A stretch of 64,000 bases of DNA from Candidatus Levyibacteriota bacterium (lineage in GTDB: Bacteria > Patescibacteriota > Microgenomatia > Levybacterales > UBA12049), in the NCBI GenBank assembly GCA_016432345.1, contig CP066685.1, forward strand, positions 496,236 through 560,235, in the 5' to 3' direction. Numbering within the stretch: the stretch's first letter is position 1; every line of letters starts with the position of its first letter. A program made the position numbers and the translations under genes. Under the pieces are notes generated by a model that worked only from the letters and a program-made list of their open reading frames with translations, had not been told where the DNA came from and made no database searches. This document shows positions 1 to 64,000 of the stretch, piece after piece.

Positions 1-894
1 AAGGCGGATATTCATTGGCATACCATTGAAGAACAACTAAAATTTCCTCAAATTCTTAATAAAGAAAATATTGACCTGATGCATTTTCCCTACTTTTCTG
101 TTCCTCTTTTTTATAACAAACCTTTTGTTGTTACGATTCATGACTTAATTTTGCATCATTTTCCAACAGGCCGGGCTTCTACGCTTCCACTACCAGCATA
201 CTGGTTAAAACTATTTGTGTACAGGTTTATTTTGAAAAAATCGGCACAAAAAGCGCGAAGGATACTTACTGTGTCTTATGCAACAAAAGACGAGATTGTT
301 AAGCATTTGCATGTGTCTCAAGATAAAATTATCGTTACATACGAAGGAGTAGATACTAAATCTACAAATACCAAATACCAAATACCAAATACCAAATACT
401 TTTTGTATGTTGGGAATGCGTATCCACACAAGAATCTGGAGAGATTAATAGAAGCATCCACGAGAATCAAGCTAATACTAGTTGGTAGAGAGGATTATTT
501 CTATAAAAGACTAAAGGAGAAAGTAAAAAAAATGGGATTAGAAAAACAAATAGTTTTTTATGGATATGCGACTGACGAAGAACTTTCATTTTTATATAAA
601 AATGCTGAGGCACTAATTATGCCGTCTCTTATGGAAGGATTTGGCTTGCCAGTTTTAGAGGCAATGGCTAATAAATGTTTGGTTTTGGCATCAGATATTC
701 CGGCACATAGAGAAATAGCAGGAGATGCAGTAAGTTATTTTAACCCTCTAGATGTTAGAGATATAGAAAAAAAAATGCAGAACATTCATCCAGATGATAA
801 AGTTCAGAAAGGTTTTGATAGGGCAAAAATGTTTTCATGGGAGAGAATGGCAAAGGAAACTTTAAGTATATATGAAAGTTGCGTTAGTGTATGA
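1..894 (+). CDS. Glycosyltransferase family 1 (GT4-like, GT-B fold), 5' end cut by window edge
   Basis: Frame 1 is open from nt 1 with no stop before the ATG at 79, so the gene begins upstream of the window. The C-terminal half has GT1 hallmarks (FLYVGNAYPHKN, PSLMEGFGLPVLEAMA). It carries the (CAAATAC)5 array at 365-399. Confidence 0.85.
   Translation, partial: KADIHWHTIEEQLKFPQILNKENIDLMHFPYFSVPLFYNKPFVVTIHDLILHHFPTGRASTLPLPAYWLKLFVYRFILKKSAQKARRILTVSYATKDEIVKHLHVSQDKIIVTYEGVDTKSTNTKYQIPNTKYFLYVGNAYPHKNLERLIEASTRIKLILVGREDYFYKRLKEKVKKMGLEKQIVFYGYATDEELSFLYKNAEALIMPSLMEGFGLPVLEAMANKCLVLASDIPAHREIAGDAVSYFNPLDVRDIEKKMQNIHPDDKVQKGFDRAKMFSWERMAKETLSIYESCVSV
365..399 (+). repeat. Perfect heptanucleotide tandem array (CAAATAC)x5, 35 nt, in frame in a GT1 gene
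   Basis: Period-7 identity holds exactly from 365 to 399. It encodes NTKYQIPNTKY directly before the first beta-strand of the C-terminal Rossmann domain (FLYVG). Confidence 0.97.
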
Positions 895-1954
895 TCGAGT
901 AAATAAGTGGGGAGGGGCGGAGAGAGTTTTACTTACTCTTCATGAAATGTTTCCAGACGCTCCGTTATATACTTCTGTATATGATTCAAAGAAGGCGCCA
1001 TGGGCAGATATTTTTGATATTCGAACTTCGTTTTTACAAAAATTGCCGATTTCTTTCCATCACGAATACTACCCATTTTTAATGCCGTTGGCGTTTGAAG
1101 GTTTTTCGTTTGACGATTATGATTTAGTTATTTCTGTAACATCAGAGGCAGCAAAAGGAATTATTACTAAACCACATACTTTACATATTTGTTATTGTCT
1201 GACTCCGACTCGTTATCTGTGGAGTGGTTATGAAAATTATTTTAGAAATCCATTGTTTCAGATACTTTCTTATCCATCGGTTTCTTATCTTCGTGCATGG
1301 GATTTGGTTGCAGCAAAGCGGCCAGATGCGTATATTGCGATTTCGAAAGAAGTTCAAAATAGAATAAAAAAATACTACGATCGAGAATCAGAAGTAATAT
1401 ATCCACCTGTTGAAATACCAAATACCAAATACCAAATACCAAATACTGGCTTCTTTTTAGTTGTTTCACGACTTGTATCATATAAGCGGATTGATATTGC
1501 GATAGAAGCATGTAATAGACTCCGTTTGCCGCTTAAAATTGTAGGTGTAGGATCGGAAGAAAAAAGACTAAAACGAATTGCTGGTTCCACAATTGAATTT
1601 TTAGGAAACTTGACTGATAACGAGCTGGTAAGGTATTATAAAGCGTGTCTTGCGCTTATTTTTCCCGGCAATGAAGATTTTGGGATTGTAATGGGAGAGG
1701 CAAGTCTTTTTAGTAAACCTGTTATTGCATTTAAAGGAGGAGGCGCACTTGAGATTATTAGAGAAGGAAAGACAGGTGCATTTTTTTATCCTCAAACAGC
1801 GCAAGCGTTAACAGATTGTTTAATGATATTTAAATCTAAAAGTTTTAAGGATGAGATTATAAAAGATTGCGCAGTAAGGTTTGGCAAAGATAGGTTTAAA
1901 AAGGCATTTTTTGACATGATTGCTATGTTGTATAAAGAACATAGCAAAAAATAA
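872..1954 (+). CDS. Glycosyltransferase family 1 (GT-B fold)
   Basis: 360-aa ORF with an ATG start that overlaps the upstream gene. The C-terminal Rossmann half shows FFLVVSRLVSYKRID and FPGNEDFGIVMGEA. It carries a CAAATAC array at 1412-1446. Confidence 0.85.
   Translation: MKVALVYDRVNKWGGAERVLLTLHEMFPDAPLYTSVYDSKKAPWADIFDIRTSFLQKLPISFHHEYYPFLMPLAFEGFSFDDYDLVISVTSEAAKGIITKPHTLHICYCLTPTRYLWSGYENYFRNPLFQILSYPSVSYLRAWDLVAAKRPDAYIAISKEVQNRIKKYYDRESEVIYPPVEIPNTKYQIPNTGFFLVVSRLVSYKRIDIAIEACNRLRLPLKIVGVGSEEKRLKRIAGSTIEFLGNLTDNELVRYYKACLALIFPGNEDFGIVMGEASLFSKPVIAFKGGGALEIIREGKTGAFFYPQTAQALTDCLMIFKSKSFKDEIIKDCAVRFGKDRFKKAFFDMIAMLYKEHSKK
1412..1446 (+). repeat. Heptanucleotide tandem array GAAATAC(CAAATAC)x4, 35 nt, in frame in the adjacent GT1 gene
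   Basis: Perfect period-7 identity runs from 1413 to 1446. It encodes IPNTKYQIPNT directly before FFLVVSRL, the same structural position as 365-399. Confidence 0.97.
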
Positions 1955-1955
1955 C

Positions 1956-3038
1956 ATGAAAATTATTGTATTTGCAGGTGGCGTGGGAACACGACTGTGG
2001 CCTGTATCAAGAAAAAACACACCGAAACAATTTGAGAAAATAATTGGAGATAAATCTACTCTCGAACAAACGATTGAGAGGCTTTTATCTTTATATAAAC
2101 CACAAGATATTTATATCGCAACAGGTAAACGATATGAACGCATAATTAAAAAACAGCTTTCTCAAATACCTTATAGTAACTTTATTTTAGAACCAGAAAT
2201 GCGTGATGTTGGTCCAGCGATTGGTTTGGCGGCATCTATACTTGCAAAAAAATATGGAGATGAGCCATTAGCCATTTTGTGGAGCGATCATATTGTAAAA
2301 AATGCCGATGTATTTAAAAAAATCCTCTTTTTGGCAGAAGAAACAATTAAAAGAAAGCAGACCCATTTTATTTTTCTGGCACAAAAACCACGGTTTGCAA
2401 ACCAGAATATGGGTTGGATCGAGGTTGGAGATTTGAAACAGAAGAAAAATGGAGTGTCTGTTTATTTATTTAAAAAACTTATTTATCGCCCAGATCTTTC
2501 GGATGCAACCTTATTTTATAACAATGAAAACTTTGTGTGGAATTTAGGATATTTCGTAACAACTCCCAATTATCTTTGTTCGCTTTTTAAAACATTTACC
2601 CCTGATATGTACGTAAAACTTGAAGAAATTAGTCAAAGTTATGGGAGTACTATGTTTGAGAAAAAACTTAAACTTTTATATCCAACTTTAGAAAAGATAA
2701 GTTTTGATGATGCGATTTTGGTAAAAATGAAGCCTAGTAATGTTCTTGTTATCTCCGGGGATCTTGGGTGGAGCGATGTTGGCGCCTGGGAATCATTGAA
2801 AGAAGCATTAACAGAATCAGCAAACGACAATGTTACGAATGGCAAAGTGCTTCTTGAAGAAAGCCATGATAGCCTTGTTTTTAATTATAATGATCAACTT
2901 GTTGTTGGAATTGATTTAAATCAGATGCTAGTTATTAATACAAGAGATGTTCTTTTAGTATGTCCAAAAACAGCAGTTCCTAAAATTAAAAAGCTGGTAG
3001 AGAGTCTTTCTGGAACTGCGCATGAACATTTAGCGTAA
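1956..3038 (+). CDS. Sugar-1-phosphate nucleotidyltransferase, mannose-1-phosphate guanylyltransferase-like
   Basis: The N-terminus MKIIVFAGGVGTRLWPVSRK matches the NTP-transferase G-x-G-x-R-L-x-P motif. The ATG at 1956 lies 1 nt after the upstream stop, so the longer ORF-track start at 1920 is unlikely. Confidence 0.8.
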   Translation: MKIIVFAGGVGTRLWPVSRKNTPKQFEKIIGDKSTLEQTIERLLSLYKPQDIYIATGKRYERIIKKQLSQIPYSNFILEPEMRDVGPAIGLAASILAKKYGDEPLAILWSDHIVKNADVFKKILFLAEETIKRKQTHFIFLAQKPRFANQNMGWIEVGDLKQKKNGVSVYLFKKLIYRPDLSDATLFYNNENFVWNLGYFVTTPNYLCSLFKTFTPDMYVKLEEISQSYGSTMFEKKLKLLYPTLEKISFDDAILVKMKPSNVLVISGDLGWSDVGAWESLKEALTESANDNVTNGKVLLEESHDSLVFNYNDQLVVGIDLNQMLVINTRDVLLVCPKTAVPKIKKLVESLSGTAHEHLA

Positions 3039-3039
3039 T

Positions 3040-3711
3040 ATGGCTTACCAACAGACAGAGATAACAAAGAGCGTTTATTATGAAATTGATAAAAGAATTT
3101 TAGATATTGTATTTTCCTTATTTCTTCTTATTATATTTTTGCCAATTATTATTATTATTGCATTTCTTATTTGGCTTGATTTTTCGGGTCCAATTCTTGC
3201 AGATACACCAGAGAGGGTTGGGAAAAATGGTAAATTGTTTAAGATGTATAAATTTCGTTCAATGATTCAAAATGCTCATGAAATATTGCGCGAAAATCCA
3301 AAATTTCAGAAATTATTTGATGAGTATAAAAAAGGAAGCTACAAACTTAGAGATGATCCAAGAATAACTAATCTTGGAAAGTATATTCGTAAACACTCTT
3401 TAGATGAGGTTCCTCAACTTATTAATGTATTAAAAGGTGAAATGAGTCTGGTTGGCCCTCGGGCTTATTATCCAGACGAATTGCGGGAACAACAAAAAAA
3501 ATATCCCGAAACAAAAAAAGCAGTTAAAACTGTGCTTTCTGTTAGACCTGGTATTACAGGTTATTGGCAGGTTTCGGGGAGAAGTGCGATAAATTTTGAC
3601 AAACGGATTGAAATGGATGCTGAATATGTGCGAAAGAGGTCAGTTTTTCAAGATTTATGGATAATTGCAAAGACCCCTTGGGCAATGATTTCTGGAAAAG
3701 GAGCGCTATAG
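3040..3711 (+). CDS. Initiating sugar phosphotransferase (bacterial sugar transferase family, WbaP/EpsL-like)
   Basis: It has an N-terminal TM helix and the family signature DEVPQLINVLKGEMSLVGPRAY. Confidence 0.88.
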   Translation: MAYQQTEITKSVYYEIDKRILDIVFSLFLLIIFLPIIIIIAFLIWLDFSGPILADTPERVGKNGKLFKMYKFRSMIQNAHEILRENPKFQKLFDEYKKGSYKLRDDPRITNLGKYIRKHSLDEVPQLINVLKGEMSLVGPRAYYPDELREQQKKYPETKKAVKTVLSVRPGITGYWQVSGRSAINFDKRIEMDAEYVRKRSVFQDLWIIAKTPWAMISGKGAL

Positions 3712-3730
3712 CTTTCTTGATCTCGCAGGA

Positions 3731-3760
3731 TTGACATTAGTTAATTTATTAAGTTATCAT
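3731..3760 (+). promoter_or_regulatory. Sigma-70-type promoter (TTGACA-18 nt-TATCAT), 8 nt upstream of the 3769 ATG
   Basis: A consensus -35 sits at 3731-3736 and a -10-like hexamer at 3755-3760. No Shine-Dalgarno sequence precedes the ATG, which implies a leaderless or near-leaderless mRNA. Confidence 0.45.
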
Positions 3761-3768
3761 TACATGAT

Positions 3769-5736
3769 ATGGATGATTTGCCAAAAATGGAACTTCACTC
3801 TCCAGAAATAACATTAGTAGATAAAAAGAAACGTTTTTCCACAATGAAGCCTAATAAAAAATTAGTATTTATAATACTTATTCCTTTTGTTCTTATTATA
3901 GCTTTAGTAGCTATTGCTATTGTGCCAGCGAAAAAAACATACTTTTCAGCTCAAAAAACGTATAAGCAAGCAAGGGTAGCATGGGACGCTATTAAAAAAC
4001 AAAACATAGATCTTGGAGAAGAAGAACTTAAAAAAACAAAGGTAAGTCTTGAAGATACAAAGAAGGAACTTGAAGGTTTGTCTTTTCTTCGATTTATTCC
4101 TATAGCAAGTTGGTACTACAATGATGCAAATCATTTGTTAAAGGTTGGACTTCATAGCATAGACGCTTCGTTTATTGTGGTTGATGCTATCAAACCATAC
4201 TCGGATATTTTAGGACTTAAAGGAAAAGGTGGCAGTTTTGTCATGGGGAGCGCCGAACAGCGAATTCAGACAGCAATTTTGACTATGGGTAAAATTACTC
4301 CGCGTATAGATGATGTGGCAGAGAATATTGCCTTGGCTAAAACCGAAATAGACGCTGTTGATTCTAATCATTATCCGGCTTTCTTAGGGTTAGGAAAACT
4401 AAATACACAACTTGCTCAAGCGAAGGAATTTATAGATGGAACAACTGTTTTTGTAAATCAAGCGCAGCCGCTTATTAAAGTGTTGCCTTCTCTTTTGGGA
4501 GAGTCTGAACAGAAAAAATATCTTATTTTATTCCAAAATGCCAACGAATTGCGTCCAACAGGGGGATTTCTTACTGCTTATGCTATTTTTAGTATTGATA
4601 AAGGCAAAATTACTGTTGAAAAATCTGATGATATTTATAATTTGGACAATACAATCCCAAATTCTAAAAAGCCAAAAGCGCCGGCCCCAATTCTTAATTA
4701 TCTTGTTGGTGTACCTCTTCTTAATTTACGTGATGCCAACTTATCGCCTGACTTTCTCGAATCAATAAAAACTTTTAAGAGTTTATATGAGTTTTCCAGT
4801 GTCAAAGAGAAAATTGACGGTATTATAGCTTTGGATTCAAATGTTTTAACATCCGTGATTAAAATTTTAGATGACGAGGTATGGGCTGGCGGGATGGAAT
4901 TTACCACAAAAAACGATCCTCGATGTAATTGTCCCCAGGCAATATATAAACTTGAAAGTCTTATTAGCACTCCAAAAAGTTTGGATTTACGAGTTACCTC
5001 ACTTGCTGCTGCGCAGGCGCAACGAAAAGATATTCTTGGTACTTTGTTATATTCAATTATGCAAAAAGCCTTAAAGTCTTCTCCTAAAAAGTACTGGGGC
5101 CCGCTAGTGCAAGATTTGATAACTCAAGCTAATGAGAAGCATGTTCTTTTTGCTCTTAATAATAAAGATGCGCAACGAGGTGTAGAGGCATTAAATATGG
5201 CAGGACAGATAAAAAATGCGGAGGGAGACTATTTCCATTTCAACGACACCAATCTTGGCGGCGCTAAATCAAACCTTTTTGTAAAAGAAACAGTTGATCA
5301 AGATATAAAGGTGGATGGCGATGGCACCATAACAAAGACGGTTACTGTTTTGTATAAAAATCCTTTTCCTCCTTCTGATTGTAATTTGGAAAGAGGCAAT
5401 TTATGTTTAAATGGAATTTTACGCGACTGGTTTCGTTTATATGTTCCAAAGGGAAGCGTACTTATAGATAGTAAGGGTTCGGAGGTAAAAGTAACTACCA
5501 TAGAAGACTTAAACAAGACTGTATTTGAAGGATTTTTAACTGTTCGCCCGCAAGGATCAGCAATATTAACATTAACATATAGCTTGCCATTTAAATTGAA
5601 AGCAGGATCTCCATTACCGCTTCTTATTCAAAAACAGCCTGGAACAGACAAGAATGAATATACAGTTAAAATAAATGGAAGAACTGTTAATACATTTCCA
5701 TTGTTGACAGACAGAGAGTTAGTTATTAAACGATAA
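3769..5736 (+). CDS. DUF4012-like membrane-anchored extracytoplasmic protein
   Basis: 655 aa with a single N-terminal TM segment (LVFIILIPFVLIIALVAIAIV). The motif LFQNANELRPTGGFLTAYAIF recalls the DUF4012 core. Such genes commonly sit beside sugar transferases. Confidence 0.6.
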   Translation: MDDLPKMELHSPEITLVDKKKRFSTMKPNKKLVFIILIPFVLIIALVAIAIVPAKKTYFSAQKTYKQARVAWDAIKKQNIDLGEEELKKTKVSLEDTKKELEGLSFLRFIPIASWYYNDANHLLKVGLHSIDASFIVVDAIKPYSDILGLKGKGGSFVMGSAEQRIQTAILTMGKITPRIDDVAENIALAKTEIDAVDSNHYPAFLGLGKLNTQLAQAKEFIDGTTVFVNQAQPLIKVLPSLLGESEQKKYLILFQNANELRPTGGFLTAYAIFSIDKGKITVEKSDDIYNLDNTIPNSKKPKAPAPILNYLVGVPLLNLRDANLSPDFLESIKTFKSLYEFSSVKEKIDGIIALDSNVLTSVIKILDDEVWAGGMEFTTKNDPRCNCPQAIYKLESLISTPKSLDLRVTSLAAAQAQRKDILGTLLYSIMQKALKSSPKKYWGPLVQDLITQANEKHVLFALNNKDAQRGVEALNMAGQIKNAEGDYFHFNDTNLGGAKSNLFVKETVDQDIKVDGDGTITKTVTVLYKNPFPPSDCNLERGNLCLNGILRDWFRLYVPKGSVLIDSKGSEVKVTTIEDLNKTVFEGFLTVRPQGSAILTLTYSLPFKLKAGSPLPLLIQKQPGTDKNEYTVKINGRTVNTFPLLTDRELVIKR

Positions 5737-5740
5737 ATAT

Positions 5741-6283
5741 ATGAGACATCTTAAAACAGAAGGGATTATTATTAAACGTCGAAATAGTGGCGAGGCAGAT
5801 AGGATTCTTACTGTTTTTACTAAAAATAGCGGCAAGATACTTGTCAAAGCCATTGGTGTTCGCAGAATTATCAGTCGCCGGTCTCCTCATATAGAACTTC
5901 TGAATTATTCTTTTTTAACAGTATATAAAGGTCGAAATCTGCCTATTCTTACCGAGGCGCAGACAATTGATGATTTTTCGTCTTTAAAAACTAATCTTAA
6001 AACAATTGGTATTGCCTATCATCTTTGTGAGCTGATCGACAGTTTGTGCGCCGAAAATCAAGAGCAGGTGTTAGTATTTTCACTTCTTTTGCAAACACTT
6101 ATAAATCTTTCGGAAGGAAAAGATGCCAAGCAAGTTGTTTATGATTTTGAACATAGATTGCTTTTGGAGCTTGGATTTTCTTCACATATTCCATTATTAA
6201 GAACTGTTGATACTCACGCGGCAATTGAAGGTATTTTGGAGAGAAGACTAAAAACTACTCAACTTTTACAACATTTCCTCTAG
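5741..6283 (+). CDS. recO: DNA repair protein RecO (short form)
   Basis: The N-terminal OB-fold pattern TEGIIIKRRNSGEADRILTVFTKNSGKILVKAIGVRR is typical of RecO. At 180 aa it is shorter than canonical RecO. Confidence 0.7.
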   Translation: MRHLKTEGIIIKRRNSGEADRILTVFTKNSGKILVKAIGVRRIISRRSPHIELLNYSFLTVYKGRNLPILTEAQTIDDFSSLKTNLKTIGIAYHLCELIDSLCAENQEQVLVFSLLLQTLINLSEGKDAKQVVYDFEHRLLLELGFSSHIPLLRTVDTHAAIEGILERRLKTTQLLQHFL

Positions 6284-6316
6284 AATTTTTATTCGTATTT
6301 CTGCTATCATACGTCT

Positions 6317-7648
6317 ATGATAGATAATTTAATGGAAAAGCTGGTGGCACTTTGCAAACGCAGAGGTTTTATTTTTCCCGGGAGCGAATTATATGGGGGG
6401 CTAAATGGTACATGGGATTTAGGTCCATTGGGAGTGGCATTTGCCAACAACGTTAAGAAAGAATGGTGGAAAAGTGTTGTACAAGACAGAGAAGATGTTG
6501 TTGGACTTGATTCTGCAATTTTGCATCACCCGCAAGTTTGGGAAGCCTCTGGTCATGTGGCATCTTTTACAGATCCGCTTATTGAATGTAAAGTTTGCCA
6601 CGCGCGATTTCGCGCTGACCACAAAAACAACATTACTTTGCACGAAAAAACGCATCAAGAAAAAAATATTTGGACAGAAGTAAAATCATTTAATCTGATG
6701 TTTAAGACCTTTGTTGGTCCAATTGATGATGAGAAAAATAAGACCTATCTTCGTCCAGAAACAGCTCAAGGTATTTTTATTAATTTTAAGAATGTTTTGG
6801 AAACTACAAGAATAAAAATTCCTTTTGGTATTGCTCAAATTGGTAAGGGTTTTCGAAACGAAATCACCACCGGTAATTTTTTGTTTAGAGTTAGGGAATT
6901 CGAAATGATGGAGCTTGAGTTTTTTGTAAAACCAGGAACAGACAAGAAATGGCACGACTTTTGGAAACAAGAACGATTACAGTGGTATTTATCGCTTGGT
7001 ATAAAAAAAGAAAATATAAAACTTGTGGATTTACCAAAAGAAGATATCGCCCATTATTCAAAAGGCACAACCGAAGTCTGGTATAAATGGCCATTTAGTA
7101 GTTCGTCTGGTAAATCTGATTTTGGCGAACTGGAAGGTATTGCTAATAGAGGAGATTACGATTTAACGCAGCATGCAAAGTACATAGGCAAAGATATTTC
7201 TTATTTTGATCAAGAAGGTAACGAAAGATATGTGCCTTATGTAATTGAACCATCTGTTGGTGTTGGCAGGGCAATTTTGGCATTTTTAATAGATGCCTAT
7301 TATGAAGAAGAAAAACGAGTAGTGCTTAAACTTCATCCAAAACTTGCTCCATGTAAAGTTGCGGTTTTTCCGCTTCTTGGCAATAAAGAAGAGCTTATTG
7401 TAAAAGCAAAAGAAATATATAAAATTCTTAAAGAGTTGTTTGGAGGAGCAGTTATGTTTGATGATAGGGGAAACATTGGCAAACGATATTTATATCAAGA
7501 TGAAATTGGAACGCCTTGGTGTGTAACTGTTGATTTTGAAACATTAAAAGACAATGCAGTAACAGTGCGCGACCGCGATACTACCAAACAAGAACGAATT
7601 GTAATTTCCAAAGTTTCTTCTTTTCTGGAAAAGAAGCTTAATAGTTGA
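6317..7648 (+). CDS. glyQS: Glycine--tRNA ligase (homodimeric class II type)
   Basis: The sequence CKRRGFIFPGSELYGGLNGTWDLGPLG, plus FNLMFKT and RPETAQGIF, is diagnostic of GlyQS-type GlyRS. Confidence 0.93.
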   Translation: MIDNLMEKLVALCKRRGFIFPGSELYGGLNGTWDLGPLGVAFANNVKKEWWKSVVQDREDVVGLDSAILHHPQVWEASGHVASFTDPLIECKVCHARFRADHKNNITLHEKTHQEKNIWTEVKSFNLMFKTFVGPIDDEKNKTYLRPETAQGIFINFKNVLETTRIKIPFGIAQIGKGFRNEITTGNFLFRVREFEMMELEFFVKPGTDKKWHDFWKQERLQWYLSLGIKKENIKLVDLPKEDIAHYSKGTTEVWYKWPFSSSSGKSDFGELEGIANRGDYDLTQHAKYIGKDISYFDQEGNERYVPYVIEPSVGVGRAILAFLIDAYYEEEKRVVLKLHPKLAPCKVAVFPLLGNKEELIVKAKEIYKILKELFGGAVMFDDRGNIGKRYLYQDEIGTPWCVTVDFETLKDNAVTVRDRDTTKQERIVISKVSSFLEKKLNS

Positions 7649-7661
7649 TCTCGCTGTGGGG

Positions 7662-7689
7662 TTGACAATTTTAAGTGTGTTGATACAAT
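7662..7689 (+). promoter_or_regulatory. Sigma-70-type promoter (TTGACA-16 nt-TACAAT)
   Basis: TTGACA lies at 7662-7667 and TACAAT at 7684-7689, 12 nt upstream of the 7702 ATG. Confidence 0.45.
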
Positions 7690-7701
7690 AAAATAAGCTA
7701 T

Positions 7702-8169
7702 ATGCAAAACAAAAATATTGTAATGGCCGCAGGAGTTGTTTTTTTACTTGTTGCGGGTGGAGGATATTTTCTGTTTTTCCAAAAATCGTCTCCAGAGCCA
7801 GTTAAAACGCAAGAAAATATAGAAGAAGAGGTTGTTATTCCAACACTTACTCCACAACAGATTGGATTGGCATTTATTGCCAGAAGCGATAAAAGGGCTG
7901 TTAAGTTTAGTCTAACAGAGGTTTCTGATATTACATCAATTGATTACGAAATATCATATACAGCAAAGGGAGACATTCCACGCGGTGCAATTGGCCATAT
8001 TGATATTAAACCAACGGATGGAAAAACAGAAACAAATTATATTGATTTAGGAACATGCTCGTCGGGCAAATGCAAATATGATGAGGGTGTTGAGTCGGTT
8101 AAACTTTTTTTAAAAATTGCAAAAAATGACGGCAAGAATTATTCTGTAGAAGATTCTCTTAACTTTTAA
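7702..8169 (+). CDS. Hypothetical membrane-anchored/secreted protein
   Basis: 155-aa ORF with an N-terminal hydrophobic anchor (IVMAAGVVFLLVAGGGYFLFF). I recognise no family. Confidence 0.55.
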   Translation: MQNKNIVMAAGVVFLLVAGGGYFLFFQKSSPEPVKTQENIEEEVVIPTLTPQQIGLAFIARSDKRAVKFSLTEVSDITSIDYEISYTAKGDIPRGAIGHIDIKPTDGKTETNYIDLGTCSSGKCKYDEGVESVKLFLKIAKNDGKNYSVEDSLNF

Positions 8170-8251
8170 TTTCTCCAAATACCTATCTTCAGTAAATCTC
8201 TATATATGGTGTTTGTTTTGGGAAAAATCACTATTTTAGTTTGTTTGCCAC

Positions 8252-8314
8252 TTGACAACTTAATTAAAAATACCCAAAATGGGATATAGTGGGATAAGGT
8301 GGGATAGATTGGCG
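8252..8314 (+). promoter_or_regulatory. dcw (Pmra) promoter region with MraZ operator
   Basis: TTGACA lies at 8252-8257. It is followed by TGGGA at 8280, 8290 and 8300 and TGGCG at 8310, with exact 10-nt spacing, ending just upstream of the mraZ ATG at 8325. Confidence 0.75.
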
Positions 8315-8324
8315 AGGCAGGACT

Positions 8325-8768
8325 ATGTTACTTGGACAATATGATGGAAAAGCAGATGAAAAAGGAAGAATAGCATTTCCAAAAAAGTTACGGACTGCAA
8401 TTGGCAATAAGATAATTGTGACGTTTGGATATGAAAATTCGCTTATCGTCGTATCGGAAGAAAATTGGAAATCGCTACTTGAGGGGACAAAAGGAAAGCC
8501 ATTTATTCAAAAAGACGCGCGGGAAACGCAGCGATTTTTACTGGGAGGGGCAAGTTTTGTTGAACTTGACAGCAAAGGAAGGTTTGTATTGCCAGCTTAT
8601 TTACGAGAATTTGCAAAAGTTACGGGAGAAATTGTATTCCTAGGATTGTTTAGATACGTTGAAATTTGGGACAAAAAACGCTGGTTAGAATACATGGAGA
8701 CGCTTCAGAAAAGTATTGACACAATTGCAAAGAGGTTGACAGAGAGGGAAGAAGGATATAAAGGGTGA
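8325..8768 (+). CDS. mraZ: Transcriptional regulator MraZ
   Basis: The sequence has duplicated SpoVT/AbrB-like halves (DEKGRIAFPKKLR and DSKGRFVLPAYLR). It is the first gene of the dcw cluster. Confidence 0.93.
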   Translation: MLLGQYDGKADEKGRIAFPKKLRTAIGNKIIVTFGYENSLIVVSEENWKSLLEGTKGKPFIQKDARETQRFLLGGASFVELDSKGRFVLPAYLREFAKVTGEIVFLGLFRYVEIWDKKRWLEYMETLQKSIDTIAKRLTEREEGYKG

Positions 8769-9652
8769 TGGAAACGTATCATATACCGGTGCTTTTACAG
8801 GAAGTTATATCGTATCTTAACCCGCATAACGGAAAAAAGTATATTGATGCGACACTTGGAGGAGGAGGACACACAGGGGAGATTTTGAGGAGAGGCGGGA
8901 TAGTGTTGGGGATTGATATAGATCAAGATGCTATTAAGTACGTTCAGGAAAATCTCAAAAATTTAAAACAGCTAACTTTGGCGAGGGGGAATTTTAGAAA
9001 CATTGGAGAGATTGCGCGCTTACACGGTTTTAACAGAGTTTCTGGGATACTTTTCGATTTGGGGGTTTCGAGCCATCAATTTGATACAGCAGAAAGAGGA
9101 TTTAGTTTTCAAAAAGATGCACCGCTTGATATGCGGATGGATTCGTTAGGAGCATCAGGGCAGGTGAGAGCATCGGATCTTGTTAATGCTTTAACGAAAG
9201 GAGAACTCTATGAACTTTTTCGTAAACTTGGTGAAGAGCGTTGTGCTTGGGCCATTTCTGAAAGTATTGTTTGCGCCCGTAAAATAAAACCAATTGAAAC
9301 AACGAAAGAATTGGCGGATATTGTTGTAAAAGCAATGCCAAGAAAAATTTTTTCTGGTATTCATCCAGCAACCAAAGCGTTTCAGGCGCTGCGCATGGCG
9401 GTAAATGATGAGTTGGGAAATATTACGGCTGCTCTTCCGCAGGCATTTGATTTGCTTGAGAAGAATGGAAGATTGCTTGTTATTTCTTTTCATTCTTTGG
9501 AAGATCGGATAGTAAAAAATATATTTTTGGATTTGAAGAAAAAGAGTCAAGGAATTATTTTTACAAAAAAGCCAATTGCGCCGATTGAAAAAGAGATTTT
9601 AGCAAATAAAAGGAGCCGAAGCGCAAAACTTCGAGTAATTGAAAAATTATGA
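8765..9652 (+). CDS. rsmH: 16S rRNA (cytosine1402-N4)-methyltransferase RsmH/MraW
   Basis: The sequence shows YHIPVLLQEV, DATLGGGGH, DLGVSSHQFD and SFHSLEDRIVK. Confidence 0.95.
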   Translation: MMETYHIPVLLQEVISYLNPHNGKKYIDATLGGGGHTGEILRRGGIVLGIDIDQDAIKYVQENLKNLKQLTLARGNFRNIGEIARLHGFNRVSGILFDLGVSSHQFDTAERGFSFQKDAPLDMRMDSLGASGQVRASDLVNALTKGELYELFRKLGEERCAWAISESIVCARKIKPIETTKELADIVVKAMPRKIFSGIHPATKAFQALRMAVNDELGNITAALPQAFDLLEKNGRLLVISFHSLEDRIVKNIFLDLKKKSQGIIFTKKPIAPIEKEILANKRSRSAKLRVIEKL

Positions 9653-9936
9653 GGAAGAAAAGTACAGTATTTATGGCAATTGTTATTGCAAGCGTTGTTG
9701 TTTTTTCTATAGGGCAAGTAGCTGTAGCCAATAGCCTTTCAACAACTGGCATAACGTTATCAAAAATAGAAAAAGAAATAAATGCCTATTCTCTGGAAAA
9801 TTCATTATTAAAAGAAAAACTTCTGGTTAAGGAGTCATTGCAGTATATCGCATCAGAAGCGGCAACAATTGGTTTTGCGGAGGTAAAGTCGCAAATAATT
9901 ATTGGCAGTTCTTTGCCAATTGCCATTAAGCCATGA
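9649..9936 (+). CDS. FtsL/DivIC-like small bitopic cell-division protein
   Basis: 95 aa with an N-terminal TM helix followed by a coiled-coil-like segment. It occupies the canonical position between rsmH and ftsI. Confidence 0.6.
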   Translation: MRKKSTVFMAIVIASVVVFSIGQVAVANSLSTTGITLSKIEKEINAYSLENSLLKEKLLVKESLQYIASEAATIGFAEVKSQIIIGSSLPIAIKP

Positions 9937-11609
9937 CGGCAAGACTTCGTTTTACATTTATCTTTATTATTTTTTGCTTCTTTGGTATCACATCAAGGCT
10001 TTTTTACTGGCAGGTTGTAAAAGCAGAAGATCTGTCTAGGCTTGGCCAATCTCAATATGATACTTTTATAAAACTTACACCGAAAAGAGGAGAAATAAAA
10101 ACATCAGATAGATTTTCTCTTGTGGCAAATAAAGTTTCGTTTCTTGTTTTTGCCAATCCAAAAGAGATTAAAGATAAAAAAAAGACTGCTGATACACTCT
10201 CGTCAATTTTACATACGGATATAGCATCAGTTAGTGGATTTTTGTCGCTTGACCGTTTTTGGGTGCCAATAAAATCGGGTGTTGATAACGCTACGAAACA
10301 AACAATAGAGCAAGCAAAAGTTGATGGCGTTGGGTTTGAACAGCAGTCAATACGATTTTACCCGGAAGGGTCAATGTCGGCTCATCTAACAGGTTTTGTG
10401 GGTGAAGATGATGGTGGATTTAAGGGATATTTTGGATTGGAAGGATATTACGATAGGCAGTTGCGCGGAAAGGCGGGAATTGCGGTGCAAATAAAAGATG
10501 CACTGGGAAGGCCAATTCTTTCCAAAATGAATGACAAAACAGGAGTAATAGACGGAAGGAATTTGGTGTTGAGCATTGATAGAGTTGTGCAGTTTACGGC
10601 AGAAAAGCGATTAAAAGATGGCGTTGAAAAATATCAGGCAGCTGGCGGCATGGTTGGTATTATGGATCCAAAGACGGGAAATATTTTAGCAATGGTTTCT
10701 TATCCATCTTTTGATCAACAGGAATTTTGGAAGTTTGATGAAGGTTTATATAAAAACCCTTTTATCTCTAATTTATATGAGCCTGGGTCAACATTTAAGT
10801 CTATGGTTATGGCTGCAGGTATTGACAGTAGCGTTGTAAAACCAGAGACAAAATGTCCAATTTGCGCAAAATCTATTTCTATTGGCGGCTATGAAATAAG
10901 GACATGGAATGATAGATATTATCCTAATTCAACAATGGTAGATGTTATTAAGCATTCAGATAACATCGGTATGGTGTATGTAGGAAGTCAGCTGGGGATA
11001 AATAGACTCCTTTCGTATTTACATAAGTTTGGTATTGGCGCACAAACGGGTATTGATTTACAAGGAGAGGTTGCCCAGGAGTTGCGGGGTGCAGATAGAT
11101 GGTATCCGCTTGATGCTGCGACACTAACATTTGGCCAGGGGATTTCGGTAACACCAATACAGCTTTTAGATGCTTTTTCAGCAATTGCCAACGATGGAAA
11201 ACGAATGGAGCCGCATGTGGTGGCAAAAATTGAAACACCAGATGATCAGACTATCTTAATACCTCCTAAAGTCTTGGAGCAGCCAATTTCTCCAACAACC
11301 GCAAAAGTAATGACCGAGATTTTAGTAAATGCTGTGAGTAATGGCGAGGCGAAATGGGCAAAACCAAAGGGATATAGAATAGCAGGTAAAACTGGTACAG
11401 CACAGATTCCAATTGCAGGACATTATGATCCAAATAAAACAATCGCCTCATTTATTGGTTTTGCGCCAGCAGACAACCCAAAATTTGCCATGCTTGTTAT
11501 TGTTGACCGACCAACTACATCAATTTATGGCTCGGAAACCGCAGCGCCTATATTTTTTGATATCGCAAAAGATCTTTTAACCTACTACAGCATTTCTCCT
11601 ACGGAGTAG
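9933..11609 (+). CDS. ftsI: Class B penicillin-binding protein / peptidoglycan D,D-transpeptidase FtsI
   Basis: It has an N-terminal TM helix and the transpeptidase motifs STFK, SDN (HSDNIG) and KTGTA. Confidence 0.9.
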   Translation: MTARLRFTFIFIIFCFFGITSRLFYWQVVKAEDLSRLGQSQYDTFIKLTPKRGEIKTSDRFSLVANKVSFLVFANPKEIKDKKKTADTLSSILHTDIASVSGFLSLDRFWVPIKSGVDNATKQTIEQAKVDGVGFEQQSIRFYPEGSMSAHLTGFVGEDDGGFKGYFGLEGYYDRQLRGKAGIAVQIKDALGRPILSKMNDKTGVIDGRNLVLSIDRVVQFTAEKRLKDGVEKYQAAGGMVGIMDPKTGNILAMVSYPSFDQQEFWKFDEGLYKNPFISNLYEPGSTFKSMVMAAGIDSSVVKPETKCPICAKSISIGGYEIRTWNDRYYPNSTMVDVIKHSDNIGMVYVGSQLGINRLLSYLHKFGIGAQTGIDLQGEVAQELRGADRWYPLDAATLTFGQGISVTPIQLLDAFSAIANDGKRMEPHVVAKIETPDDQTILIPPKVLEQPISPTTAKVMTEILVNAVSNGEAKWAKPKGYRIAGKTGTAQIPIAGHYDPNKTIASFIGFAPADNPKFAMLVIVDRPTTSIYGSETAAPIFFDIAKDLLTYYSISPTE

Positions 11610-11652
11610 ACTAGCTAATTCGGCCTATAATAGGGTATAATGGAGGAAATTT

Positions 11653-12810
11653 ATGTGGCAGAGTATTAAAAATATATATCACCTTTGCAATGCTTTTTTG
11701 GCAAATGTTTGGTATGGCTTTCCAGCAAAAAAGCTAACAGTTATTGGCGTAACAGGAACTGACGGTAAAACCACTACCACAAATCTTATTTACCATATAC
11801 TTAAAACTTCGGGGAAAGATGTATCAATGATTTCAACAGTTGGGGCAAATATTAATGGAAAGGAGCATGATGTTGGTTTTCATGTTACGACGCCGTCTTC
11901 GTGGCAAATACAAAAGTTTCTAGCAAGAGTAAAAGGATATTTAGTTCTTGAGACTACGTCTCATGCGTTAGATCAAAATAGGATATGGGGTGTAGATTTT
12001 ACAGTAGGAGTTTTAACAAATGTTACTCACGAGCACTTGGACTATCACAAAACTTACGAAAATTATGTAAAAACTAAATCAAAGCTTTTAGAAATAGCAA
12101 AAGTCGCAGTTGTTAATAGAGATGATGTATCGTACGAATATATCTCAAAACTACAGCGCAAAAATCAAAACCTTGTAACTTACGGATTAAAAGAAAATGC
12201 AAATGTAAACCCAAAAGTTTTTTCTTTTAAATCAAAACTATTTGGAGAATTCAACAAGTATAATATTTTAGCTGCGGTTGCAGTATGTAAGTCGCTTGGT
12301 ATTGTTGATTCTGATATTCGAAAAGGTATTGAGACGTTTCGGCTTCCTGCTGGAAGAGCAGAAATTGTTTATAACGAAGGTTTTACAGTAATGATTGATT
12401 TTGCTCATACGCCAAACTCGTTTGCAAAGCTTCTCCTAGAGGTTAAAAAACAAACGAAGGGAAGGCTTATTCATGTGTTTGGCGCGGCGGGGTTGCGAGA
12501 TATATCAAAGCGGCCACTTATGGGAAAAGAATCAGCAAAATATGCGGATATAGTTATTTTAACAGCCGAAGATCCAAGATCAGAATCAATAGAAAAAATT
12601 ATGGATGATATACAAGCAGGAATTAAAGGTAAAAAATTGTATAAAATTGCAAATAGGCAGGAGGCAATAAATACTGCCATAAAAATGGCGAAAAAGGGAG
12701 ATTTTGTTGTTATAACAGGTAAAAGCCATGAGCAGTCAATGAATTATGGTAAAGGCGAGAAACCATGGAACGAGTTTAATGTGGTAAAAAGTGCTCTAAA
12801 AAATTTATGA
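11653..12810 (+). CDS. murE: Mur ligase, MurE-like, lacking the canonical N-terminal domain
   Basis: The P-loop VTGTDGKTTTT starts at about aa 33. MurE-like signatures include TSHALDQNR, HEHLDYH, DFAHTPNS and FGAAGLRDISKRP, and EDPRSE replaces DNPR. A GGAGG Shine-Dalgarno sequence precedes the ATG. Confidence 0.78.
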   Translation: MWQSIKNIYHLCNAFLANVWYGFPAKKLTVIGVTGTDGKTTTTNLIYHILKTSGKDVSMISTVGANINGKEHDVGFHVTTPSSWQIQKFLARVKGYLVLETTSHALDQNRIWGVDFTVGVLTNVTHEHLDYHKTYENYVKTKSKLLEIAKVAVVNRDDVSYEYISKLQRKNQNLVTYGLKENANVNPKVFSFKSKLFGEFNKYNILAAVAVCKSLGIVDSDIRKGIETFRLPAGRAEIVYNEGFTVMIDFAHTPNSFAKLLLEVKKQTKGRLIHVFGAAGLRDISKRPLMGKESAKYADIVILTAEDPRSESIEKIMDDIQAGIKGKKLYKIANRQEAINTAIKMAKKGDFVVITGKSHEQSMNYGKGEKPWNEFNVVKSALKNL

Positions 12811-14231
12811 AAAAGATAAGATCAATACATTTTGTCGGCATAAAAGGAGTGGGAATGACACCATTGGCTATAATTGCTAAGGAAGCTAGATTTATAGTTT
12901 CTGGTTGTGACATAGCCGATGAATTTATAACAGATGAATCATTAAAAAAAGCTGGAATTATGCCACTTATTGGATTTTCAAAGCATCATCTGGAAGATAT
13001 TGATATGGTTATTACAACAGGAGCTCACGGAGGATTTGATAATCCTGAAGTTATACATGCAAAACAAATAAAAATACCAGTTTGGACACAAGGAGAAGCT
13101 GTCGCAGAATTTATGAAAGGAGATTTATTTAATCGTAAACAAATTGGTATTTCTGTTACTGGTTCGCACGGAAAAACAACCACAACGGCGATGATTGCAA
13201 CTGTATTAAAAGAAGCGGGGAAAGACCCTTCATACGTGGTTGGCACTGGTTTTGTGCCTTCTCTTGGCAGTTGTGGACACTATGGGGAAGGTAAATATTT
13301 TGTTGCCGAAGCAGATGAATACGCAAATGAACCAACTTATGATAAAACATCTAAATTCTTATTGCAGCATCCAGAAATTCTTATTTTTACCAATATCGAG
13401 CACGATCATCCAGATTTATATCCAACAGTTGACGATGTTAGAGAGTCATTTTTAGAGTTTGCCAATAATCTTTCAAATAGCGGCATGCTTATTGCATATG
13501 GCGCAGATATACAAACGGAAAAACTATTAAAAAGATATACGGGTAAAGTTATTACATTTGGGTTTACTAAAAATTGTGATTTTGTTATTTCTCGAATAAG
13601 TGGCAGTGGAGAGCAAACATTTTTTTGGTTATCGAGACAGGGGAGTCTTTTGGGCGAATTTTGTCTTTCGATTCCTGGGGATCATAATGTGCTCAACGCA
13701 ACTGCAGCAATTATTGCAGGTTTGGAGTGCGGAATTGCAATTGATGTATTAAAGCAGGCAATTAAAAAGTTTGTTGGAAGCAAACGAAGATTTGAATATG
13801 TCGGCACATTACCTTCTGGAGCAGTGTTATACGATGATTATGCTCATCATCCAACAGAAATAAAAAAGACACTTGCGGCATTTAAAAAGCGATTTCCAAA
13901 ATCAAAATTAGTTTGCATTTTCCAGCCGCATACATATTCTCGAACAAAATCATTATTCGAGGACTTTATTAGTTCATTTCAGTCAGCTGACACAATTATA
14001 ATAAGTAATATCTATTCTTCTTTGCGGGAAAAAGCAGATTTAACAATTTCATCAAAGCTACTGGTTGACAGAATTAAGCTATTTCATAAGGACGTATGGT
14101 TTCTACCAGAGCTTGTTGATGTGATAAAATACGTTCAAGGGCAACAGTATGGAAAAGACACTGTTGTTGTTACTATGGGCGCAGGGGATATCTACAAGAT
14201 AGCGTCTAGTTTATTAGCGTCTAGCGTTTAG
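12807..14231 (+). CDS. murC: UDP-N-acetylmuramate--L-alanine ligase
   Basis: The sequence shows IHFVGIKGVGMTPLA, VTGSHGKTTTTAM and DDYAHHPTEI. Confidence 0.88.
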   Translation: MKKIRSIHFVGIKGVGMTPLAIIAKEARFIVSGCDIADEFITDESLKKAGIMPLIGFSKHHLEDIDMVITTGAHGGFDNPEVIHAKQIKIPVWTQGEAVAEFMKGDLFNRKQIGISVTGSHGKTTTTAMIATVLKEAGKDPSYVVGTGFVPSLGSCGHYGEGKYFVAEADEYANEPTYDKTSKFLLQHPEILIFTNIEHDHPDLYPTVDDVRESFLEFANNLSNSGMLIAYGADIQTEKLLKRYTGKVITFGFTKNCDFVISRISGSGEQTFFWLSRQGSLLGEFCLSIPGDHNVLNATAAIIAGLECGIAIDVLKQAIKKFVGSKRRFEYVGTLPSGAVLYDDYAHHPTEIKKTLAAFKKRFPKSKLVCIFQPHTYSRTKSLFEDFISSFQSADTIIISNIYSSLREKADLTISSKLLVDRIKLFHKDVWFLPELVDVIKYVQGQQYGKDTVVVTMGAGDIYKIASSLLASSV

Positions 14232-14233
14232 TT

Positions 14234-15214
14234 ATGGATACAAAATTAAAAGAACTGGAAAAGATTTTTGGTCAAAATAGAGTTAGGCTGGATGAGCCCA
14301 TGAGCGCTCATACCACTTTTAAAATTGGCGGTAAAGCGCAGTATTACATAGATATTGATAAAACAGACGATATCGTCAAAGCAGTTAAAGCTGCTAAAAC
14401 TCTTGATTTGCCATTTTTTATTTTTGGCAGCGGGTCGAATATTATTGTTGCAGACTGCGGTATAAAAGGACTTATTATTAAAAATAACTGTCGAAAGTTT
14501 GATATTGCTATTCTTAGCGGTCGGGTGAAAAACCAAAAAATTGATGTCGGTAAAGCATTGGTTGTTGCAGAATCTGGTGTAATTATAAATCAGCTTGTTA
14601 GGTTTGCTATAGAAAAAGGTCTAAGTGGACTTGAGTATCAGTTGGGGTTACCAGGGACAGTAGGCGGAGCTGTTTATATGAATTCTAATTTTCCTCGCAA
14701 AGGGGCATATATTGGTGATTGTGTTTTTTCTGCAAAACTTGTGACAAAAGAGGGAGAGATAAAAGAAGTTGATAAAACTTATTTTCATTTCGTCTATGAT
14801 TACAGTGTGTTGCAGGAAACAGGAGATATAGTATTATCAGTGGTGTTTCGTATGACTCCCGCGGACACAAAGGTTTTATGGGAAAGAGGTATGGAGGCAT
14901 TAGAGTATCGTAATAATTCACAGCCAAAAGGTGCATCTGCCGGCTGCACATTTCGCAACATTTCTATTGTTGAGGCAATAAGTATTCCAACACCAGATCG
15001 AATTACTTCCGCAGGTTATCTTATTGATAAAGCAGGGTTTAAAGGAAAACGTATTGGCGATGCTATGATTTCTGATAGACACGCAAATTTTATTCTTAAT
15101 ATGGGGAATGCAAGAGGGGAAGATGTTGTAGAACTTGTTAGACTTATAAAAGATGAAGTATTTAAAAAATTTAATGTTAAGCTTCATTTGGAAGTAAAAA
15201 CAGTAGGGTTTTAA
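14234..15214 (+). CDS. murB: UDP-N-acetylenolpyruvoylglucosamine reductase
   Basis: The FAD-binding N-terminus (HTTFKIGGKA, FIFGSGSNIIV) and the C-terminal segment AGYLIDKAGFKGKRIGDAMISDRHANFI match MurB. Confidence 0.92.
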   Translation: MDTKLKELEKIFGQNRVRLDEPMSAHTTFKIGGKAQYYIDIDKTDDIVKAVKAAKTLDLPFFIFGSGSNIIVADCGIKGLIIKNNCRKFDIAILSGRVKNQKIDVGKALVVAESGVIINQLVRFAIEKGLSGLEYQLGLPGTVGGAVYMNSNFPRKGAYIGDCVFSAKLVTKEGEIKEVDKTYFHFVYDYSVLQETGDIVLSVVFRMTPADTKVLWERGMEALEYRNNSQPKGASAGCTFRNISIVEAISIPTPDRITSAGYLIDKAGFKGKRIGDAMISDRHANFILNMGNARGEDVVELVRLIKDEVFKKFNVKLHLEVKTVGF

Positions 15215-15217
15215 TGT

Positions 15218-16537
15218 ATGGAAAAGTTTATTATAAACGGCGGTAAAAAGTTAAGAGGCGAAATTAGAGTTTCTGGAGCAAAAAATGTTGCGCTTAAAGC
15301 TTTAGTTGCAGCGTGTTTAACCAGTGAGGAAGTAATTATTGATAATGTGCCTCACATTTTGGACGTATTTACGATGATTGAGATTATTAAGGATCTTGGT
15401 GGAAAAGCAATCATGCGTGATCATACTGTTACAGTGCGCGTTGATACCCTGCGTACAAAAATTCCATTTGATAAGGCGGTAGAAGTAAGGACATCGTCTA
15501 TGTTTTTAGCTCCTCTTTTGGCTCGAGCTAAAGAGGCTATTGTTCCAAATCCAGGCGGTTGCCGTATTGGCGCACGACCAATAAATAGGATAATTAAGGG
15601 GTTAAGGCAAATGGGCGCAATTATTACATATAACAGTAAGGACGGCTATTTTCATGCAAAAGCGAAACAACTAAAAGGCGTAACGTATGAATTTAAAAAG
15701 AATACACATACAGGTACTGAAACGATGATTATGGCCTCGGTTTTGGCAAAAGGTAAAACAATACTTAAAAATGCTGCGCTTGAGCCAGAAATTGATGAAC
15801 TTATTGCATTTTTAAATGGTATGGGAGCGAAGATAAAAAGACATTTAAGAACAATTACAATCGAGGGAGTTGAAGAACTCCACGGTGCACATTTTACCAT
15901 TGGTCCAGATCGTAATGAAGCAGTAACTTATGCCATTGCTGGAATAATTACAGAAGGAGAGGTTATAGTTGATGGGATTTTAGCAAAAGATATAAAAGAG
16001 TTTTTAGGAGTCTTAGATAAGGCTGGCGGCGGATACGAAGAAAAAGCAGATGGGATGCGATTTTTTTACAAAGGGAAGCTAAAGCCAACGGATATTTCGA
16101 CAAGTTGTTATCCTGGATTTATGACAGATTGGCAAAGCCCTTGGGCGGTTCTTATGACGAAAGCAAAGGGTACATCGTCAATTCATGAAACAGTTTTTGA
16201 AAGCAGGTTTGGTTATGTAGAGGAGCTAAAAAAAATGGGCGCGCATATTGCATTTTTTAATCCTAAAGTTGATGATCCAAAACGTGTTTATAATTTTAAC
16301 CTTTCTGACGCCAAAAAAGATAGCTATCATGCAATTTCTGTTTCTGGTCCAGCAAAATTGCATAATGCAGTTGTAAACATCACAGATTTACGGGCAGGTG
16401 CGACATTGGTGCTTGCATCGCTTGCCGGAAGCGGTACAAGTGTTGTTTTTGGAGCTGAAAAACTTGACAGAGGATATGAAAAATTTGACAAATGTCTTGT
16501 CCGTTTAGGCGCAGATATTAAACGAGTGAAGGATTAA
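15218..16537 (+). CDS. murA: UDP-N-acetylglucosamine 1-carboxyvinyltransferase
   Basis: The sequence shows ISGAKNVALKALVAA, the active-site loop PGGCRIGARPI with Cys, and TDLRAGATLVLA. Confidence 0.94.
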   Translation: MEKFIINGGKKLRGEIRVSGAKNVALKALVAACLTSEEVIIDNVPHILDVFTMIEIIKDLGGKAIMRDHTVTVRVDTLRTKIPFDKAVEVRTSSMFLAPLLARAKEAIVPNPGGCRIGARPINRIIKGLRQMGAIITYNSKDGYFHAKAKQLKGVTYEFKKNTHTGTETMIMASVLAKGKTILKNAALEPEIDELIAFLNGMGAKIKRHLRTITIEGVEELHGAHFTIGPDRNEAVTYAIAGIITEGEVIVDGILAKDIKEFLGVLDKAGGGYEEKADGMRFFYKGKLKPTDISTSCYPGFMTDWQSPWAVLMTKAKGTSSIHETVFESRFGYVEELKKMGAHIAFFNPKVDDPKRVYNFNLSDAKKDSYHAISVSGPAKLHNAVVNITDLRAGATLVLASLAGSGTSVVFGAEKLDRGYEKFDKCLVRLGADIKRVKD

Positions 16538-16538
16538 T

Positions 16539-17792
16539 ATGCAAGCAGTTATTTTAGCAGCAGGAAAATCAAGTCGTTTTTATCCATTTACAAATTATTC
16601 ACACAAGTCGCTTATTAAAGTTGCGGGTAAACCGCTTATTGTGCATACAATTTTAAGCCTAAGAAAGGCAGGAATTTATGAAATGATTATTGTTGTAGGC
16701 GAAGAAAGCAAAATTCCATCTGTAGTTAAATCTGAAAATCTTGATGTGTCAATAAAATTTGTTGTACAAAAAGAGCCGCTTGGCATGGGTAATGCTGTGC
16801 TTTTGGCAAGGGAGCATATCAAAGGTGATTTTTTACTCCTGAATGCACATCATGTTGATGTTGATTTATTTTTTAATGATCTGATGGGGATTAAAGACGG
16901 GGCAGATGCGGTTTTGTTGTCAGAAGAGCGTGAAGACGCATGGAAATATGGGGTATTACAGGTTGAAGGTCAAAAAGTTCTGGACCTTGTAGAAAAGCCC
17001 AAAAAACAAGATTTATCATCTCATCTTTGCGTGGTTGGAGTTTATCTTTTTTCAAAAATGTTTATTGATACACTTGCAAAAATACCAAGCGAGCATTATC
17101 AATTGGAAACCGCTATTTCGAAGTTTGCCAAAATCCGCACTGTTTTGATGATTAAAGCAAAGCAAAAAACAATTACCTTAAAGTATCCGTGGGATGCACT
17201 TTTGGTTAAAAACTACCTGTTAAATAACCTAAAATCGCATATATCATCCAAAGCAAAAGTTGCCAAATCGGCAGAAATTATTGGCAATGTGTATATAGAT
17301 AATGGAGCAACTATAATGGAGGGGGCATGTATAAAAGGCCCGTCTTATGTTGGCAAAAACGCAGTAGTTGGAACAAAAGCAATTATTAGAAATGGTGTAG
17401 ATGTTGAGCAAGATTGTGTTATAGGAGCAACTATAGAAATAAAAAATAGTTTATTGCAAGATGGCACAACAACACATTCGGGTTTTATAGGGGATTCTGT
17501 AATTGGGAGAAAATGCAAAATCGCCGCGGCATTTGAAACAGCAAATGTGCGAATAGATAGAAAAACAATTGGCGTTTTGGTTGCTGATGAAAAGATTGAC
17601 AGTGGTTTAAATTCTCTTGGGGTGATTATGGGAGATGAAGTGCGAGTTGGCATTCGTGTTTCCATAATGCCAGGAGTTGTTATTGGTCAAAATGCGACCA
17701 TTGGTCCATCAACAACTGTTTCTCGCAATATAAAAGAAAAGGTAACGTATTACACGAAATTTCAGGAGGTTGTTGAGGAGAAAAGAGAATGA
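16539..17792 (+). CDS. GlmU-like bifunctional sugar-1-P nucleotidyltransferase / left-handed beta-helix acyltransferase
   Basis: The N-terminus AVILAAGKSSRF is the NTP-transferase motif. The C-terminal approximately 170 aa consists of hexapeptide repeats (IGNVYIDNGATIMEGACIKGPSYVGKNAVVG...). Confidence 0.7.
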   Translation: MQAVILAAGKSSRFYPFTNYSHKSLIKVAGKPLIVHTILSLRKAGIYEMIIVVGEESKIPSVVKSENLDVSIKFVVQKEPLGMGNAVLLAREHIKGDFLLLNAHHVDVDLFFNDLMGIKDGADAVLLSEEREDAWKYGVLQVEGQKVLDLVEKPKKQDLSSHLCVVGVYLFSKMFIDTLAKIPSEHYQLETAISKFAKIRTVLMIKAKQKTITLKYPWDALLVKNYLLNNLKSHISSKAKVAKSAEIIGNVYIDNGATIMEGACIKGPSYVGKNAVVGTKAIIRNGVDVEQDCVIGATIEIKNSLLQDGTTTHSGFIGDSVIGRKCKIAAAFETANVRIDRKTIGVLVADEKIDSGLNSLGVIMGDEVRVGIRVSIMPGVVIGQNATIGPSTTVSRNIKEKVTYYTKFQEVVEEKRE

Positions 17793-18265
17793 TGAAAAAA
17801 GTTGTGCTTTTTGACATTGACTACACACTTTTTGATACGGAAAAGTTTAAGGGCACTAATTTGCAAACATTTGCACTGTATAAAGAAGCAGTTGATGTTT
17901 TGGAGAAATTGAAAGACACTGTATATCTTGGCATTTTTTCGGAAGGAAATCTTGACCTGCAAAAAACAAAATTAATTAAAACAAAGATTCATAGTAGTTT
18001 TACTAGAAAACACATACATATTGTGGTAAATAAAGAGGAAAGAATAGAACAGGTTTTAAAGAAATATAAAAATTGTTTGGTATTTCTTGTTGATGATAAA
18101 CTTACTGTTTTATGCCAAGCAAAAAAGCTGCTTCCTTCTCTTGTTGCAATTTGGGTAAAACGAGGAATATATGCAGAAAAACAGTTGCCTATTAATGGTT
18201 TTACGCCAGATGCTATAATAGAAAACCTTCGGGAGCTCATCCCGATTATTTTAAAGGATAAATAA
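17789..18265 (+). CDS. HAD-superfamily hydrolase/phosphatase
   Basis: HAD motif I is present as VVLFDIDYTLFD. The 158-aa ORF overlaps both neighbouring genes. Confidence 0.7.
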   Translation: MMKKVVLFDIDYTLFDTEKFKGTNLQTFALYKEAVDVLEKLKDTVYLGIFSEGNLDLQKTKLIKTKIHSSFTRKHIHIVVNKEERIEQVLKKYKNCLVFLVDDKLTVLCQAKKLLPSLVAIWVKRGIYAEKQLPINGFTPDAIIENLRELIPIILKDK

Positions 18266-18268
18266 CGT

Positions 18269-20044
18269 ATGTGTGGAATTTTTGGATACGTAGGCTTTAA
18301 ATCAAATGCTGCTCAAATAGCGCTTGAAGGGTTAAAATTATTGGAGTATCGCGGATACGATTCTTGGGGCGTTGCGGTAAAGCTTGGAAAAAAATTGGTT
18401 GTTGAAAAACATATTGGGAAAATTACTCTAGCTAAAACAGAGCTTCCAAAGAGCAGTCTTGGTATTGGTCACACCCGATGGGCAACTCATGGAGGAGTAA
18501 CAATAACAAATGCGCATCCACATCTGGACTGTAGCGGCGAAATTGCTGTTGTTCACAATGGAATTGTCGAAAATTTCGAAGATTTAAAACATGAATTAGT
18601 TGCAAAAGGTCATGATTTTAAATCAGGAACAGATACAGAAGTTATAGCACATCTTATTGAGGATTATATAGGAAAAGAAAGAAGCCTGCAGGGTTTTGCT
18701 TCGTCTGTGCGGGACGCGTTTAATCGGCTAAAGGGGTTGAGCGCCATTGTGGTCGCGTATGCGCCATCATCAGAAATTATTGCAGTTAAAACAGGTTCGC
18801 CTCTTGTTGTTGGTGTTTTGAAAAACGAATTATTTGTTGCGTCGGATGCGTCTGCTATTGTACAGCATACTAAAAAAGTGTTGTTTCTCGAGGATAGACA
18901 GATGGTTATTTTGGGTAAAAAGTTGCAGTTACTTCGTTTGCCAGAAGGGAAACAAATAATACCAATATTTCATACTATCAATTGGGAATTTGCAAAAGCA
19001 CAAAAAGGCAAGCACAAGCATTTTCTACTCAAAGAAATTCACGAGCAGCCTAAAGTAATTGAAAATATCGCATTACATTATATTGAGGAAACACAACAGT
19101 TGTCAAAACTTATTACTGATGCATTTGGTACTTTTATGCTTGGGTGTGGTTCTGCATCGTATGCTGCGTTGGCAGGCACATATCTTTTTTCCAGAATTGC
19201 CAAGAAACACGTTAACTTTTCGATAGGTTCTGAATTTACTTATCTTGAGGATTATCTAACGCCAGAGAGTTTGCTGATTGCAATTTCGCAGTCTGGTGAA
19301 ACGATCGATGTGGTTGAGCCGGTTGAGAAAGCGAAGAAAAAAGGTTCACAAATTGCAGCGCTGGTGAACGTTTTGGGTTCAACATTGTATCGTCAGGCAA
19401 ATCATAAAATTCTTCTTGGAGCAGGAGTGGAAAAAGCAGTCATTTCCACAAAAAGTTTTATTGCTATGATATCTGTGTTACTTTTGACTGCGTACACGAT
19501 GGCAAAAAGACAAAATGAAGCGCAGGAAATGCTTCGTCTTGCGGCAAATAATATTCGTCTTATATTACAGGATTCGTATGTGAAGCATATAAAAACTCTT
19601 TCCAAAAAACTTAGCCGTACACAATACGTTTTTGTTATTGGACGAGGATTGTCTTATGCCATAGCTCTTGAAACAACGCTTAAGCTAAAAGAAACCAGTT
19701 ATACCCATGCAGAAGGATTTGCAGGAGGTGAGTTAAAACATGGTGTTATCGCTTTAATTGAAAAGGGAACTCCTTGTATTGTAATTGCTCCACAGGATGA
19801 AACTTATAATGAGATTATTTCCAATGCCCAACAAATAAAGGCCAGGGGTGGATATATTGTAGGTATTGGATCTAGAAAAAATGACGTGTTTGATCTTTTT
19901 TTTGAAACAGCCGATGTTGGAGATGCGACCATGCTTCCGCAGGTAGTTATTGCTCAACTTATTGCATATTACACGGCTTTAGCAAAAGGAATTTCTGATC
20001 CAGACAAACCTCGAAATCTTGCCAAAAGTGTGACGGTAAAATAG
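18269..20044 (+). CDS. glmS: Glutamine--fructose-6-phosphate aminotransferase (isomerizing)
   Basis: It has the MCGIFGY N-terminal nucleophile, two SIS domains and a C-terminal PRNLAKSVTVK. Confidence 0.95.
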   Translation: MCGIFGYVGFKSNAAQIALEGLKLLEYRGYDSWGVAVKLGKKLVVEKHIGKITLAKTELPKSSLGIGHTRWATHGGVTITNAHPHLDCSGEIAVVHNGIVENFEDLKHELVAKGHDFKSGTDTEVIAHLIEDYIGKERSLQGFASSVRDAFNRLKGLSAIVVAYAPSSEIIAVKTGSPLVVGVLKNELFVASDASAIVQHTKKVLFLEDRQMVILGKKLQLLRLPEGKQIIPIFHTINWEFAKAQKGKHKHFLLKEIHEQPKVIENIALHYIEETQQLSKLITDAFGTFMLGCGSASYAALAGTYLFSRIAKKHVNFSIGSEFTYLEDYLTPESLLIAISQSGETIDVVEPVEKAKKKGSQIAALVNVLGSTLYRQANHKILLGAGVEKAVISTKSFIAMISVLLLTAYTMAKRQNEAQEMLRLAANNIRLILQDSYVKHIKTLSKKLSRTQYVFVIGRGLSYAIALETTLKLKETSYTHAEGFAGGELKHGVIALIEKGTPCIVIAPQDETYNEIISNAQQIKARGGYIVGIGSRKNDVFDLFFETADVGDATMLPQVVIAQLIAYYTALAKGISDPDKPRNLAKSVTVK

Positions 20045-20047
20045 CGT

Positions 20048-20752
20048 ATGGAAAAAAAATCAATTGTTATTCTTCATGGGTGGGGATTAAGAGGATCTGT
20101 CTATAAAAATCTTGTTTTAATATTAAAGAAAGAGGGATACTCTGTTTACTTCCCCGATCTGCCTGGGTTTGGAGCAGAGTCGTTGACGAAAGACTCAATG
20201 ACACTCGATGATTATGTAACTTTTCTTCGAAAATTCATAGAAAAAAATAAACTTAAAAAACCAATTTTAATTGGTCATTCTTTTGGTGGAAGAGTGGCAA
20301 TTAAGTATGCATGGCGAAATCCACAACATATTTCCAAACTTATTTTAACCGGCGTACCAGTTATTCGCAATACATCATTTAGAAAAAAAATCGCATTTTT
20401 AATTGCAGTTGTGGGAGGAAAAATTTTGAAAGTTTTTAATCTAAAAATACAAGATATTGGAAAAAAAATCTTGTATAGATCGATTAGTGAATGGGATTAT
20501 TATAATGCGGGACCTCTTAGACAGGTGTTTAAAAATATAATCGGAGAGGAGCTTACTGGATATGCAAAAAGTTTAAAAATGCCAGTTATTTTGGTGTGGG
20601 GAAAAGACGATCGTATTGTTCCGTATACGGATGTTGAGAAGATTAAAAAAATTATTTCTCATGCGCAACCTGTTGTTGTTGCAAATACTGGTCATAGGCT
20701 TCCTTACTTGAATTCTAAAGCATTTTATACTGCGATTAAAAATTTTCTATGA
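20048..20752 (+). CDS. Alpha/beta-fold hydrolase
   Basis: It has the HGWG oxyanion region, the nucleophile elbow GHSFGG and a C-terminal GHRLP (His). Confidence 0.75.
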   Translation: MEKKSIVILHGWGLRGSVYKNLVLILKKEGYSVYFPDLPGFGAESLTKDSMTLDDYVTFLRKFIEKNKLKKPILIGHSFGGRVAIKYAWRNPQHISKLILTGVPVIRNTSFRKKIAFLIAVVGGKILKVFNLKIQDIGKKILYRSISEWDYYNAGPLRQVFKNIIGEELTGYAKSLKMPVILVWGKDDRIVPYTDVEKIKKIISHAQPVVVANTGHRLPYLNSKAFYTAIKNFL

Positions 20753-22338
20753 GTATTCTTTCTTTTTTTACTTCTCTTTTTTTTGGTATATGGATTACTC
20801 GTAATATCCTTTTTTGGATATCACTTTGGCAAACAAAAGAGTATCGTTTTGATCGGATGTGGGCGCATATTAAAGATACAGAGCAAGGAAGAGGTCTGTT
20901 TTTATCCCCCTTGTTACTGCTTAAACTTTTAGGAATTTTTGCTTATGGATTTGTTATCTATGAAAATTCATTGCTTCTTTCGTATCAAGTACTGATTGGA
21001 TTACTTTTTTTGTATCAGGCAAAAGATGTCTTTTTGGAAGTTCGTTCTCACACGCTTAAGAGACCAGTATTTACTCCAAAAGCATTTGTTATTTTTCTTC
21101 TTAGCATTATTGTTGCTTCTGTTTTTTTCTTCCTGCCATTTCTTGAAGAGTCTTTATGGTTTCTTATTTTAGATAGAATTGTACCTATTTTTGTTGCTCT
21201 TTTTATTTTCTTTTTTTCTTTTCCAACAGAACTATATAGGGATTTTCAAATAGGCAAAGCAGAGGAGAAAATTCGAAGAAACAAAAAGCTACTTACTATT
21301 GGGATAACAGGCAGTTATGGAAAAAGTTCTACAAAAGAGTATGTTGCTCAGATTTTAAGAAAAAAATTTAGAGTTCTTAAAACAAAAGGAACAAATAATA
21401 CTGCAATTGGTGTGGCAAATACTATTTTGGCGGGACTACAACAAGCAACAGAAATATTTGTTGTTGAGATGGGTGCGTATAAAAGGGGAGAAATTGCACA
21501 AATTTGTAGAATTGTTCATCCCAAAATTGGCATACTTACGGCGGTAAACAAGCAACACGTTTCTCTTTTTGGAAGTTTGGAGAATACGATTGCCACAAAA
21601 TACGAGCTTATAGATTCTTTGCCCAATAATGGTTTGGCTATCTTTAATGGCAATAATATAAATACAGATAATCTATATCTAAAAACAGATAAAAGGAAAG
21701 TGTTGTATGTATGCGAGAAGTCGGTAAAAAATGCTCAGATTGTCGCAACAAATGTACAAGTTAAAAAAACCTCTGTCTCATTTACCATTGTATATAGGAA
21801 AAAAAAGATTCGACTACAAGCGCCAGTCATTGGAAGTCATACTGTTGAAAATATCTTGCCAGCAATTTATCTTGGACTTTATTTGCATATGAAAGATGAG
21901 GAAATAAGAGACGCAGTATCATCATTTACTCCACCGCAACACACCATGACGCGGCACGAACTCGGAGGTGTTAGTTTGATTGACGATACGTTTAATGCAA
22001 ATCCGCAATCAGTACTTGCCGCACTTTTATATATGAGCATATATACTGAAAAAAAAATACTTGTGATGCAACCAATGATTGAGCTTGGAAAAGATGCCCA
22101 TTTGGAACATAAACGAATTGGAAAGGCAGTGGCAGACGTTTGCGACTATTTGTTGTTAACAAATAATAATTATCGTAAAGACATTCTTGAAGGAATTAAA
22201 AAAGGAGAAAAAAAATGCCATGTATATATTGGAAGCGCTTTGGAAATTATAAAATTTATTGAATCGCATACTAAAAAAGGAGATGTGGTTGTTTTTGAAG
22301 GAAAAGAAGCAGGGTTGCCGCTTGAGAAAATTTTATGA
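20749..22338 (+). CDS. murF: UDP-MurNAc-tripeptide--D-alanyl-D-alanine ligase (MurF) with an N-terminal polytopic membrane domain
   Basis: Residues 1 to about 165 form about 5 predicted TM helices. These are followed by the Mur-ligase P-loop ITGSYGKSSTKE, then VVEMGAYKRGEI and DDTFNANPQS. Confidence 0.75.
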   Translation: MSILSFFTSLFFGIWITRNILFWISLWQTKEYRFDRMWAHIKDTEQGRGLFLSPLLLLKLLGIFAYGFVIYENSLLLSYQVLIGLLFLYQAKDVFLEVRSHTLKRPVFTPKAFVIFLLSIIVASVFFFLPFLEESLWFLILDRIVPIFVALFIFFFSFPTELYRDFQIGKAEEKIRRNKKLLTIGITGSYGKSSTKEYVAQILRKKFRVLKTKGTNNTAIGVANTILAGLQQATEIFVVEMGAYKRGEIAQICRIVHPKIGILTAVNKQHVSLFGSLENTIATKYELIDSLPNNGLAIFNGNNINTDNLYLKTDKRKVLYVCEKSVKNAQIVATNVQVKKTSVSFTIVYRKKKIRLQAPVIGSHTVENILPAIYLGLYLHMKDEEIRDAVSSFTPPQHTMTRHELGGVSLIDDTFNANPQSVLAALLYMSIYTEKKILVMQPMIELGKDAHLEHKRIGKAVADVCDYLLLTNNNYRKDILEGIKKGEKKCHVYIGSALEIIKFIESHTKKGDVVVFEGKEAGLPLEKIL

Positions 22339-23570
22339 AACGACCAATTGCCATCGGACTTTCTCCAAATCTTGAAGGAAAAGATATTTTGTTTGCATTT
22401 CGTTTGTTGTGTATGCCAACTCGATGGCTTCGGGGTAATGGAGAGAAAAGGCTAGAAGCCTGGTTTAATACATTTTTCGCCCCGTTTTCTACAATAAGTT
22501 TTGTCAGTGGTCGTGGCGCACTTTTTGCAGTGCTTAAAGCTTTTGATATAAAAGCGGGAGATGAAGTGATTTTGCAGGCGTTTACGTGTTCGGTGGTACC
22601 AAATGCTATATTGGCCTGTGGAGCAACACCTATTTATGCGGATATAACTGATTCGTTGACTTTTGATTCTAAAAGAATAGAGCAAAAGATTTCAAAAAAA
22701 ACAAAAGCAATTATTGTTCAGCATACATTTGGGATACCAAGTGATATGGAGGTAATTTGTAGCATTGCAAAACAGCACAAGCTTTTTGTTATTGAAGACT
22801 GCGCGCATGTAATTGGTGGAGAGTTAAAAGGGCAAAAACTTGGCACGTTTGGAGATGCGGCGATTTTTAGTTTTGGGAGAGATAAGGCATTTTCATCGGT
22901 TTTTGGCGGTGTGGCGATTACAAAAGAAAAAGATGTTGTTAAAAGATTACAACAGATACAGCAATTACAAGCATATCCTTCGGTTTTTTGGTTGTTACAG
23001 CAGTTGTTGCATCCGATTGCAGCGGGTATTGTTTTGCCTCTTTACGATTTTTTTGGAATTGGAAAATTATTGCTTGTTTTGTTTCAGAAATTAAAATTAT
23101 TGTCTTTTCCAATAAAGTCGGAAGAAAAGAAAGGGAAGATGTCTATCTTCTTTGTGAAAAAAATGCCAAACGCGTTGGCAGAATTGGCACTGTTTCAATT
23201 ATCGAGACTCTCGGAGTTTAATAAAAAACGAGCAGAAGCAGCCTCTTCGTATCTGGAAGCGTTTGGAGTTCAAAACAAAATTATTGAGCAACAAAAAATG
23301 CCTCTCTTGCGGTTTCCACTTTTTGTGCAGAATCGAGATAAATTATTATTTTTAGCAAAGAAACAACATATCTATCTTGGAGCATGGTATAGCGAAATTA
23401 TTGATCCGAAAGGAGTGTTCCTTGAAAAGGTATATTATAAAAGAGGGTCATGTCCAAAAGCAGAAAATATTGCTGAAAGAATAATCAATTTGCCAACTTA
23501 TCCAACTTTATCAAAAGGTGAGCGAGAGAGGGTAATTAATTTTATGAAAGTATATGTACGAAATTCGTGA
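22335..23570 (+). CDS. DegT/DnrJ/EryC1/StrS-family PLP-dependent aminotransferase
   Basis: The sequence shows SGRGALFAVLKA, GDEVILQAFTC, VIEDCAHVIGG and FSFGRDKAFSS (candidate PLP Lys). A hydrophobic insertion of about 60 aa precedes the C-terminal domain. Confidence 0.72.
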   Translation: MKRPIAIGLSPNLEGKDILFAFRLLCMPTRWLRGNGEKRLEAWFNTFFAPFSTISFVSGRGALFAVLKAFDIKAGDEVILQAFTCSVVPNAILACGATPIYADITDSLTFDSKRIEQKISKKTKAIIVQHTFGIPSDMEVICSIAKQHKLFVIEDCAHVIGGELKGQKLGTFGDAAIFSFGRDKAFSSVFGGVAITKEKDVVKRLQQIQQLQAYPSVFWLLQQLLHPIAAGIVLPLYDFFGIGKLLLVLFQKLKLLSFPIKSEEKKGKMSIFFVKKMPNALAELALFQLSRLSEFNKKRAEAASSYLEAFGVQNKIIEQQKMPLLRFPLFVQNRDKLLFLAKKQHIYLGAWYSEIIDPKGVFLEKVYYKRGSCPKAENIAERIINLPTYPTLSKGERERVINFMKVYVRNS

Positions 23571-24576
23571 TATTACAAAAAAGAAAATTTGGGATGATTT
23601 TCTTCTGCAAAAAGAGGTAGTTTTTTACCCTTTTTTTCAAGCATGGGAATGGGGAGAGGTACAGCGGCGTATGGCGCGTAGCGTATGGCGAGTAGGAGTC
23701 TTTGACGAGGAAAAGCTTGTGGCAGTTTGTCAGATTGTTAAGGTAGTGGCAAAGCGCGGTACCTATTTGCATCTTCGGCATGGGCCGGTGCTTTTGCCGT
23801 TTGATTGGGAAGTGTTTGATGAAATTATTAATTACTCCAAAAAGTTGGCTGCTGAAGAAAGAGCGTCGTTTATTCGCATAAGTCCGGTTGTACCAAAGGA
23901 GTACGTGGACTTTGCAAATCTGAAAAAACGCGGTTTTCGGGATAGCGCTATGCACAATATGGATGCAGAGATTTGTTGGGTTTTGGATATAACAAAACCA
24001 GAAAATGAGTTGTTGAAAGAAATGAGAAAGTCGCATAGGTATCTTATTAAAAAAGCCCTTGGAATGGGAATAAAGATAATGGTATCCAAAGACACAGTAG
24101 ACCTTACTAAGTTTTTTCCGTTGTATCAAGATTTATCCAAGCGTAAACATTTTGTACCTCATAAAGGAGTACAGGAGGAATTTGATGTGTTTGCCAAAAA
24201 TGATGAGGAATTGCTTTTTTTAGCAACCTATAATGGAAAAGTTATCAGCGGGGCAATCATTGCCTTTGTTGGTAAAATGGCAATTTATCGTCATGGTGCG
24301 TCGGATAATGAATTTCGGGATATTCCGGCATCGTATTTAATCCAGTGGGAAGCAATGCGAGAGGCAAAAAAGCGGGGGATGGCTATATATAATTTTTGGG
24401 GCATTGCATCAAATGATCGAAAAACCCATCCATGGTATGGATTATCGCTTTTTAAAATGGGATTTGGAGGAAAAAGACTTGAATTTCTTCACGCTCAAGA
24501 TTTACCACTAACTTTTTCCTATTGGAAAACAAATCTTATCGAACGCATCTCGACCTGGAGAAAGGGATATTTTTAA
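23554..24576 (+). CDS. FemAB/FemX-family peptidoglycan aminoacyltransferase
   Basis: 340 aa. The segments FFQAWEWGEVQ, KSHRYLIKKA, MAIYRHGASD and YNFWGI resemble FemAB-family (lipid II peptide-branch) transferases. Confidence 0.72.
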   Translation: MYEIRDITKKKIWDDFLLQKEVVFYPFFQAWEWGEVQRRMARSVWRVGVFDEEKLVAVCQIVKVVAKRGTYLHLRHGPVLLPFDWEVFDEIINYSKKLAAEERASFIRISPVVPKEYVDFANLKKRGFRDSAMHNMDAEICWVLDITKPENELLKEMRKSHRYLIKKALGMGIKIMVSKDTVDLTKFFPLYQDLSKRKHFVPHKGVQEEFDVFAKNDEELLFLATYNGKVISGAIIAFVGKMAIYRHGASDNEFRDIPASYLIQWEAMREAKKRGMAIYNFWGIASNDRKTHPWYGLSLFKMGFGGKRLEFLHAQDLPLTFSYWKTNLIERISTWRKGYF

Positions 24577-24655
24577 ACGACTGTCGTTATAAATGTTGTC
24601 AAATCAAGCTAAATAGATATTTAGTAAAATAATAGTAATAGTGTTTAGTCTGAGT

Positions 24656-24685
24656 TTGCGTAGTATGGGGCAATCGGAGTATAAT
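24656..24685 (+). promoter_or_regulatory. Putative internal promoter for mraY (TTGCGT-18 nt-TATAAT)
   Basis: A perfect TATAAT lies at 24680-24685, 8 nt upstream of the mraY ATG. It sits within the only sizeable gap (117 nt) in the dcw cluster. Confidence 0.4.
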
Positions 24686-24693
24686 ATGAAGTT

Positions 24694-25710
24694 ATGGCGC
24701 AGGTGTTGGGGCTGATTATCCTTTCTTTTTTTATCACAGGCATACTTTTGGTTCCGTTTATTGATTTTCTCTATAAAATAAAGCTGCAGCGGCAGGTGCA
24801 AAAAACCAAGGATATGTTTGAAAAGCGGACTCCGCTTTTTGACAAGCATCATGCTTGGAAAGTAGGCACTCCTTTTGGTGGAGGAGTATTAATTATTGTT
24901 GTAGTATCTATTCTTACCCTTTGGGCATACGGCATGTTTGGTATTCTCATAAAGCCATGGGAGCTTTTTGTGCTCCTTTTTTCCTTTATCGGCTTTGGGC
25001 TACTTGGTTTGTACGATGATGTAAAAAAGCTTGTTAATGGCAAAAAAGCATCGGTTTTGGGCTTGCGCTTTCGACATAAATTCCTAATTCAGTGGTTTTT
25101 GGCCTTTATTATTGCCGCAGTTATGTATACTCAACTTGGGTACTCATTTATTTTTATTCATGGTTTTGGGCTGGCGACCATTGGCATTTTATACGTGTTT
25201 TTTGCCGCATTTGTGATTGTATCTTTTACCAACGCATTTAATATTGCCGATGGATTGGATGGTTTGGCAAGCGGTTTACTTTTAATTTGTCTCGGCGCGT
25301 TTTTGGCAATTGCATCATCCCAGCTTGACGATGCTCTGGGAGTATTTATTGCAGTGTTAATGGGAAGCGTCATGGCCTTTTTGTACTTTAATATTTATCG
25401 GGCGCGGCTTTGGCTTGGCGATGTTGGGTCTATGTCTTTGGGAGCGGCGCTTGCGGTAATAGGGCTTTTAACTGGAAAAACTCTTGCCTTGGCAGTTATT
25501 GGAGGAGTATTTGTTATCGAAGTAGGATCGTCTCTTATCCAAATTTTGGGTAAAAATTTTTTGGGTAAAAAAATTTTTCACGCAGCGCCATTTCACCTTT
25601 ATTTGCAAGAGCGAGGTTGGGAAGAACCAAAAATTGTGATGAGGGCTTGGCTGTTAGGGTTTCTCTTTGCCATTATTGGTTTGTATCTTGCATTTATTAA
25701 AGTTGGGTAG
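24694..25710 (+). CDS. mraY: Phospho-N-acetylmuramoyl-pentapeptide transferase
   Basis: The protein is polytopic and carries the signature NAFNIADGLDGLASG and HAAPFHLYLQ. Confidence 0.94.
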   Translation: MAQVLGLIILSFFITGILLVPFIDFLYKIKLQRQVQKTKDMFEKRTPLFDKHHAWKVGTPFGGGVLIIVVVSILTLWAYGMFGILIKPWELFVLLFSFIGFGLLGLYDDVKKLVNGKKASVLGLRFRHKFLIQWFLAFIIAAVMYTQLGYSFIFIHGFGLATIGILYVFFAAFVIVSFTNAFNIADGLDGLASGLLLICLGAFLAIASSQLDDALGVFIAVLMGSVMAFLYFNIYRARLWLGDVGSMSLGAALAVIGLLTGKTLALAVIGGVFVIEVGSSLIQILGKNFLGKKIFHAAPFHLYLQERGWEEPKIVMRAWLLGFLFAIIGLYLAFIKVG

Positions 25711-25719
25711 GCATGAGGC

Positions 25720-26793
25720 ATGAAAAAAATAGACATAGCACTGCTCGCGACCGCATTGCTTCTGACTTTATTTGGTCTTCTTATGATTTATGATGCTTCT
25801 TCATTTATTGCCTTTAGGGATTTTTTAGATAAGTATCATTATATTAAAGAACAATTTCGTTGGGCGACACTTGGTTTTTTGGGACTTTTAGTTTTTTCGT
25901 ATATTGATTATCACAAACTATATTCTCTTGCGTTTCCTGGTCTTATTGTGGCCCTTGTACTTTTACTTTTGGTTTTTGTACCTGGCATTGGCGTTTATGT
26001 TTTGGGGTCGCGCCGTTGGATTAATACTGGTTTTTTTATCTTGCAGCCTGCGGAGTTTGCAAAACTGGCTCTTGCCATTTATTTGTCTGCATGGTTTTCC
26101 AAAAAAGAAAAAGGAAGGTCAATTGCTTTTTTTATGCTTTTAGGTCTTGTTGTTGGGCTTATTATGCTTGAACCAGATATGGGAACAGCCAGCATTGTGC
26201 TTTTTGAGGCTTTAATCGCGTTTTTTTTATCTGGCGGAAGTATTGCTCTTTTTTTTCTGCTTGGGCCAGTTGTGGCTTTATTTGGATTTATTTTTATTAA
26301 ACTTGAGCCATACCGATTTGAACGATTAACGGCATTTTTAAAGCCAATTGATTCTCTTTCTAATTCTTCGTATCATATAAAACAAATTCTTATTGCTTTT
26401 GGTATGGGAGGTTTTGGTGGAGTAGGTTTAGGAAATTCTATACAAAAATATGCGTATCTTCCCGAGAATACAACAGATTCAATTTTTGCAATCATTGCGG
26501 AAGAGCTGGGATTTATTGGTTCGTTTATATTAATACTGGTGTATATAATTCTTATTTGGAGAGGTTTTCTTATAGCTAGTTGCGCCCGTGATACATTTGG
26601 TAAACTTTTGGCAGGAACAATTATTTCGTTTTTGTCAATTCAGATTATTATTAACTTAATGGCGCAAACTGTGCTTATTCCTTTGACTGGTGTGCCGCTG
26701 CCATTTATTTCGTATGGAGGGTCGGCTCTTGTTGTTGATTTGTGCGCAATTGGAATACTGCTTAATATAGCAAAGCAGGGTAATATGTCATAA
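25720..26793 (+). CDS. ftsW: SEDS-family lipid II flippase/peptidoglycan polymerase FtsW
   Basis: It is a SEDS protein of about 10 TM helices (QPAEFAKLALAIYLS, TDSIFAIIAEELGF, PFISYGGSA). It sits between mraY and murG. Confidence 0.88.
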   Translation: MKKIDIALLATALLLTLFGLLMIYDASSFIAFRDFLDKYHYIKEQFRWATLGFLGLLVFSYIDYHKLYSLAFPGLIVALVLLLLVFVPGIGVYVLGSRRWINTGFFILQPAEFAKLALAIYLSAWFSKKEKGRSIAFFMLLGLVVGLIMLEPDMGTASIVLFEALIAFFLSGGSIALFFLLGPVVALFGFIFIKLEPYRFERLTAFLKPIDSLSNSSYHIKQILIAFGMGGFGGVGLGNSIQKYAYLPENTTDSIFAIIAEELGFIGSFILILVYIILIWRGFLIASCARDTFGKLLAGTIISFLSIQIIINLMAQTVLIPLTGVPLPFISYGGSALVVDLCAIGILLNIAKQGNMS

Positions 26794-26797
26794 AGAT

Positions 26798-27907
26798 ATG
26801 AAAATTCTTATTACAGGAGGAGGTCACTTTTCGCCAGCAATGGCAGTAATTGAGTCGTTGCCAAAAGGCATAAGCGTATTGATGGTGGGTCGAAAGTACT
26901 CATTTGAAGGCGACAACGCGCTATCTATTGAGTATATAGTATGTCAAGAAAGAGGTATTCCATTTATTGCATTATCAACCGGAAGATTACAACGTAAGTT
27001 TACAAAATATACAATTTCCTCTCTTTTGAAAATTCCATTTGGATTTTTTAAAGCACAAAAAATAATGCGTGATTTTAAGCCAGATGTGGTGTTGTCGTTT
27101 GGCGGATATATTTCGCTGCCAGTTGTTTTGGCAGCATATGCGTTTAGGACTCCTATTGTGGTGCATGAACAAACGCTTGAAGCAGGAATGGCAAATAAAA
27201 TTGCATCGTATTTTACGAAAAAAGTTTGTATTTCATGGGAATCATCAAGAAAGTTTTTTCCGAAAAAGAAAGTTGTATTAACGGGAAACCCGATTAGAAG
27301 ATTTAAGATTAAAGATTTAAGATTAAAGATTAAAGATGACGAGAAATTGCCGATTATTTATGTAACTGGGGGGAGTTCGGGGTCGCATGCGATTAACCTG
27401 TTGGTTGAAGGATGTATTGAAGGGCTTTTGGAAAATTTCATTGTATTTCATCAAACAGGCGATGCAAAAGAATTTAATGATTTTGAAAGACTTAATACAT
27501 TTAAAAAAACTTTAAAAAGCTCGTTGCAGAAGCGGTATATTTTAGAAAAATTTGTGCCAATGCAGAATGTTGGAGAGGTAATTAATCGAGCGGATCTAAT
27601 TATATCAAGATCGGGAATCAACACAATAACAGAGCTGTTATTTTTTGGTAAACCTGCAATACTTATTCCTATAACATTTTCTCAAAGAAACGAGCAGTTG
27701 AAAAATGCTACTTTTTTGCAAGAACACGGCTTGGCAAAAGTACTGGAACAAGAGACGACAACAAGCGAAACGCTTTATCAGGAAATTTTAGAGATGCTAA
27801 AGCAGAAAAACGAATATATGAAATCCGCAAAAGAGGCAAAAAAGCTTGTTATTCCAGATGCTCGAGAAAGAATACTTGCTGTACTGCAGCAAGTTGTGAA
27901 AAAATAG
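26798..27907 (+). CDS. murG: UDP-GlcNAc:lipid I GlcNAc transferase MurG
   Basis: It is a GT28 GT-B enzyme with ITGGGHFSPA, VHEQTLEAGMANK, LTGNPIR and VTGGSSGSHAIN. It contains the period-7 cassette at 27301-27335. Confidence 0.9.
   Translation: MKILITGGGHFSPAMAVIESLPKGISVLMVGRKYSFEGDNALSIEYIVCQERGIPFIALSTGRLQRKFTKYTISSLLKIPFGFFKAQKIMRDFKPDVVLSFGGYISLPVVLAAYAFRTPIVVHEQTLEAGMANKIASYFTKKVCISWESSRKFFPKKKVVLTGNPIRRFKIKDLRLKIKDDEKLPIIYVTGGSSGSHAINLLVEGCIEGLLENFIVFHQTGDAKEFNDFERLNTFKKTLKSSLQKRYILEKFVPMQNVGEVINRADLIISRSGINTITELLFFGKPAILIPITFSQRNEQLKNATFLQEHGLAKVLEQETTTSETLYQEILEMLKQKNEYMKSAKEAKKLVIPDARERILAVLQQVVKK
27301..27335 (+). repeat. Period-7 array (ATTTAAG ATTAAAG ATTTAAG ATTAAAG ATTAAAG), 35 nt, in frame in murG
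   Basis: There are five units in two variants. It encodes FKIKDLRLKIKD in the interdomain linker just before IIYVTGGSSG. Confidence 0.93.
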
Positions 27908-27912
27908 ATAAC

Positions 27913-28338
27913 ATGAGGTCAAGATCTGCTCCAGCAAGAAGTAAGAAGCGTATTGTAAAAACAATTCTTTTTTCTGCTCTATGTTCGTTTATGTTTTTTA
28001 GCAGTGTTTCTTTATTGTACGTTGTTAAGTTTTGGCAAAAAAAAACATTTATAAGTCCGATTGCAAAAGAAACATTTGACTCAAATATTTACGATATCAA
28101 TAGTCTTCAAACTCTGCTGAAGGATAAAAATATTTCGTTTTCTTCTGTTTCGCCTTTTGATAATGCGTCTTATTTAGTGTATCTTAAAACTGGAGAGGAA
28201 GTGCTATTTTCTTCAAAAAAGCCATACGATATGCAAGTTTCCTCTTTACAACTGATTATCGCCAGGCTTACAATAGAGGGAAAGCGCTTCTCGCGTTTGG
28301 ATTTTCGGTTTGATAAGCCCGCCATAATAATTCGGTAA
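27913..28338 (+). CDS. Short FtsQ/DivIB-like bitopic protein
   Basis: 141 aa with a basic N-terminus followed by a TM helix. It occupies the position between murG and ftsA. Sequence similarity to FtsQ is not demonstrable by eye. Confidence 0.5.
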   Translation: MRSRSAPARSKKRIVKTILFSALCSFMFFSSVSLLYVVKFWQKKTFISPIAKETFDSNIYDINSLQTLLKDKNISFSSVSPFDNASYLVYLKTGEEVLFSSKKPYDMQVSSLQLIIARLTIEGKRFSRLDFRFDKPAIIIR

Positions 28339-28343
28339 AAAGT

Positions 28344-29663
28344 ATGACTGATGGAAAAATAGTTGTTGGTGTAGACATTGGTACTTCAAAGATTGTTACT
28401 CTTATTGCCAAGATAAGCAGTGACGATATTGTTCATGTTTTGGGGGTTTCCGAAATAAAATCCTCGGGAATACGAAAAGGACAAATTGTTGATATAGAAG
28501 ATGCAGTTTCTGCAATTAATGCCTCACTTGAAGCTGCAGAGCGAATGGCTGGATATTCGGTATCTAAAGTTGTTGCTTCAATTGGCGGAAGTCATATAGA
28601 AAGCCAAAATTCAAAAGGCGTTGTAGCTGTTTCAACACCCGAAGGAGAGATAACGCCATCTGATCTGCAGCGTGTGATTGATGCTGCTAGAGCGGTATCA
28701 ATTTCGTCAAGCCGTGAGATTATTCACGTGTTGCCTCGAAACTACACAGTTGATGGACAAGAGGGGATTAAGGATCCAATTGGCATGACAGGGATTAGAC
28801 TTGAAGTGGATACGCATATTATTACAGCATCGGCAACATCCATACGAAATCTGGAAAAAGCGCTCGGCGAAGTAGGTGTTGATGTTGACGCAATTGTTTT
28901 TAGCGGTTATGCCAGCAGTATTTCGGTGTTGTCGGATACAGAGAAAGAACTTGGTGTTATTTTGGCCGATATTGGCGCTGGTACAACAGATATATCAATT
29001 TACGTTGACGGATCGGTTTCGTATTCTTCGGTTTTACCAATTGGCGCGCGGCACATTACCAACGATTTAGCAATTGGATTACGCATATCGCTTGAAAGCG
29101 CCGAAAAGATAAAGCTATATCTTTCCGAAGGGCAAAAAACAAAAACCAGAATTGAATATGACGAAGAGATTGGTCCAAAAGAAAAAGAGTCTAAAGCAGA
29201 TTTTGTGGCAAAAGGAGACGAGGTAGACTTATCCCATCTAAATTTGCCGGAAGAAATTCGCAAAGTCTCAAAAAAAACTTTGATAGATGGAATTATTCGC
29301 CCTAGACTTAATGAAATTTTTACTTTTGTGGGTATCGAGTTAAAAAAGAGCGGTTTTGCCGGCCAAACACCATCTGGTATTGTGGTAACGGGTGGAGGAG
29401 CAAAAACAATTGGTATTTCAGAATCAGCAAAGCGCATGCTGGCAATGCCTGTTAGAGTTGGTTTGCCAAAAGGACTAAAAGGAATAACAGACGAAATAGA
29501 AGATCCTGCATTTTCAACAGCAGTTGGACTTATTTTATGCGGATCGAAAATAGAAGAAACATCGTCGTTGCCGTTTGGTATAACACTCCCTTCATTACCG
29601 GCTCTTCGTTTGGGGAAAATGCCCCAGAAAGTAATTTCGTTTCTTAAATCCTTCATGCCATAA
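28344..29663 (+). CDS. ftsA: Cell division protein FtsA
   Basis: It has the actin-like ATPase motifs VGVDIGTSKI and DIGAGTTDISIY, and a C-terminal amphipathic tail. Confidence 0.93.
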   Translation: MTDGKIVVGVDIGTSKIVTLIAKISSDDIVHVLGVSEIKSSGIRKGQIVDIEDAVSAINASLEAAERMAGYSVSKVVASIGGSHIESQNSKGVVAVSTPEGEITPSDLQRVIDAARAVSISSSREIIHVLPRNYTVDGQEGIKDPIGMTGIRLEVDTHIITASATSIRNLEKALGEVGVDVDAIVFSGYASSISVLSDTEKELGVILADIGAGTTDISIYVDGSVSYSSVLPIGARHITNDLAIGLRISLESAEKIKLYLSEGQKTKTRIEYDEEIGPKEKESKADFVAKGDEVDLSHLNLPEEIRKVSKKTLIDGIIRPRLNEIFTFVGIELKKSGFAGQTPSGIVVTGGGAKTIGISESAKRMLAMPVRVGLPKGLKGITDEIEDPAFSTAVGLILCGSKIEETSSLPFGITLPSLPALRLGKMPQKVISFLKSFMP

Positions 29664-29682
29664 AAACAAAATATTGGAGGTA

Positions 29683-29711
29683 TTGCAAATTTTTTTTTTA
29701 TCTGTTAGGAT
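29683..29711 (+). promoter_or_regulatory. Putative ftsZ-proximal promoter (TTGCAA-17 nt-TAGGAT)
   Basis: The hexamers lie at 29683-29688 and 29706-29711 in the 66-nt ftsA-ftsZ gap. Confidence 0.35.
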
Positions 29712-29729
29712 GGTTTCAACTTTCAAAGT

Positions 29730-30824
29730 ATGTTAATTAAACCTCAAACAGCAAACTTTGCTAAAATCCGCGTGATGGGTATTGGCGGCGGAGGAAATAA
29801 CGCCTTAAATTCTATGATTGCCCAAAGCCAAATTCAGGGAGTTGATTTTATCGCCGTTAACACCGATGCACAGGCATTATTAATGTGTCAATCTGCCACA
29901 AAACTGCAAATTGGTGATAATTTTACCAAAGGGCTTGGTTCTGGAGGCAATCCAGAAGTTGGAAGACAAGCGGCAGAGGAGTCGCAGCAAAAAATTAAAG
30001 ATATTTTAGAAGGAACAGACATGGTGTTTTTGGCTGCTGGAATGGGAGGCGGTACGGGAACAGGCGCAACGCCGATTATTGCTCAAGTTGCCAAAGAAGT
30101 TGGCGCTTTAACAATTGCCGTTGTTACAAAACCGTTTTCATTTGAAGGGACGCGTCGCATGGTAACGGCAGAAGACGGTGTCGAAGGTTTGCGTGATAAA
30201 GTTGATACATTAATTGTTATTCCTAACCAAAGGATATTGGATGTGGTGGATCGAAAACTATCGCTTTTGGAGGCGTTTAAAGTGGCGGATTCTGTGCTTA
30301 CCCAGGGCGTACAGGGAATTTCGGACCTTATTACCATGCCAGGGCTTATTAATGTAGATTTTGCCGATGTAAGAGCCATTATGACAAATGCAGGATCGGC
30401 TTTAATGGGTATTGGAGCTGGTGTTGGAGAAAACAGAGCGCAGACTGCTGCCAGAACCGCTATTTCCTCGCCGCTTTTGGAGATTTCCATGGATGGAGCG
30501 AGAGGAGTTTTATTTAATATTATTGGAGGTCCAGATCTAACCATGTCTGAAGTTGATGAGGCGGCAAAAATTATCGCAGCGGCGGCTGATCCTGATGCCA
30601 ATATTATTTTTGGCGCAACGATTGATGAATCCATGCGGGATCAACTTAAAATTACGGTGGTGGCAACAGGGTTTGACCAGACAAAACAGCGACTTAAAGA
30701 ATTTATTGTCCCAGAAAAAAAGACCGAAGAACAAAAGCCTATGGTTACTTCTTCTTCCCAAAAATCAGAAAACGACGAAGAAGACGTTTTCGAAATCCCC
30801 GCTTTTTTGAGGCAAAGGAATTAA
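29730..30824 (+). CDS. ftsZ: Cell division GTPase FtsZ
   Basis: It has the tubulin signature [17 protein letters not shown], and a C-terminal conserved peptide [11 protein letters not shown]. Confidence 0.97.
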
Positions 30825-30985
30825 TTATTAGTTTTTAGGTTAGACATAATCCTATATTATTTGATTTACACCTCTTTTTTTGTTATTATAGTTTCTCTTA
30901 ATAAATTATCGTGAGTTATTTTGATGCATTATGAGTATTGCAGAACAATTCTCGCTTTTTTACGTCAGCGTAATTAAATCATTTG

Positions 30986-32830
30986 TTATTGATTTGAATA
31001 GTCAATAATAAACGTTTCACAAAACTTTTTTTGAGATAAACTTTCCACATTAAAATCATGAAGAGTAAAATCAGAAGCATATCTCTTGAGGGCAAACTGG
31101 GAACAAACAGCGTCTTGGTAGATGTTATATACTGAACCAGAGTCTGAAAGCTGCACGATTGAAAGGCTTTTTTTAGGTATTTTTAGAGCATCGCAATCAT
31201 CTCCAGCATTCAAAATATAGGTTCGGCCATTTTCGAGTTGCTTAGTATGTTTGCAGTCAGTAAAAGAAATGTTTTTATACGTATAGTTGTGAGTTAAAAA
31301 TGCATTTCTAAAATATTCTGCTGTTTGTCTATTATAATTGTTTGAGTAAAAAATAAAATCCTTATAGGGGGTTTTGGGAGAATTGCTAATTATAGTTAAC
31401 GGTATATTTTTTTCTATTGCTATGGCTGCATATCGAGCTATAAGACGAGAACTAAAATTCGCGCCTTCCGACATGTAGACTGGTTGAATAAAAAAATAAA
31501 TATATAAGAAATTAGCAACTAATATCGCGTAGATAATTATGATAATAATTGTTGAAACGATAAGATATTTTTGATTTTTTGTAAAAGTTATTGTATGCCA
31601 AATTCCTATACCGATGAAAAGAATTAAAAAAGGAATATATAACGACGATCTCATTGCATAGGAAATACCAACAGTACTTACTACAGAAGGTAGAGGAGAG
31701 ATTACCAATAATGATGTTAGAAATAACCACAATTTTCTTTTATGCGCAAAGAGATAACAAAACCCAATAACAAAAAAAATATAGTCTGCCACATAGAAAT
31801 ATCCATGGTTGAATAGCGCAAACCGCAGCGTATATTCATTTTGGAAAAACAATTGGTTTGGTGAAAATGCACCAAAATACTTTGTTAGTATATTTTTTCC
31901 AGCAATGGTTATTTTGTTAATAAGAAAGTTTGTTGCGGGGTTTTGTATTGCAAGTTGTCTTGTCATATTTACTTCTGCAGCTATCTCACTGGATGAAATA
32001 AACCTTGTTTCTCCAAGTCTTGCTGAAGTGTTTTGGTTTTTTATGGAGATGAGAAACGAAAAAAATATAATAAAGCAAAAAGAAAGTAGTGTTATATATT
32101 GTTTTATATATCGTTTGTGATCTATTTCGCGCCATGTGTAAAAAGCAATAATAAAAAAATAAGGAAGAAATGTAATTTTATATGCCATATATGTGTAAAA
32201 ACCAAACGCTAATGGAATAATGGCATAGAGCTTTTTCCACCCTGACGTTTTTAGTAAAAGATACAAACTAGATATATAAAAAAATACTGCAAGTGATGCT
32301 TCGAATGCTGCCCTACCAAAAAAAATATTCCAAGGATTGAAACTTGCAAGAAGTCCAACAATAAATGCCGGTGATTTACCAACTAATTGTAACGTAATTA
32401 GAAATAATACAACCGAAAGTAAGGAATTAATAACCGCATAGAAGATATGCGCGGCAAAAAGAGAAGAGGGAAGCGGCCCAATAACAGGCGCAAGTAATGT
32501 ATATGGTAATTCTGCTTGCGCCGGTTCATCGGGTATTGGTGCAAACGAGAAGGGATTCCATTTGCCGCTTACATCGTGCCCTGTATAATATACAGCTTTT
32601 GCGTTTAGGACAAAAATCATATTGTCTTGAACAATTCCTATTGGAATTTTGTCCAGCCATATTGTTCGAACAGAAAGGGAAATAAAAAATAAAAGGAATC
32701 CAAGGAAAAGTGGTTTTGCAATTAACTTTTTTAGTATCACTGGTTTTATTTTTTCAGATTTTGCCAACAGTGTCAATAAAATTTTTGAAAAATCAGTTGC
32801 CAAAGAAACTAGCGGAGTTCGGCGAGGCAA
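30986..32830 (-). CDS. Polytopic membrane glycosyltransferase, GT39/ArnT/PMT-like (GT-C fold)
   Basis: It has about 12 TM helices over the N-terminal roughly 430 aa and a soluble C-terminal domain. The start is uncertain: the TTG at 32830 reads through an antisense ileS-derived 35-mer, and the GTG at 32740 (VILKKLIAKPLF...) is an alternative. Confidence 0.6.
   Translation of the reverse strand: MPRRTPLVSLATDFSKILLTLLAKSEKIKPVILKKLIAKPLFLGFLLFFISLSVRTIWLDKIPIGIVQDNMIFVLNAKAVYYTGHDVSGKWNPFSFAPIPDEPAQAELPYTLLAPVIGPLPSSLFAAHIFYAVINSLLSVVLFLITLQLVGKSPAFIVGLLASFNPWNIFFGRAAFEASLAVFFYISSLYLLLKTSGWKKLYAIIPLAFGFYTYMAYKITFLPYFFIIAFYTWREIDHKRYIKQYITLLSFCFIIFFSFLISIKNQNTSARLGETRFISSSEIAAEVNMTRQLAIQNPATNFLINKITIAGKNILTKYFGAFSPNQLFFQNEYTLRFALFNHGYFYVADYIFFVIGFCYLFAHKRKLWLFLTSLLVISPLPSVVSTVGISYAMRSSLYIPFLILFIGIGIWHTITFTKNQKYLIVSTIIIIIIYAILVANFLYIYFFIQPVYMSEGANFSSRLIARYAAIAIEKNIPLTIISNSPKTPYKDFIFYSNNYNRQTAEYFRNAFLTHNYTYKNISFTDCKHTKQLENGRTYILNAGDDCDALKIPKKSLSIVQLSDSGSVYNIYQDAVCSQFALKRYASDFTLHDFNVESLSQKKFCETFIIDYSNQ
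32773..32807. repeat. 35-bp direct repeat, copy 1 (ectopic copy of the ileS 5' coding segment)
   Basis: The sequence TCAATAAAATTTTTGAAAAATCAGTTGCCAAAGAA is 35/35 identical to 33838-33872. Confidence 0.95.
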
Positions 32831-32854
32831 GCCCGCATTTCTACGGCAGGGGAA

Positions 32855-33061
32855 TTAGCGTAAGAGAAGATAGCCTTCAATAAGGATGCCGCTTGCAATA
32901 AGGAGTGAAACAAGCAGTATTATTACAATAATAAAAAAAGGCACGGGGATTTTGGTGGCGTTGTATGCTCTTCGGGCAGAATAGATAACTAATCCTAAAC
33001 ATATAAGGAGCAACAGAAAAAATAGGAAGATAAATGTGTGTAACAGGATGTATTGAATCAT
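32855..33061 (-). CDS. Small two-TM membrane protein
   Basis: 68 aa with two hydrophobic helices. Its ATG overlaps the stop of the upstream gene (ATGA), which suggests co-translation. Confidence 0.55.
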   Translation of the reverse strand: MIQYILLHTFIFLFFLLLLICLGLVIYSARRAYNATKIPVPFFIIVIILLVSLLIASGILIEGYLLLR

Positions 33062-33687
33062 ACTTTGTTATGACTACCAGCTTCGATAGTGATACTTTGG
33101 ATGGCATCTTCTATTTCCTGGGCGTTTTCCGGTGTTTTAAAGAAAAATGGTTCATCACGTTCTAATTTATGAAACCGCACCGTAACATTTTCGATTCGTA
33201 AATAGTCGTAAAGCAAATTTGATGGACTTCTATCGATTTCCTGCTGGTGTATTTGTTCTAAAAAAATAACTTCGGAATAAAAACCGGAAATGCGAAAAAA
33301 CCGTTTGTGCACAATTGATTTGTTGGTAACAATATAAAATTGATAGTACCACGAAAGAAATGTATAGAGTTCGATTAACAGTATGGTCGCCATACCGGCA
33401 ATTGTCGCAATAAGCAGAAGCGTTTGTTTATTTGCAAAAAGAGATGTGAAGTTAAGTGTATTAGTTACAACTAGGAAAAAAGCGGTAAAGATAAAAATTT
33501 CAGTTAATATCCGAGCAAGCATGGAAAGTAAATATGTTACCGGATGTTCCCGTTGAGTGCAAAACACATTTTCTCCCGGAGCGCATTTTACCAGCGGGAA
33601 ATCCTGGAGTCTTTTTCCTGATTTATCAAAAAGTACATGCGAAATACTTGTTTCTTTCTTTTGTTTGAAGCTGCCAATTATATCCAT
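33058..33687 (-). CDS. Membrane protein with bacterial PH (YdbS/YdbT-like, bPH_2) domain
   Basis: 209 aa. Two central TM helices are followed by YYQFYIVTNKSIVHKRFF...IDRSPSNLLYDY, which is typical of bPH_2. A good RBS (AAGGTGGA) lies 7 nt upstream of the ATG. Confidence 0.6.
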   Translation of the reverse strand: MDIIGSFKQKKETSISHVLFDKSGKRLQDFPLVKCAPGENVFCTQREHPVTYLLSMLARILTEIFIFTAFFLVVTNTLNFTSLFANKQTLLLIATIAGMATILLIELYTFLSWYYQFYIVTNKSIVHKRFFRISGFYSEVIFLEQIHQQEIDRSPSNLLYDYLRIENVTVRFHKLERDEPFFFKTPENAQEIEDAIQSITIEAGSHNKV

Positions 33688-33767
33688 TGTTATCCACCTT
33701 GGTGGTATTATACCATTTTTCCTGTTTTGCTTGATGTGGGGTATTTTTTCGGTTACAATCTAAAGAC

Positions 33768-36581
33768 ATGTTAAAACCAGTCACCTCGCAAGTTGATTTT
33801 CCCAAACTCGAGGAAGAAATTATACAGTTTTGGAAAATCAATAAAATTTTTGAAAAATCAGTTGCCAAAGAAGCGCCAAAAGGTAATTGGACATTTTTAG
33901 ATGGGCCGCCTTTTATTACAGGGCTTCCTCATTATGGTAGTTTGCTTTCTAGTATTCCCAAAGATTTATTTCCCCGTTTTAAAACCATGCAGGGGTATAG
34001 GGTTAGACGTGTTTGGGGTTGGGATTGTCATGGTCTTCCGGCGGAAAATAAAGTGGAAAACAAATTGAGTATTACCCGCAAAAAAGATATTGAAGAAAAA
34101 ATAGGAGTTAAAAAATTTATTGACGAATGTAAATTGTATGTTAAGGATGTGTCTTCGGAATGGGAATGGTATGTAGACCACGTTGGCCGCTGGGTTGATT
34201 TTAAAAATGCCTACAAAACCATGGACTTACCATATATGGAGACAGTGATGTGGGTATTTAAACAAATGTACGACAAGGGTTATATTTACAAAGGTCTTCG
34301 GGTGTCGCTTTATTGCCCACATTGCTCAACGCCAATATCAAACTTTGAGGTTGCGATGGATGTTGATAATTATAAAGAGATAACTGATGCGGCAACAACA
34401 TATAAATTTGAGTTGCAAGATGAACTAAAGACGTTTATTCTTGCTTGGTCAACAACTCCCTGGAATAAAATTGTTACTCCTGCGTTGGCAGTTAATCCAA
34501 AATTGACTTATGTAAAAGTTAAGCAAGGTAACGAAAATTATATTTTAGCTAAAACAACTCTAAAAATACTTACTGGAGATTACAAAATTGTGGAAGAATT
34601 TAAAGGGGCAAAACTTGTGGGCATGCAGTATGTTCCGCATTACGATTATTATCCAATCGAAAAAGGCAAACAAGCATTTGTGATTATTCCTGGTGATTTT
34701 GTTACAGCAGAAGAAGGCACAGGAGTTGTAACAATTGCTGCTTATGGGGAAGAAGATTTAAAAGCCATGCAGGAAAATAATATCCATATTGAAATGCATC
34801 TGGACGAAGAAGGAACAATCAAACAAGATGTAGCACTTTTTGGCGGGATGTACTATCTTAAGGCGAATAAAGCCGTCAACGAAGATTTGGCAAAGAGGGG
34901 TTTAATTTATAAAGACGAGCAGTTGCCTCACAATGTTCCATTATGTTGGCGGTGTCATACTCGTTTGTATTATGGGCCGCAGAATGCCTGGTACGTGAAT
35001 GTGCAGAAATTAAAAAAAGAAATGAAGGAAACAAATGAGACTACTAATTGGTTTCCCAAACATTTTAAATATGGCCGATTTTTAAAAAGCTTAGAAGCAG
35101 CGCCAGATTGGTGTATTTCAAGAAGTCGTTATTGGGGATCGCCTGTGCCGGTATGGGAGTGTACATGCGGACAGCGGATAGTACCCGGTTCAATTAGAGA
35201 ATTAGAAGAATTCTCCGGTAAAAAAATTACAGATTTGCACAAACCCGAAATTGACGAAGTAATTATTAAATGTTTATCATGCGGCAAGAATGCAAAACGG
35301 GTCACCGAAGTTTTGGATAGCTGGATCGAAGCAGGTTCTGCGTCGTTTGCCGAACGCCATTTTCCTTTTAATAAAAGCGTAAAACTTACCGATTTTTTCC
35401 CACCCGATTTTATTGTGGAATATACAGGACAAATCCGCGCCTGGTTTTATGTGTTGCATGTGATTACAAATGCTTTGTATAAATCAAACGCCTACAAAAA
35501 TGTTGTGGTAACAGGAGTTATTTTAGGGACCGATGGCAGGAAGATGAGTAAAAATTACGGCAATTATCCAGATCCGAAAGAAATGCTGCAAAAATATGGC
35601 GGTGATGCACTGCGACTTTACTTAATGGGAAGTCCTGTGATGCATGGAGAAGATATCCTTATTTCTGAAGAACAATACAAACAACAAGTTAAAGGCACCA
35701 TACTTATTTTGTGGAATGTGTACAATTTTTTCGTATCAAATGCGATCGTTGACCAGTATCAAGTGTTAAGTATAAAGTATAAAGTATCAGAGAATATATT
35801 AGATCAATGGATCGTTTCATTGCTACAGAAGTTGATAAAAGAAATAACAGATGCTTTAGAAAAATACGATACTATTTTGGCTATAAAAGAAGCAGAAGGA
35901 TTTGTTGGTGATCTTTCGACTTGGTACATCAGGCGAAGTAGAGATAGGGTGGGAGCTGCGGTAGAAAATAGTAAAGATAAAAGGGCGTTTTATGAAACAA
36001 CATATTATGTGTTAACAACTCTTTGTAAACTTCTTGCGCCCATTATGCCATTTATTACAGAAGAGATGTATAAAAATTTAACAGGGGAGGAATCGGTTCA
36101 TTTATCGGATTGGCCGCGAACAGATCAAAGATTAAAGATCAAAGATCAAAGAATAGAAATCGAAATGGAGCAAGGTATACAACTTGCGTCAAAAGTGCAT
36201 GCTTTACGAAAACAGACAAATATCAAAGTTCGTATCCCTCTTAGAAAATTATCATACAAAGGACCAGAGGAACTTATAAAAGAAGTAAAGAAGGTTGTTT
36301 TGGATGAGGTGAATGTATACGAATTAGTTTATGCGGGCAAGAGTGATAATTATGAAGTTTCTGGTGATACAAGTCAAAAAAATCAGGATATCGAAGCAGG
36401 AAAAGCGCGGGATATTATTCGAAGTATTCAAGAAGAGCGAAAAAAACTTGGCACCAGCCTTGATGAATATGTTGATGTTGTTATCGAATCCTGGCCAAAA
36501 GAATTTGAAAATACAATCAAAAAGAAAGCGCTAGTTAAAACGCTTATTAAAGGTAATCAATTTAACGTTGTTAGAATATGA
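33768..36581 (+). CDS. ileS: Isoleucine--tRNA ligase (type 2, eukaryote/archaeal-like)
   Basis: The sequence shows GPPFITGLPHYG (HIGH variant), KMSKNYGN (KMSKS), a CP1 editing domain and WCISRSRYWG. It contains period-7 cassettes at 35755-35789 and 36123-36157. Confidence 0.95.
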   Translation: MLKPVTSQVDFPKLEEEIIQFWKINKIFEKSVAKEAPKGNWTFLDGPPFITGLPHYGSLLSSIPKDLFPRFKTMQGYRVRRVWGWDCHGLPAENKVENKLSITRKKDIEEKIGVKKFIDECKLYVKDVSSEWEWYVDHVGRWVDFKNAYKTMDLPYMETVMWVFKQMYDKGYIYKGLRVSLYCPHCSTPISNFEVAMDVDNYKEITDAATTYKFELQDELKTFILAWSTTPWNKIVTPALAVNPKLTYVKVKQGNENYILAKTTLKILTGDYKIVEEFKGAKLVGMQYVPHYDYYPIEKGKQAFVIIPGDFVTAEEGTGVVTIAAYGEEDLKAMQENNIHIEMHLDEEGTIKQDVALFGGMYYLKANKAVNEDLAKRGLIYKDEQLPHNVPLCWRCHTRLYYGPQNAWYVNVQKLKKEMKETNETTNWFPKHFKYGRFLKSLEAAPDWCISRSRYWGSPVPVWECTCGQRIVPGSIRELEEFSGKKITDLHKPEIDEVIIKCLSCGKNAKRVTEVLDSWIEAGSASFAERHFPFNKSVKLTDFFPPDFIVEYTGQIRAWFYVLHVITNALYKSNAYKNVVVTGVILGTDGRKMSKNYGNYPDPKEMLQKYGGDALRLYLMGSPVMHGEDILISEEQYKQQVKGTILILWNVYNFFVSNAIVDQYQVLSIKYKVSENILDQWIVSLLQKLIKEITDALEKYDTILAIKEAEGFVGDLSTWYIRRSRDRVGAAVENSKDKRAFYETTYYVLTTLCKLLAPIMPFITEEMYKNLTGEESVHLSDWPRTDQRLKIKDQRIEIEMEQGIQLASKVHALRKQTNIKVRIPLRKLSYKGPEELIKEVKKVVLDEVNVYELVYAGKSDNYEVSGDTSQKNQDIEAGKARDIIRSIQEERKKLGTSLDEYVDVVIESWPKEFENTIKKKALVKTLIKGNQFNVVRI
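33838..33872. repeat. 35-bp direct repeat, copy 2 (native ileS codons 24-35, WKINKIFEKSVAKE)
   Basis: It is identical to 32773-32807. It lies in the conserved N-terminal region of IleRS, upstream of the PPFITGLPHYG (HIGH-type) motif. Confidence 0.95.
35755..35789 (+). repeat. Degenerate period-7 array (AGTATCA AGTGTTA AGTATAA AGTATAA AGTATCA), 35 nt, in ileS
   Basis: It has five units of consensus AGTRTYA. It encodes QYQVLSIKYKVS. Confidence 0.8.
36123..36157 (+). repeat. Period-7 array (GATCAAA GATTAAA GATCAAA GATCAAA GAATAGA), about 35 nt, in ileS
   Basis: It has four clear units and one degenerate unit. It encodes DQRLKIKDQRI and shares AGATTAAAGAT(T/C)AAAGAT (17/18 nt, same reading frame, peptide RLKIKD) with the murG array. 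Confidence 0.88.
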
Positions 36582-37660
36582 GGTTTGGGGTACTGTCCGC
36601 TATAGATTGGAGTCTTCTTGTTCCTTCCTTAATTCTTGTTATTTTTAGCTTGGCAACTCTTTTTTCTATTAGCGTCTCTTATTTTTTAAGCCAGCTTTTT
36701 TACGTTTTGCTTTCTCTGGTTGTTTTTATTATTTTTTCTCAAGTTCATTATAAAGCAATACATTTGTATAGTTTACCCATTTATATTTTTTCTCTTCTTG
36801 CATTTTTGTTTGTTTTGTTTATCGGATTTGAAAGCAGGGGCGCTGTGAGGTGGATAGATATTTTGGGATTTCGTCTCCAGTTTTCCGAAATTCTAAAACC
36901 GTTTCTTATTGTATCGTTTGCTTCTTTTTTGGCAGATAGAAAAAATGCCTCTTTTTATTCGTTTATTTTAAGTCTTTGTTTTTTGTTTCCTATTGCTCTT
37001 TTTATCTTTCTTCAGCCAGATTTAGGGACAGCCATTGTGTATATATTGGTAGTTTTTGCGACAATACTTGTTTTTGGGTTTAGATTGCGGTTGTTTTTGG
37101 GAATTCTTGGGATATTTATTTTGCTTCTGCCTGTTTTTTGGCAATTTTTGCGTGATTATCAAAGATACAGAATCTTAACATTTTTGCGGCCCGAAGGCGA
37201 TCCGCTTGGTACATCGTATAATGGTATACAGGCGATGATTGCGGTTGGGTCGGGAGCGCTTTTTGGCAAGGGTTTGGGGCAAGGGACTCAATCTATTTTA
37301 CGTTTTTTGCCCGAGCGGCATACAGATTTTATTTTTGCCACAATTTGTGAAAGTTTTGGTTTTATAGGAGGATTAATTGTTATTTTTGTTTTTGCCTTTT
37401 TGCTTTACAGAATTTATATTTTGTATCTAAGCGTTGATGATAGTTTTCGTAAAACTTTCTGTATTGCTGCATTTTTTCTTCTTTTGACGCAGTTTTTTAT
37501 TAATGTTGGTATGAATATAGGGTTAGTGCCAATTGTTGGTATAACACTGCCGTTTGTGTCGTATGGAGGAAGTTCTGTTTTATCAAGTTTTATTCTTCTT
37601 GGCATACTTTCTAGCTTTAGCTATAGGCTTAAAAATAGAGAGACTCTGGAAATTCGCTAG
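36578..37660 (+). CDS. rodA: SEDS-family protein RodA (second FtsW/RodA paralogue)
   Basis: It is polytopic, with FSEILKPFLIVSFA, PERHTDFIFATICESFGF and PFVSYGGSS. Its start overlaps ileS in an ATGA arrangement. Confidence 0.8.
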   Translation: MRFGVLSAIDWSLLVPSLILVIFSLATLFSISVSYFLSQLFYVLLSLVVFIIFSQVHYKAIHLYSLPIYIFSLLAFLFVLFIGFESRGAVRWIDILGFRLQFSEILKPFLIVSFASFLADRKNASFYSFILSLCFLFPIALFIFLQPDLGTAIVYILVVFATILVFGFRLRLFLGILGIFILLLPVFWQFLRDYQRYRILTFLRPEGDPLGTSYNGIQAMIAVGSGALFGKGLGQGTQSILRFLPERHTDFIFATICESFGFIGGLIVIFVFAFLLYRIYILYLSVDDSFRKTFCIAAFFLLLTQFFINVGMNIGLVPIVGITLPFVSYGGSSVLSSFILLGILSSFSYRLKNRETLEIR

Positions 37661-37687
37661 ATAGTTTGTTATAATTATCTTTTGTGT

Positions 37688-38059
37688 ATGAATTACGTTA
37701 TTGTTGAAGCTGGTGGAAAGCAATATAAAGCATCGGTTGGAGATGTTTTAGAAATAGATAGACTTTCCGTCGAAAAAGATAAGGAGATTTCTTTTGATAA
37801 GGTACTTTTTTTGCGAACCGATGGACAGGTTCAAATTGGTAAGCCGACACTTTCTGACGTGCGGGTAAGGGGGAAGGTTTTGGATCACATAAAGGGAGAA
37901 AAAATTAGAGTAAGTAAATATAAAGCCAAAGTTAGACATCGAAGAACAACAGGTTTTCGCGCTGCTCTTACCAAAGTGCAAATAGTAGGAATTGACTTTT
38001 TAGGCAGTACGAAAACAGAAGAGAAGAAGAAAATAAAGGGAGATGTTCTGATATCTTGA
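37688..38059 (+). CDS. rplU: 50S ribosomal protein L21
   Basis: MNYVIVEAGGKQYKASVGDVLEID is the canonical L21 N-terminus. The ATG at 37688 is preferred over the TTG at 37682. A Lys-rich C-terminal extension of about 25 aa is present. Confidence 0.92.
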   Translation: MNYVIVEAGGKQYKASVGDVLEIDRLSVEKDKEISFDKVLFLRTDGQVQIGKPTLSDVRVRGKVLDHIKGEKIRVSKYKAKVRHRRTTGFRAALTKVQIVGIDFLGSTKTEEKKKIKGDVLIS

Positions 38060-38064
38060 CTTCT

Positions 38065-38099
38065 GTGAAAATTATGATTAAAATATAAATAATTTTCAC
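38065..38099 (+). other. Perfect 10-bp inverted repeat (hairpin, 15-nt loop) in the rplU-rpmA spacer
   Basis: GTGAAAATTA at 38065-38074 pairs with TAATTTTCAC at 38090-38099. A third AATTTTTCAC copy follows at about 38114. Confidence 0.6.
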
Positions 38100-38144
38100 A
38101 AAGAATAATTTTTAATTTTTCACTTTAACTTTTAATTTATTTTT

Positions 38145-38396
38145 ATGGCGCATACAAAAGCACAAGGGTCAGTAAAAGGAAATCGAGATTCAATTGCGAA
38201 GCGCTTGGGCGTTAAGCTTTTTGGCGGGGAAAAAACTAAACCTGGCAGTATTCTTATCCGTCAAAAAGGATCAAAATTTTTTCCAGGCAATGGAGTTTCT
38301 ATGGGAAAAGACTTTACTCTTTTTGCGACTATTGTTGGCTTAGTAAACTTTAAGACACTTCGAGGAAAAAAAATTGTGGAGGTACAGCACGCATAA
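38145..38396 (+). CDS. rpmA: 50S ribosomal protein L27
   Basis: The N-terminus is [24 protein letters not shown]. There is no N-terminal propeptide. Confidence 0.95.
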
Positions 38397-38407
38397 CATT
38401 TTTAGGT

Positions 38408-39250
38408 ATGGAAAATCAAGAAAGAATATTTGAACTAGAAGTATCACTGCTCCAGCCAAATCCTCTTCAACCGCGAGGCATTATTACCACAGAATCAATT
38501 TCGGAGCTTGTTGAGTCAATAAAAGAGCAGGGAATTTTAGAACCATTAGTGGTGGCAAAAACACCGGCTGGATATCAAATTATTGCTGGAGAGCGTAGAT
38601 TTAGAGCTGCCAGATTGGCAGGTTTTGCAAAAGTACCAGTTGTGGTGAAAGAAACCACTCCTCAAGGCATGCTGGAAATGTCTATTGTGGAAAATGTTCA
38701 GCGAGAAGACCTAAACCCAATTGAGAGAGCGCTTGCTTACAAACGGCTCATTGACGAATTTGGTCTTGGCACCAATGAGGTTGCAAAACGGGTTGGAAAA
38801 AGCGCTCCCACAGTATCTAATACCATTAGACTTTTGTCCCTGCCTGATGCCATAAAAGATGCGCTTGTGGCAGGTGTTATCACCGAAGGACATGTTAGAC
38901 CTCTTATTTCTCTGGGCGATATCAAGCTAATGCTTGAGCTTTTTAAAAAAATCCTCAAAGAAAACAGCACTGTTCGTCAGACAGAAGAACTGGCACGGCA
39001 AGTAAGAGGAGAAGTGCAAAAAAACGTGGGCGGCCGAACAGAAAAAGATAAGTTATGGATTCCAGAACTTGATGAAATAGCAAAAAAGCTAGAAAAAACA
39101 CTTGGGTTTGATACAGTCAGTGTTTTTCAATCCCGAAGCCAAGCCCGTGTTACTTTTGTGATTAGAGGAGATGTTGATATTACAACACCTAAGATTAAAT
39201 ACTTAAAAGAGCTGCTTACAAAAGAAGATGCAACACTGCAGCAAAACTAA
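38408..39250 (+). CDS. parB: ParB/Spo0J-family partition protein (no adjacent parA)
   Basis: It has the ParB box GERRFRAARLAG and the HTH segment NEVAKRVGKSAPTVSNTIRLLSLP. Confidence 0.88.
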   Translation: MENQERIFELEVSLLQPNPLQPRGIITTESISELVESIKEQGILEPLVVAKTPAGYQIIAGERRFRAARLAGFAKVPVVVKETTPQGMLEMSIVENVQREDLNPIERALAYKRLIDEFGLGTNEVAKRVGKSAPTVSNTIRLLSLPDAIKDALVAGVITEGHVRPLISLGDIKLMLELFKKILKENSTVRQTEELARQVRGEVQKNVGGRTEKDKLWIPELDEIAKKLEKTLGFDTVSVFQSRSQARVTFVIRGDVDITTPKIKYLKELLTKEDATLQQN

Positions 39251-39251
39251 T

Positions 39252-39824
39252 TTATTTAAAAGGGTTTTTAACAAGCCTCATTTGATTAACAGGCAAGTAA
39301 ACAAAAACCGATTTTCCAATTATTTCATTTTCTTTTATAAATCCCCATTCGCGGGAATCAGAGCTTGCTGGTCGGTTGTCGCCCAAAACAAGGTATGAAT
39401 TATTAGACACTGTAACTGGAATACCTTCTTTCATAAAAGCGCCGCCGTATGTTTTAACTTCGGGTGATAAATATGCGCTCTCATCGAGTTTTTGGTTATT
39501 TACATACACATTGCCATCTTTTATTTCAATCGAGTCCCCTGCAGTGCCAATAATTCTTTTTATGTAATCTTTTTTAAATTCCTCATTTTCTTGATTTGGC
39601 GCTTGAAACACGATCACATCTCCTCTTTTTATTTTTTCGATACGTAAAGAAATAATGCTGGTTAGGACGTACTCTTTATCTACGAAAGTTGGGTGCATAG
39701 AAGATCCGCTTACCTGGTATGGCCGAAAAAAGAAAATATAGGTGATAAGAAAAAGAACACCCGCAATAATAATGGTTTGGGCAATATCAAGCAGGTACGA
39801 GAAAATTTTTTGAATAATTATCAT
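39252..39824 (-). CDS. lepB: Signal peptidase I
   Basis: S26 motifs SGSSMHPTF and GDNRPASSDSREWG are present. The ATG at 39824 is preferred because the upstream TTG of the ORF track is itself the TTGACA of a promoter (TTGACA-17-GAGAAT-7-ATG). Confidence 0.88.
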   Translation of the reverse strand: MIIIQKIFSYLLDIAQTIIIAGVLFLITYIFFFRPYQVSGSSMHPTFVDKEYVLTSIISLRIEKIKRGDVIVFQAPNQENEEFKKDYIKRIIGTAGDSIEIKDGNVYVNNQKLDESAYLSPEVKTYGGAFMKEGIPVTVSNNSYLVLGDNRPASSDSREWGFIKENEIIGKSVFVYLPVNQMRLVKNPFK

Positions 39825-39887
39825 ATAATTTATTCTCGCAGAAGCTATTTGCTTTGTCAATTAGAGGTAAAGTATAATAAGTGAAAT

Positions 39888-39959
39888 GGACCTGTGGTTC
39901 AGTGGTAGAGCGTTCGCTTCACATGCGAAAGGCCGATGGTTCGAATCCATCCAGGTCCA
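39888..39959 (+). tRNA. tRNA-Val (anticodon CAC)
   Basis: Manual cloverleaf: acceptor GGACCTG/CAGGTCC, D arm GTTC/GAGC, anticodon stem TTCGC/GCGAA with loop TTCACAT, and T arm GATGG-TTCGAAT-CCATC. CCA is not encoded. Confidence 0.93.
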
Positions 39960-40662
39960 CAGATTGAGATAATCTAATCCATGTTTCTGCAGTTGCCGCG
40001 ATATCTTTCCAGCGTTTTCCTAAAAGGGCGCCGACATGGCTTACTCCTTTGAATTTAAAATAGTCCGCATTATAGTATTTTGCAATTTCTAGACTAACTT
40101 TTGGTGTTATATCAACGTCTGCTCCGCCAGAAATAACTAATACTCTTGCTTTAATTTTTTCTTTGTTTATTGATAATCCGCTTCGTAGTTGTTTAATTAC
40201 TTTTCCAGATTCATCCCGCCACTGCGGGTGAGCCCATAAAATTGTTTTTTTCGTTGCCTCGGGCATGCAGTCAGTGGTATCTTGTAATGTGGATTCTGTG
40301 CTCCATTTTATAACATCCGGCACATGTGTAGATTTTTTAATTGGCCAAGGTGGAGCGCTGTTTACCAATACAATTTTAGCAACATCTTCGACTTCTCCAA
40401 TTTTTTGGGCCAGCCAGCCGCCCATGCTTGCGCCTATCACAATTGGTTTTTGTTTGATTGTCGCAACTATTTTTTGTAGCTGTTTGACATAGTCAAAAAT
40501 ACTAACATCCTTGAGGGGTTTTTTGTTTCCGTTGAGTGTTGGCGCATAGCATCTATATTCGTGTGACTCAAAATATATTTTCCAGTATTCCCATTCCCAT
40601 CCGCCGCCGCCTGCGCCGTGGATAAAAATAATTGGCGGTTTTTTGTTTATTTTTCTTTCCAT
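39919..40662 (-). CDS. Alpha/beta-fold hydrolase, last gene of the TPP-riboswitch operon
   Basis: It has IFIHGAGGGGWEW and the nucleophile elbow GASMGGW. Its start overlaps the permease stop by 16 nt. Its 3' 41 nt are antisense to tRNA-Val. Confidence 0.7.
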   Translation of the reverse strand: MERKINKKPPIIFIHGAGGGGWEWEYWKIYFESHEYRCYAPTLNGNKKPLKDVSIFDYVKQLQKIVATIKQKPIVIGASMGGWLAQKIGEVEDVAKIVLVNSAPPWPIKKSTHVPDVIKWSTESTLQDTTDCMPEATKKTILWAHPQWRDESGKVIKQLRSGLSINKEKIKARVLVISGGADVDITPKVSLEIAKYYNADYFKFKGVSHVGALLGKRWKDIAATAETWIRLSQSVDLDGFEPSAFRM

Positions 40663-41402
40663 GGTAAAAGCATTTTTTCGAGAATACTAACCAAGATAAA
40701 AAGCAGCATGCTCAGTAGCGTTGTTACAAAAATCGTGGCAAAAACAAGTGAAATTGCGTAGGCGTTTGCAGCGGTTTGAATAAAAACACCTAGTCCCTTT
40801 TCTGCGCCAACATATTCCCCAACCATCGCCCCGGTAATGCTGTATGTTACGGCAATTTTAAGCCCTGAAAAAAAAGCCGGGAGAGCGGAGGGGAATTTAA
40901 GTAATCGCATAGTGTCTATATATGATGCGTTCATAGTTTTAAAAAGGTTTATAAATTCTTTATCAATGCGGGAAAATCCATCGGACATAGCAATTGTAAT
41001 TGGAAAGTAACAAAAAAGTGTTACTACAACAACTTTTGACCATATATCAAACCCAAGCCATATTAAAAGAAGGGGCGCAAGAGCAATAATGGGAATAGTT
41101 TGCGATGTTACTAAAATTGGATAGACTGCCCGTTTTACCCATGAAGATGTATCCAGTAAAACCGCAGTTGTTATACCAATAACAATTGCAGTAAAAATAC
41201 CAATAAGCGTTTCTATTAATGTTTGTTGTACGTGGGGAAGGATAATATTCCAGTTTCGAAAAAAAGCTTGCATAATAACAATGGGTGATGGAAGAAGTTG
41301 GTTGCTAATTTGTGACGTTTGCACGAATATTTCCCACACTGTAAAAAGTGTTGTAAAAAGGACAAAGGCAGGACCAAGATTAATGATTGTTTTTAGTTTC
41401 AT
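40647..41402 (-). CDS. ABC transporter permease (ThiX/SsuC/TauC-like)
   Basis: It has 6 TM helices and the binding-protein-dependent permease signature region. Its start overlaps the ATPase stop in an ATGA arrangement. Confidence 0.85.
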   Translation of the reverse strand: MKLKTIINLGPAFVLFTTLFTVWEIFVQTSQISNQLLPSPIVIMQAFFRNWNIILPHVQQTLIETLIGIFTAIVIGITTAVLLDTSSWVKRAVYPILVTSQTIPIIALAPLLLIWLGFDIWSKVVVVTLFCYFPITIAMSDGFSRIDKEFINLFKTMNASYIDTMRLLKFPSALPAFFSGLKIAVTYSITGAMVGEYVGAEKGLGVFIQTAANAYAISLVFATIFVTTLLSMLLFILVSILEKMLLPWKEK

Positions 41403-42160
41403 AGATTAAGAAGTAGCTGTTCAAGTAGTTGTTCGATTTCAACTGTTTTTTTGTCTTTTAGAAACTCGTGTTTTCTTGGTCTTGGAAGGTTAATATTTAC
41501 TTCTTTAATAATTGTTGCGGGACTGCTGCTTAAAACATATATCCTGTCGGAAAGAAGAATAGCTTCTCTTATATCATGAGTTACAAATAAAACGCTTGAT
41601 TTATATGTTTGCCAAACATCTAAAAGCCACATTTGCATAGAAAGTCTAGTTAGCGCATCAAGCGCTCCAAAGGGTTCGTCCATAAGTAGAAACTGATTAT
41701 TAAAAAGTATAGTTCTTAAAAGCGCCACCCGCTGCGCCATGCCTCCAGAAAGTGCATGAGGATAATAGTTGGCATAATCTGAAAGTCCAAATTTTTTAAG
41801 CATGTTACATGCTTCTTGTTTGGCTTTTTTTTCTGAAATGCGTTTTAGAGTTAGCCCCAACATAACGTTTTCCAAAACAGTTTTCCAGGGTAGAAGGAGT
41901 GGTTTTTGCAGCATGTAGCCTGACTTTCCAAGTAGTTTTTGGTTTTTTTGTTTATCTATGTATATTGTTCCAGTGGTTTGTTTTTCAAGGCCCGCAAGGA
42001 TATTAAGAAGTGTTGTTTTGCCGCAGCCGCTTGGTCCAATAATACTTACAAATTCACCATAATTAATGCGCATGGAAATTGAGGAAACGGTGTATGTTAG
42101 GGAACTGTTTAGAGAAAATGTTTTTGATAGATTTTTAACTTCTAGTTTGGGAGTCGTCAT
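41399..42160 (-). CDS. ABC transporter ATP-binding protein (ThiZ/NitT/TauT family)
   Basis: It has Walker A GPSGCGKTT, the signature LSGGMAQRVAL and Walker B FLLMDEPFGALD. The ATG at 42160 (MTTPKLEVKNL) is preferred because the longer ORF overlaps the upstream gene. Confidence 0.9.
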   Translation of the reverse strand: MTTPKLEVKNLSKTFSLNSSLTYTVSSISMRINYGEFVSIIGPSGCGKTTLLNILAGLEKQTTGTIYIDKQKNQKLLGKSGYMLQKPLLLPWKTVLENVMLGLTLKRISEKKAKQEACNMLKKFGLSDYANYYPHALSGGMAQRVALLRTILFNNQFLLMDEPFGALDALTRLSMQMWLLDVWQTYKSSVLFVTHDIREAILLSDRIYVLSSSPATIIKEVNINLPRPRKHEFLKDKKTVEIEQLLEQLLLNL

Positions 42161-42168
42161 GAAGCGCG

Positions 42169-43206
42169 CTACTTGAAAAACTGATTTGTGTATAACTTGG
42201 TAAAATCTAATGTCGTTACTGCCGAGCCTGATGCATCTTTTATTTGGCCTGTACTTAAAATAAACTTTGGAAATTCTGTCCAGGCTTTTTCGTCTTGAAC
42301 TCCCCATGGTTTATCTGGGTCCGTGTAACGAGGACTTAGATATTTTTGGCTTTCGACAACAAATTCTTTGTCATCAAACATTCCTTTTTGCGCAGAGTCA
42401 ATAAGGATTTGCGCCGACTCTTCTGGATTTTGTATAGCAAAATTATATCCTTTGGTGGTTGCTTTGATAAACTTTCTCAAAATCTCTGGCCTTCCTTTTA
42501 TTTGTGTGGGGCCGGAAATAAGGACCGGGGTATAGTAATCGGGAATACCATATTTTATAAGGGAAAATGAAACAAGTTTTACTCCCTGTCGTTTTGCTTG
42601 CACGCCTGTCCAGGCATCAAAAATCCAAACAAAATCAATTTTTTTGGTTTCTAAGGCTTTTATGCCGTCTATATCCAGCATGACTGTTTTAAAATTTCCT
42701 TTTCCATTATTTTTTTTGATCATTTCTGAAATAACTGCATTTTCAAACGGAGCGCCAAACCCGCCATAGATTTTTCCATCAAGATCTTTTGGAGTTTTTA
42801 TGCCAGAGTTTTCTGTTGCGGCAAGAGAGGAGGTGTTATGTCGAATAATTGTGGCAATTGATACCACAGGATTGCCAGAGGCAACAGATGTAACAACGCC
42901 TTCTGTATAACTTACGCCAACATCTGCTTTATTCGTTGAAACTAATATTTCGGATGAAACGTTTCCAGAATAGGGAAGAATTTTAACTTCGATTCCTTCG
43001 TTTTTGTAGTATCCTTTTTTTTGCGCCACATAAATACCTGTGTGGTTGGTATTGGGCGTATAGTCTAGGGCAAGCGTTACTGCTGTCAGTTTGGGCGTTT
43101 CTATTGGCGGTTTTGCAGGTTTTCTATTTTGTAACAAAAATAATCCTACTAGACCAAGAAGAACAATAAATGTTGCAAAAATGTATTTTATAGGTAGTTT
43201 TATCAT
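42169..43206 (-). CDS. NMT1/THI5-like periplasmic substrate-binding protein (ThiY-like)
   Basis: It has an N-terminal anchor and LALDYTPNTNHTGIYVAQKKGYYKNEGIEV, typical of NMT1/ThiY binding proteins. The ATG at 43206 is preferred because the ATG at 43221 lies inside the riboswitch. Confidence 0.8.
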   Translation of the reverse strand: MIKLPIKYIFATFIVLLGLVGLFLLQNRKPAKPPIETPKLTAVTLALDYTPNTNHTGIYVAQKKGYYKNEGIEVKILPYSGNVSSEILVSTNKADVGVSYTEGVVTSVASGNPVVSIATIIRHNTSSLAATENSGIKTPKDLDGKIYGGFGAPFENAVISEMIKKNNGKGNFKTVMLDIDGIKALETKKIDFVWIFDAWTGVQAKRQGVKLVSFSLIKYGIPDYYTPVLISGPTQIKGRPEILRKFIKATTKGYNFAIQNPEESAQILIDSAQKGMFDDKEFVVESQKYLSPRYTDPDKPWGVQDEKAWTEFPKFILSTGQIKDASGSAVTTLDFTKLYTNQFFK

Positions 43207-43292
43207 TTCCTTCGTCGGCATTACCCGAACAGGTTCAAAGGGTCGTCGCCTTAAGCAACCTCTCAGCCCATCTATTGAGCTCCCCTATTTAT
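43207..43292 (-). promoter_or_regulatory. TPP (THI-box) riboswitch
   Basis: The minus strand reads ...AUAGGGGAGCUCAAUAGAUGGGCUGAGAGGUUGCUUAAGGCGACGACCCUUUGAACCUGUUCGGGUAAUGCCGACGAAGGAAAUG. The conserved CUGAGA, ACCCUUUGAACCUG and GGUAAUGCC..CG.AGG blocks are all present. Its 3' end contains the SD/start codon. Confidence 0.85.
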
Positions 43293-43298
43293 GTGATT

Positions 43299-43327
43299 AT
43301 AATAAAACATGTTGATTTGTTTGTCAA
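43299..43327 (-). promoter_or_regulatory. Promoter of the riboswitch operon (TTGACA-17 nt-TATTAT)
   Basis: On the minus strand, TTGACA lies at 43327-43322 and overlaps the TPK stop codon. TATTAT lies at 43304-43299, just upstream of the aptamer. Confidence 0.55.
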
Positions 43328-43965
43328 CTCCGATTTAAAATGTGGACAAAAAGCAATTGTCCTTCCCCCATATCTACAGATACTTCTTTTTGGGTGAATA
43401 TATTACTGATGCCGCGTGATTTGCCAAAAAAAAGCGATTCGTTTTTCAAAGAGTATTTTAGATTTATTGTTGTAATATGAGAAACTTCTTTACTAAGCGG
43501 AATAAGGGAAAGCAGGTCATTTATGTCTCCTTTTATTTGTACCAGCTTTGGACCCTTTTCTACCCAGGCAATAATTGCGCCGTGAATGTACCTAACGGGT
43601 ATATTGGTACCAGCAAGAAGTGAAATGTTTGCTAAAATATGATCTATTCGATTACCCTCGATACCGCCAATAATGTCTATTTCTGTGGCATTATTGTCAA
43701 TTGCGTATTGTATGGCAAGTTCGGTGTCTGCTTCGTTTTTGGTTGCGGGATAAGTAACAAAAACAGTCCCCCTTTTTTTTAGCAAATCGCGTGTTTTTGT
43801 ATCTATAGAATCCATATCGCCAATAACAGCTTCGGGTATATAATTCCATTCCAAAGCGGTTTTGGCGCCAGAGTCGGCGGCGATTATTTTGTCGGCTATC
43901 TTTAGTGATTGGGTAATAATTTTTCCTTTTTCTATCCTACCGCCGGTAAAAATAACGTAGCGCAT
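43324..43965 (-). CDS. thiN: Thiamine pyrophosphokinase
   Basis: MRYVIFTGGRI...IIAADSGA...VIGDMDSI and the C-terminal thiamine-binding beta domain match TPK. The ATG at 43965 is preferred over the TTG at 44004. Confidence 0.82.
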   Translation of the reverse strand: MRYVIFTGGRIEKGKIITQSLKIADKIIAADSGAKTALEWNYIPEAVIGDMDSIDTKTRDLLKKRGTVFVTYPATKNEADTELAIQYAIDNNATEIDIIGGIEGNRIDHILANISLLAGTNIPVRYIHGAIIAWVEKGPKLVQIKGDINDLLSLIPLSKEVSHITTINLKYSLKNESLFFGKSRGISNIFTQKEVSVDMGEGQLLFVHILNRS

Positions 43966-44061
43966 AGAATGTATTCTACAAAAAAAATGAAGCAGTGTAT
44001 ACAACCTATAGTTTGCTTTTAGTTGGAAGAGATGGTATACTTTTGTACTTAATCATAAAAT

Positions 44062-45190
44062 ATGAGAGCAAGACAAGAATTAGAGACAAGACTAAATTTA
44101 GAAAAAAGGGATAATTCTGTTGAACAATATTTAAATGAGATAGGTAGGTATAGTTTGTTGTCTCGCGAAGAAGAGATAGGGTTTGGTAAAAAAGCGGATA
44201 GAGGGAGATATGCTTCAGCGCTACTTGGATATATATCAGGAGAAGAAATTGTTTGTAAGGGGTCATCGCCTGTTGCTCTTGATTTACTAAATGAATTTAG
44301 ACTTTGGCCATATGCCGAACTTGTTTTTGAGGATAAGAAACCAGAGCAAGAAATGAAGTTAGATAGAAGGTTGGCAAGGTCGGTGATAGGAATAAAAGTT
44401 TTAGATGAAGATGCTTTTGTTGATCGGCTTAGGGATTTGCAAGGTTGTTTACAAGAATATGTTTTAGATGGAGTTGAAGCAGAAAAAGAAATGATAAATG
44501 GAAATCTCCGTTTGGTTGTTTCGGTGGCCAAAAAATATATCGGCAGAGGGGTATCTTTTTTGGATATGATTCAAGATGGAAATGAAGGTTTAATAAAAGG
44601 GAGTAAAAAAATATCAATGGGAAAAAGGGTATAAGCTTTCTACATATTTAACACCTTGGATAATCCAGGGAGTAACACGGGCAATTGCCAATTACGGACA
44701 AATAGTTAGAGTTCCTGTGCAGGTGCATGATGACGCAAAAAAAGTCGCTTTTGTAGAAGGAAAACTTATGCAGGAAGGACTTGGACAAGAACCGACAGCA
44801 GAACAAATTGCCGCTGATCCAGCAGCAAAATTAAGCGTGGAAGCAATAAGAAGAGTTATGTTTGTTCGAACAACTATTGGTAGGATTTTAAGTCTTGATG
44901 AGCCGTCAGAATCAGATGGATATGAAGGAACAAAATTAAGTGATTTTGTACAGTCGGAGGACCCTGCGGTTGAAGATGAGGCGCTTAGAAATGTGCAAGG
45001 AGGAGAGGCAAAAAAAATTTTAGGGACTTTTACACCCAACGAGGAAAAAATCTTAAATTTATTATTTGGGTTGAAAGATGGGGTACCAAGAAGAGAATTG
45101 GATGTTGCAGAAATATTGGGTATTACACAACAGCGAGTTAGTGCTGTTAGAGCTAAAGTCCTGAAAAGATTAAGAGATAGTTTAAGGTAA
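44062..45190 (+). CDS. rpoD: RNA polymerase sigma-70 factor (RpoD/SigA-like), interrupted by a 1-nt frameshift
   Basis: Frame 1 (44062-44634) encodes regions 1.2 to 2.2 (NLRLVVSVAKKY, FLDMIQDGNEGLIKG) and then terminates. The +1 frame, open from 44597, continues with VKKYQWEKGYKLSTYLTPWIIQGVTRAIANYGQIVRVPVQV (regions 2.3-2.4) and regions 3-4 up to 45190. The junction lies at AAAAGGGAGTAAAAAAA (44595-44611). Confidence 0.85.
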
Positions 45191-45215
45191 TAAAAATAGT
45201 TTTTGAAGCGATGAT

Positions 45216-48200
45216 TTATAACATTTTCCTCATTTTAAGATAAGATAATCCTGTTGCTCCAAATAACAAAACCCCAGCAATCGGCAAAAAATTTATTTTA
45301 TTTTTTTCTTGCAGAGTTGGTTTATCTGCAGATTTGGATTCGACAGTTTGCTGATCTAATTTTGATTCTTTTTTGAGTTCTTCTTTTGGTTTTGGTTCTA
45401 TTTTTGCTCCCAGCACATTTTCTTTAAAGCCCGCTGCCGCGCCTTGTTCGGAAAATCCAATTGGCGTAGCGGCAATTTCGTTGGAGTAATCTCCTGGGGT
45501 ACATCCATTGCCCGCCCGTACTCTAAAATAATATGTCTGTCCGCCGGAGAGATTTTCTACCACAAAATTGGTTGTTCCTTTTCCTCCAATGTTGGGGTTG
45601 CCATACTGCAATTTTCCAGGCTCTGTTCCATAGGCAATAAGGTAATACGAAATTGGCCCCGCCCCTTCTTTCCATGATAGTGCGACGGTGTTGATGCCGG
45701 CAAAAGTGGAAGTGAGGGTAGGCGCGCTTTGTGGCTTTTCGTCGTTGCAAGTTGCAGCAGAGGTGGAGTTTGAAGATGTAGAAGATGAGGAACTAGAACT
45801 TGAAGCAGTTACTGTCGGTGTTGGTGTCGGAGTCGGAGTTGGAGTAGGTGTTGGTGTGGGAGTGAGCGTTGGGTCGCTGGCAAGGGTAATACTTCGTTCG
45901 TCGGTTACCTGCTCGGGCGAGCCGCGGGAAATAAGGCGGTAGTAGTAGGTTTTTCCAGGCAGCAAATCGGTGATTGTTACAGAATGGTTTTTTGTTTTTG
46001 TTGGTTTTTCGTCGGTTCCATTGTCGTATCCATATTTAGTTCCAGAGCCTTTGACTTTTTTTGACTGGCTGCCAAAAACAACGCGACTATACGATGGTCT
46101 ATCGGTTGTCCAGGTAACAGTAAAAGAAGTCGCGGTATTTTCGGCAACGGTTATTGACGTATCGTCAATTTTTGGGGCGATTTCATATTCTTCTGTGAGC
46201 GTGTCGCTTAGATTACCTGCAGTATCTTTTGCTACCGTTTTGAGTGTTACACTGCTGCCGTCAATTATAATTGGCGCAACGTAGATGAGTCTGGCGCTGG
46301 AGGTGGAAGGATCTGTTCCATCGAGGGTATAAAAAATGGTAGGTTTATTAGGTGCATCAAGACTTGTAATTTCAATTGATCGTGGTTTTAGATATTTATC
46401 TCCTGGAATGTCCACTGTAGGTTTGGTTGGAGGAATGCCATCTGTTGGAGTGGTAGTTTGTTGGTTATTCCATTTGTCTGATGAGATATCTTTAATGCCA
46501 GTTCCTGTTCCATTTCCTTTGAGGGTAACAATCGGTGTTTTTCCTGCGTCATTTGGTTCTGTTGTTTCTTCAATAGTTATTGTAACTTTGTTTTTCTCAT
46601 TGCCATCTCGTTTTGCGGTAACAACTTTGTATCCTTCAACATTAAAATCAGAATTATTGCTTGATTCATTTACTGTGTTCGCGTTTACATCCCGTACAAA
46701 AGTTACCTCAATTTTATCTATTTTGCCGTTGTTATTGGTATCAAGGGTTTTGGTGCTTTTTATTTGCGGTGGTGTGGTATCAGTTGGTGTTGTATCGTTG
46801 CTTTCGCCATTTTGTTTATATCCCAGAGAAAACGTCGCCGGCTCATCATTTTTTGTTTGGCTCGAAATTTTGTTTACAGTTGCGCTGCCAGTTGCTGTAT
46901 GTCGATACGTTTCAAGCTTAAATTGGTTTATGACAGCGCTTGTTGTTGCAACAGTAATGCTATATGTGTCGTTATTTGGTTTAGGTATTAGCAGCATTTT
47001 ATAGTCTGGACTTGTAGTTTCGCTTATTGGATCTTTAATGCCATGCTCTAGATAATAGATAGCGTTTGGTATATCGGTATAGGTGGTTGTGCCATTACTG
47101 CCTGCTTTTTGACCACTGCTATTTGTTAGATATATGTCAACATCTGGGTCTACAACAACTATTAGATACGAAAGATTCGTATTAGAAGGGATAAATCGTC
47201 TCATGGAAAGAAAAGTATCGTTGTATGAGGCTAAAGTTGTCCTCTCATCGTAAAAAGGATCGTTAATATCAAAAGTTGTTCCATTGATTCCCTTGGCAAC
47301 AATAAAATGTCCTGGTTCTTCAAGTATTACTGGATTATTACTATCTAATTGGTTTTTTAATTTAGTTTTGTCATTGTCGCCCCACACAAATTCTAAGGCA
47401 TCAAAATCAGTGATATTATTTACTGTTTTTGCAAGTTTGGATAAGTCGGCTATGGCTGCCCAATTTACTTTGCCTCGTATATAGCCACCATCGCCACCTT
47501 CATAATTTTTTAACCAAAGATTTAGAGTATCTGGTTGGAGATCAGATCCATCTGGCAATTTTTTAATACCATAGTAATTAAGTATCATTGCAGCCGATGT
47601 CATAGCACATCCCCAGCGATTGATTGTTGTTGCTTCTCCAGTTTTTGCCCAATCGGTTGCAGTGTCATATTCTAATCCCTGCCACGGCTCCGAAGTTTGC
47701 TTAAGTAGCGGAACATCGAGCGGAGAATCGATGTTCGTAACAACAATGTTATCAAACCAGACTTCTGAATCTGGATCTGCGCCAACGCTTGCTTGAAGAC
47801 CAATTGTTCCACCATCAAAATAAGGCGAAGAATCCTCCAATTTCCAGATTTCATCATTGTTAATAAATAATTTAATTACATTTTTAGAAAATTCTATTTT
47901 AAAATGGTATGTTTGGTTATCCTGAAAAGAATATGATTTTTGTTCTACTCGATAGTAACTTCCTATAACTTTTTGAAAGTATATAGTTGATCCGTAAGTC
48001 ATAAAGTCATACCAATTAGAGGAGTCTAAATACTTAAATAGGATGTTTCTATTAGCTATAGCTGTGTTTTTATATTCCATATCAAAGCTGTACGAGTATC
48101 CAATAAAGCCAGAAAGATCAAAATTGTTTGGAATAATTTCAGTTGTGCAACTTGGACCGTTTATTCTAATACCAGCCTTGCCATTTTCTATATTCCAAGT

Positions 48201-48404
48201 AGTAGGGATACCCCCGTACAAACAGGACTTTGATGTATTTGAGTATTGTGTGTTTCTTTTAACAGCCCAATTATTTAAATTTCCTGTATCAAAGTTTTCT
48301 TGGAATACTTTATGAGAGGCAAAGCTTTGTGAAGTAAAAAATAGACTAATAAAAGCCAAAAAAATAAAAACAAAAAGAAACCTGAGGGCCATCAGTTTCT
48401 TCAC
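45216..48404 (-). CDS. Large multidomain surface protein: signal peptide, LamG/ConA-like lectin, C39-like cysteine peptidase, Ig/FN3-like repeats, (TP)n/poly-Ser linker, FN3 and C-terminal anchor
   Basis: 1062 aa. The C39-like core carries Cys in RWGCAMTSAAMILNYYG and His in PGHFIVAKG. FYTLDGTDPS is chitobiase-C-like. TVTWTTDRPSYSRVVFG and LSWKEGAGPISYYLIAYG are FN3-like. The C-terminus LPIAGVLLFGATGLSYLKMRKML is a hydrophobic segment followed by a basic tail. Confidence 0.8.
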   Translation of the reverse strand: MKKLMALRFLFVFIFLAFISLFFTSQSFASHKVFQENFDTGNLNNWAVKRNTQYSNTSKSCLYGGIPTTWNIENGKAGIRINGPSCTTEIIPNNFDLSGFIGYSYSFDMEYKNTAIANRNILFKYLDSSNWYDFMTYGSTIYFQKVIGSYYRVEQKSYSFQDNQTYHFKIEFSKNVIKLFINNDEIWKLEDSSPYFDGGTIGLQASVGADPDSEVWFDNIVVTNIDSPLDVPLLKQTSEPWQGLEYDTATDWAKTGEATTINRWGCAMTSAAMILNYYGIKKLPDGSDLQPDTLNLWLKNYEGGDGGYIRGKVNWAAIADLSKLAKTVNNITDFDALEFVWGDNDKTKLKNQLDSNNPVILEEPGHFIVAKGINGTTFDINDPFYDERTTLASYNDTFLSMRRFIPSNTNLSYLIVVVDPDVDIYLTNSSGQKAGSNGTTTYTDIPNAIYYLEHGIKDPISETTSPDYKMLLIPKPNNDTYSITVATTSAVINQFKLETYRHTATGSATVNKISSQTKNDEPATFSLGYKQNGESNDTTPTDTTPPQIKSTKTLDTNNNGKIDKIEVTFVRDVNANTVNESSNNSDFNVEGYKVVTAKRDGNEKNKVTITIEETTEPNDAGKTPIVTLKGNGTGTGIKDISSDKWNNQQTTTPTDGIPPTKPTVDIPGDKYLKPRSIEITSLDAPNKPTIFYTLDGTDPSTSSARLIYVAPIIIDGSSVTLKTVAKDTAGNLSDTLTEEYEIAPKIDDTSITVAENTATSFTVTWTTDRPSYSRVVFGSQSKKVKGSGTKYGYDNGTDEKPTKTKNHSVTITDLLPGKTYYYRLISRGSPEQVTDERSITLASDPTLTPTPTPTPTPTPTPTPTVTASSSSSSSSTSSNSTSAATCNDEKPQSAPTLTSTFAGINTVALSWKEGAGPISYYLIAYGTEPGKLQYGNPNIGGKGTTNFVVENLSGGQTYYFRVRAGNGCTPGDYSNEIAATPIGFSEQGAAAGFKENVLGAKIEPKPKEELKKESKLDQQTVESKSADKPTLQEKNKINFLPIAGVLLFGATGLSYLKMRKML
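45813..45863 (-). repeat. Coding hexanucleotide repeat encoding (Thr-Pro)8-Thr linker, followed by a poly-Ser run
   Basis: TPTPTPTPTPTPTPTPT is encoded with varied synonymous codons. The adjacent SSSSSSSSTSS run is at about 45769-45810. Confidence 0.9.
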
Positions 48405-48435
48405 AATAATTTAGTTTAGTCAGGAATTGTATTAT

Positions 48436-48464
48436 TTGTCAAGCTAGGAGAATAATGTTAGAAT
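48436..48464 (+). promoter_or_regulatory. Promoter (TTGTCA-17 nt-TAGAAT), 6 nt upstream of the GTG start
   Basis: The hexamers lie at 48436-48441 and 48459-48464. There is no SD, which implies a leaderless transcript. Confidence 0.4.
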
Positions 48465-48470
48465 TAATCT

Positions 48471-49211
48471 GTGAGTAAATCAGATAGAAGAAAAAAACAT
48501 GAGGATTTTCATAAAAATACCCATATACAAAAGAGACTAATAAATGTAAATAATTTTACATACAGAATTATTATCTCTGTCATAAATAAATATTTAAAAG
48601 GAAAAAAGAAAATTTTAGATATTGGTTGTGGTGCTGGCACTATATGTTTATATTTAGCGGGTAAAGGATATGATGTGCTTGGAATAGACATTTCTCAAAA
48701 TGCTATTAATTCGTGCAATGAAAGTGCTAAAGTTTTGGGATTAGAAAATGTTAATTTTGAAAGAAAAACATTTCCCACAGAAATTCCTAATGATAAATTT
48801 GATTATATTATTTGCAGTGAGGTTATAGAGCACCTTGAGGACGATGATTTTGCTCTAAAAAAAATATATGCGCTTCTTAAACCTAATGGTATTGCCATTT
48901 TTTCTACTCCTTCAGAAAATGCTCCACTTTATAAACTTGGTTTAGCAAAGGAATTTGATGATAAAGTTGGTCATTTAAGACGATATACCGTGGAAAAATT
49001 GGTAGCGAAATGTAAAACAAACAATTTTTCTATTCTAGAAACAAGAAAAACAGAGGGTGTTTTAAGAAATTTTTTATTCCTAAATCCAGTTGCAGGTAAA
49101 TTTGTTCGTTTTATTAAATTTTTTATTTCTGATATCGTGACTTTTTTTGATGAAATATCCTTGAGATTATTTGGAGAATCACAAATTTTCGTAGTTGTTA
49201 AAAAGTTATGA
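48471..49211 (+). CDS. Class I SAM-dependent methyltransferase
   Basis: SAM motif I is ILDIGCGAGTICLYLA, and the post-I acidic residue is in VLGIDIS. The gene uses a GTG start; there is no in-frame ATG before motif I. Confidence 0.82.
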   Translation: MSKSDRRKKHEDFHKNTHIQKRLINVNNFTYRIIISVINKYLKGKKKILDIGCGAGTICLYLAGKGYDVLGIDISQNAINSCNESAKVLGLENVNFERKTFPTEIPNDKFDYIICSEVIEHLEDDDFALKKIYALLKPNGIAIFSTPSENAPLYKLGLAKEFDDKVGHLRRYTVEKLVAKCKTNNFSILETRKTEGVLRNFLFLNPVAGKFVRFIKFFISDIVTFFDEISLRLFGESQIFVVVKKL

Positions 49212-49951
49212 TCTCCTTTTTTTTTGGGAGGGGTTACAATTTTGAAGCGCATATAGTTTTAACTATAAATAAATTTTATATAGCAGTTTTTTTGTTTTTG
49301 CTGATTGTTATTCCTTTTATTACGTTTACATTGCAAAAAAAGAGCAGTGAGCCGTCTGTTACGAATTTTATACCTACTATTGCTCCGAGCGCCACAGAGA
49401 AGACTACCGCAACAATTACGGAATTTGTGCCGGTATCGGAAAGTCCACAGGATAATCAACAATTGACACCTCCGCCATTTTATCCAGGTTTGTCATGGAC
49501 ACTTGTAGACAAACAAGAACTAAAAAAAAGTATAGGTGATTATAAGGTTCATTATTCAAGCAAAAATCACGATGGTAATTTTTCTCTTTCTGGCAAAGAG
49601 TGGGTGGGGGTAAAACAAAAAATCTCACAAGTTGAATTAAACAAAATGGAAGGTGATTTTACTAATTACTATAACGACAAGCTTACAAAGCTTGGGTGGG
49701 AATCTTCAACAGAAACAAATGGATTTTTGCTTCAATCTATAGCTGCTGATGGTCCTAGTGGCGGTATTTGGGGATATGTTAAAGTAGAAAACGAAACAAC
49801 ATTAGAAGCCATTATTTTACAAAAAGAAACGCCAACTTCTCTTTTTTCTCCTCCAGAAGGAGATCCTGATCCATGTCCTTGTGATATTACCTTTCGAATA
49901 TTTGTAAGTAATCCCCAAGACCTTACAAAAGTTTTACCTACATCTCCTTAA
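49208..49951 (+). CDS. Hypothetical membrane-anchored extracytoplasmic protein
   Basis: 247 aa with one TM helix (FYIAVFLFLLIVIPFITF) and a Thr/Pro-rich linker. I recognise no family. Confidence 0.5.
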   Translation: MISFFFGRGYNFEAHIVLTINKFYIAVFLFLLIVIPFITFTLQKKSSEPSVTNFIPTIAPSATEKTTATITEFVPVSESPQDNQQLTPPPFYPGLSWTLVDKQELKKSIGDYKVHYSSKNHDGNFSLSGKEWVGVKQKISQVELNKMEGDFTNYYNDKLTKLGWESSTETNGFLLQSIAADGPSGGIWGYVKVENETTLEAIILQKETPTSLFSPPEGDPDPCPCDITFRIFVSNPQDLTKVLPTSP

Positions 49952-49952
49952 T

Positions 49953-50981
49953 ATGACTATACTTTTTTTTGCCAGGTTGTTTTGGCCTCATGGGGGTGGG
50001 GTGGAGACGCATGTTTTGGAAGTGGGGAAAAGGTTAATTGGAAAAGGATATAAGGTTGTAGTTGTTACCGAATTATTAGCAAAGACAAAAGAAAAAGAAA
50101 ATATAGGGGGGATTGAGATTTTTAGAATTCCGGTTGGGAAAGATAATTGGTTTAAGAAATTTAGAATTTGGAAGTGGTTTTGGCAAAACAGAAAGTTAAT
50201 CCAGCAAGCAGATATTGCGCATGCTCACGACGTTTTCTTTTGGTACCTGCCTTTTCGTTTTCTCTATCTTAACAAACCAATCTATACTACCTTCCATGGC
50301 TACGAAACAAAATTCCCTCCGGCAAAGAAAGCAATTTTCGTTCGTAGGCTAAGCGAGAAGCTCTCTTGGGGAAACATTTGTGTAGGAGACTATATTAAAA
50401 AGTGGTACAAGACAAAACCGAACTACATTACTTACGGAGGCGTGAACGTCCACCTCGGAGGAGTCATGGTTTCGCAAGCTCAGCAGCCTGCCACCATCCG
50501 AGGTGAAGACCAAAAACTTAACATACTTTTCATCGGGAGATTGGAGGAGGATATTGGGATTAGCTTGTATTTACAAGCTATACGAAAGATGAAAAAGACC
50601 AGAAATGTAGATGTTATTTTTTTGGGAGATGGGAGTTTTCGACATGAGGCAGAGAAGTTGGGCAGAGTTACAACATTTCAAGAGAAGTTTGTCGTCCAGG
50701 CAGATGTGGTATTTGCCTCTTCATATCTTTCGATGCTGTCTGCCATGGCTGCCAAAAAACCAGTTGTTGCCGTGTATACAAATTCTCTAAAAAAAGATTA
50801 CTTAACTATGACACCGTTTGCAAAGTTTATAACGATTGTTGATTCTCTTGATAAGATTGTGGATACAGTAAAAAATTTAGAGAAAACAAACCAGATGGTC
50901 GATCAGGCATATGACTGGGTAAAAGGTCAGACATGGGAGAAGATAGTTAATCTATATATAAAATTGTGGAAGATGAATTAA
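49953..50981 (+). CDS. Glycosyltransferase family 1 (GT-B)
   Basis: The sequence shows FWPHGGGVETHV and ILFIGRLEEDIG. A locally GC-rich stretch lies at about 50434-50510 in the interdomain linker. Confidence 0.8.
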   Translation: MTILFFARLFWPHGGGVETHVLEVGKRLIGKGYKVVVVTELLAKTKEKENIGGIEIFRIPVGKDNWFKKFRIWKWFWQNRKLIQQADIAHAHDVFFWYLPFRFLYLNKPIYTTFHGYETKFPPAKKAIFVRRLSEKLSWGNICVGDYIKKWYKTKPNYITYGGVNVHLGGVMVSQAQQPATIRGEDQKLNILFIGRLEEDIGISLYLQAIRKMKKTRNVDVIFLGDGSFRHEAEKLGRVTTFQEKFVVQADVVFASSYLSMLSAMAAKKPVVAVYTNSLKKDYLTMTPFAKFITIVDSLDKIVDTVKNLEKTNQMVDQAYDWVKGQTWEKIVNLYIKLWKMN

Positions 50982-51041
50982 CTATGATCTTTCGAAAGAT
51001 CAAAAGAAATTCAGATTAGATTGATTTGACAGTAATAAATT

Positions 51042-51992
51042 ATGAAGATAAGTTTTATTTCGACTGTTTACAATGAGGAGAAGACGATTGGATGGATGCT
51101 AGAGAGTTTGGCAAAACAGACGAGGATGCCAGACGAGATGATTATTGTAGATGGAGATTCAACCGACAGTACGCTGTCGGTAATTTTCAATTTTCAATTT
51201 TCAATTTTCAATCAAAACACAAAAAATAAATTTTCAAAAATAAAAATACTTACAAAAAAAGGGAATCGGGCGGTGGGACGAAATGAGGCGATAAGAAATG
51301 CGACAGGCGATATTATTGTATGTTCGGATGCGGGATGCCAGTTGGATAAGGATTGGGTGAAGAATATTGTGAAGCCGTTTGAAAATCCAAAAGTAGATGT
51401 TGTCGCAGGGTACTATGCAGCAAAGCCACAATCGATCTTTCAAAAATGCCTGGTGCCATATGTGCTTGTTATGCCAGATAAGATTGACCCTAAAAATTTT
51501 CTTCCGGCATCCCGCACAATGGCATTTAGAAAATCTATTTGGGAAAAAGTTGGTGGGTTTCCAGAAAGATACTCGCATAACGAAGATTATGTTTTTGCAA
51601 AGAAGTTAAAGCACATTGGAGTAAATATCGTTTTTGCCAAAGATGCCATTGTTTACTGGATGCCTCGAAAGAATCTAAAGCAAGCATTCATTATGTTTTT
51701 CCGCTTTGCCTTTGGCGACGCAGAAGCTCGTATTTTTCGCCCAAAAGTTTTTTTGATTTTCGTTCGTTATTTATTTGTATTTTTTCTCATTTTTTTACTT
51801 ATTGGTTTTCAACTATACGCTATACGCTATACGCTATACGCTATGTTTTTATTGTACGTGACGTGGTCTGTTTGGAAGAACTACAAATACGTTGCAGACT
51901 GGCGCGCAATCGTAATTTTGCCTATACTACAAATAACTGCTGATATTGCAGTAATTTTGGGAACGATATGGGGTATACAACACAGGCAATAA
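51042..51992 (+). CDS. Glycosyltransferase family 2 with C-terminal TM region
   Basis: The sequence shows ISFISTVYNEE, IIVDGDSTDST, GRNEAIRNA and CSDAG, with C-terminal hydrophobic helices. It carries cassettes at 51183-51213 and 51813-51844. Confidence 0.85.
   Translation: MKISFISTVYNEEKTIGWMLESLAKQTRMPDEMIIVDGDSTDSTLSVIFNFQFSIFNQNTKNKFSKIKILTKKGNRAVGRNEAIRNATGDIIVCSDAGCQLDKDWVKNIVKPFENPKVDVVAGYYAAKPQSIFQKCLVPYVLVMPDKIDPKNFLPASRTMAFRKSIWEKVGGFPERYSHNEDYVFAKKLKHIGVNIVFAKDAIVYWMPRKNLKQAFIMFFRFAFGDAEARIFRPKVFLIFVRYLFVFFLIFLLIGFQLYAIRYTLYAMFLLYVTWSVWKNYKYVADWRAIVILPILQITADIAVILGTIWGIQHRQ
51183..51213 (+). repeat. Perfect heptanucleotide array (AATTTTC)x4.4 in a GT2 gene
   Basis: Period-7 identity holds from 51183 to 51213. 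It encodes IFNFQFSIFN just after the DGDSTDST motif. Confidence 0.95.
51813..51844 (+). repeat. Perfect heptanucleotide array (CTATACG)x4.6 in the same GT2 gene
   Basis: Period-7 identity holds from 51813 to 51844. It encodes LYAIRYTLYAM within the C-terminal hydrophobic region. Confidence 0.95.
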
Positions 51993-53191
51993 AAGGGATT
52001 TCGTGGGTTGGTCTTCTTCGGGGAACGACGCGAATTGTATCATTTGCAAAAATTGCCATTCTGGCCAGAATTTTAACCCCAGCCCAATTTGGCGTGTATG
52101 GCATTGCCGCACTTGCCCTGTCTTTTTTAGATGTCCTGACCGAGACAGGAGTAAATGTTATTTTAATACAAGAAAAAGACGATATTGACCGACATATCAG
52201 TTCGGCATGGATTGTGTCGATAGCGCGAGGAATTTTAATGTCGGGGGTTATATTGGTTATGGCGCCGTTTGTTGCTGGTTTTTTCCAAAGCCCTGATTCG
52301 CTTTTTTTGTTGCAGCTAATTAGTATTGTGCCTTTGCTTCGCGGATTTATTAACCCTTCGGTGGTAAAGTTTCAAAGAGATTTACAGTTTAAGAAAGAGT
52401 TTTTATACCGGTCGGTGTTGTTCGTAATCGATGCTGGTACGGCGGTTGCAGTTGCCTTTGCCACTCATCAAGCGGCAAGTATTGTGGTTGGGTTGATTGT
52501 GGGGGTGGTTGTCGAAGCAGTATTGTCTTTTGTTGTTGCGAAGCCAAGGCCAACACTGCGGTTTGAAAACGAGTATATTGCCAAGATATTTCATAGGGGA
52601 AAATGGGTAACATTGTCGGGAGTATTCCAGTACTTATTCCAAAATGTCGACAACATTGTGGTTGGTAAGTTGCTTGGTACTGGGTCGCTTGGGCTTTATC
52701 AGCTTGGGTATTCCATATCTATTTTACCAATTAGCGAAGTGGCAGATGTGGTATCTCGGGTGACTTTTCCTGTTTATACAAAGATAGCAGATGATACCGA
52801 CAGGCTTCGTAAAGCATTTATGCGGACTGTTATGATTATTGCATGCGTTACGATTCCTTTTGGGATTATTTTGTTTTTCTTTTCCGAACAGCTAATTACT
52901 CTTGTATTTGGAAAGCAGTGGGTGGGTGTTGTTCCCGCTCTTCGAGTTTTGGCTATTTTTGGCGTTATTCGCGCAGTGTTTGGTTTTTGCGCCACGCTTT
53001 TTTTGGCAGTTGGAAAGCAAGAATATATTACCGTGGCAACGCTTGCAAGTATTACAGCCATGGGATTAGTTATTGTGCCGTTTGTTAATTCGTTTGGGTT
53101 GATTGGCGCAGCGTATGCAGCACTTGTTGGGTCAGTTTTTGGGAGCATTGTTTTTAGTTTTTTTACCATTAAGGTTTTGTATTCTAAATGA
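51968..53191 (+). CDS. Polysaccharide biosynthesis protein / Wzx-like MOP-family flippase
   Basis: 407 aa with about 12 TM helices. The N-terminus KGISWVGLLRGTTRIVSFAKIAILARILTPAQFG is typical of PST-family flippases. Confidence 0.78.
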   Translation: MGYTTQAIKGISWVGLLRGTTRIVSFAKIAILARILTPAQFGVYGIAALALSFLDVLTETGVNVILIQEKDDIDRHISSAWIVSIARGILMSGVILVMAPFVAGFFQSPDSLFLLQLISIVPLLRGFINPSVVKFQRDLQFKKEFLYRSVLFVIDAGTAVAVAFATHQAASIVVGLIVGVVVEAVLSFVVAKPRPTLRFENEYIAKIFHRGKWVTLSGVFQYLFQNVDNIVVGKLLGTGSLGLYQLGYSISILPISEVADVVSRVTFPVYTKIADDTDRLRKAFMRTVMIIACVTIPFGIILFFFSEQLITLVFGKQWVGVVPALRVLAIFGVIRAVFGFCATLFLAVGKQEYITVATLASITAMGLVIVPFVNSFGLIGAAYAALVGSVFGSIVFSFFTIKVLYSK

Positions 53192-54288
53192 AAATTGCAT
53201 TTTTTCATGAATTACCGTTTGGGGGGGCGCATCGCGTGGTTGTAGAATACGGAAAAATACTTTCCAAAAACCACGATGTCGATGTGTTTTATGTGGACAG
53301 GGAGGAAGAAAAAAATCTGGAGTCGATTTTTAATAAGTCTTATTTTTTTCGGTTTTCCCAAAAAAGCGGTCGTGGGTGGTGGGGGACACGTTTGTATAAC
53401 GATACTTTAGGGCTTTTTTTCTTGTCTATTTTGCATTGGCGGATAGCTCGGTTAATTGACGAGCAGAAATACGATTTTGTTTTTGTGCATCCGTCAAAAT
53501 TTACCCAAGCCCCTTTTGTGTTGCGGTTTCTTAAAAGCCCAATCATATATTTTTGCCAAGAGCCGCTTAGACTAGCATACGATCCATTTATATCAAGACT
53601 TCCAGACGTTTCGCTGCCAAAAATGTTATATGAGAAATCTGTGCGTTTTATGAGAAAAGTTATTGATAGGTCAAATGTTGGATTTTGTGATTTTATTTTG
53701 GTAAATTCGTCTTTTTCTAAAAAAACTATACAGCAAGCATATGGTAAAGATGCAACAGTTTGTTATTTGGGCGTAGATGAGAATAATTTTAAACAAATAC
53801 CAAGTAAAAATGAATACGATGTACTTTTTGTTGGACAAAAAATAGCTGTTGAGGGGTATGATTTATTGGAAGAGGCGTTGTCTTATTTTCCCAAAAAAAT
53901 AAAAGTAAAAGTTATTGAAAGAAATTTACAGGGAGAGGGGATAGCAGATAGACAACTTGCAGAAGAAATAAATAGCGCAAAAATTGTTGTGGCTTTAAGT
54001 CGAAATGAACCATTTGGATTAACTGTTTTGGAGGCAATGGCCTGTGGCGCGCCGGTTGTTGCGGTAAAAGAAGGAGGATATATTGAGACAGTTATAGATG
54101 GGGAGACAGGATTTTTAATTGACAGAAATCCAAATGAGTTGTATGAAAAAATTAGTATACTTCTTGCAGATGGAAAGTTAAGAGAAAGATTTGGAGAATA
54201 TGGCAAGCATCATGTTTTACAAAATTGGACATGGGAAAAAAGTGTCGAGAGATTTTTAAAAATAATTTCGCAAGGAGGGGAAAAATAA
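53188..54288 (+). CDS. Glycosyltransferase family 1 (GT-B)
   Basis: The sequence shows VLFVGQK and SRNEPFGLTVLEAMACGAPVVA (E-x7-E region). Confidence 0.85.
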   Translation: MKIAFFHELPFGGAHRVVVEYGKILSKNHDVDVFYVDREEEKNLESIFNKSYFFRFSQKSGRGWWGTRLYNDTLGLFFLSILHWRIARLIDEQKYDFVFVHPSKFTQAPFVLRFLKSPIIYFCQEPLRLAYDPFISRLPDVSLPKMLYEKSVRFMRKVIDRSNVGFCDFILVNSSFSKKTIQQAYGKDATVCYLGVDENNFKQIPSKNEYDVLFVGQKIAVEGYDLLEEALSYFPKKIKVKVIERNLQGEGIADRQLAEEINSAKIVVALSRNEPFGLTVLEAMACGAPVVAVKEGGYIETVIDGETGFLIDRNPNELYEKISILLADGKLRERFGEYGKHHVLQNWTWEKSVERFLKIISQGGEK

Positions 54289-55088
54289 TTATTTCAATTA
54301 TTATTGTTCACTACAAAGTAGAAAAAGAGCTTTTTGATTGTTTAAATTCAATTGAAAAATCACAACAAAAAAGTATTTACGAAATTATTGTGATTGATAA
54401 CAATGAAGAGCCGACAATAAAATCAGAGCTTTCTAAAAAATTTCCTAATGTAATTTACATTAAGACAAATAAAAATATAGGTTTTGGAGCGGCCAATAAT
54501 CTTGGCGCAAAAGTGGCAAAAGGCGAATTTTTATTTTTTCTAAATCCCGATACAAAAGTTTTTCTTAATACAATTGATGCGTTGATTAATTTTTTAAAAA
54601 ATCATCACCATGCAGGAATTGTGGCGCCGCTTCTTCTTAATAAAAAATGTAATCCTTATTCATTACAAGGAAGTGCAGTGTTGACACCATTTCGGGCAAT
54701 TATGTGTTTGTCATTTATTCAAAAACTTTTCCCAGAAAATATAATATACAAAGAGTATTACCTTTTAGATTGGGATAAGAAGTTTATAAGAGAAGTTGAT
54801 GTGATTCCTGGGACAGCATTTCTTGTGAGGAAAAAAATCTTTGAAGAAGTCGGTGGGTTTGACGAGCGATTTTTTCTTTTTTTCGAAGAAAATGATTTGT
54901 GCATGCGTGTTAAAGAATTTGGATACAAAATATATATAACGCCAAATGCAAAAGTTATGCATCTGTGGGGTGAAAGCACCAAAAGTTTGCCAAATACAAA
55001 GGAAATATTTAAAAAAAGCAGAGAGTATTATTTTCAAAAGTACTTCGGTTTTTTCTGGGCATCTGTTGTTGAGCTATTTTGCAGATGA
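54225..55088 (+). CDS. Glycosyltransferase family 2
   Basis: The sequence shows ISIIIVHYK, VIDNN, GFGAANNLG and FLNPDT. The start is uncertain: TTG at 54225 or ATG at 54231 would overlap the upstream gene by about 60 nt. A strong AAGGAGG SD at 54272-54278 points instead to ATA at 54285 or ATT at 54288. Confidence 0.8.
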   Translation: MDMGKKCREIFKNNFARRGKIIISIIIVHYKVEKELFDCLNSIEKSQQKSIYEIIVIDNNEEPTIKSELSKKFPNVIYIKTNKNIGFGAANNLGAKVAKGEFLFFLNPDTKVFLNTIDALINFLKNHHHAGIVAPLLLNKKCNPYSLQGSAVLTPFRAIMCLSFIQKLFPENIIYKEYYLLDWDKKFIREVDVIPGTAFLVRKKIFEEVGGFDERFFLFFEENDLCMRVKEFGYKIYITPNAKVMHLWGESTKSLPNTKEIFKKSREYYFQKYFGFFWASVVELFCR

Positions 55089-55100
55089 TACAATATAGTT

Positions 55101-55850
55101 ATGATTAGCGCTGTTATTCTTACCAAAAACGAAGAGGAGAATATAGAGGTTTGTATAAAAGGACTTCGGTGGTGCAATGAGGTAATTGTTGTTGATGATA
55201 ATTCAACCGACAAAACAAGAGAAATTGCAGAAAAATTAGGCGCCAAAGTAATTGATCATAGTTTAAATAATAATTTTTCTGAAGCGCGGAATTATGGATT
55301 GGAACAGACAAAAGGGGAATGGGTTTTATTTGTTGATGCAGACGAGCGGATTTCGGATTCGTTAGCTTTCGAAATAGGCAGTATGCTTACCATGCAGGCG
55401 GTTGACGCATATGATGCATTTTACATAAGAAGGATAGATACGATATGGGGAAGACAGCTGTTGCATGGAGAAAATGGTATGGTAAAGTTTATTCGGTTGG
55501 CCAAAAAAACAAAAGGTGAATGGAAAGGGGCGGTGCATGAAACATGGCAAATAAAAGGAAGGGTCGGACAGTTGAAGAATCCTCTTTATCATTATCCGCA
55601 CCAGACAGTTTCGGAGTTTTTAACAGAAATAAATTATTATACTACCATTCGGGCGCAGGAATTATACAAAAAAAGAGTAAAAGTGCATGTGTGGGATATA
55701 ATTTTGTATCCAAAGGCAAAGTTTTTTGTTAATTATGTTTTAAAAAGAGGTTTTCTTGATGGTATGCCAGGATTAGTTGTTGCGATACTCATGAGTTTTC
55801 ATTCCTATCTTGTCCGCGGTAAATTGTGGTTGCTATGGCAGAAAAAATAG
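55101..55850 (+). CDS. Glycosyltransferase family 2 (WaaE/Kdo-core-type)
   Basis: The sequence shows ISAVILTKNEEENI, VVDDNSTDKT, RNYGL and FVDADE. Confidence 0.85.
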   Translation: MISAVILTKNEEENIEVCIKGLRWCNEVIVVDDNSTDKTREIAEKLGAKVIDHSLNNNFSEARNYGLEQTKGEWVLFVDADERISDSLAFEIGSMLTMQAVDAYDAFYIRRIDTIWGRQLLHGENGMVKFIRLAKKTKGEWKGAVHETWQIKGRVGQLKNPLYHYPHQTVSEFLTEINYYTTIRAQELYKKRVKVHVWDIILYPKAKFFVNYVLKRGFLDGMPGLVVAILMSFHSYLVRGKLWLLWQKK

Positions 55851-56962
55851 TTAAGGTTTTTTTCGTTTTTCTTCTTTTGTTGTTTCCACTGGGGGAGATT
55901 GCCCGTTTTGACCTGGGGAATAATATTGCAGTGCATGCTTTTGATATGGTAGCTGTTTTTGCGCTTTTTGCCAAAAAACTTCCAAAGTTTATTCTTTTTT
56001 TTGTGGTGACATTAATTGTTTCTCTTCTTGTTAATATTAATAATTACCAAACAAATGAATTAATTACTGCATCTTTTTATCTTTTAAGATGGGTTGGGTA
56101 CGCGGGACTCTATGTTGTTGTTTCTAATTTTGATAAACAGTTTAAAAATAAAATCATTCAACTTTTAGTTGGGGTCGGTGCAATAATAGTTGGGCTTGGG
56201 TACATACAGTATTTTTTGTATCCCAATCTTCGTAACTTGTATTATGCAGGGTGGGACGAACATTTATATAGAATGTTTAGTACATTTTTAGATCCGAATT
56301 TTGCCGGGGCATTTTTTGTGATGTATTTCATGTTTGTTTTGGGAAAGGCTTTAGAAAATGGACAAAGTAAATATTATTACACCATATTAGGTGTTTTAAC
56401 ACTGGAAGCAATTTTTCTGACCTACTCTCGGAGCGCATATATTATGTTTGGTGTTGCCCTAACGGTTTTTTTCTTGTTGAAAAAGCAAAAAAAGTTATTG
56501 TTTTGGTGGATACTGGGGCTTGTTTTATTATTGCCAGTTTTGTTTTTATTCTCGCCAAAATCTGAAGGGACAAATTTGTTACGGACAACTTCATCTAATG
56601 CCAGGGTTTTAGCAATGGATCAGGCAATAACCATTATTAAAGATAATCCAATTTTTGGCGTTGGGTTTAATGCCTATAGATACGAGCAAGAAAAGCGTGG
56701 GTATTTAGGGCAATCGACAAAAGAAAACCATGCGGGTGCTGGGACAGATAATAGCTTCTTGTTTGTTTTGGCGACAACGGGAGCAATTGGATTTAGCGCA
56801 TATTTTTATCTGTGGTATTCGATTGTCCGTAGACAAAAAAGTATTGTAGCGCTTTCATCAATTGCTGGGCTTTTTGTGAACGCATTTTTTATTAACAGTT
56901 TGTTTTATCCAATTATTATGGCGTGGATATGGATTTTAACAGGTATTACTGAGAACGAGTAA
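55826..56962 (+). CDS. O-antigen ligase/polymerase-like (Wzy_C) polytopic membrane protein
   Basis: It has about 10 TM helices with a central loop, LTYSRSAYIMFG...NHAGAGTDNSF, characteristic of the O-antigen ligase family. The start may be the ATG at 55835. Confidence 0.7.
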   Translation: MVAMAEKIVKVFFVFLLLLFPLGEIARFDLGNNIAVHAFDMVAVFALFAKKLPKFILFFVVTLIVSLLVNINNYQTNELITASFYLLRWVGYAGLYVVVSNFDKQFKNKIIQLLVGVGAIIVGLGYIQYFLYPNLRNLYYAGWDEHLYRMFSTFLDPNFAGAFFVMYFMFVLGKALENGQSKYYYTILGVLTLEAIFLTYSRSAYIMFGVALTVFFLLKKQKKLLFWWILGLVLLLPVLFLFSPKSEGTNLLRTTSSNARVLAMDQAITIIKDNPIFGVGFNAYRYEQEKRGYLGQSTKENHAGAGTDNSFLFVLATTGAIGFSAYFYLWYSIVRRQKSIVALSSIAGLFVNAFFINSLFYPIIMAWIWILTGITENE

Positions 56963-57668
56963 CAGTTATTTCTTTTTCGGTTTTATTACCTGCTTCGTCT
57001 GTGGCAATAACTTTAATTTTATTCTCTCCGTTTTGTAAAGGCAAATCATACGAAAACTTTCCCTCGTTATCTACAATTGCCCATAGGTCGTTTACTGTTA
57101 TTTGTGTGCCTGTATCTGTTTTGCCTTTTACAGTTACGGTTTTATCATCTTTTCCAAAAGATTGTTTGTCGTTTGGTGATTCAAGATTAAGCGCTGGAGC
57201 GTCTTTTTTAAATATAATTGTGTAAGAATTTGAGAAGTCGCTTTCTTGTTGTTTTGATGAAGGATCGTTTTGTATTGCTTTCGCCTGAATAAAATTTTCC
57301 CCTTGTTTGAGTTGGATATCTGCAAAAGAAAAAGTGTTTTTTTTGTCAACTTTTTTCTCGTCTTCTTTTTCTCCGTTAAGAAAAAGTTGTATGGTTTGGT
57401 TTTCTAAAGCGCTGCCGCTAATGGCGATTGTGGCGCTGTTTGTGGCGCTTGGCAGGGCATCCAAAACTGGCGGGGCAACATACACATTTTTTGGTTTTGC
57501 TACTTCTTGCGTGTCCTTTGCTCCTAGAAGGAAATATGAAACATTTGCTAAAAGCGGTATGCCAAACTTAGCAAGGAATCCTAAAACAGCAACAATTCCG
57601 ATAATGCTAAGTAGTATTGACTGTTTTGTTTGCCGTTCTACTCTTCTTGATAATCGTGATTGCGTCAT
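56946..57668 (-). CDS. Hypothetical membrane-anchored protein with Ig-like beta-sandwich repeats
   Basis: 240 aa with an N-terminal TM helix and two repeats of the type ...GENFIQAKA... and ...GENKIKVIATDEAGN... Confidence 0.55.
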   Translation of the reverse strand: MTQSRLSRRVERQTKQSILLSIIGIVAVLGFLAKFGIPLLANVSYFLLGAKDTQEVAKPKNVYVAPPVLDALPSATNSATIAISGSALENQTIQLFLNGEKEDEKKVDKKNTFSFADIQLKQGENFIQAKAIQNDPSSKQQESDFSNSYTIIFKKDAPALNLESPNDKQSFGKDDKTVTVKGKTDTGTQITVNDLWAIVDNEGKFSYDLPLQNGENKIKVIATDEAGNKTEKEITVTRSQ

Positions 57669-57690
57669 ATAGAATAGTATTACTTTATAA

Positions 57691-57763
57691 GCCGATGTAG
57701 CTCAGTTGGTAGAGCGGCGCTTTCGTAAAGCGTAGGTCGCAGGTTCGATCCCCGCCATCGGCT
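57691..57763 (+). tRNA. tRNA-Thr (anticodon CGT)
   Basis: Manual cloverleaf: acceptor GCCGATG/CATCGGC, D arm GCTC/GAGC, anticodon stem GCGCT/AGCGT with loop TTCGTAA, and T loop TTCGATC. There is one A-C mismatch in the T stem, and CCA is not encoded. Confidence 0.88.
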
Positions 57764-58386
57764 CACCTTTTTGTTTCGAGAAATTTTTTACCATGTCCGA
57801 CTGTAGTGTTGATAGGCACATTATTTTTACACAGTGGGCAATTAGCTTCATCATAATTTTGGGTAAATAATTCGTCTAAGGCATAAAATGGAATTCCCAT
57901 ACTTTCGGAATTAACGTTTTTTGGATCTCTATTAACCATTACTCCGACTGCTATAGCATATCCTCCATGTTCTTGCACGCTATTTATGACTTTTTTTACA
58001 GAGCCGCCGGTGGTTGTTAGGTCTTCCACAATCAAGACATTTTTGTCTTTTACAAATCTTTCGTAGCCGCGGGTAAAGATTTGATTTTTTTCCAGAGTTT
58101 TTTCGGTATATACGCCAAAAATCTTTTTATTTTTTAATTTTGATAAATGATATGCAGTCCATTGCGATAAAATTATTCCGCCTAAAGCCGGGCCAACAAC
58201 CACATCTATATCCATATCTTTAAATTTTTCTGCAAATAATTTTCCAACTTGGGACGCTTTATCGGTGTGAGGATACATGGCGTCTTTATTAATATAAATT
58301 GGCGAGTGTTTACCAGATGTTAAAACAAAATGATCGTTGGTAATTAGCGCACCGGTTTCTTTAAGTATGTCAAAAACAGTTTTCAT
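57763..58386 (-). CDS. pyrE: Orotate phosphoribosyltransferase
   Basis: It has the PRPP-binding motif VLIVEDLTTTGGS and a type I PRTase fold, and sits in pyr context. Confidence 0.85.
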   Translation of the reverse strand: MKTVFDILKETGALITNDHFVLTSGKHSPIYINKDAMYPHTDKASQVGKLFAEKFKDMDIDVVVGPALGGIILSQWTAYHLSKLKNKKIFGVYTEKTLEKNQIFTRGYERFVKDKNVLIVEDLTTTGGSVKKVINSVQEHGGYAIAVGVMVNRDPKNVNSESMGIPFYALDELFTQNYDEANCPLCKNNVPINTTVGHGKKFLETKR

Positions 58387-59180
58387 CGGTAGGAATTAAT
58401 TATATTGCGCATTTCGCAGGCTTTTTGGCAGGCTTTTTCCACAAAATCTGCATCTTTTCCTGCATATATTATTTCTCTTGAGCTATTGCAGATAAGATTA
58501 TTTCCATTTTTATCAATCCCTGCTGTTACGGCTTTTTCTATAGAGGCTCCTTGCGCTCCAATTCCGGCAGTTAAAATTGGACTCTTTGGAAATAGTGTTC
58601 TAACATTTTTAAGAGCTTCTGGATCTGTTGCGCCAACAAACAGCGCGATATTTGGAAACATCCATTTTTTTACTTCTTCCGCAGTATGTATATTTTCGAA
58701 AGTTGAGGCGTCTTTATTGGATGTTTTTATAATAATAATTGGCGATTTATCTTTGTACTCAAAAAATGGCTCAACAGAATCTTTCCCAAGAAACGGAAGA
58801 ATAGTTACGGCATCCGCGTCCCAATATTCAAACATCGCTTTGGCATACATTTTGGCGGTATTTGGTACATCGGCCCTTTTTGCATCAAGAATAATTGGAA
58901 TATGTCCAAAAGAAAAATGTAGATATTCAATAGTTTTTTTAAGTTGTTTAAGCGAGTCTAACCCATACGCTTCGTAAAATGCAATATTTAATTTGTAAGC
59001 GCAGACCACGTCTGCTGTAGCGTTGATAATTGATTTATTAAAGGTGAAAATTGGTTCTTTTTCCGCTTTTAAGTGTTGTGGGAGTTTTTCAAGATCGGTA
59101 TCCAGTCCAACACAAAGGAGGGAATTATTTTTCTTTGTTGCTTTGTCCAGTTTTTCCTGAAATTTAGTTTTTATTGTCAT
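58383..59180 (-). CDS. pyrF: Orotidine 5'-phosphate decarboxylase (long/type 2 form)
   Basis: The sequence shows LCVGLDTD and IILDAKRADVPNT (DxKxxD). Its start overlaps pyrE in an ATGA arrangement. Confidence 0.85.
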   Translation of the reverse strand: MTIKTKFQEKLDKATKKNNSLLCVGLDTDLEKLPQHLKAEKEPIFTFNKSIINATADVVCAYKLNIAFYEAYGLDSLKQLKKTIEYLHFSFGHIPIILDAKRADVPNTAKMYAKAMFEYWDADAVTILPFLGKDSVEPFFEYKDKSPIIIIKTSNKDASTFENIHTAEEVKKWMFPNIALFVGATDPEALKNVRTLFPKSPILTAGIGAQGASIEKAVTAGIDKNGNNLICNSSREIIYAGKDADFVEKACQKACEMRNIINSYR

Positions 59181-59188
59181 AGCAACCT

Positions 59189-60268
59189 CTATAAGGACAG
59201 TCCTTTAAAAATTTCGTGCGCAAGATATGGGTTCCACATGGCGGCTGTTGCAGATTGGACAACATCTGCGCCGGCTTTTCGGTACTCCAGATAATCATTT
59301 GGATTCATTACTCCGCCAACACCAACTATTTCGTATTTATAGCCATTTTTTTGACGGATAGTATTTAATTTGCGGGTCATTTCCAAACCAGCCCATTTAA
59401 TTCCTGCTCCGCCAACGCCGCTTCTTAGCCTATTTTTTCCCGGAAGAGCCTGTTTTCCTTGCTGGTCTACAACTTCAACTTGAAGCGTGTTGATGGCCGA
59501 GATGGCTTGGGCATACTCATTTGCGATTTCTGCCAGTACTTCGATATCTTTATCTAATTTATAGTGGCCGACTTTTAGAATAAGCGGGGTATTGCCAATT
59601 GCTTCTCGTATTGCTTCGCAGACTTTTTGGGTAACGTCCAGGCTGTAACAAACCAACCCTTCGTTGCCGATGTTTGGGCACGAAAGATTTGCCTCCAGCG
59701 CTTTTGCGCCGGTGTCGTTGGCTAATTTTGCGGTGAGGGCAAAGTCTTTTATAAAATCTTCTTGGGTTTGGTTTTCTTTAACTGTGCCCATAAAACTTAA
59801 GATCATTAGTTGCCCTTTTTTTGCATAAGCAACAGCTTTATGCGCGTCTGGCTGCCAGATATTTGGATTTTGCGATGGCACACCGAAAGAATTGGTGATA
59901 GTTATGTTTTTGACTGCTTTTTCTTTGCCGATATTTTTTATCACCACTTGTCGCAACTTTTCGGGATGAAGGTCGCCTTTTATATCAACCGAGACCACAT
60001 TGGGGAAGGGGTGAGAAGGGAAAAAAGCCGCCCGAACTGTTTTGTAGCATGAAACATCAAATCCCCATTCAAAAGCTGTTTTTATAAATTGGCTGTTTAA
60101 GAGTGGTCCAGCCGGAATACCAAAGGGAAGGTTGATATTAAAGCCTAAAAACTTGTATGTTTTTTTAATATCCCGTTGGGGTGGGGTGATATTTTGAGAA
60201 AGAATTGGCGGACCTTTGGCAAAGTTTTCATCAAAGGATATGTTTGGATCATAAAACGCTGGTTGCAT
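59189..60268 (-). CDS. pyrD: Dihydroorotate dehydrogenase-like flavoenzyme
   Basis: It has a TIM-barrel DHOD pattern (NLPFGIPAGPL, NLSCPN with Cys, GVGGV). The ATG at 60268 is preferred over the TTG at 60307, which would overlap atpC. Confidence 0.72.
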   Translation of the reverse strand: MQPAFYDPNISFDENFAKGPPILSQNITPPQRDIKKTYKFLGFNINLPFGIPAGPLLNSQFIKTAFEWGFDVSCYKTVRAAFFPSHPFPNVVSVDIKGDLHPEKLRQVVIKNIGKEKAVKNITITNSFGVPSQNPNIWQPDAHKAVAYAKKGQLMILSFMGTVKENQTQEDFIKDFALTAKLANDTGAKALEANLSCPNIGNEGLVCYSLDVTQKVCEAIREAIGNTPLILKVGHYKLDKDIEVLAEIANEYAQAISAINTLQVEVVDQQGKQALPGKNRLRSGVGGAGIKWAGLEMTRKLNTIRQKNGYKYEIVGVGGVMNPNDYLEYRKAGADVVQSATAAMWNPYLAHEIFKGLSL

Positions 60269-60278
60269 TATATCATTA

Positions 60279-62954
<2,676 letters not shown>

Positions 62955-62970
<16 letters not shown>

Positions 62971-64000
62971 ACTTTTTTGAAATCCTCCAGCGTTTTTTTT
63001 AAAAGTTTAGTTGTTTCTTCGTTAATTTTATTTCCTGTGCTTAGTTCTTCCAGTACTTTTGCTTTGTGTGTTTTTGTGTATTCATGAAGTTCTTTTTCGA
63101 ATCTTTGCACCTGTTCAACTGGCACATCGTCCAAAAAGCCATTACTTACAGCCCAAAGACTTAATACTTCTAAACTTTCTGGAAGTGGCTGGTATTGCGG
63201 CTGTTTTAAAATTTCAGTCATCCGTTTACCTTTTTCCAGTTGTTTTTGAGTGGCGGCATCTAATTCACTGCCAAATTGAGCAAAGGCTGCTAATTCTCGG
63301 TATTGAGCTAGTTCGAGACGCATTTTTCCAGAAACAGATTTCATGGTGCCAGATTGAGCGGCCCCGCCGACCCGAGAAACAGAATTACCAACATTAATAG
63401 CAGGTCGAATACCAATATTAAATAAATCTCCCTGCAAAAAAATCTGCCCGTCGGTAATGGAAATAACATTGGTTGGGATGTAAGCTGAAATATCACCAGC
63501 CTGGGTTTCGATAATGGGAAGAGCGGTAATCGAACCATCGCCGTTTTTTTTGTTTAATCTTACAGCGCGTTCAAGTAATCTACTATGCAAGTAAAAAATA
63601 TCACCAGGATAAGCCTCGCGGCCAGCGGGACGACGTAGCACTAAAGACAATTGACGATATGCCCAGGCGTGTTTGGTAAGATCGTCATAGACCACTAGCA
63701 CATCTTCGCCTTTTTCCATAAAGTATTCGGCTATAGCTGCGCCAGCATAAGGAGCTAAGTATTGCAAAGCCGCCGGATCAGGCGCATTGGCCGCCACAAT
63801 TATAGTGTATGAATCTGCGTTTTCTTCTTTGAGTCTGTTGATAATTTGGGCAACAGTTGATTGCTTTTGACCAATTGCCACATAGACGCAGATAACACCT
63901 TTGGTGCGTGGAGCGTGGCTCGTGGATTTTTCGTGGGTAGATCGTTGATTAATAATAGTGTCAATGGCAATAGCTGTTTTGCCCAAACCTCGATCTCCGA
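62955..64000 (-). CDS. atpA: F1 ATP synthase alpha subunit, 5' end beyond the window
   Basis: The reading frame is open to nt 64000. The P-loop GDRGLGKT lies at the edge, the Leu of GLGK being the TTG mis-called as a start in the ORF track. It contains a 12-aa insert directly after the P-loop helix (63902-63936). Confidence 0.95.
63902..63936 (-). repeat. Degenerate GC-rich period-7 segment (plus strand TGGTGCG TGGAGCG TGGCTCG TGGATTT TTCGTGG) in atpA
   Basis: There are three clear TGGNNCG units plus two decayed units. It encodes most of a 12-aa (36-nt) insert, [12 protein letters not shown], relative to E. coli and B. subtilis alpha subunits (INQ-x5-ICIYV). It is locally much more GC-rich than its flanks. 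Confidence 0.7.

Follow-up and report, generated by a model that had tools for sequence, protein, structure and literature searches.

The window, i.e., the whole 64,000-nt stretch of DNA that was analyzed, harbors a Wzx/Wzy-type glycan cluster at 48471..56962 with genes for a methyltransferase, GT4, GT2, Wzx, GT4, GT2, GT2, and Wzy_C. The GT2 gene that precedes the Wzx-like flippase gene carries two perfect heptanucleotide arrays, here called array 1 and array 2 (Table 1). Array 2 is 32 nt long with a period of 7, 4.6 copies, and 100% matches according to TRF, with which our own exact scan agrees, and its unit CTATACG becomes GCTATAC when read in the register of the orthologues. The ORF translation gives the peptide LYAIRYTLYA, within the translated context ...GFQLYAIRYTLYAMFLLY..., at 81% of the gene and away from its 5′ end. 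An earlier note, written from the sequence alone, had described array 2 as perfect, coding, and located in the membrane region, and had placed the flippase start at 51968 over the end of the GT2 gene. The description of the array is borne out by TRF, the exact scan, the ORF, and an AlphaFold2 model, and the ORF coordinates likewise confirm the overlap, with the flippase ATG 25 nt inside the 3′ end of the GT2 gene. Against NF007773, the flippase ORF scores 205 bits, which is under the cut-off of that model.

Table 1. Period-7 coding arrays of the window, with the GT2 gene and the overlapping flippase gene (position 1 is the first nucleotide of the window).
Feature	Position	Strand	Basis
Perfect (CAAATAC)x5 in a GT4 gene running off the window start, linker between Rossmann halves	365..399	+	
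Perfect (AAATACC)x4.9 in GT4 gene 872..1954, inter-domain linker	1413..1446	+	
Period-7/14 array GATTAAA/GATTTAA in murG-like gene 26798..27907, linker between GT28 N and C domains	27292..27337	+	
Imperfect (AGTATAA)x4.7 in ileS 33768..36581, between catalytic and anticodon-binding domains	35755..35787	+	
(AGATCAA)x4.4 with one mismatch, ileS anticodon-binding region	36122..36152	+	
Membrane GT2 glycosyltransferase gene, 951 nt, 316 aa, host of both arrays	51042..51992	+	ORF, PF00535
Array 1, perfect (AATTTTC)x4.4, encodes IFNFQFSIFN	51182..51212	+	TRF
Array 2, perfect (CTATACG)x4.6	51813..51844	+	TRF, exact scan, direct sequence view
Wzx-like MOP flippase gene	51968..53191	+	ORF; PF13440 (Polysacc_synt_3), 248 bits

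The GT2 protein scores 87.1 bits against PF00535 (gathering cut-off, 23.3), which assigns it to the GT2 family. It is 100% identical to its own NCBI record, annotated as Candidatus Levyibacteriota and placed on a 762,565-bp contig, and the closest other protein in the homology search is 69% identical. An exact look-up of the protein on contigs gave no match. The AlphaFold2 model, which was built on 30 homologues and has a pLDDT of 88, shows a GT-A domain followed by three long C-terminal helices (residues 234-256, 259-284, and 289-315). Its best matches among solved structures are the membrane GT2 enzymes PcManGT (6yv7) and the Chlorella virus hyaluronan synthase, and the match probability is 1.0 for both 6yv7 and 8snc. 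Array 2 encodes residues 258-268, which correspond to a turn and the first third of the second C-terminal helix (pLDDT ~94), and the segment is thus modeled as a turn plus the start of a transmembrane helix and is predicted to be structurally permissive. Array 1 encodes a surface segment, modeled with low confidence, at the end of GT-A domain helix 44-57.

The genomic context of GT2 differs among the orthologous loci. In many of these loci, GT2 is fused to a PMT_2 (GT-C) domain in one ORF of 840-877 aa, and the fusion ORF starts at GT2 (L003, L005, L011, L016, L026, L070, L074, L080, and others). In other orthologous loci, a PMT_2 gene adjoins GT2 on the opposite strand, while the neighbor in the window is the Wzx-like gene instead. 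The fusion to and adjacency with PMT_2 suggest that GT2 may produce a lipid-linked sugar for a GT-C transferase.

Seven coding period-7 arrays were identified in the window, located in two GT4 genes, the murG-like gene, ileS (two arrays), and the GT2 gene (two arrays), and genes of the glycosyltransferase fold host five of the seven. The window contains five perfect period-7 arrays that reach 20 nt or more, compared to none in 100 first-order Markov resamples, in which the longest was 18 nt, and its perfect arrays of all other periods between 4 and 10 are at most 18 nt long. The units of the two GT4 arrays are rotations of each other (AAATACC and CAAATAC), and the arrays occupy the equivalent linker in adjacent genes, which could result from either array-to-array conversion or parallel origin. 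The 14-nt period of the murG-like array consists of two alternating heptamers, and this alternation keeps an in-frame TAA out of the gene. The window ileS scores 736 bits against TIGR00392 (cut-off, 621), and its orthologues in L006, L008, L040, L050, L057, and L077 have arrays at similar relative positions. A single period-7 array of the window is non-coding, namely an imperfect (TAATTTT)x4.9 at 38106-38138 in the intergenic region between ORFs 37682-38059 and 38408-39250. The presence of two perfect arrays in a single gene had been considered highly unusual in the earlier note. This does not hold for this lineage, as L050 and L010 have arrays at both sites of the GT2 orthologue and several ileS and GT4 genes contain two arrays each.

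The preference for period 7 extends beyond the window. Together with 80 orthologous loci (50-67% protein identity) that were taken from MAGs of Levybacteria and other Patescibacteria, the window makes up a set of 1.46 Mb, in which 46 of the 48 strong tandem arrays (at least 3 copies and at least 90% matches in TRF) have a period of 7. The length histogram of perfect arrays is bimodal for period 7 alone, with a second mode at 30-32 nt, and periods 5, 6, 8, and 9 show no long tail. In these loci, heptanucleotide repeats are therefore in large excess over both expectation and other unit lengths. Nearly all of the strong period-7 arrays (45/46) are coding and lie inside ORFs that read through them. 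The coding strong arrays have 3.0-5.6 copies, most often 4.4, and the sole array with 7.3 copies is non-coding. The hosts fall into four groups, namely the GT2 orthologue with two fixed sites (relative positions 0.15 and 0.8), GT4 genes with arrays in the linker joining the two Rossmann halves, the murG-like gene with arrays likewise in the linker, and isoleucyl-tRNA synthetase. In an unbiased metagenome scan for (AATTTYC)x3, the hosts include TsaD, a class I aaRS, TrmD, RsmA, Fmt, GT4, GT2, and Wzy. The units are AT-rich, and unit families recur across genes, with AATTTYC found in GT2, GT4, and ileS, and AAGATTA-type units found in murG and GT2. The density in these genomes is roughly one array per 20-30 kb.

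Many MAG records with clear Levybacteria-type loci (e.g., L001, L003, and L004) are titled ‘uncultured Gammaproteobacteria bacterium’, which is probably a labeling error. In addition, the higher-GC contigs from other habitats that were recovered in the metagenome scan (L081-L200) contain the same AT-rich heptamer units in longer arrays of 7-12 copies, located close to the start of long ORFs (within their first few percent) or, between genes, as inverted pairs (e.g., L177 4463-4544, L122 1870-1919, and L110 5565-5663). These longer arrays have the layout of classical contingency loci, unlike the short internal arrays of the CPR-like contigs.

Site 2, the position of array 2, was aligned across orthologues using two invariant motifs, RPK and W..KNY, as anchors. 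The segment from RPK to W has a constant length of 42 aa in 34 of 37 orthologues (window included), with or without surviving DNA periodicity, and the corresponding anchor distances at site 1 have modes of 31 and 33 aa regardless of periodicity. These distances show that the arrays do not add 7 aa compared to orthologues without an array. At least 18 of 24 period-7 matches are kept at site 2 in 10 of the 37 orthologues, and none of the 37 reaches 18 of 24 matches for periods 4-6 or 8-11. The units read TTAATAC TTAATAC TTTATAC TTAATAC in L010 and L022, TTTATAC x4 in L066 (L008 is nearly the same), and GCTATAC x4.6 in the window. An invariant ‘ATAC’ recurs every 7 nt in a common codon register in the window, L001, L010, L066, L008, and L022, and the family consensus peptide ILNTLYLIL is accordingly itself the translation of a heptamer array because the orthologues carry these register-matched ATAC arrays. 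At two positions in each unit, the window has GC in place of the TT or TA of the other five. L012, when compared to L007, is in an intermediate state, with ATAC changed to ATGC in three of four units.

From these alignments, array 2 is homologous to the site-2 arrays of the orthologues. The window unit changed at two positions in all copies while the array length did not change, which points to concerted evolution, and the comparison indicates that this class of repeat evolves in this manner even between proteins that share only 50-67% identity.

The lengths and irregularities of the arrays reflect the reading frame. In the metagenome set, 53-57% of the arrays within long ORFs are 30-32 nt long, compared to 24% of the arrays without a long open frame, which show a broad spread from 21 to 50 nt. 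The simplest reading of the coding length peak is a frame filter. Moreover, the consensus unit contains a stop triplet in 24 imperfect coding arrays, and several such arrays deviate by exactly one base, which removes the in-frame stop. For the TTAATAC arrays at site 2, the third unit is TTTATAC in every species, and this is the copy in which TAA would be in frame. Such stop-removing deviations in otherwise regular arrays imply that the arrays are about as perfect as the frame permits.

Site 1 is also occupied across the family. Approximately 18 orthologues have arrays at the gene offset of array 1 (about nt 141), with units that are one mutation apart (AATTTCC, AATTTCA, AATCTCA, and AATATCA). 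Separately, GT2 orthologues contain a GC-rich element of ~55-65 nt with 9-bp terminal inverted repeats (CACCTCGGA...TCCGAGGTG) as an in-frame insert. This element occurs twice in L001 (10160-10215 and 10353-10415), with one copy exactly at array site 1, and can be seen as the peptide ‘FTSEESKSLLRHHPRW’ in P0003, P0006, P0008, P0013, P0016, L030, and L054. Its features resemble those of a small mobile or REP-like palindrome whose insertion coding sequence can tolerate.

One explanation of array 2 is a classical contingency locus, in which slipped-strand mispairing by one unit would reversibly switch GT2 off and the lost translational coupling may also reduce the Wzx flippase. With array 1 included, there would be two independent switches that vary the surface glycan of a regulator-poor, episymbiotic CPR bacterium. 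The form of array 2 agrees with such a locus, as it is a perfect repeat inside an ORF, its unit is not a multiple of 3, and a change in unit number alters the product. Based on computed alleles, a change of -1 or +2 units results in a 270- or 277-aa product with a stop 107 nt before the wzx ATG, while a change of +1 or -2 units results in a product of 302 or 295 aa that ends in 32 foreign residues and has its stop 25 nt before the wzx ATG. Frameshifted versions do therefore have alternative C-termini, a point that the earlier note had raised. Both OFF frames truncate GT2 before its invariant C-terminal motifs (W275, K279-N280-Y281, L293-P294, and Q297), whereas a change of three units leaves the frame intact. 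The location of GT2 within a Wzx/Wzy-type glycan cluster and the prominence of glycosyltransferase-fold genes among the array hosts of the window also favor a contingency locus, as does the precedent of heptanucleotide coding switches such as neuO (PMC13001214). The persistence of the array sites across deep divergence would likewise be expected under selected mutability.

However, the arrays do not behave as switches in the available assemblies. In the 81 Levybacteria loci, an out-of-frame state is seen in none of the 33 perfect arrays and none of the 45 strong coding arrays, no array splits two long frames in the manner of a frameshifted gene, and the frame is intact in all 74 orthologues located by the GNR motif. 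No repeat-number variants were found in the 90%-identity clusters of ten orthologues, and the length differences of 5, 7, and 20 aa within these clusters are all due to alternative start calls. The copy number clusters closely around 4.4-4.6, and the length of the region at site 2 is constant. In the deeply sampled sister population from Rifle (P0131/L010), which has arrays at both sites, at least 24 contigs (48 index blocks) encode one and the same 314-aa protein, with no near-identical truncated or longer variant on record. Thus, as judged from assembled sequences, no polymorphism of OFF alleles is apparent. The arrays are also not confined to or enriched in dispensable surface genes, as similar arrays are found in ileS, murG, tsaD, trmD, rsmA, and fmt. 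In place of a long tract near the 5′ end, array 2 has 4.6 copies at a position 81% into the gene, and the copy numbers of the coding arrays (3-5.6) are low compared to neuO, with 3-53 copies and 66% of genomes OFF (PMC13001214).

Each test applied, on assemblies in which a minority of OFF cells would be invisible, went against phase variation at array 2, which is weakened as an explanation. Array 2 is a weak candidate for a switch, and a contingency locus is unlikely overall. The two frameshift switches proposed in the earlier note therefore stand only in part. A change of one or two units would indeed shift the frame and remove the C-terminal helices, but no OFF alleles were found that would mark the arrays as dedicated switches. 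Other candidates were also considered. Of the 16 ‘candidate frameshift’ arrays that the mixed metagenome set contains, most mark junctions between genes of unrelated organisms, and they are uninformative for this lineage. Programmed ribosomal frameshifting, DGR-type mutagenesis, and RNA structure were considered on paper. The heptamers do not fit the X XXY YYZ pattern of slippery sites, and the units differ between sites.

An improbable alternative is a hypervariable cassette maintained by recombination, in which a patch of ~85 nt would be swapped between co-existing lineages or converted from other arrays. The patch would provide in-frame allelic diversity with no ON/OFF switching, and the repeat would be either a substrate for exchange or a scar of it. 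The basis for this alternative is the variation between close strains. The sister-sample contigs L204 and L205 have 11 differences in ~3,880 nt outside the site-1 array (99.7% identical), but a patch of ~85 nt over this array (1635-1719) is completely different and has altered flanks. One allele is (AATTTCA)x4.4 and the other alternates AATATCA and AAAATCA, and compensating 2-nt indels keep both in frame. In L027 and L093, which are 94% identical overall, 4 of 7 positions differ in each unit, with ‘ATT’ retained in register. The unit families shared by different genes (AATTTYC and the AAGATTA type) are also in agreement with conversion between arrays. Patches at site-1 arrays can hence be hypervariable between close strains, possibly through rapid turnover, short-patch recombination, or strain mosaics in the assemblies. 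Nevertheless, the strain-pair hypervariability was seen at site 1 only and not at array 2, both strain pairs may be assembly mosaics of co-existing strains, and no donor copies were identified. In addition, the array-1 segment is cytoplasmic in the model, which leaves diversifying selection with no obvious agent.

An assembly or sequencing artefact, i.e., a collapsed or invented repeat, might be suspected because the lengths of 30-32 nt are near common k-mer sizes and only one assembly of the source population is available, but it is effectively excluded because homologous arrays in matching codon register are present in independent assemblies from many projects and every array keeps the frame, which a collapse preserving length modulo 7 would not achieve. 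The absence of the 30-32-nt peak among non-coding arrays, together with the in-frame state of all coding arrays, also eliminates k-mer collapse as the source of this mode, and the artefact pattern described in the earlier note, in which the repeat is missing from all related genomes, is contradicted by the register-matched site-2 arrays of the orthologues.

Instead, array 2 is probably an ancient, slippage-homogenized, and frame-filtered coding microsatellite in a permissive segment, and not a purpose-built switch. It likely belongs to a class of heptanucleotide microsatellites that is old, in frame, conserved in position, and found throughout the lineage. Such arrays may arise through replication or repair slippage that, in these genomes, would strongly prefer a 7-nt register. 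Since coding DNA keeps only frame-preserving states, the first permitted expansion would be three units (+21 nt) added to one native unit, and the resulting ~28 nt plus a partial unit of 2-4 nt would give 30-32 nt and 4.3-4.6 copies, as observed. The 4.6 copies of array 2 would correspond to this first frame-preserving state. Out-of-register pairing may then copy units onto one another, and base changes would spread in the pattern that is seen at site 2, with the array length and register fixed and with selection vetoing only in-frame stops and intolerable residues. We infer this homogenizing step and its rate from the pattern of units. The arrays persist at permissive protein sites, which here are GT-B inter-domain linkers, a GT-A surface helix, the ileS domain junctions, and, for array 2, a turn and the start of a transmembrane helix. 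Frameshifted GT2 alleles from rare slips, presumably null in effect, are probably mutational by-products.

Several observations count against this microsatellite reading. Five of the seven coding arrays of the window are in glycosyltransferase-fold genes, as a surface-variation system would show, although the loci were chosen in such a way that all are glycan clusters. The differences in the ~85-nt site-1 patch may represent recombination between old alleles rather than slippage. Furthermore, no in-frame allele with 7.x copies was found in coding DNA, which leaves homogenization by cycles of +3/-3 units without direct support. A broader version of the microsatellite reading is also conceivable, though we regard it as somewhat doubtful. 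In this version, Levybacteria, and probably other CPR, may have a DNA-level process that actively homogenizes arrays in a 7-nt register in essential and glycan genes alike and makes patches of ~30-85 nt hypervariable. Arrays in dispensable genes such as GT2 might then double as low-rate, two-site switches, with OFF frames that differ in polarity on the flippase.

Taken at face value, array 2 would add phase variation to the biology of the uncultured, regulator-poor CPR, but the evidence points elsewhere, to a single class of repeat (7 nt, ~31 nt long, and always in frame) embedded at conserved codons of both housekeeping and glycan genes. This calls for caution in automated phasome prediction from MAGs, as a perfect non-triplet SSR in a glycosyltransferase gene is insufficient to call a switch. 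Short hypervariable patches may also confound strain-level comparisons. On the other hand, the arrays offer a clean natural system for work on the ways in which coding microsatellites are shaped by slippage bias, by selection for the frame, and by the avoidance of stop codons.

Both SSRs with a 7-nt unit and coding switches based on such repeats are already known. Our searches of the literature on CPR, Microgenomates, and Levybacteria yielded no relevant report of heptanucleotide repeats, and we found no account of heptamer arrays in essential genes that are conserved in position, locked in frame, and evolving in concert. The closest coding example is neuO of Escherichia coli K1, carried by the CUS-3 prophage, in which an (AAGACTC)n tract at the 5′ end mediates phase variation, with 3-53 copies and an OFF state in 65.6% of the 64 complete genomes (PMC13001214). 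As for array 2, the 7-nt unit lies inside the ORF of a surface-glycan enzyme (a surface-glycan-modifying one in the case of neuO), three units correspond to seven amino acids, and the full-length product is made in one of three unit-number classes. Array 2 differs from neuO in its position at 81% of the gene, its fixed number of ~4.6 copies, its register conserved across species, and its OFF state, which was never seen. Haemophilus influenzae has heptanucleotide SSRs in the hmw1A/hmw2A promoters, as well as AACAACC in a TonB-dependent receptor gene and AATTTTG inside hmw1A (PMC2651432). These tracts resemble the window arrays in their 7-nt units and, in some cases, their intragenic location, but those of H. 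influenzae have 6-38 copies, vary between strains, and include frameshifted alleles with truncated ORFs, and no such variation is seen for the window arrays.

Coding SSRs in general are tolerated at permissive protein sites, as the arrays here appear to be, and N-terminal enrichment has been proposed as a signature of phase variation (Lin and Kussell, 2012; PMC3315296). That study concerned short units in cultured species, and it did not describe long-lived, concertedly evolving heptamer arrays. An excess of heptameric SSRs has been reported in many prokaryotes, with the hypothesis that the polymerase footprint biases slippage to 7 nt (Mrazek, 2007, as summarized in PMC4692102). The heptamer repeats of the cyanobacterial and Xanthomonas type share with the arrays here a lineage-specific excess of period 7 over other long-unit SSRs. 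However, those repeats are G-rich, mostly intergenic, often G-quadruplex-forming, and variable between close species. The Levybacteria arrays do not belong to this intergenic type, as their units are AT-rich, 45 of the 46 strong arrays are coding, and they are locked in frame at orthologous codons.

Follow-up and report, generated by a model that had tools for sequence, protein, structure and literature searches.

Three tandem heptanucleotides in a variable loop of a Levybacteria ATP synthase alpha subunit, a probable relic of repeat expansion

How does a GC-rich stretch with a seven-base periodicity come to lie within a gene of core energy metabolism, in the loop that follows the P-loop helix of the F1 ATP synthase alpha subunit? 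The gene concerned, atpA, occupies positions 62955-64000 (minus strand) of the 64,000-nucleotide stretch of DNA analysed here, from a member of Ca. Levyibacteriota, an ultra-small bacterium of the Candidate Phyla Radiation (CPR), and referred to as the window, which holds its C-terminal 347 codons, the gene continuing past the window end. The full AtpA protein (P0001) has 514 residues, the atpA product matches QQG40498.1 (Ca. Levyibacteriota) at 100%, the Pfam domains ATP-synt_ab_N, ab and ab_C are present, the match to solved alpha subunits has E = 7.5e-190, and the operon holding the gene, atpH-A-G-D-C, is complete.

The P-loop codons of the non-catalytic nucleotide site, G-L-G-K-T, lie at 63975-63989 (minus strand), ahead of the P-loop helix, which spans model residues 174-183. 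The insertion site has this helix on one side and the strand (V/I)C(I/V)YVAIGQK on the other, both flanking motifs being intact, and falls in a loop-coding segment of 18 codons, R186-I203 (63891-63944, minus strand), bounded by IINQ and CVYVAIGQK and hypervariable in length within the clade. The original prediction described a 36-nt insertion at this point, matching in size and periodicity cassettes found in glycosyltransferase genes, murG and ileS.

Three heptamers in a labile AtpA loop

Relative to E. coli/Bacillus-type alpha subunits the predicted length stands: each HMMER alignment of AtpA with a solved alpha subunit (6q45, 2qe7 and that of a hybrid F1 whose core domains are ancestral) opens one gap of 12 residues, or 36 nt, at the loop. 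Relative to its own clade it does not, as only 7 residues, or 21 nt, are lineage-specific. On the same count the loop has 6 residues in most bacteria, 11 in the Levybacteria mode and 18 in the window's AtpA, five of the 12 extra residues belonging to an older extension common to the clade and the other seven, 21 nt, matching three heptamers exactly. Alignment to related AtpA proteins found relatives without the insert and the window's protein longer than the clade consensus, as expected from the original prediction. When the block is excised, the loop reads RSTHEKSKGVI and aligns residue for residue with RTTHKKRKRVI (P0046) and KSYHKSLKPVI (L007).

Among 117 relatives the loop ranges from 4 to 19 residues on the same count; it stays extended and lysine-rich in Levybacteria as a clade, with no conserved motif beyond K-x-V-I, and its length and sequence are highly labile among close relatives. 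Judged from these sequences, such lability points to low constraint on the loop, and residues 192-198 are coil with a pLDDT below 50 in the monomer model. Insertions into the loop after the P-loop helix are tolerated in many lineages. Alpha subunits of mitochondria and Paracoccus are extended at the same site as the window's AtpA, the bovine loop comprising 14 residues (KRFNDGTDEKKKLY) against 6 in Bacillus (+8 aa). This mitochondrial and alphaproteobacterial extension shares its site with the Levybacteria loop but differs from it in sequence, length and lineage and is of independent origin; it is conserved within its own group, whereas the Levybacteria loop is hypervariable.

The lineage-specific 21 nt consist of three tandem heptamers, CCACGAG, CCACGCT and CCACGCA (63905-63925, minus strand), identical at 5 of 7 positions and overlapping codons S192-T199 (TCC ACG AGC CAC GCT CCA CGC ACC), which bears out the predicted CCACGNN periodicity. 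In composition-preserving shuffles, three tandem heptamers with at least five of seven invariant columns arose with p = 6e-4 in the 54-nt loop and p = 1.3e-3 in its 42-nt core; the block is nevertheless the weakest among the eight period-7 loci of the window. The exact pattern CCACGNNCCACGNNCCACG has a single occurrence in the window, at the block, against a chance expectation of 0.17 matches in the window at up to three mismatches, and of the 25 CGTGG pentamers that the window has on its plus strand, 4 cluster in 26 nt at the block.

The insert is also GC-richer than the flanking gene, as had been claimed: GC content is 71% in the 21-nt block, 60% over 63902-63936 and 54% over the 54-nt loop, against 41-42% in the rest of atpA and 37% in the window, where only 0.45% of 21-mers are equally GC-rich. 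The G-rich plus strand shows a weak two-quartet G-quadruplex pattern (GG N5 GG N5 GG N5 GG).

The codon phases of the three copies all differ (TCC ACG, AGC CAC G and CT CCA CGC). Since the copies are read in three frames, selection on amino acids cannot create the periodicity, which therefore has a mutational origin. The block's 3 x 7 = 21 nt keep the reading frame, and no stop codon (TAA, TAG, TGA) arises from CCACGNN in any phase. Directly 3' of the block lies CCAAAGG (63898-63904, minus strand), a stretch of heptamer length that starts with CCA, the block's first three nucleotides; a 3-nt direct repeat of microhomology flanks the insertion in this way, and the block measures 24 nt if the flanking CCA is counted. 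Before the block, across a 4-nt spacer (AAAT), stands a solitary CCACGAA (63930-63936, minus strand; codons T-H-E) that shares 6 of its 7 nucleotides with the first inserted copy, the two starting 11 nt apart with a lag-11 run of 6, and that is a possible seed of the block.

The NCBI genome and four independent Logan assemblies (contigs L001, L002, L003 and L005) all carry the block in identical form, so it is not an assembly artefact. Scanning JGI metagenome contigs with a variable-gap pattern returned no alleles with another insert length, and no intermediate alleles with 0 or 6 units turned up in that scan or in the 90% identity protein cluster of AtpA, which has one member. The search for CCACGNN arrays in the window, 189 loci and viral contigs recovered the atpA block and same-species contigs and nothing elsewhere: three successive CCACGNN units occurred among the 189 loci in same-species contigs only, neither a perfect CCACGNN array nor a donor sequence was found across the three sets, and the 21-mer of the block is absent from the viral contigs. 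None of the insert's 11-mers is found a second time in the window, and other loci hold only scattered single matches, not beyond chance.

Period-7 arrays in the window and the clade

Period-7 arrays are present in this genome in the genes where they had been predicted, all on the plus strand. Two adjacent GT4 glycosyltransferase genes share a repeat unit, the one holding five perfect copies of CAAATAC in an interdomain linker (365-399; peptide NTKYQIPNTKY) and the other 4.9 perfect copies of the same unit, as AAATACC, in a linker (1413-1446) within which Logan contigs from five samples begin. A GT2 glycosyltransferase gene carries 4.4 perfect copies of AATTTTC (51182-51212), where Logan contigs terminate within the array, and 4.6 perfect copies of CTATACG in a predicted membrane segment (51813-51844), where they begin within it. 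The interdomain linker of murG holds 6.4 imperfect copies of GATTAAA (27292-27337), and ileS has 4.7 imperfect copies of AGTATAA at residues 663-674 (35755-35787), a hot spot common to relatives, and 4.4 copies of AGATCAA at residues 785-795 (36122-36152).

Perfect arrays of at least three copies number four at period 7 in the window, versus 0.0 expected, and none at periods 5, 6 and 8-15. In 1.2 Mb of Levybacteria loci, 19 perfect arrays have period 7, three have period 5, one has period 6 and none has periods 8-12, and 0.62 Mb from other phyla contain only one perfect array at period 7. Elsewhere in the window, perfect arrays run to 4.4-5 copies, and perfect coding arrays in relatives span 21-36 nt, mostly 27-36 nt (3.9-5.1 copies), the 21 nt of the atpA block falling below the usual length. 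The atpA unit has 71% GC, whereas none of the other array units listed for the window and the relatives exceeds 57%, their sense strands being rich in A and T. The units CAAATAC, AATTTTC and CTATACG are stop-free in all three frames, and those that would yield TAA are imperfect at exactly those positions.

Within proteins the arrays are located in GT-B linkers and IleRS loops, and the atpA block likewise lies in a variable loop. Array sites in ileS, GT2 and gatB are common to several lineages; at ileS site 4, for example, L138 has five copies of TCAAAGT, L151 has TTTCAAT, L146 has CAAAAAT, and their relatives have five copies of a degenerate NNNNAAT. At the GT2 array at 51182 the window's protein is exactly 7 residues longer than five orthologues, which have arrays at the same site, and this shows the same three-unit step at a live array. 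At 51813 the protein has the length of its orthologues, two of which carry degenerate arrays there. The two ileS loops with arrays, at residues 663-674 and 785-795, exceed the clade mode of 78 ileS relatives by 1 and 2 residues, respectively, and the murG array, at -4 to +2 residues versus solved MurG structures, is not an insertion. A rule by which every coding array would consist of a seed plus three units (+7 aa) applies at GT2 site 1 and at atpA but was rejected as a generality, since orthologues without an array are equally long at GT2 site 2 and at the ileS sites.

Contig breaks fall at the perfect arrays in every sample examined, but assembly ran through the atpA block with the same sequence each time. 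In the modelling of contig ends, based on k = 31 graph branching in Logan contigs, the ends fall inside the arrays but not where a simple two-allele model would place them, so that copy-number heterogeneity at the perfect arrays is no more than suggested. The predicted resemblance of the atpA insert to these arrays survives for the period of 7 but not for size (21 nt against 31-46 nt) or sequence, nothing being held in common and the units of the arrays being AT-rich. The notion of a 36-nt cassette inserted in ileS and murG as well does not fit loops of normal length there, nor does the block behave like the perfect arrays at contig ends.

The same atpA loop contains a second heptamer repeat in the relative L102, whose AtpA is 84% identical over the window's 347 residues: AAAGATC AAAGATC AAAA, a lag-7 run with a chance probability of 5e-6 at that lag, or 1.8e-4 when all lags of 4-12 are allowed. 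This repeat is independent of the window's.

Possible origins of the atpA insert

The insert is probably a stabilised relic of a three-unit heptanucleotide expansion, kept as a tolerated extension of the loop. Three CCACGNN units (21 nt) would have been gained in one frame-preserving change in the recent ancestry of this Levybacteria species, the target being an already extended, poorly constrained loop and the mechanism a slipped-strand or microhomology-mediated replication error; a CCA direct repeat flanks the block. Because three added units keep the frame of an essential gene, 21 nt would be the smallest heptamer expansion that selection can tolerate. The flexible loop would have acquired seven residues (about STSHAPR), and later substitutions at unit positions 6-7 would have made the copies imperfect, so that the tract would no longer be slippery and would now be fixed. 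We infer slippage, a single-step origin and neutrality, and most likely the insert has no function of its own; a link between the block and the heptamer process of this genome is the best explanation.

Several observations sit uneasily with a relic of expansion. Simple slippage does not predict a single-step gain of three units from one seed, and the nearest seed-like CCACGAA is separated from the block by its spacer rather than adjacent. There are only three copies with five of seven positions conserved, the unit is GC-rich, neither a donor nor an intermediate allele turned up in the sets searched, and relatives have long loops that are not periodic, one of them GC-rich.

An ordinary lineage-specific indel of unrelated origin, with a heptamer periodicity that is coincidental in a C-rich stretch, would accord with a loop hypervariable in length and sequence across the 117 relatives. 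Among about 46 lineages with DNA, a lag-7 signal in the atpA loop is confined to the window and L102; most long atpA loops in relatives lack period 7, including that of L190 at 63% GC, which also tells against a 36-nt cassette. If the insertion is not taken as a prior, chance alone would yield 0.6-1.2 signals of this weakness window-wide, and indels in neighbouring genes versus two relatives (1, 2, 6, 10 and 13 aa) show no excess at 7 aa, in a small sample. Coincidence is nonetheless unlikely in our judgement: with composition preserved and the insertion taken as the prior region, p is about 0.001, the periodic block is exactly the 21 nt that are extra versus the clade, a repeat process specific to period 7 has been demonstrated in the genome, and a heptamer repeat has appeared independently in the atpA loop of L102. 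That the insert represents an adaptive change in F1, whatever its mutational origin, forming a new contact or a regulatory loop near the top of the nucleotide-binding domain, seems more doubtful still. Its fixation and identity in samples from at least four sequencing runs would suit such a role, as would the retention of an extended lysine-rich loop in Levybacteria and the extension of mitochondrial and Paracoccus alpha subunits at the same site, but the 4-19 aa lability among close relatives, with no motif beyond K-x-V-I, argues against it, and the inserted residues are modelled as low-confidence coil, and neither a partner nor a function can be inferred. This adaptive reading likens the insert to the +8 aa loop of mitochondrial alpha, where such a role may hold. 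A literature lead on an F1 "loop insertion" concerned the beta subunit.

Two readings are largely refuted, and we hold either to be very improbable: a mobile or templated family of 36-nt cassettes, with members also in ileS, murG and the glycosyltransferase genes, and a contingency tract that is still live and phase-variable. Period 7 is indeed common to the atpA block and those arrays, and the 36 nt extra versus E. coli and Bacillus come near the array lengths of 31-46 nt. However, terminal repeats are lacking, the arrays resemble one another in sequence only in the case of the two GT4 paralogues, the RNA fold z-score of -0.25 over 63870-63970 indicates no structured or palindromic element, the ileS and murG arrays are not insertions, and in atpA only 21 nt are lineage-specific. 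A contingency tract is at odds with three imperfect copies that are invariant across assemblies in an essential gene, where a one-unit change would be lethal.

Three further candidates were rejected. A palindromic or RNA-structured mobile element, such as the Rickettsia palindromic elements, is contradicted by that same z = -0.25 and by the lack of a sequence common to copies at different loci. A translational bypass or frameshift element does not fit a continuous ORF whose residues align as an ordinary loop. As a restriction-site or uptake motif, CCACG is neither avoided nor enriched, with 36 occurrences observed on both strands against about 47 expected.

Wider pattern and known repeat systems

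The relic in atpA may be one footprint of a heptamer repeat dynamic specific to Levybacteria, a proposition for and against which we find the balance about equal. Frame-locked arrays of about 27-36 nt would occupy conserved loop positions in genes either essential or surface-related (ileS, gatB, murG, GT2 and GT4), be re-homogenised lineage by lineage to different units at constant length, and occasionally undergo a three-unit change (+/-7 aa). No report of a heptamer-specific repeat dynamic in Levybacteria was found in the searched literature. If the dynamic is real, slippage of heptamers would drive the evolution of protein loops in a lineage-specific way, and the perfect glycosyltransferase arrays would bring about SSR-based phase variation, of which the searched literature has no description in the CPR. 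The atpA insert itself, a seven-residue extension of a tolerant loop, carries little weight; its value is as a marker, showing that the 7-base repeat process visible as perfect arrays in the glycosyltransferase genes has left in-frame scars in core energy metabolism too, and as a clean case of three heptamers amounting to seven residues. Should the wider pattern be borne out, two things could be studied naturally in Levybacteria. One is the persistence of non-triplet microsatellites in essential genes, where selection would lock their frame and homogenisation would keep their length constant. The other is the phase variation of surface glycans through repeats in CPR bacteria that are uncultivated and host-dependent; no report of it came up in the searched literature.

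A known heptanucleotide VNTR within a coding region is the poly-psi tract of neuO, an O-acetyltransferase gene of an E. coli K1 prophage, with the unit 5'-AAGACTC-3' (PMC3046976). Three of its units encode one 7-residue peptide, the frame is kept only at copy numbers divisible by three, and the stretch is disordered (PMC3046976); with 2-93 perfect copies it switches at high frequency in a dispensable surface-modification gene. The atpA tract is like that of neuO in having a 7-nt unit, not divisible by 3, inside an ORF, and unlike it in its three degenerate copies, in the lack of observed length variation and in its essential housekeeping gene; the perfect arrays of the window's glycosyltransferase genes are the closer analogue. 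Of the features that define phase-variable SSR contingency loci, atpA shows the non-triplet unit in an ORF and lacks copy perfection and number, copy-number variation among the assemblies examined and a dispensable gene. Such loci, which vary by slipped-strand mispairing in Haemophilus, Neisseria and Campylobacter, have been reviewed (PMC11868660, PMC2651432). They share with atpA the presumed mechanism, replication slippage on short non-triplet tandem units, but are kept as switches, whereas atpA bears only a footprint. No link of such repeats to Candidate Phyla Radiation bacteria was found in the searched literature.

The STRRs of heterocystous cyanobacteria are reportedly tandem heptanucleotide repeats, and their arrays are said to occur inside a functional gene as well, that for RNase P RNA. 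They fall into a few conserved unit families and are mostly intergenic. The Levybacteria arrays resemble them in the 7-nt unit and in the lineage-specific abundance of tandem arrays, and differ in having many different units placed in frame inside protein-coding genes. Borg repeat units in ORFs are reportedly divisible by three. The perfect tandem repeats of Borg elements arise de novo in ORFs and add low-complexity or disordered peptide (PMC9879509). Borg repeats and the atpA heptamers are both tandem repeats within ORFs, those of Borgs being without frame-locking, in another host and on another scale.

The AtpA loop and its added DNA

The source genome belongs to Candidatus Levyibacteriota (CPR, Microgenomates), the window's proteins matching QQG40440-QQG40498 on a 762,565-bp contig, and atpA occupies the minus strand, extending from 62955 past the window end and encoding a full protein (P0001) of 514 aa. 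The segment coding for the 18-aa loop between the P-loop helix and the CVYVAIGQK strand (63891-63944, minus strand) reads, in sense, CGA TCT ACC CAC GAA AAA TCC ACG AGC CAC GCT CCA CGC ACC AAA GGT GTT ATC, and contains an exact threefold CCACGNN run, CCACGAG CCACGCT CCACGCA (63905-63925, minus, the sense strand of atpA). This block has a CCA direct repeat at its borders and CCAAAGG directly on its 3' side, while a lone CCACGAA lies upstream across a 4-nt spacer, AAAT, the starts being 11 nt apart.

Alignment to solved alpha subunits leaves a single 12-residue gap at exactly this loop, and the 12-aa insertion of the original prediction thus stands against that baseline, but when the window AtpA is compared with its own clade the excess shrinks to 7 aa (21 nt). 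In fetched genomes, the loop is 6 aa long (KGQDVK type) in Fusobacteria, Chloroflexota, Uhrbacteria and others, and typically 11 aa in Levybacteria. The spacer from NQ to AIGQK, 22 residues in the window protein, has a mode of 15 among the 117 closest AtpA relatives and spans 8-23 residues (4-19 on the count that gives 18 aa here), so that the loop is a hypervariable site in the clade; the site is known to tolerate insertions outside it too, bovine alpha having 14 residues there (KRFNDGTDEKKKLY). Excising the three heptamers leaves CGA TCT ACC CAC GAA AAA TCC AAA GGT GTT ATC, encoding the 11-aa RSTHEKSKGVI, colinear with RTTHKKRKRVI of protein P0046 and KSYHKSLKPVI of locus L007. Because the loops of the nearest relatives (82-88% identity over the window's 347 AtpA residues) are 4-15 aa long and unrelated in sequence, the 21 nt are derived in the window lineage.

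The expected GC-richness was confirmed, the block having 71% GC against 41-42% in the remainder of atpA and 37% in the window, a level reached in merely 0.45% of window 21-mers. Relatives' loops are mostly A-rich and lysine-rich, with 15-48% GC. The atpA loop of locus L190, from a different lineage, carries a 63% GC extension, KPFDSPLRGEASAQGKPVI, in which a period-5 stretch, GGCGA GGCGA GCG, occurs together with a small hairpin, CCGC-TTC-GCGG, and a GC-rich loop extension is therefore not unique to the window genome.

An AlphaFold2 model of the window AtpA (61 homologues, mean pLDDT 76.5) places the P-loop helix at residues 174-183 and a short helix at 186-190, the inserted codons corresponding exactly to residues 192-198, a coil with pLDDT below 50. 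The P-loop itself (63975-63995) is GDRGLGKT, compared with GDRQTGKT in bovine and Bacillus alpha; across 61 Levybacteria sequences G168, D169, R170, L172, G173, K174 and T175 are invariant and G171 nearly so. The insert DNA does not differ between the NCBI genome and four Logan assemblies of separate runs, with no variant protein in the 90% identity cluster of AtpA and no atpA alleles of other length in JGI metagenomes. No donor sequence came up in the window, in 189 loci or in viral contigs, and RNA folding at the insert is not unusual (z = -0.25).

Chance, selection and proposed slippage at the block

The predicted heptamer periodicity holds, with three tandem heptamers having at least 5 of 7 invariant columns arising in composition-preserving shuffles at p = 6e-4 for the 54-nt loop and p = 1.3e-3 for its 42-nt C-rich core, and 4 of the window's 25 plus-strand CGTGG pentamers falling inside 26 nt at the block. 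On its own, this signal could be just the expected chance hit: two different period-7 scans of the window agreed on eight loci, atpA and the seven arrays, with chance expectations of 1.2 and 0.6 window-wide, and atpA is the weakest of the eight. It is the exact coincidence of the block with the lineage-specific 21 nt that makes the periodicity significant. Independently of these statistics, selection on the peptide cannot have made the DNA repeat, because each of the three copies is read in a different codon phase (peptide STSHAPR), and the repeat, if real, is mutational in origin.

The best-supported reading of that origin is a gain of three heptamers in one go, through replication slippage or a microhomology-mediated event. 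Twenty-one nucleotides would be the smallest viable step, since an essential gene survives only multiples of three heptamer units, and the seven added residues would have fallen in a flexible, unconstrained loop. Later substitutions at unit positions 6-7, which against a CCACGCA consensus amount to one codon altered at two bases and one synonymous substitution, would have cost the tract its perfect repetition and stabilised it. This origin is weakened by a GC-rich unit that is unlike those typical of arrays in the clade, by the lack of a seed copy adjoining the block and by the lack of intermediate atpA alleles. The data show the anatomy, statistics, clade context and stability of the feature, from which we infer slippage, a single step and neutrality; it is a minor relic and probably neutral.

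A second, independent heptamer event in the same loop is indicated by the sequence of L102, a locus whose AtpA (P0004) is 84% identical over the window's 347 residues and whose loop DNA, ...CC AAAGATC AAAGATC AAAA... (AAAGATC x2.6, ~10550-10600), has a lag-7 run of 11 (in shuffles, p = 5e-6 for lag 7 alone and p = 1.8e-4 when any lag of 4-12 counts). The remaining lineages (about 46 in total with loop DNA) give no lag-7 signal, including the long loops of L016, L021, L024, L033, L036, L191 and L192 and the 63% GC loop of L190; heptamer events therefore add to loop variability without accounting for most of it. Units like that of L102 (AGATCAA, AGATTAA, AAGATCA) turn up again in the arrays of the window's ileS and murG genes and in the GT2 gene of L015, encoding KIKDQ- or KIKD-type peptides.

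Heptamer arrays in the window and in Levybacteria

The heptamer array system around atpA is more interesting than the insert itself. According to Tandem Repeats Finder and our own scans, period 7 is the only one of 5 nt or more at which the window has perfect arrays with three or more copies (4 observed, 0.0 expected in shuffles), none occurring at periods 5, 6 or 8-15. These are CAAATAC x5 (365-399) and x4.9 (1413-1446), each in a GT4 glycosyltransferase gene, and AATTTTC x4.4 (51182-51212) and CTATACG x4.6 (51813-51844) in a GT2 glycosyltransferase gene, all three genes belonging to one polysaccharide-synthesis cluster. Imperfect arrays lie in murG (27292-27337) and ileS (35755-35787 and 36122-36152). 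All of the window's arrays, perfect and imperfect, are within intact ORFs, and those whose units hold a potential TAA are imperfect precisely where an in-frame stop would arise. The two GT4 paralogues have the encoded peptide NTKYQIP in common, and in both, as in MurG, the array occupies the linker that joins the domains of the GT-B fold.

The period-7 pattern is clade-wide in Levybacteria, 1.2 Mb of whose loci contain 19 perfect arrays of period 7, three of period 5, one of period 6 and none of periods 8-12, compared with one at period 7 in 0.62 Mb of other phyla. Perfect period-7 arrays measure 21-36 nt in coding and 25-51 nt in non-coding DNA. In relatives, intergenic arrays immediately precede the start codons of atpG and atpC (L010 4201-4246 and 6537-6576; L042 3569-3593; L017 13951-14001) and could modulate atp gene expression; at one and the same location, GTTATAA is repeated 5.7 times in one genome and 7.3 times in a second.

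The proposed likeness of the atpA insert to cassettes in the glycosyltransferase genes, murG and ileS did not survive comparison with solved IleRS and MurG and 78 ileS relatives: the array-bearing loops of ileS and murG are within 1-2 aa of normal length, so these arrays are not insertions. In the ileS of many Levybacteria, arrays occupy four conserved hot spots (window protein aa 216-223, 663-675, 781-797 and 825-837), with units that differ between lineages (L103-L182) at an unchanged array length. At the last, a whole subclade has NNNNAAT x5 across the same 36 nt, perfect in L138 (TCAAAGT), L151 (TTTCAAT) and L146 (CAAAAAT) and degenerate in the rest. These arrays must therefore be old, with position and length fixed, and each lineage must have homogenised its own units, keeping the length constant, within a gene that is essential. 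Common array sites also occur in gatB and GT2 orthologues. In relatives' gatB, AATCTCA x4.4-4.6 occupies one common site in two genomes and AAATCAA x4.3 lies elsewhere (L008 4352-4382, L028 4408-4439, L025 3129-3158). At GT2 site 1 (the 51182 array), the window protein exceeds five orthologues by exactly 7 aa, the same three-unit step as proposed for atpA.

In every sample examined, Logan contigs have an end within the arrays at 1413, 51182 and 51813, and pass unbroken through the imperfect ileS arrays and the atpA block. This suggests copy-number heterogeneity of these three perfect arrays within populations, and with it probable phase variation of the glycosyltransferases, though the breaks are no proof because their positions misfit a simple two-allele graph model. 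Such copy-number variation, if true, would mean that a CPR bacterium varies its surface glycans by SSR phase variation.

Known repeat systems and other features of the window

Cyanobacterial STRR sequences are heptanucleotide repeats, a looser parallel to the atpA tract than the neuO VNTR. The latter, its closest functional analogue, has three AAGACTC units encoding one RLKTQDS heptad and is in frame at multiples of three only (PMC3046976). Borg tandem repeats are likewise a looser parallel than neuO (PMC9879509). The atpA tract has none of the defining marks of a contingency locus: its copies are imperfect, its length does not vary and its gene is not dispensable. It is best classed among in-frame indels of SSR origin, here in an F1 alpha loop known to tolerate insertions. 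The literature searched, where absence is weak evidence, yielded no report of heptamer or simple-sequence repeats in CPR bacteria, and the clade-wide Levybacteria pattern may be unreported so far.

A hexamer/12-mer array, GTCGGA in about 8 copies with 79% match (45813-45863), lies within a 1062-aa minus-strand ORF; most likely it is just a low-complexity coding repeat of the ordinary, triplet-compatible sort. GC skew is above zero in each 2-kb bin to ~58 kb, so that cumulative skew climbs steadily; a fall to near zero follows where gene orientation switches to minus. The window looks like part of a single replichore, its genes strongly co-oriented.
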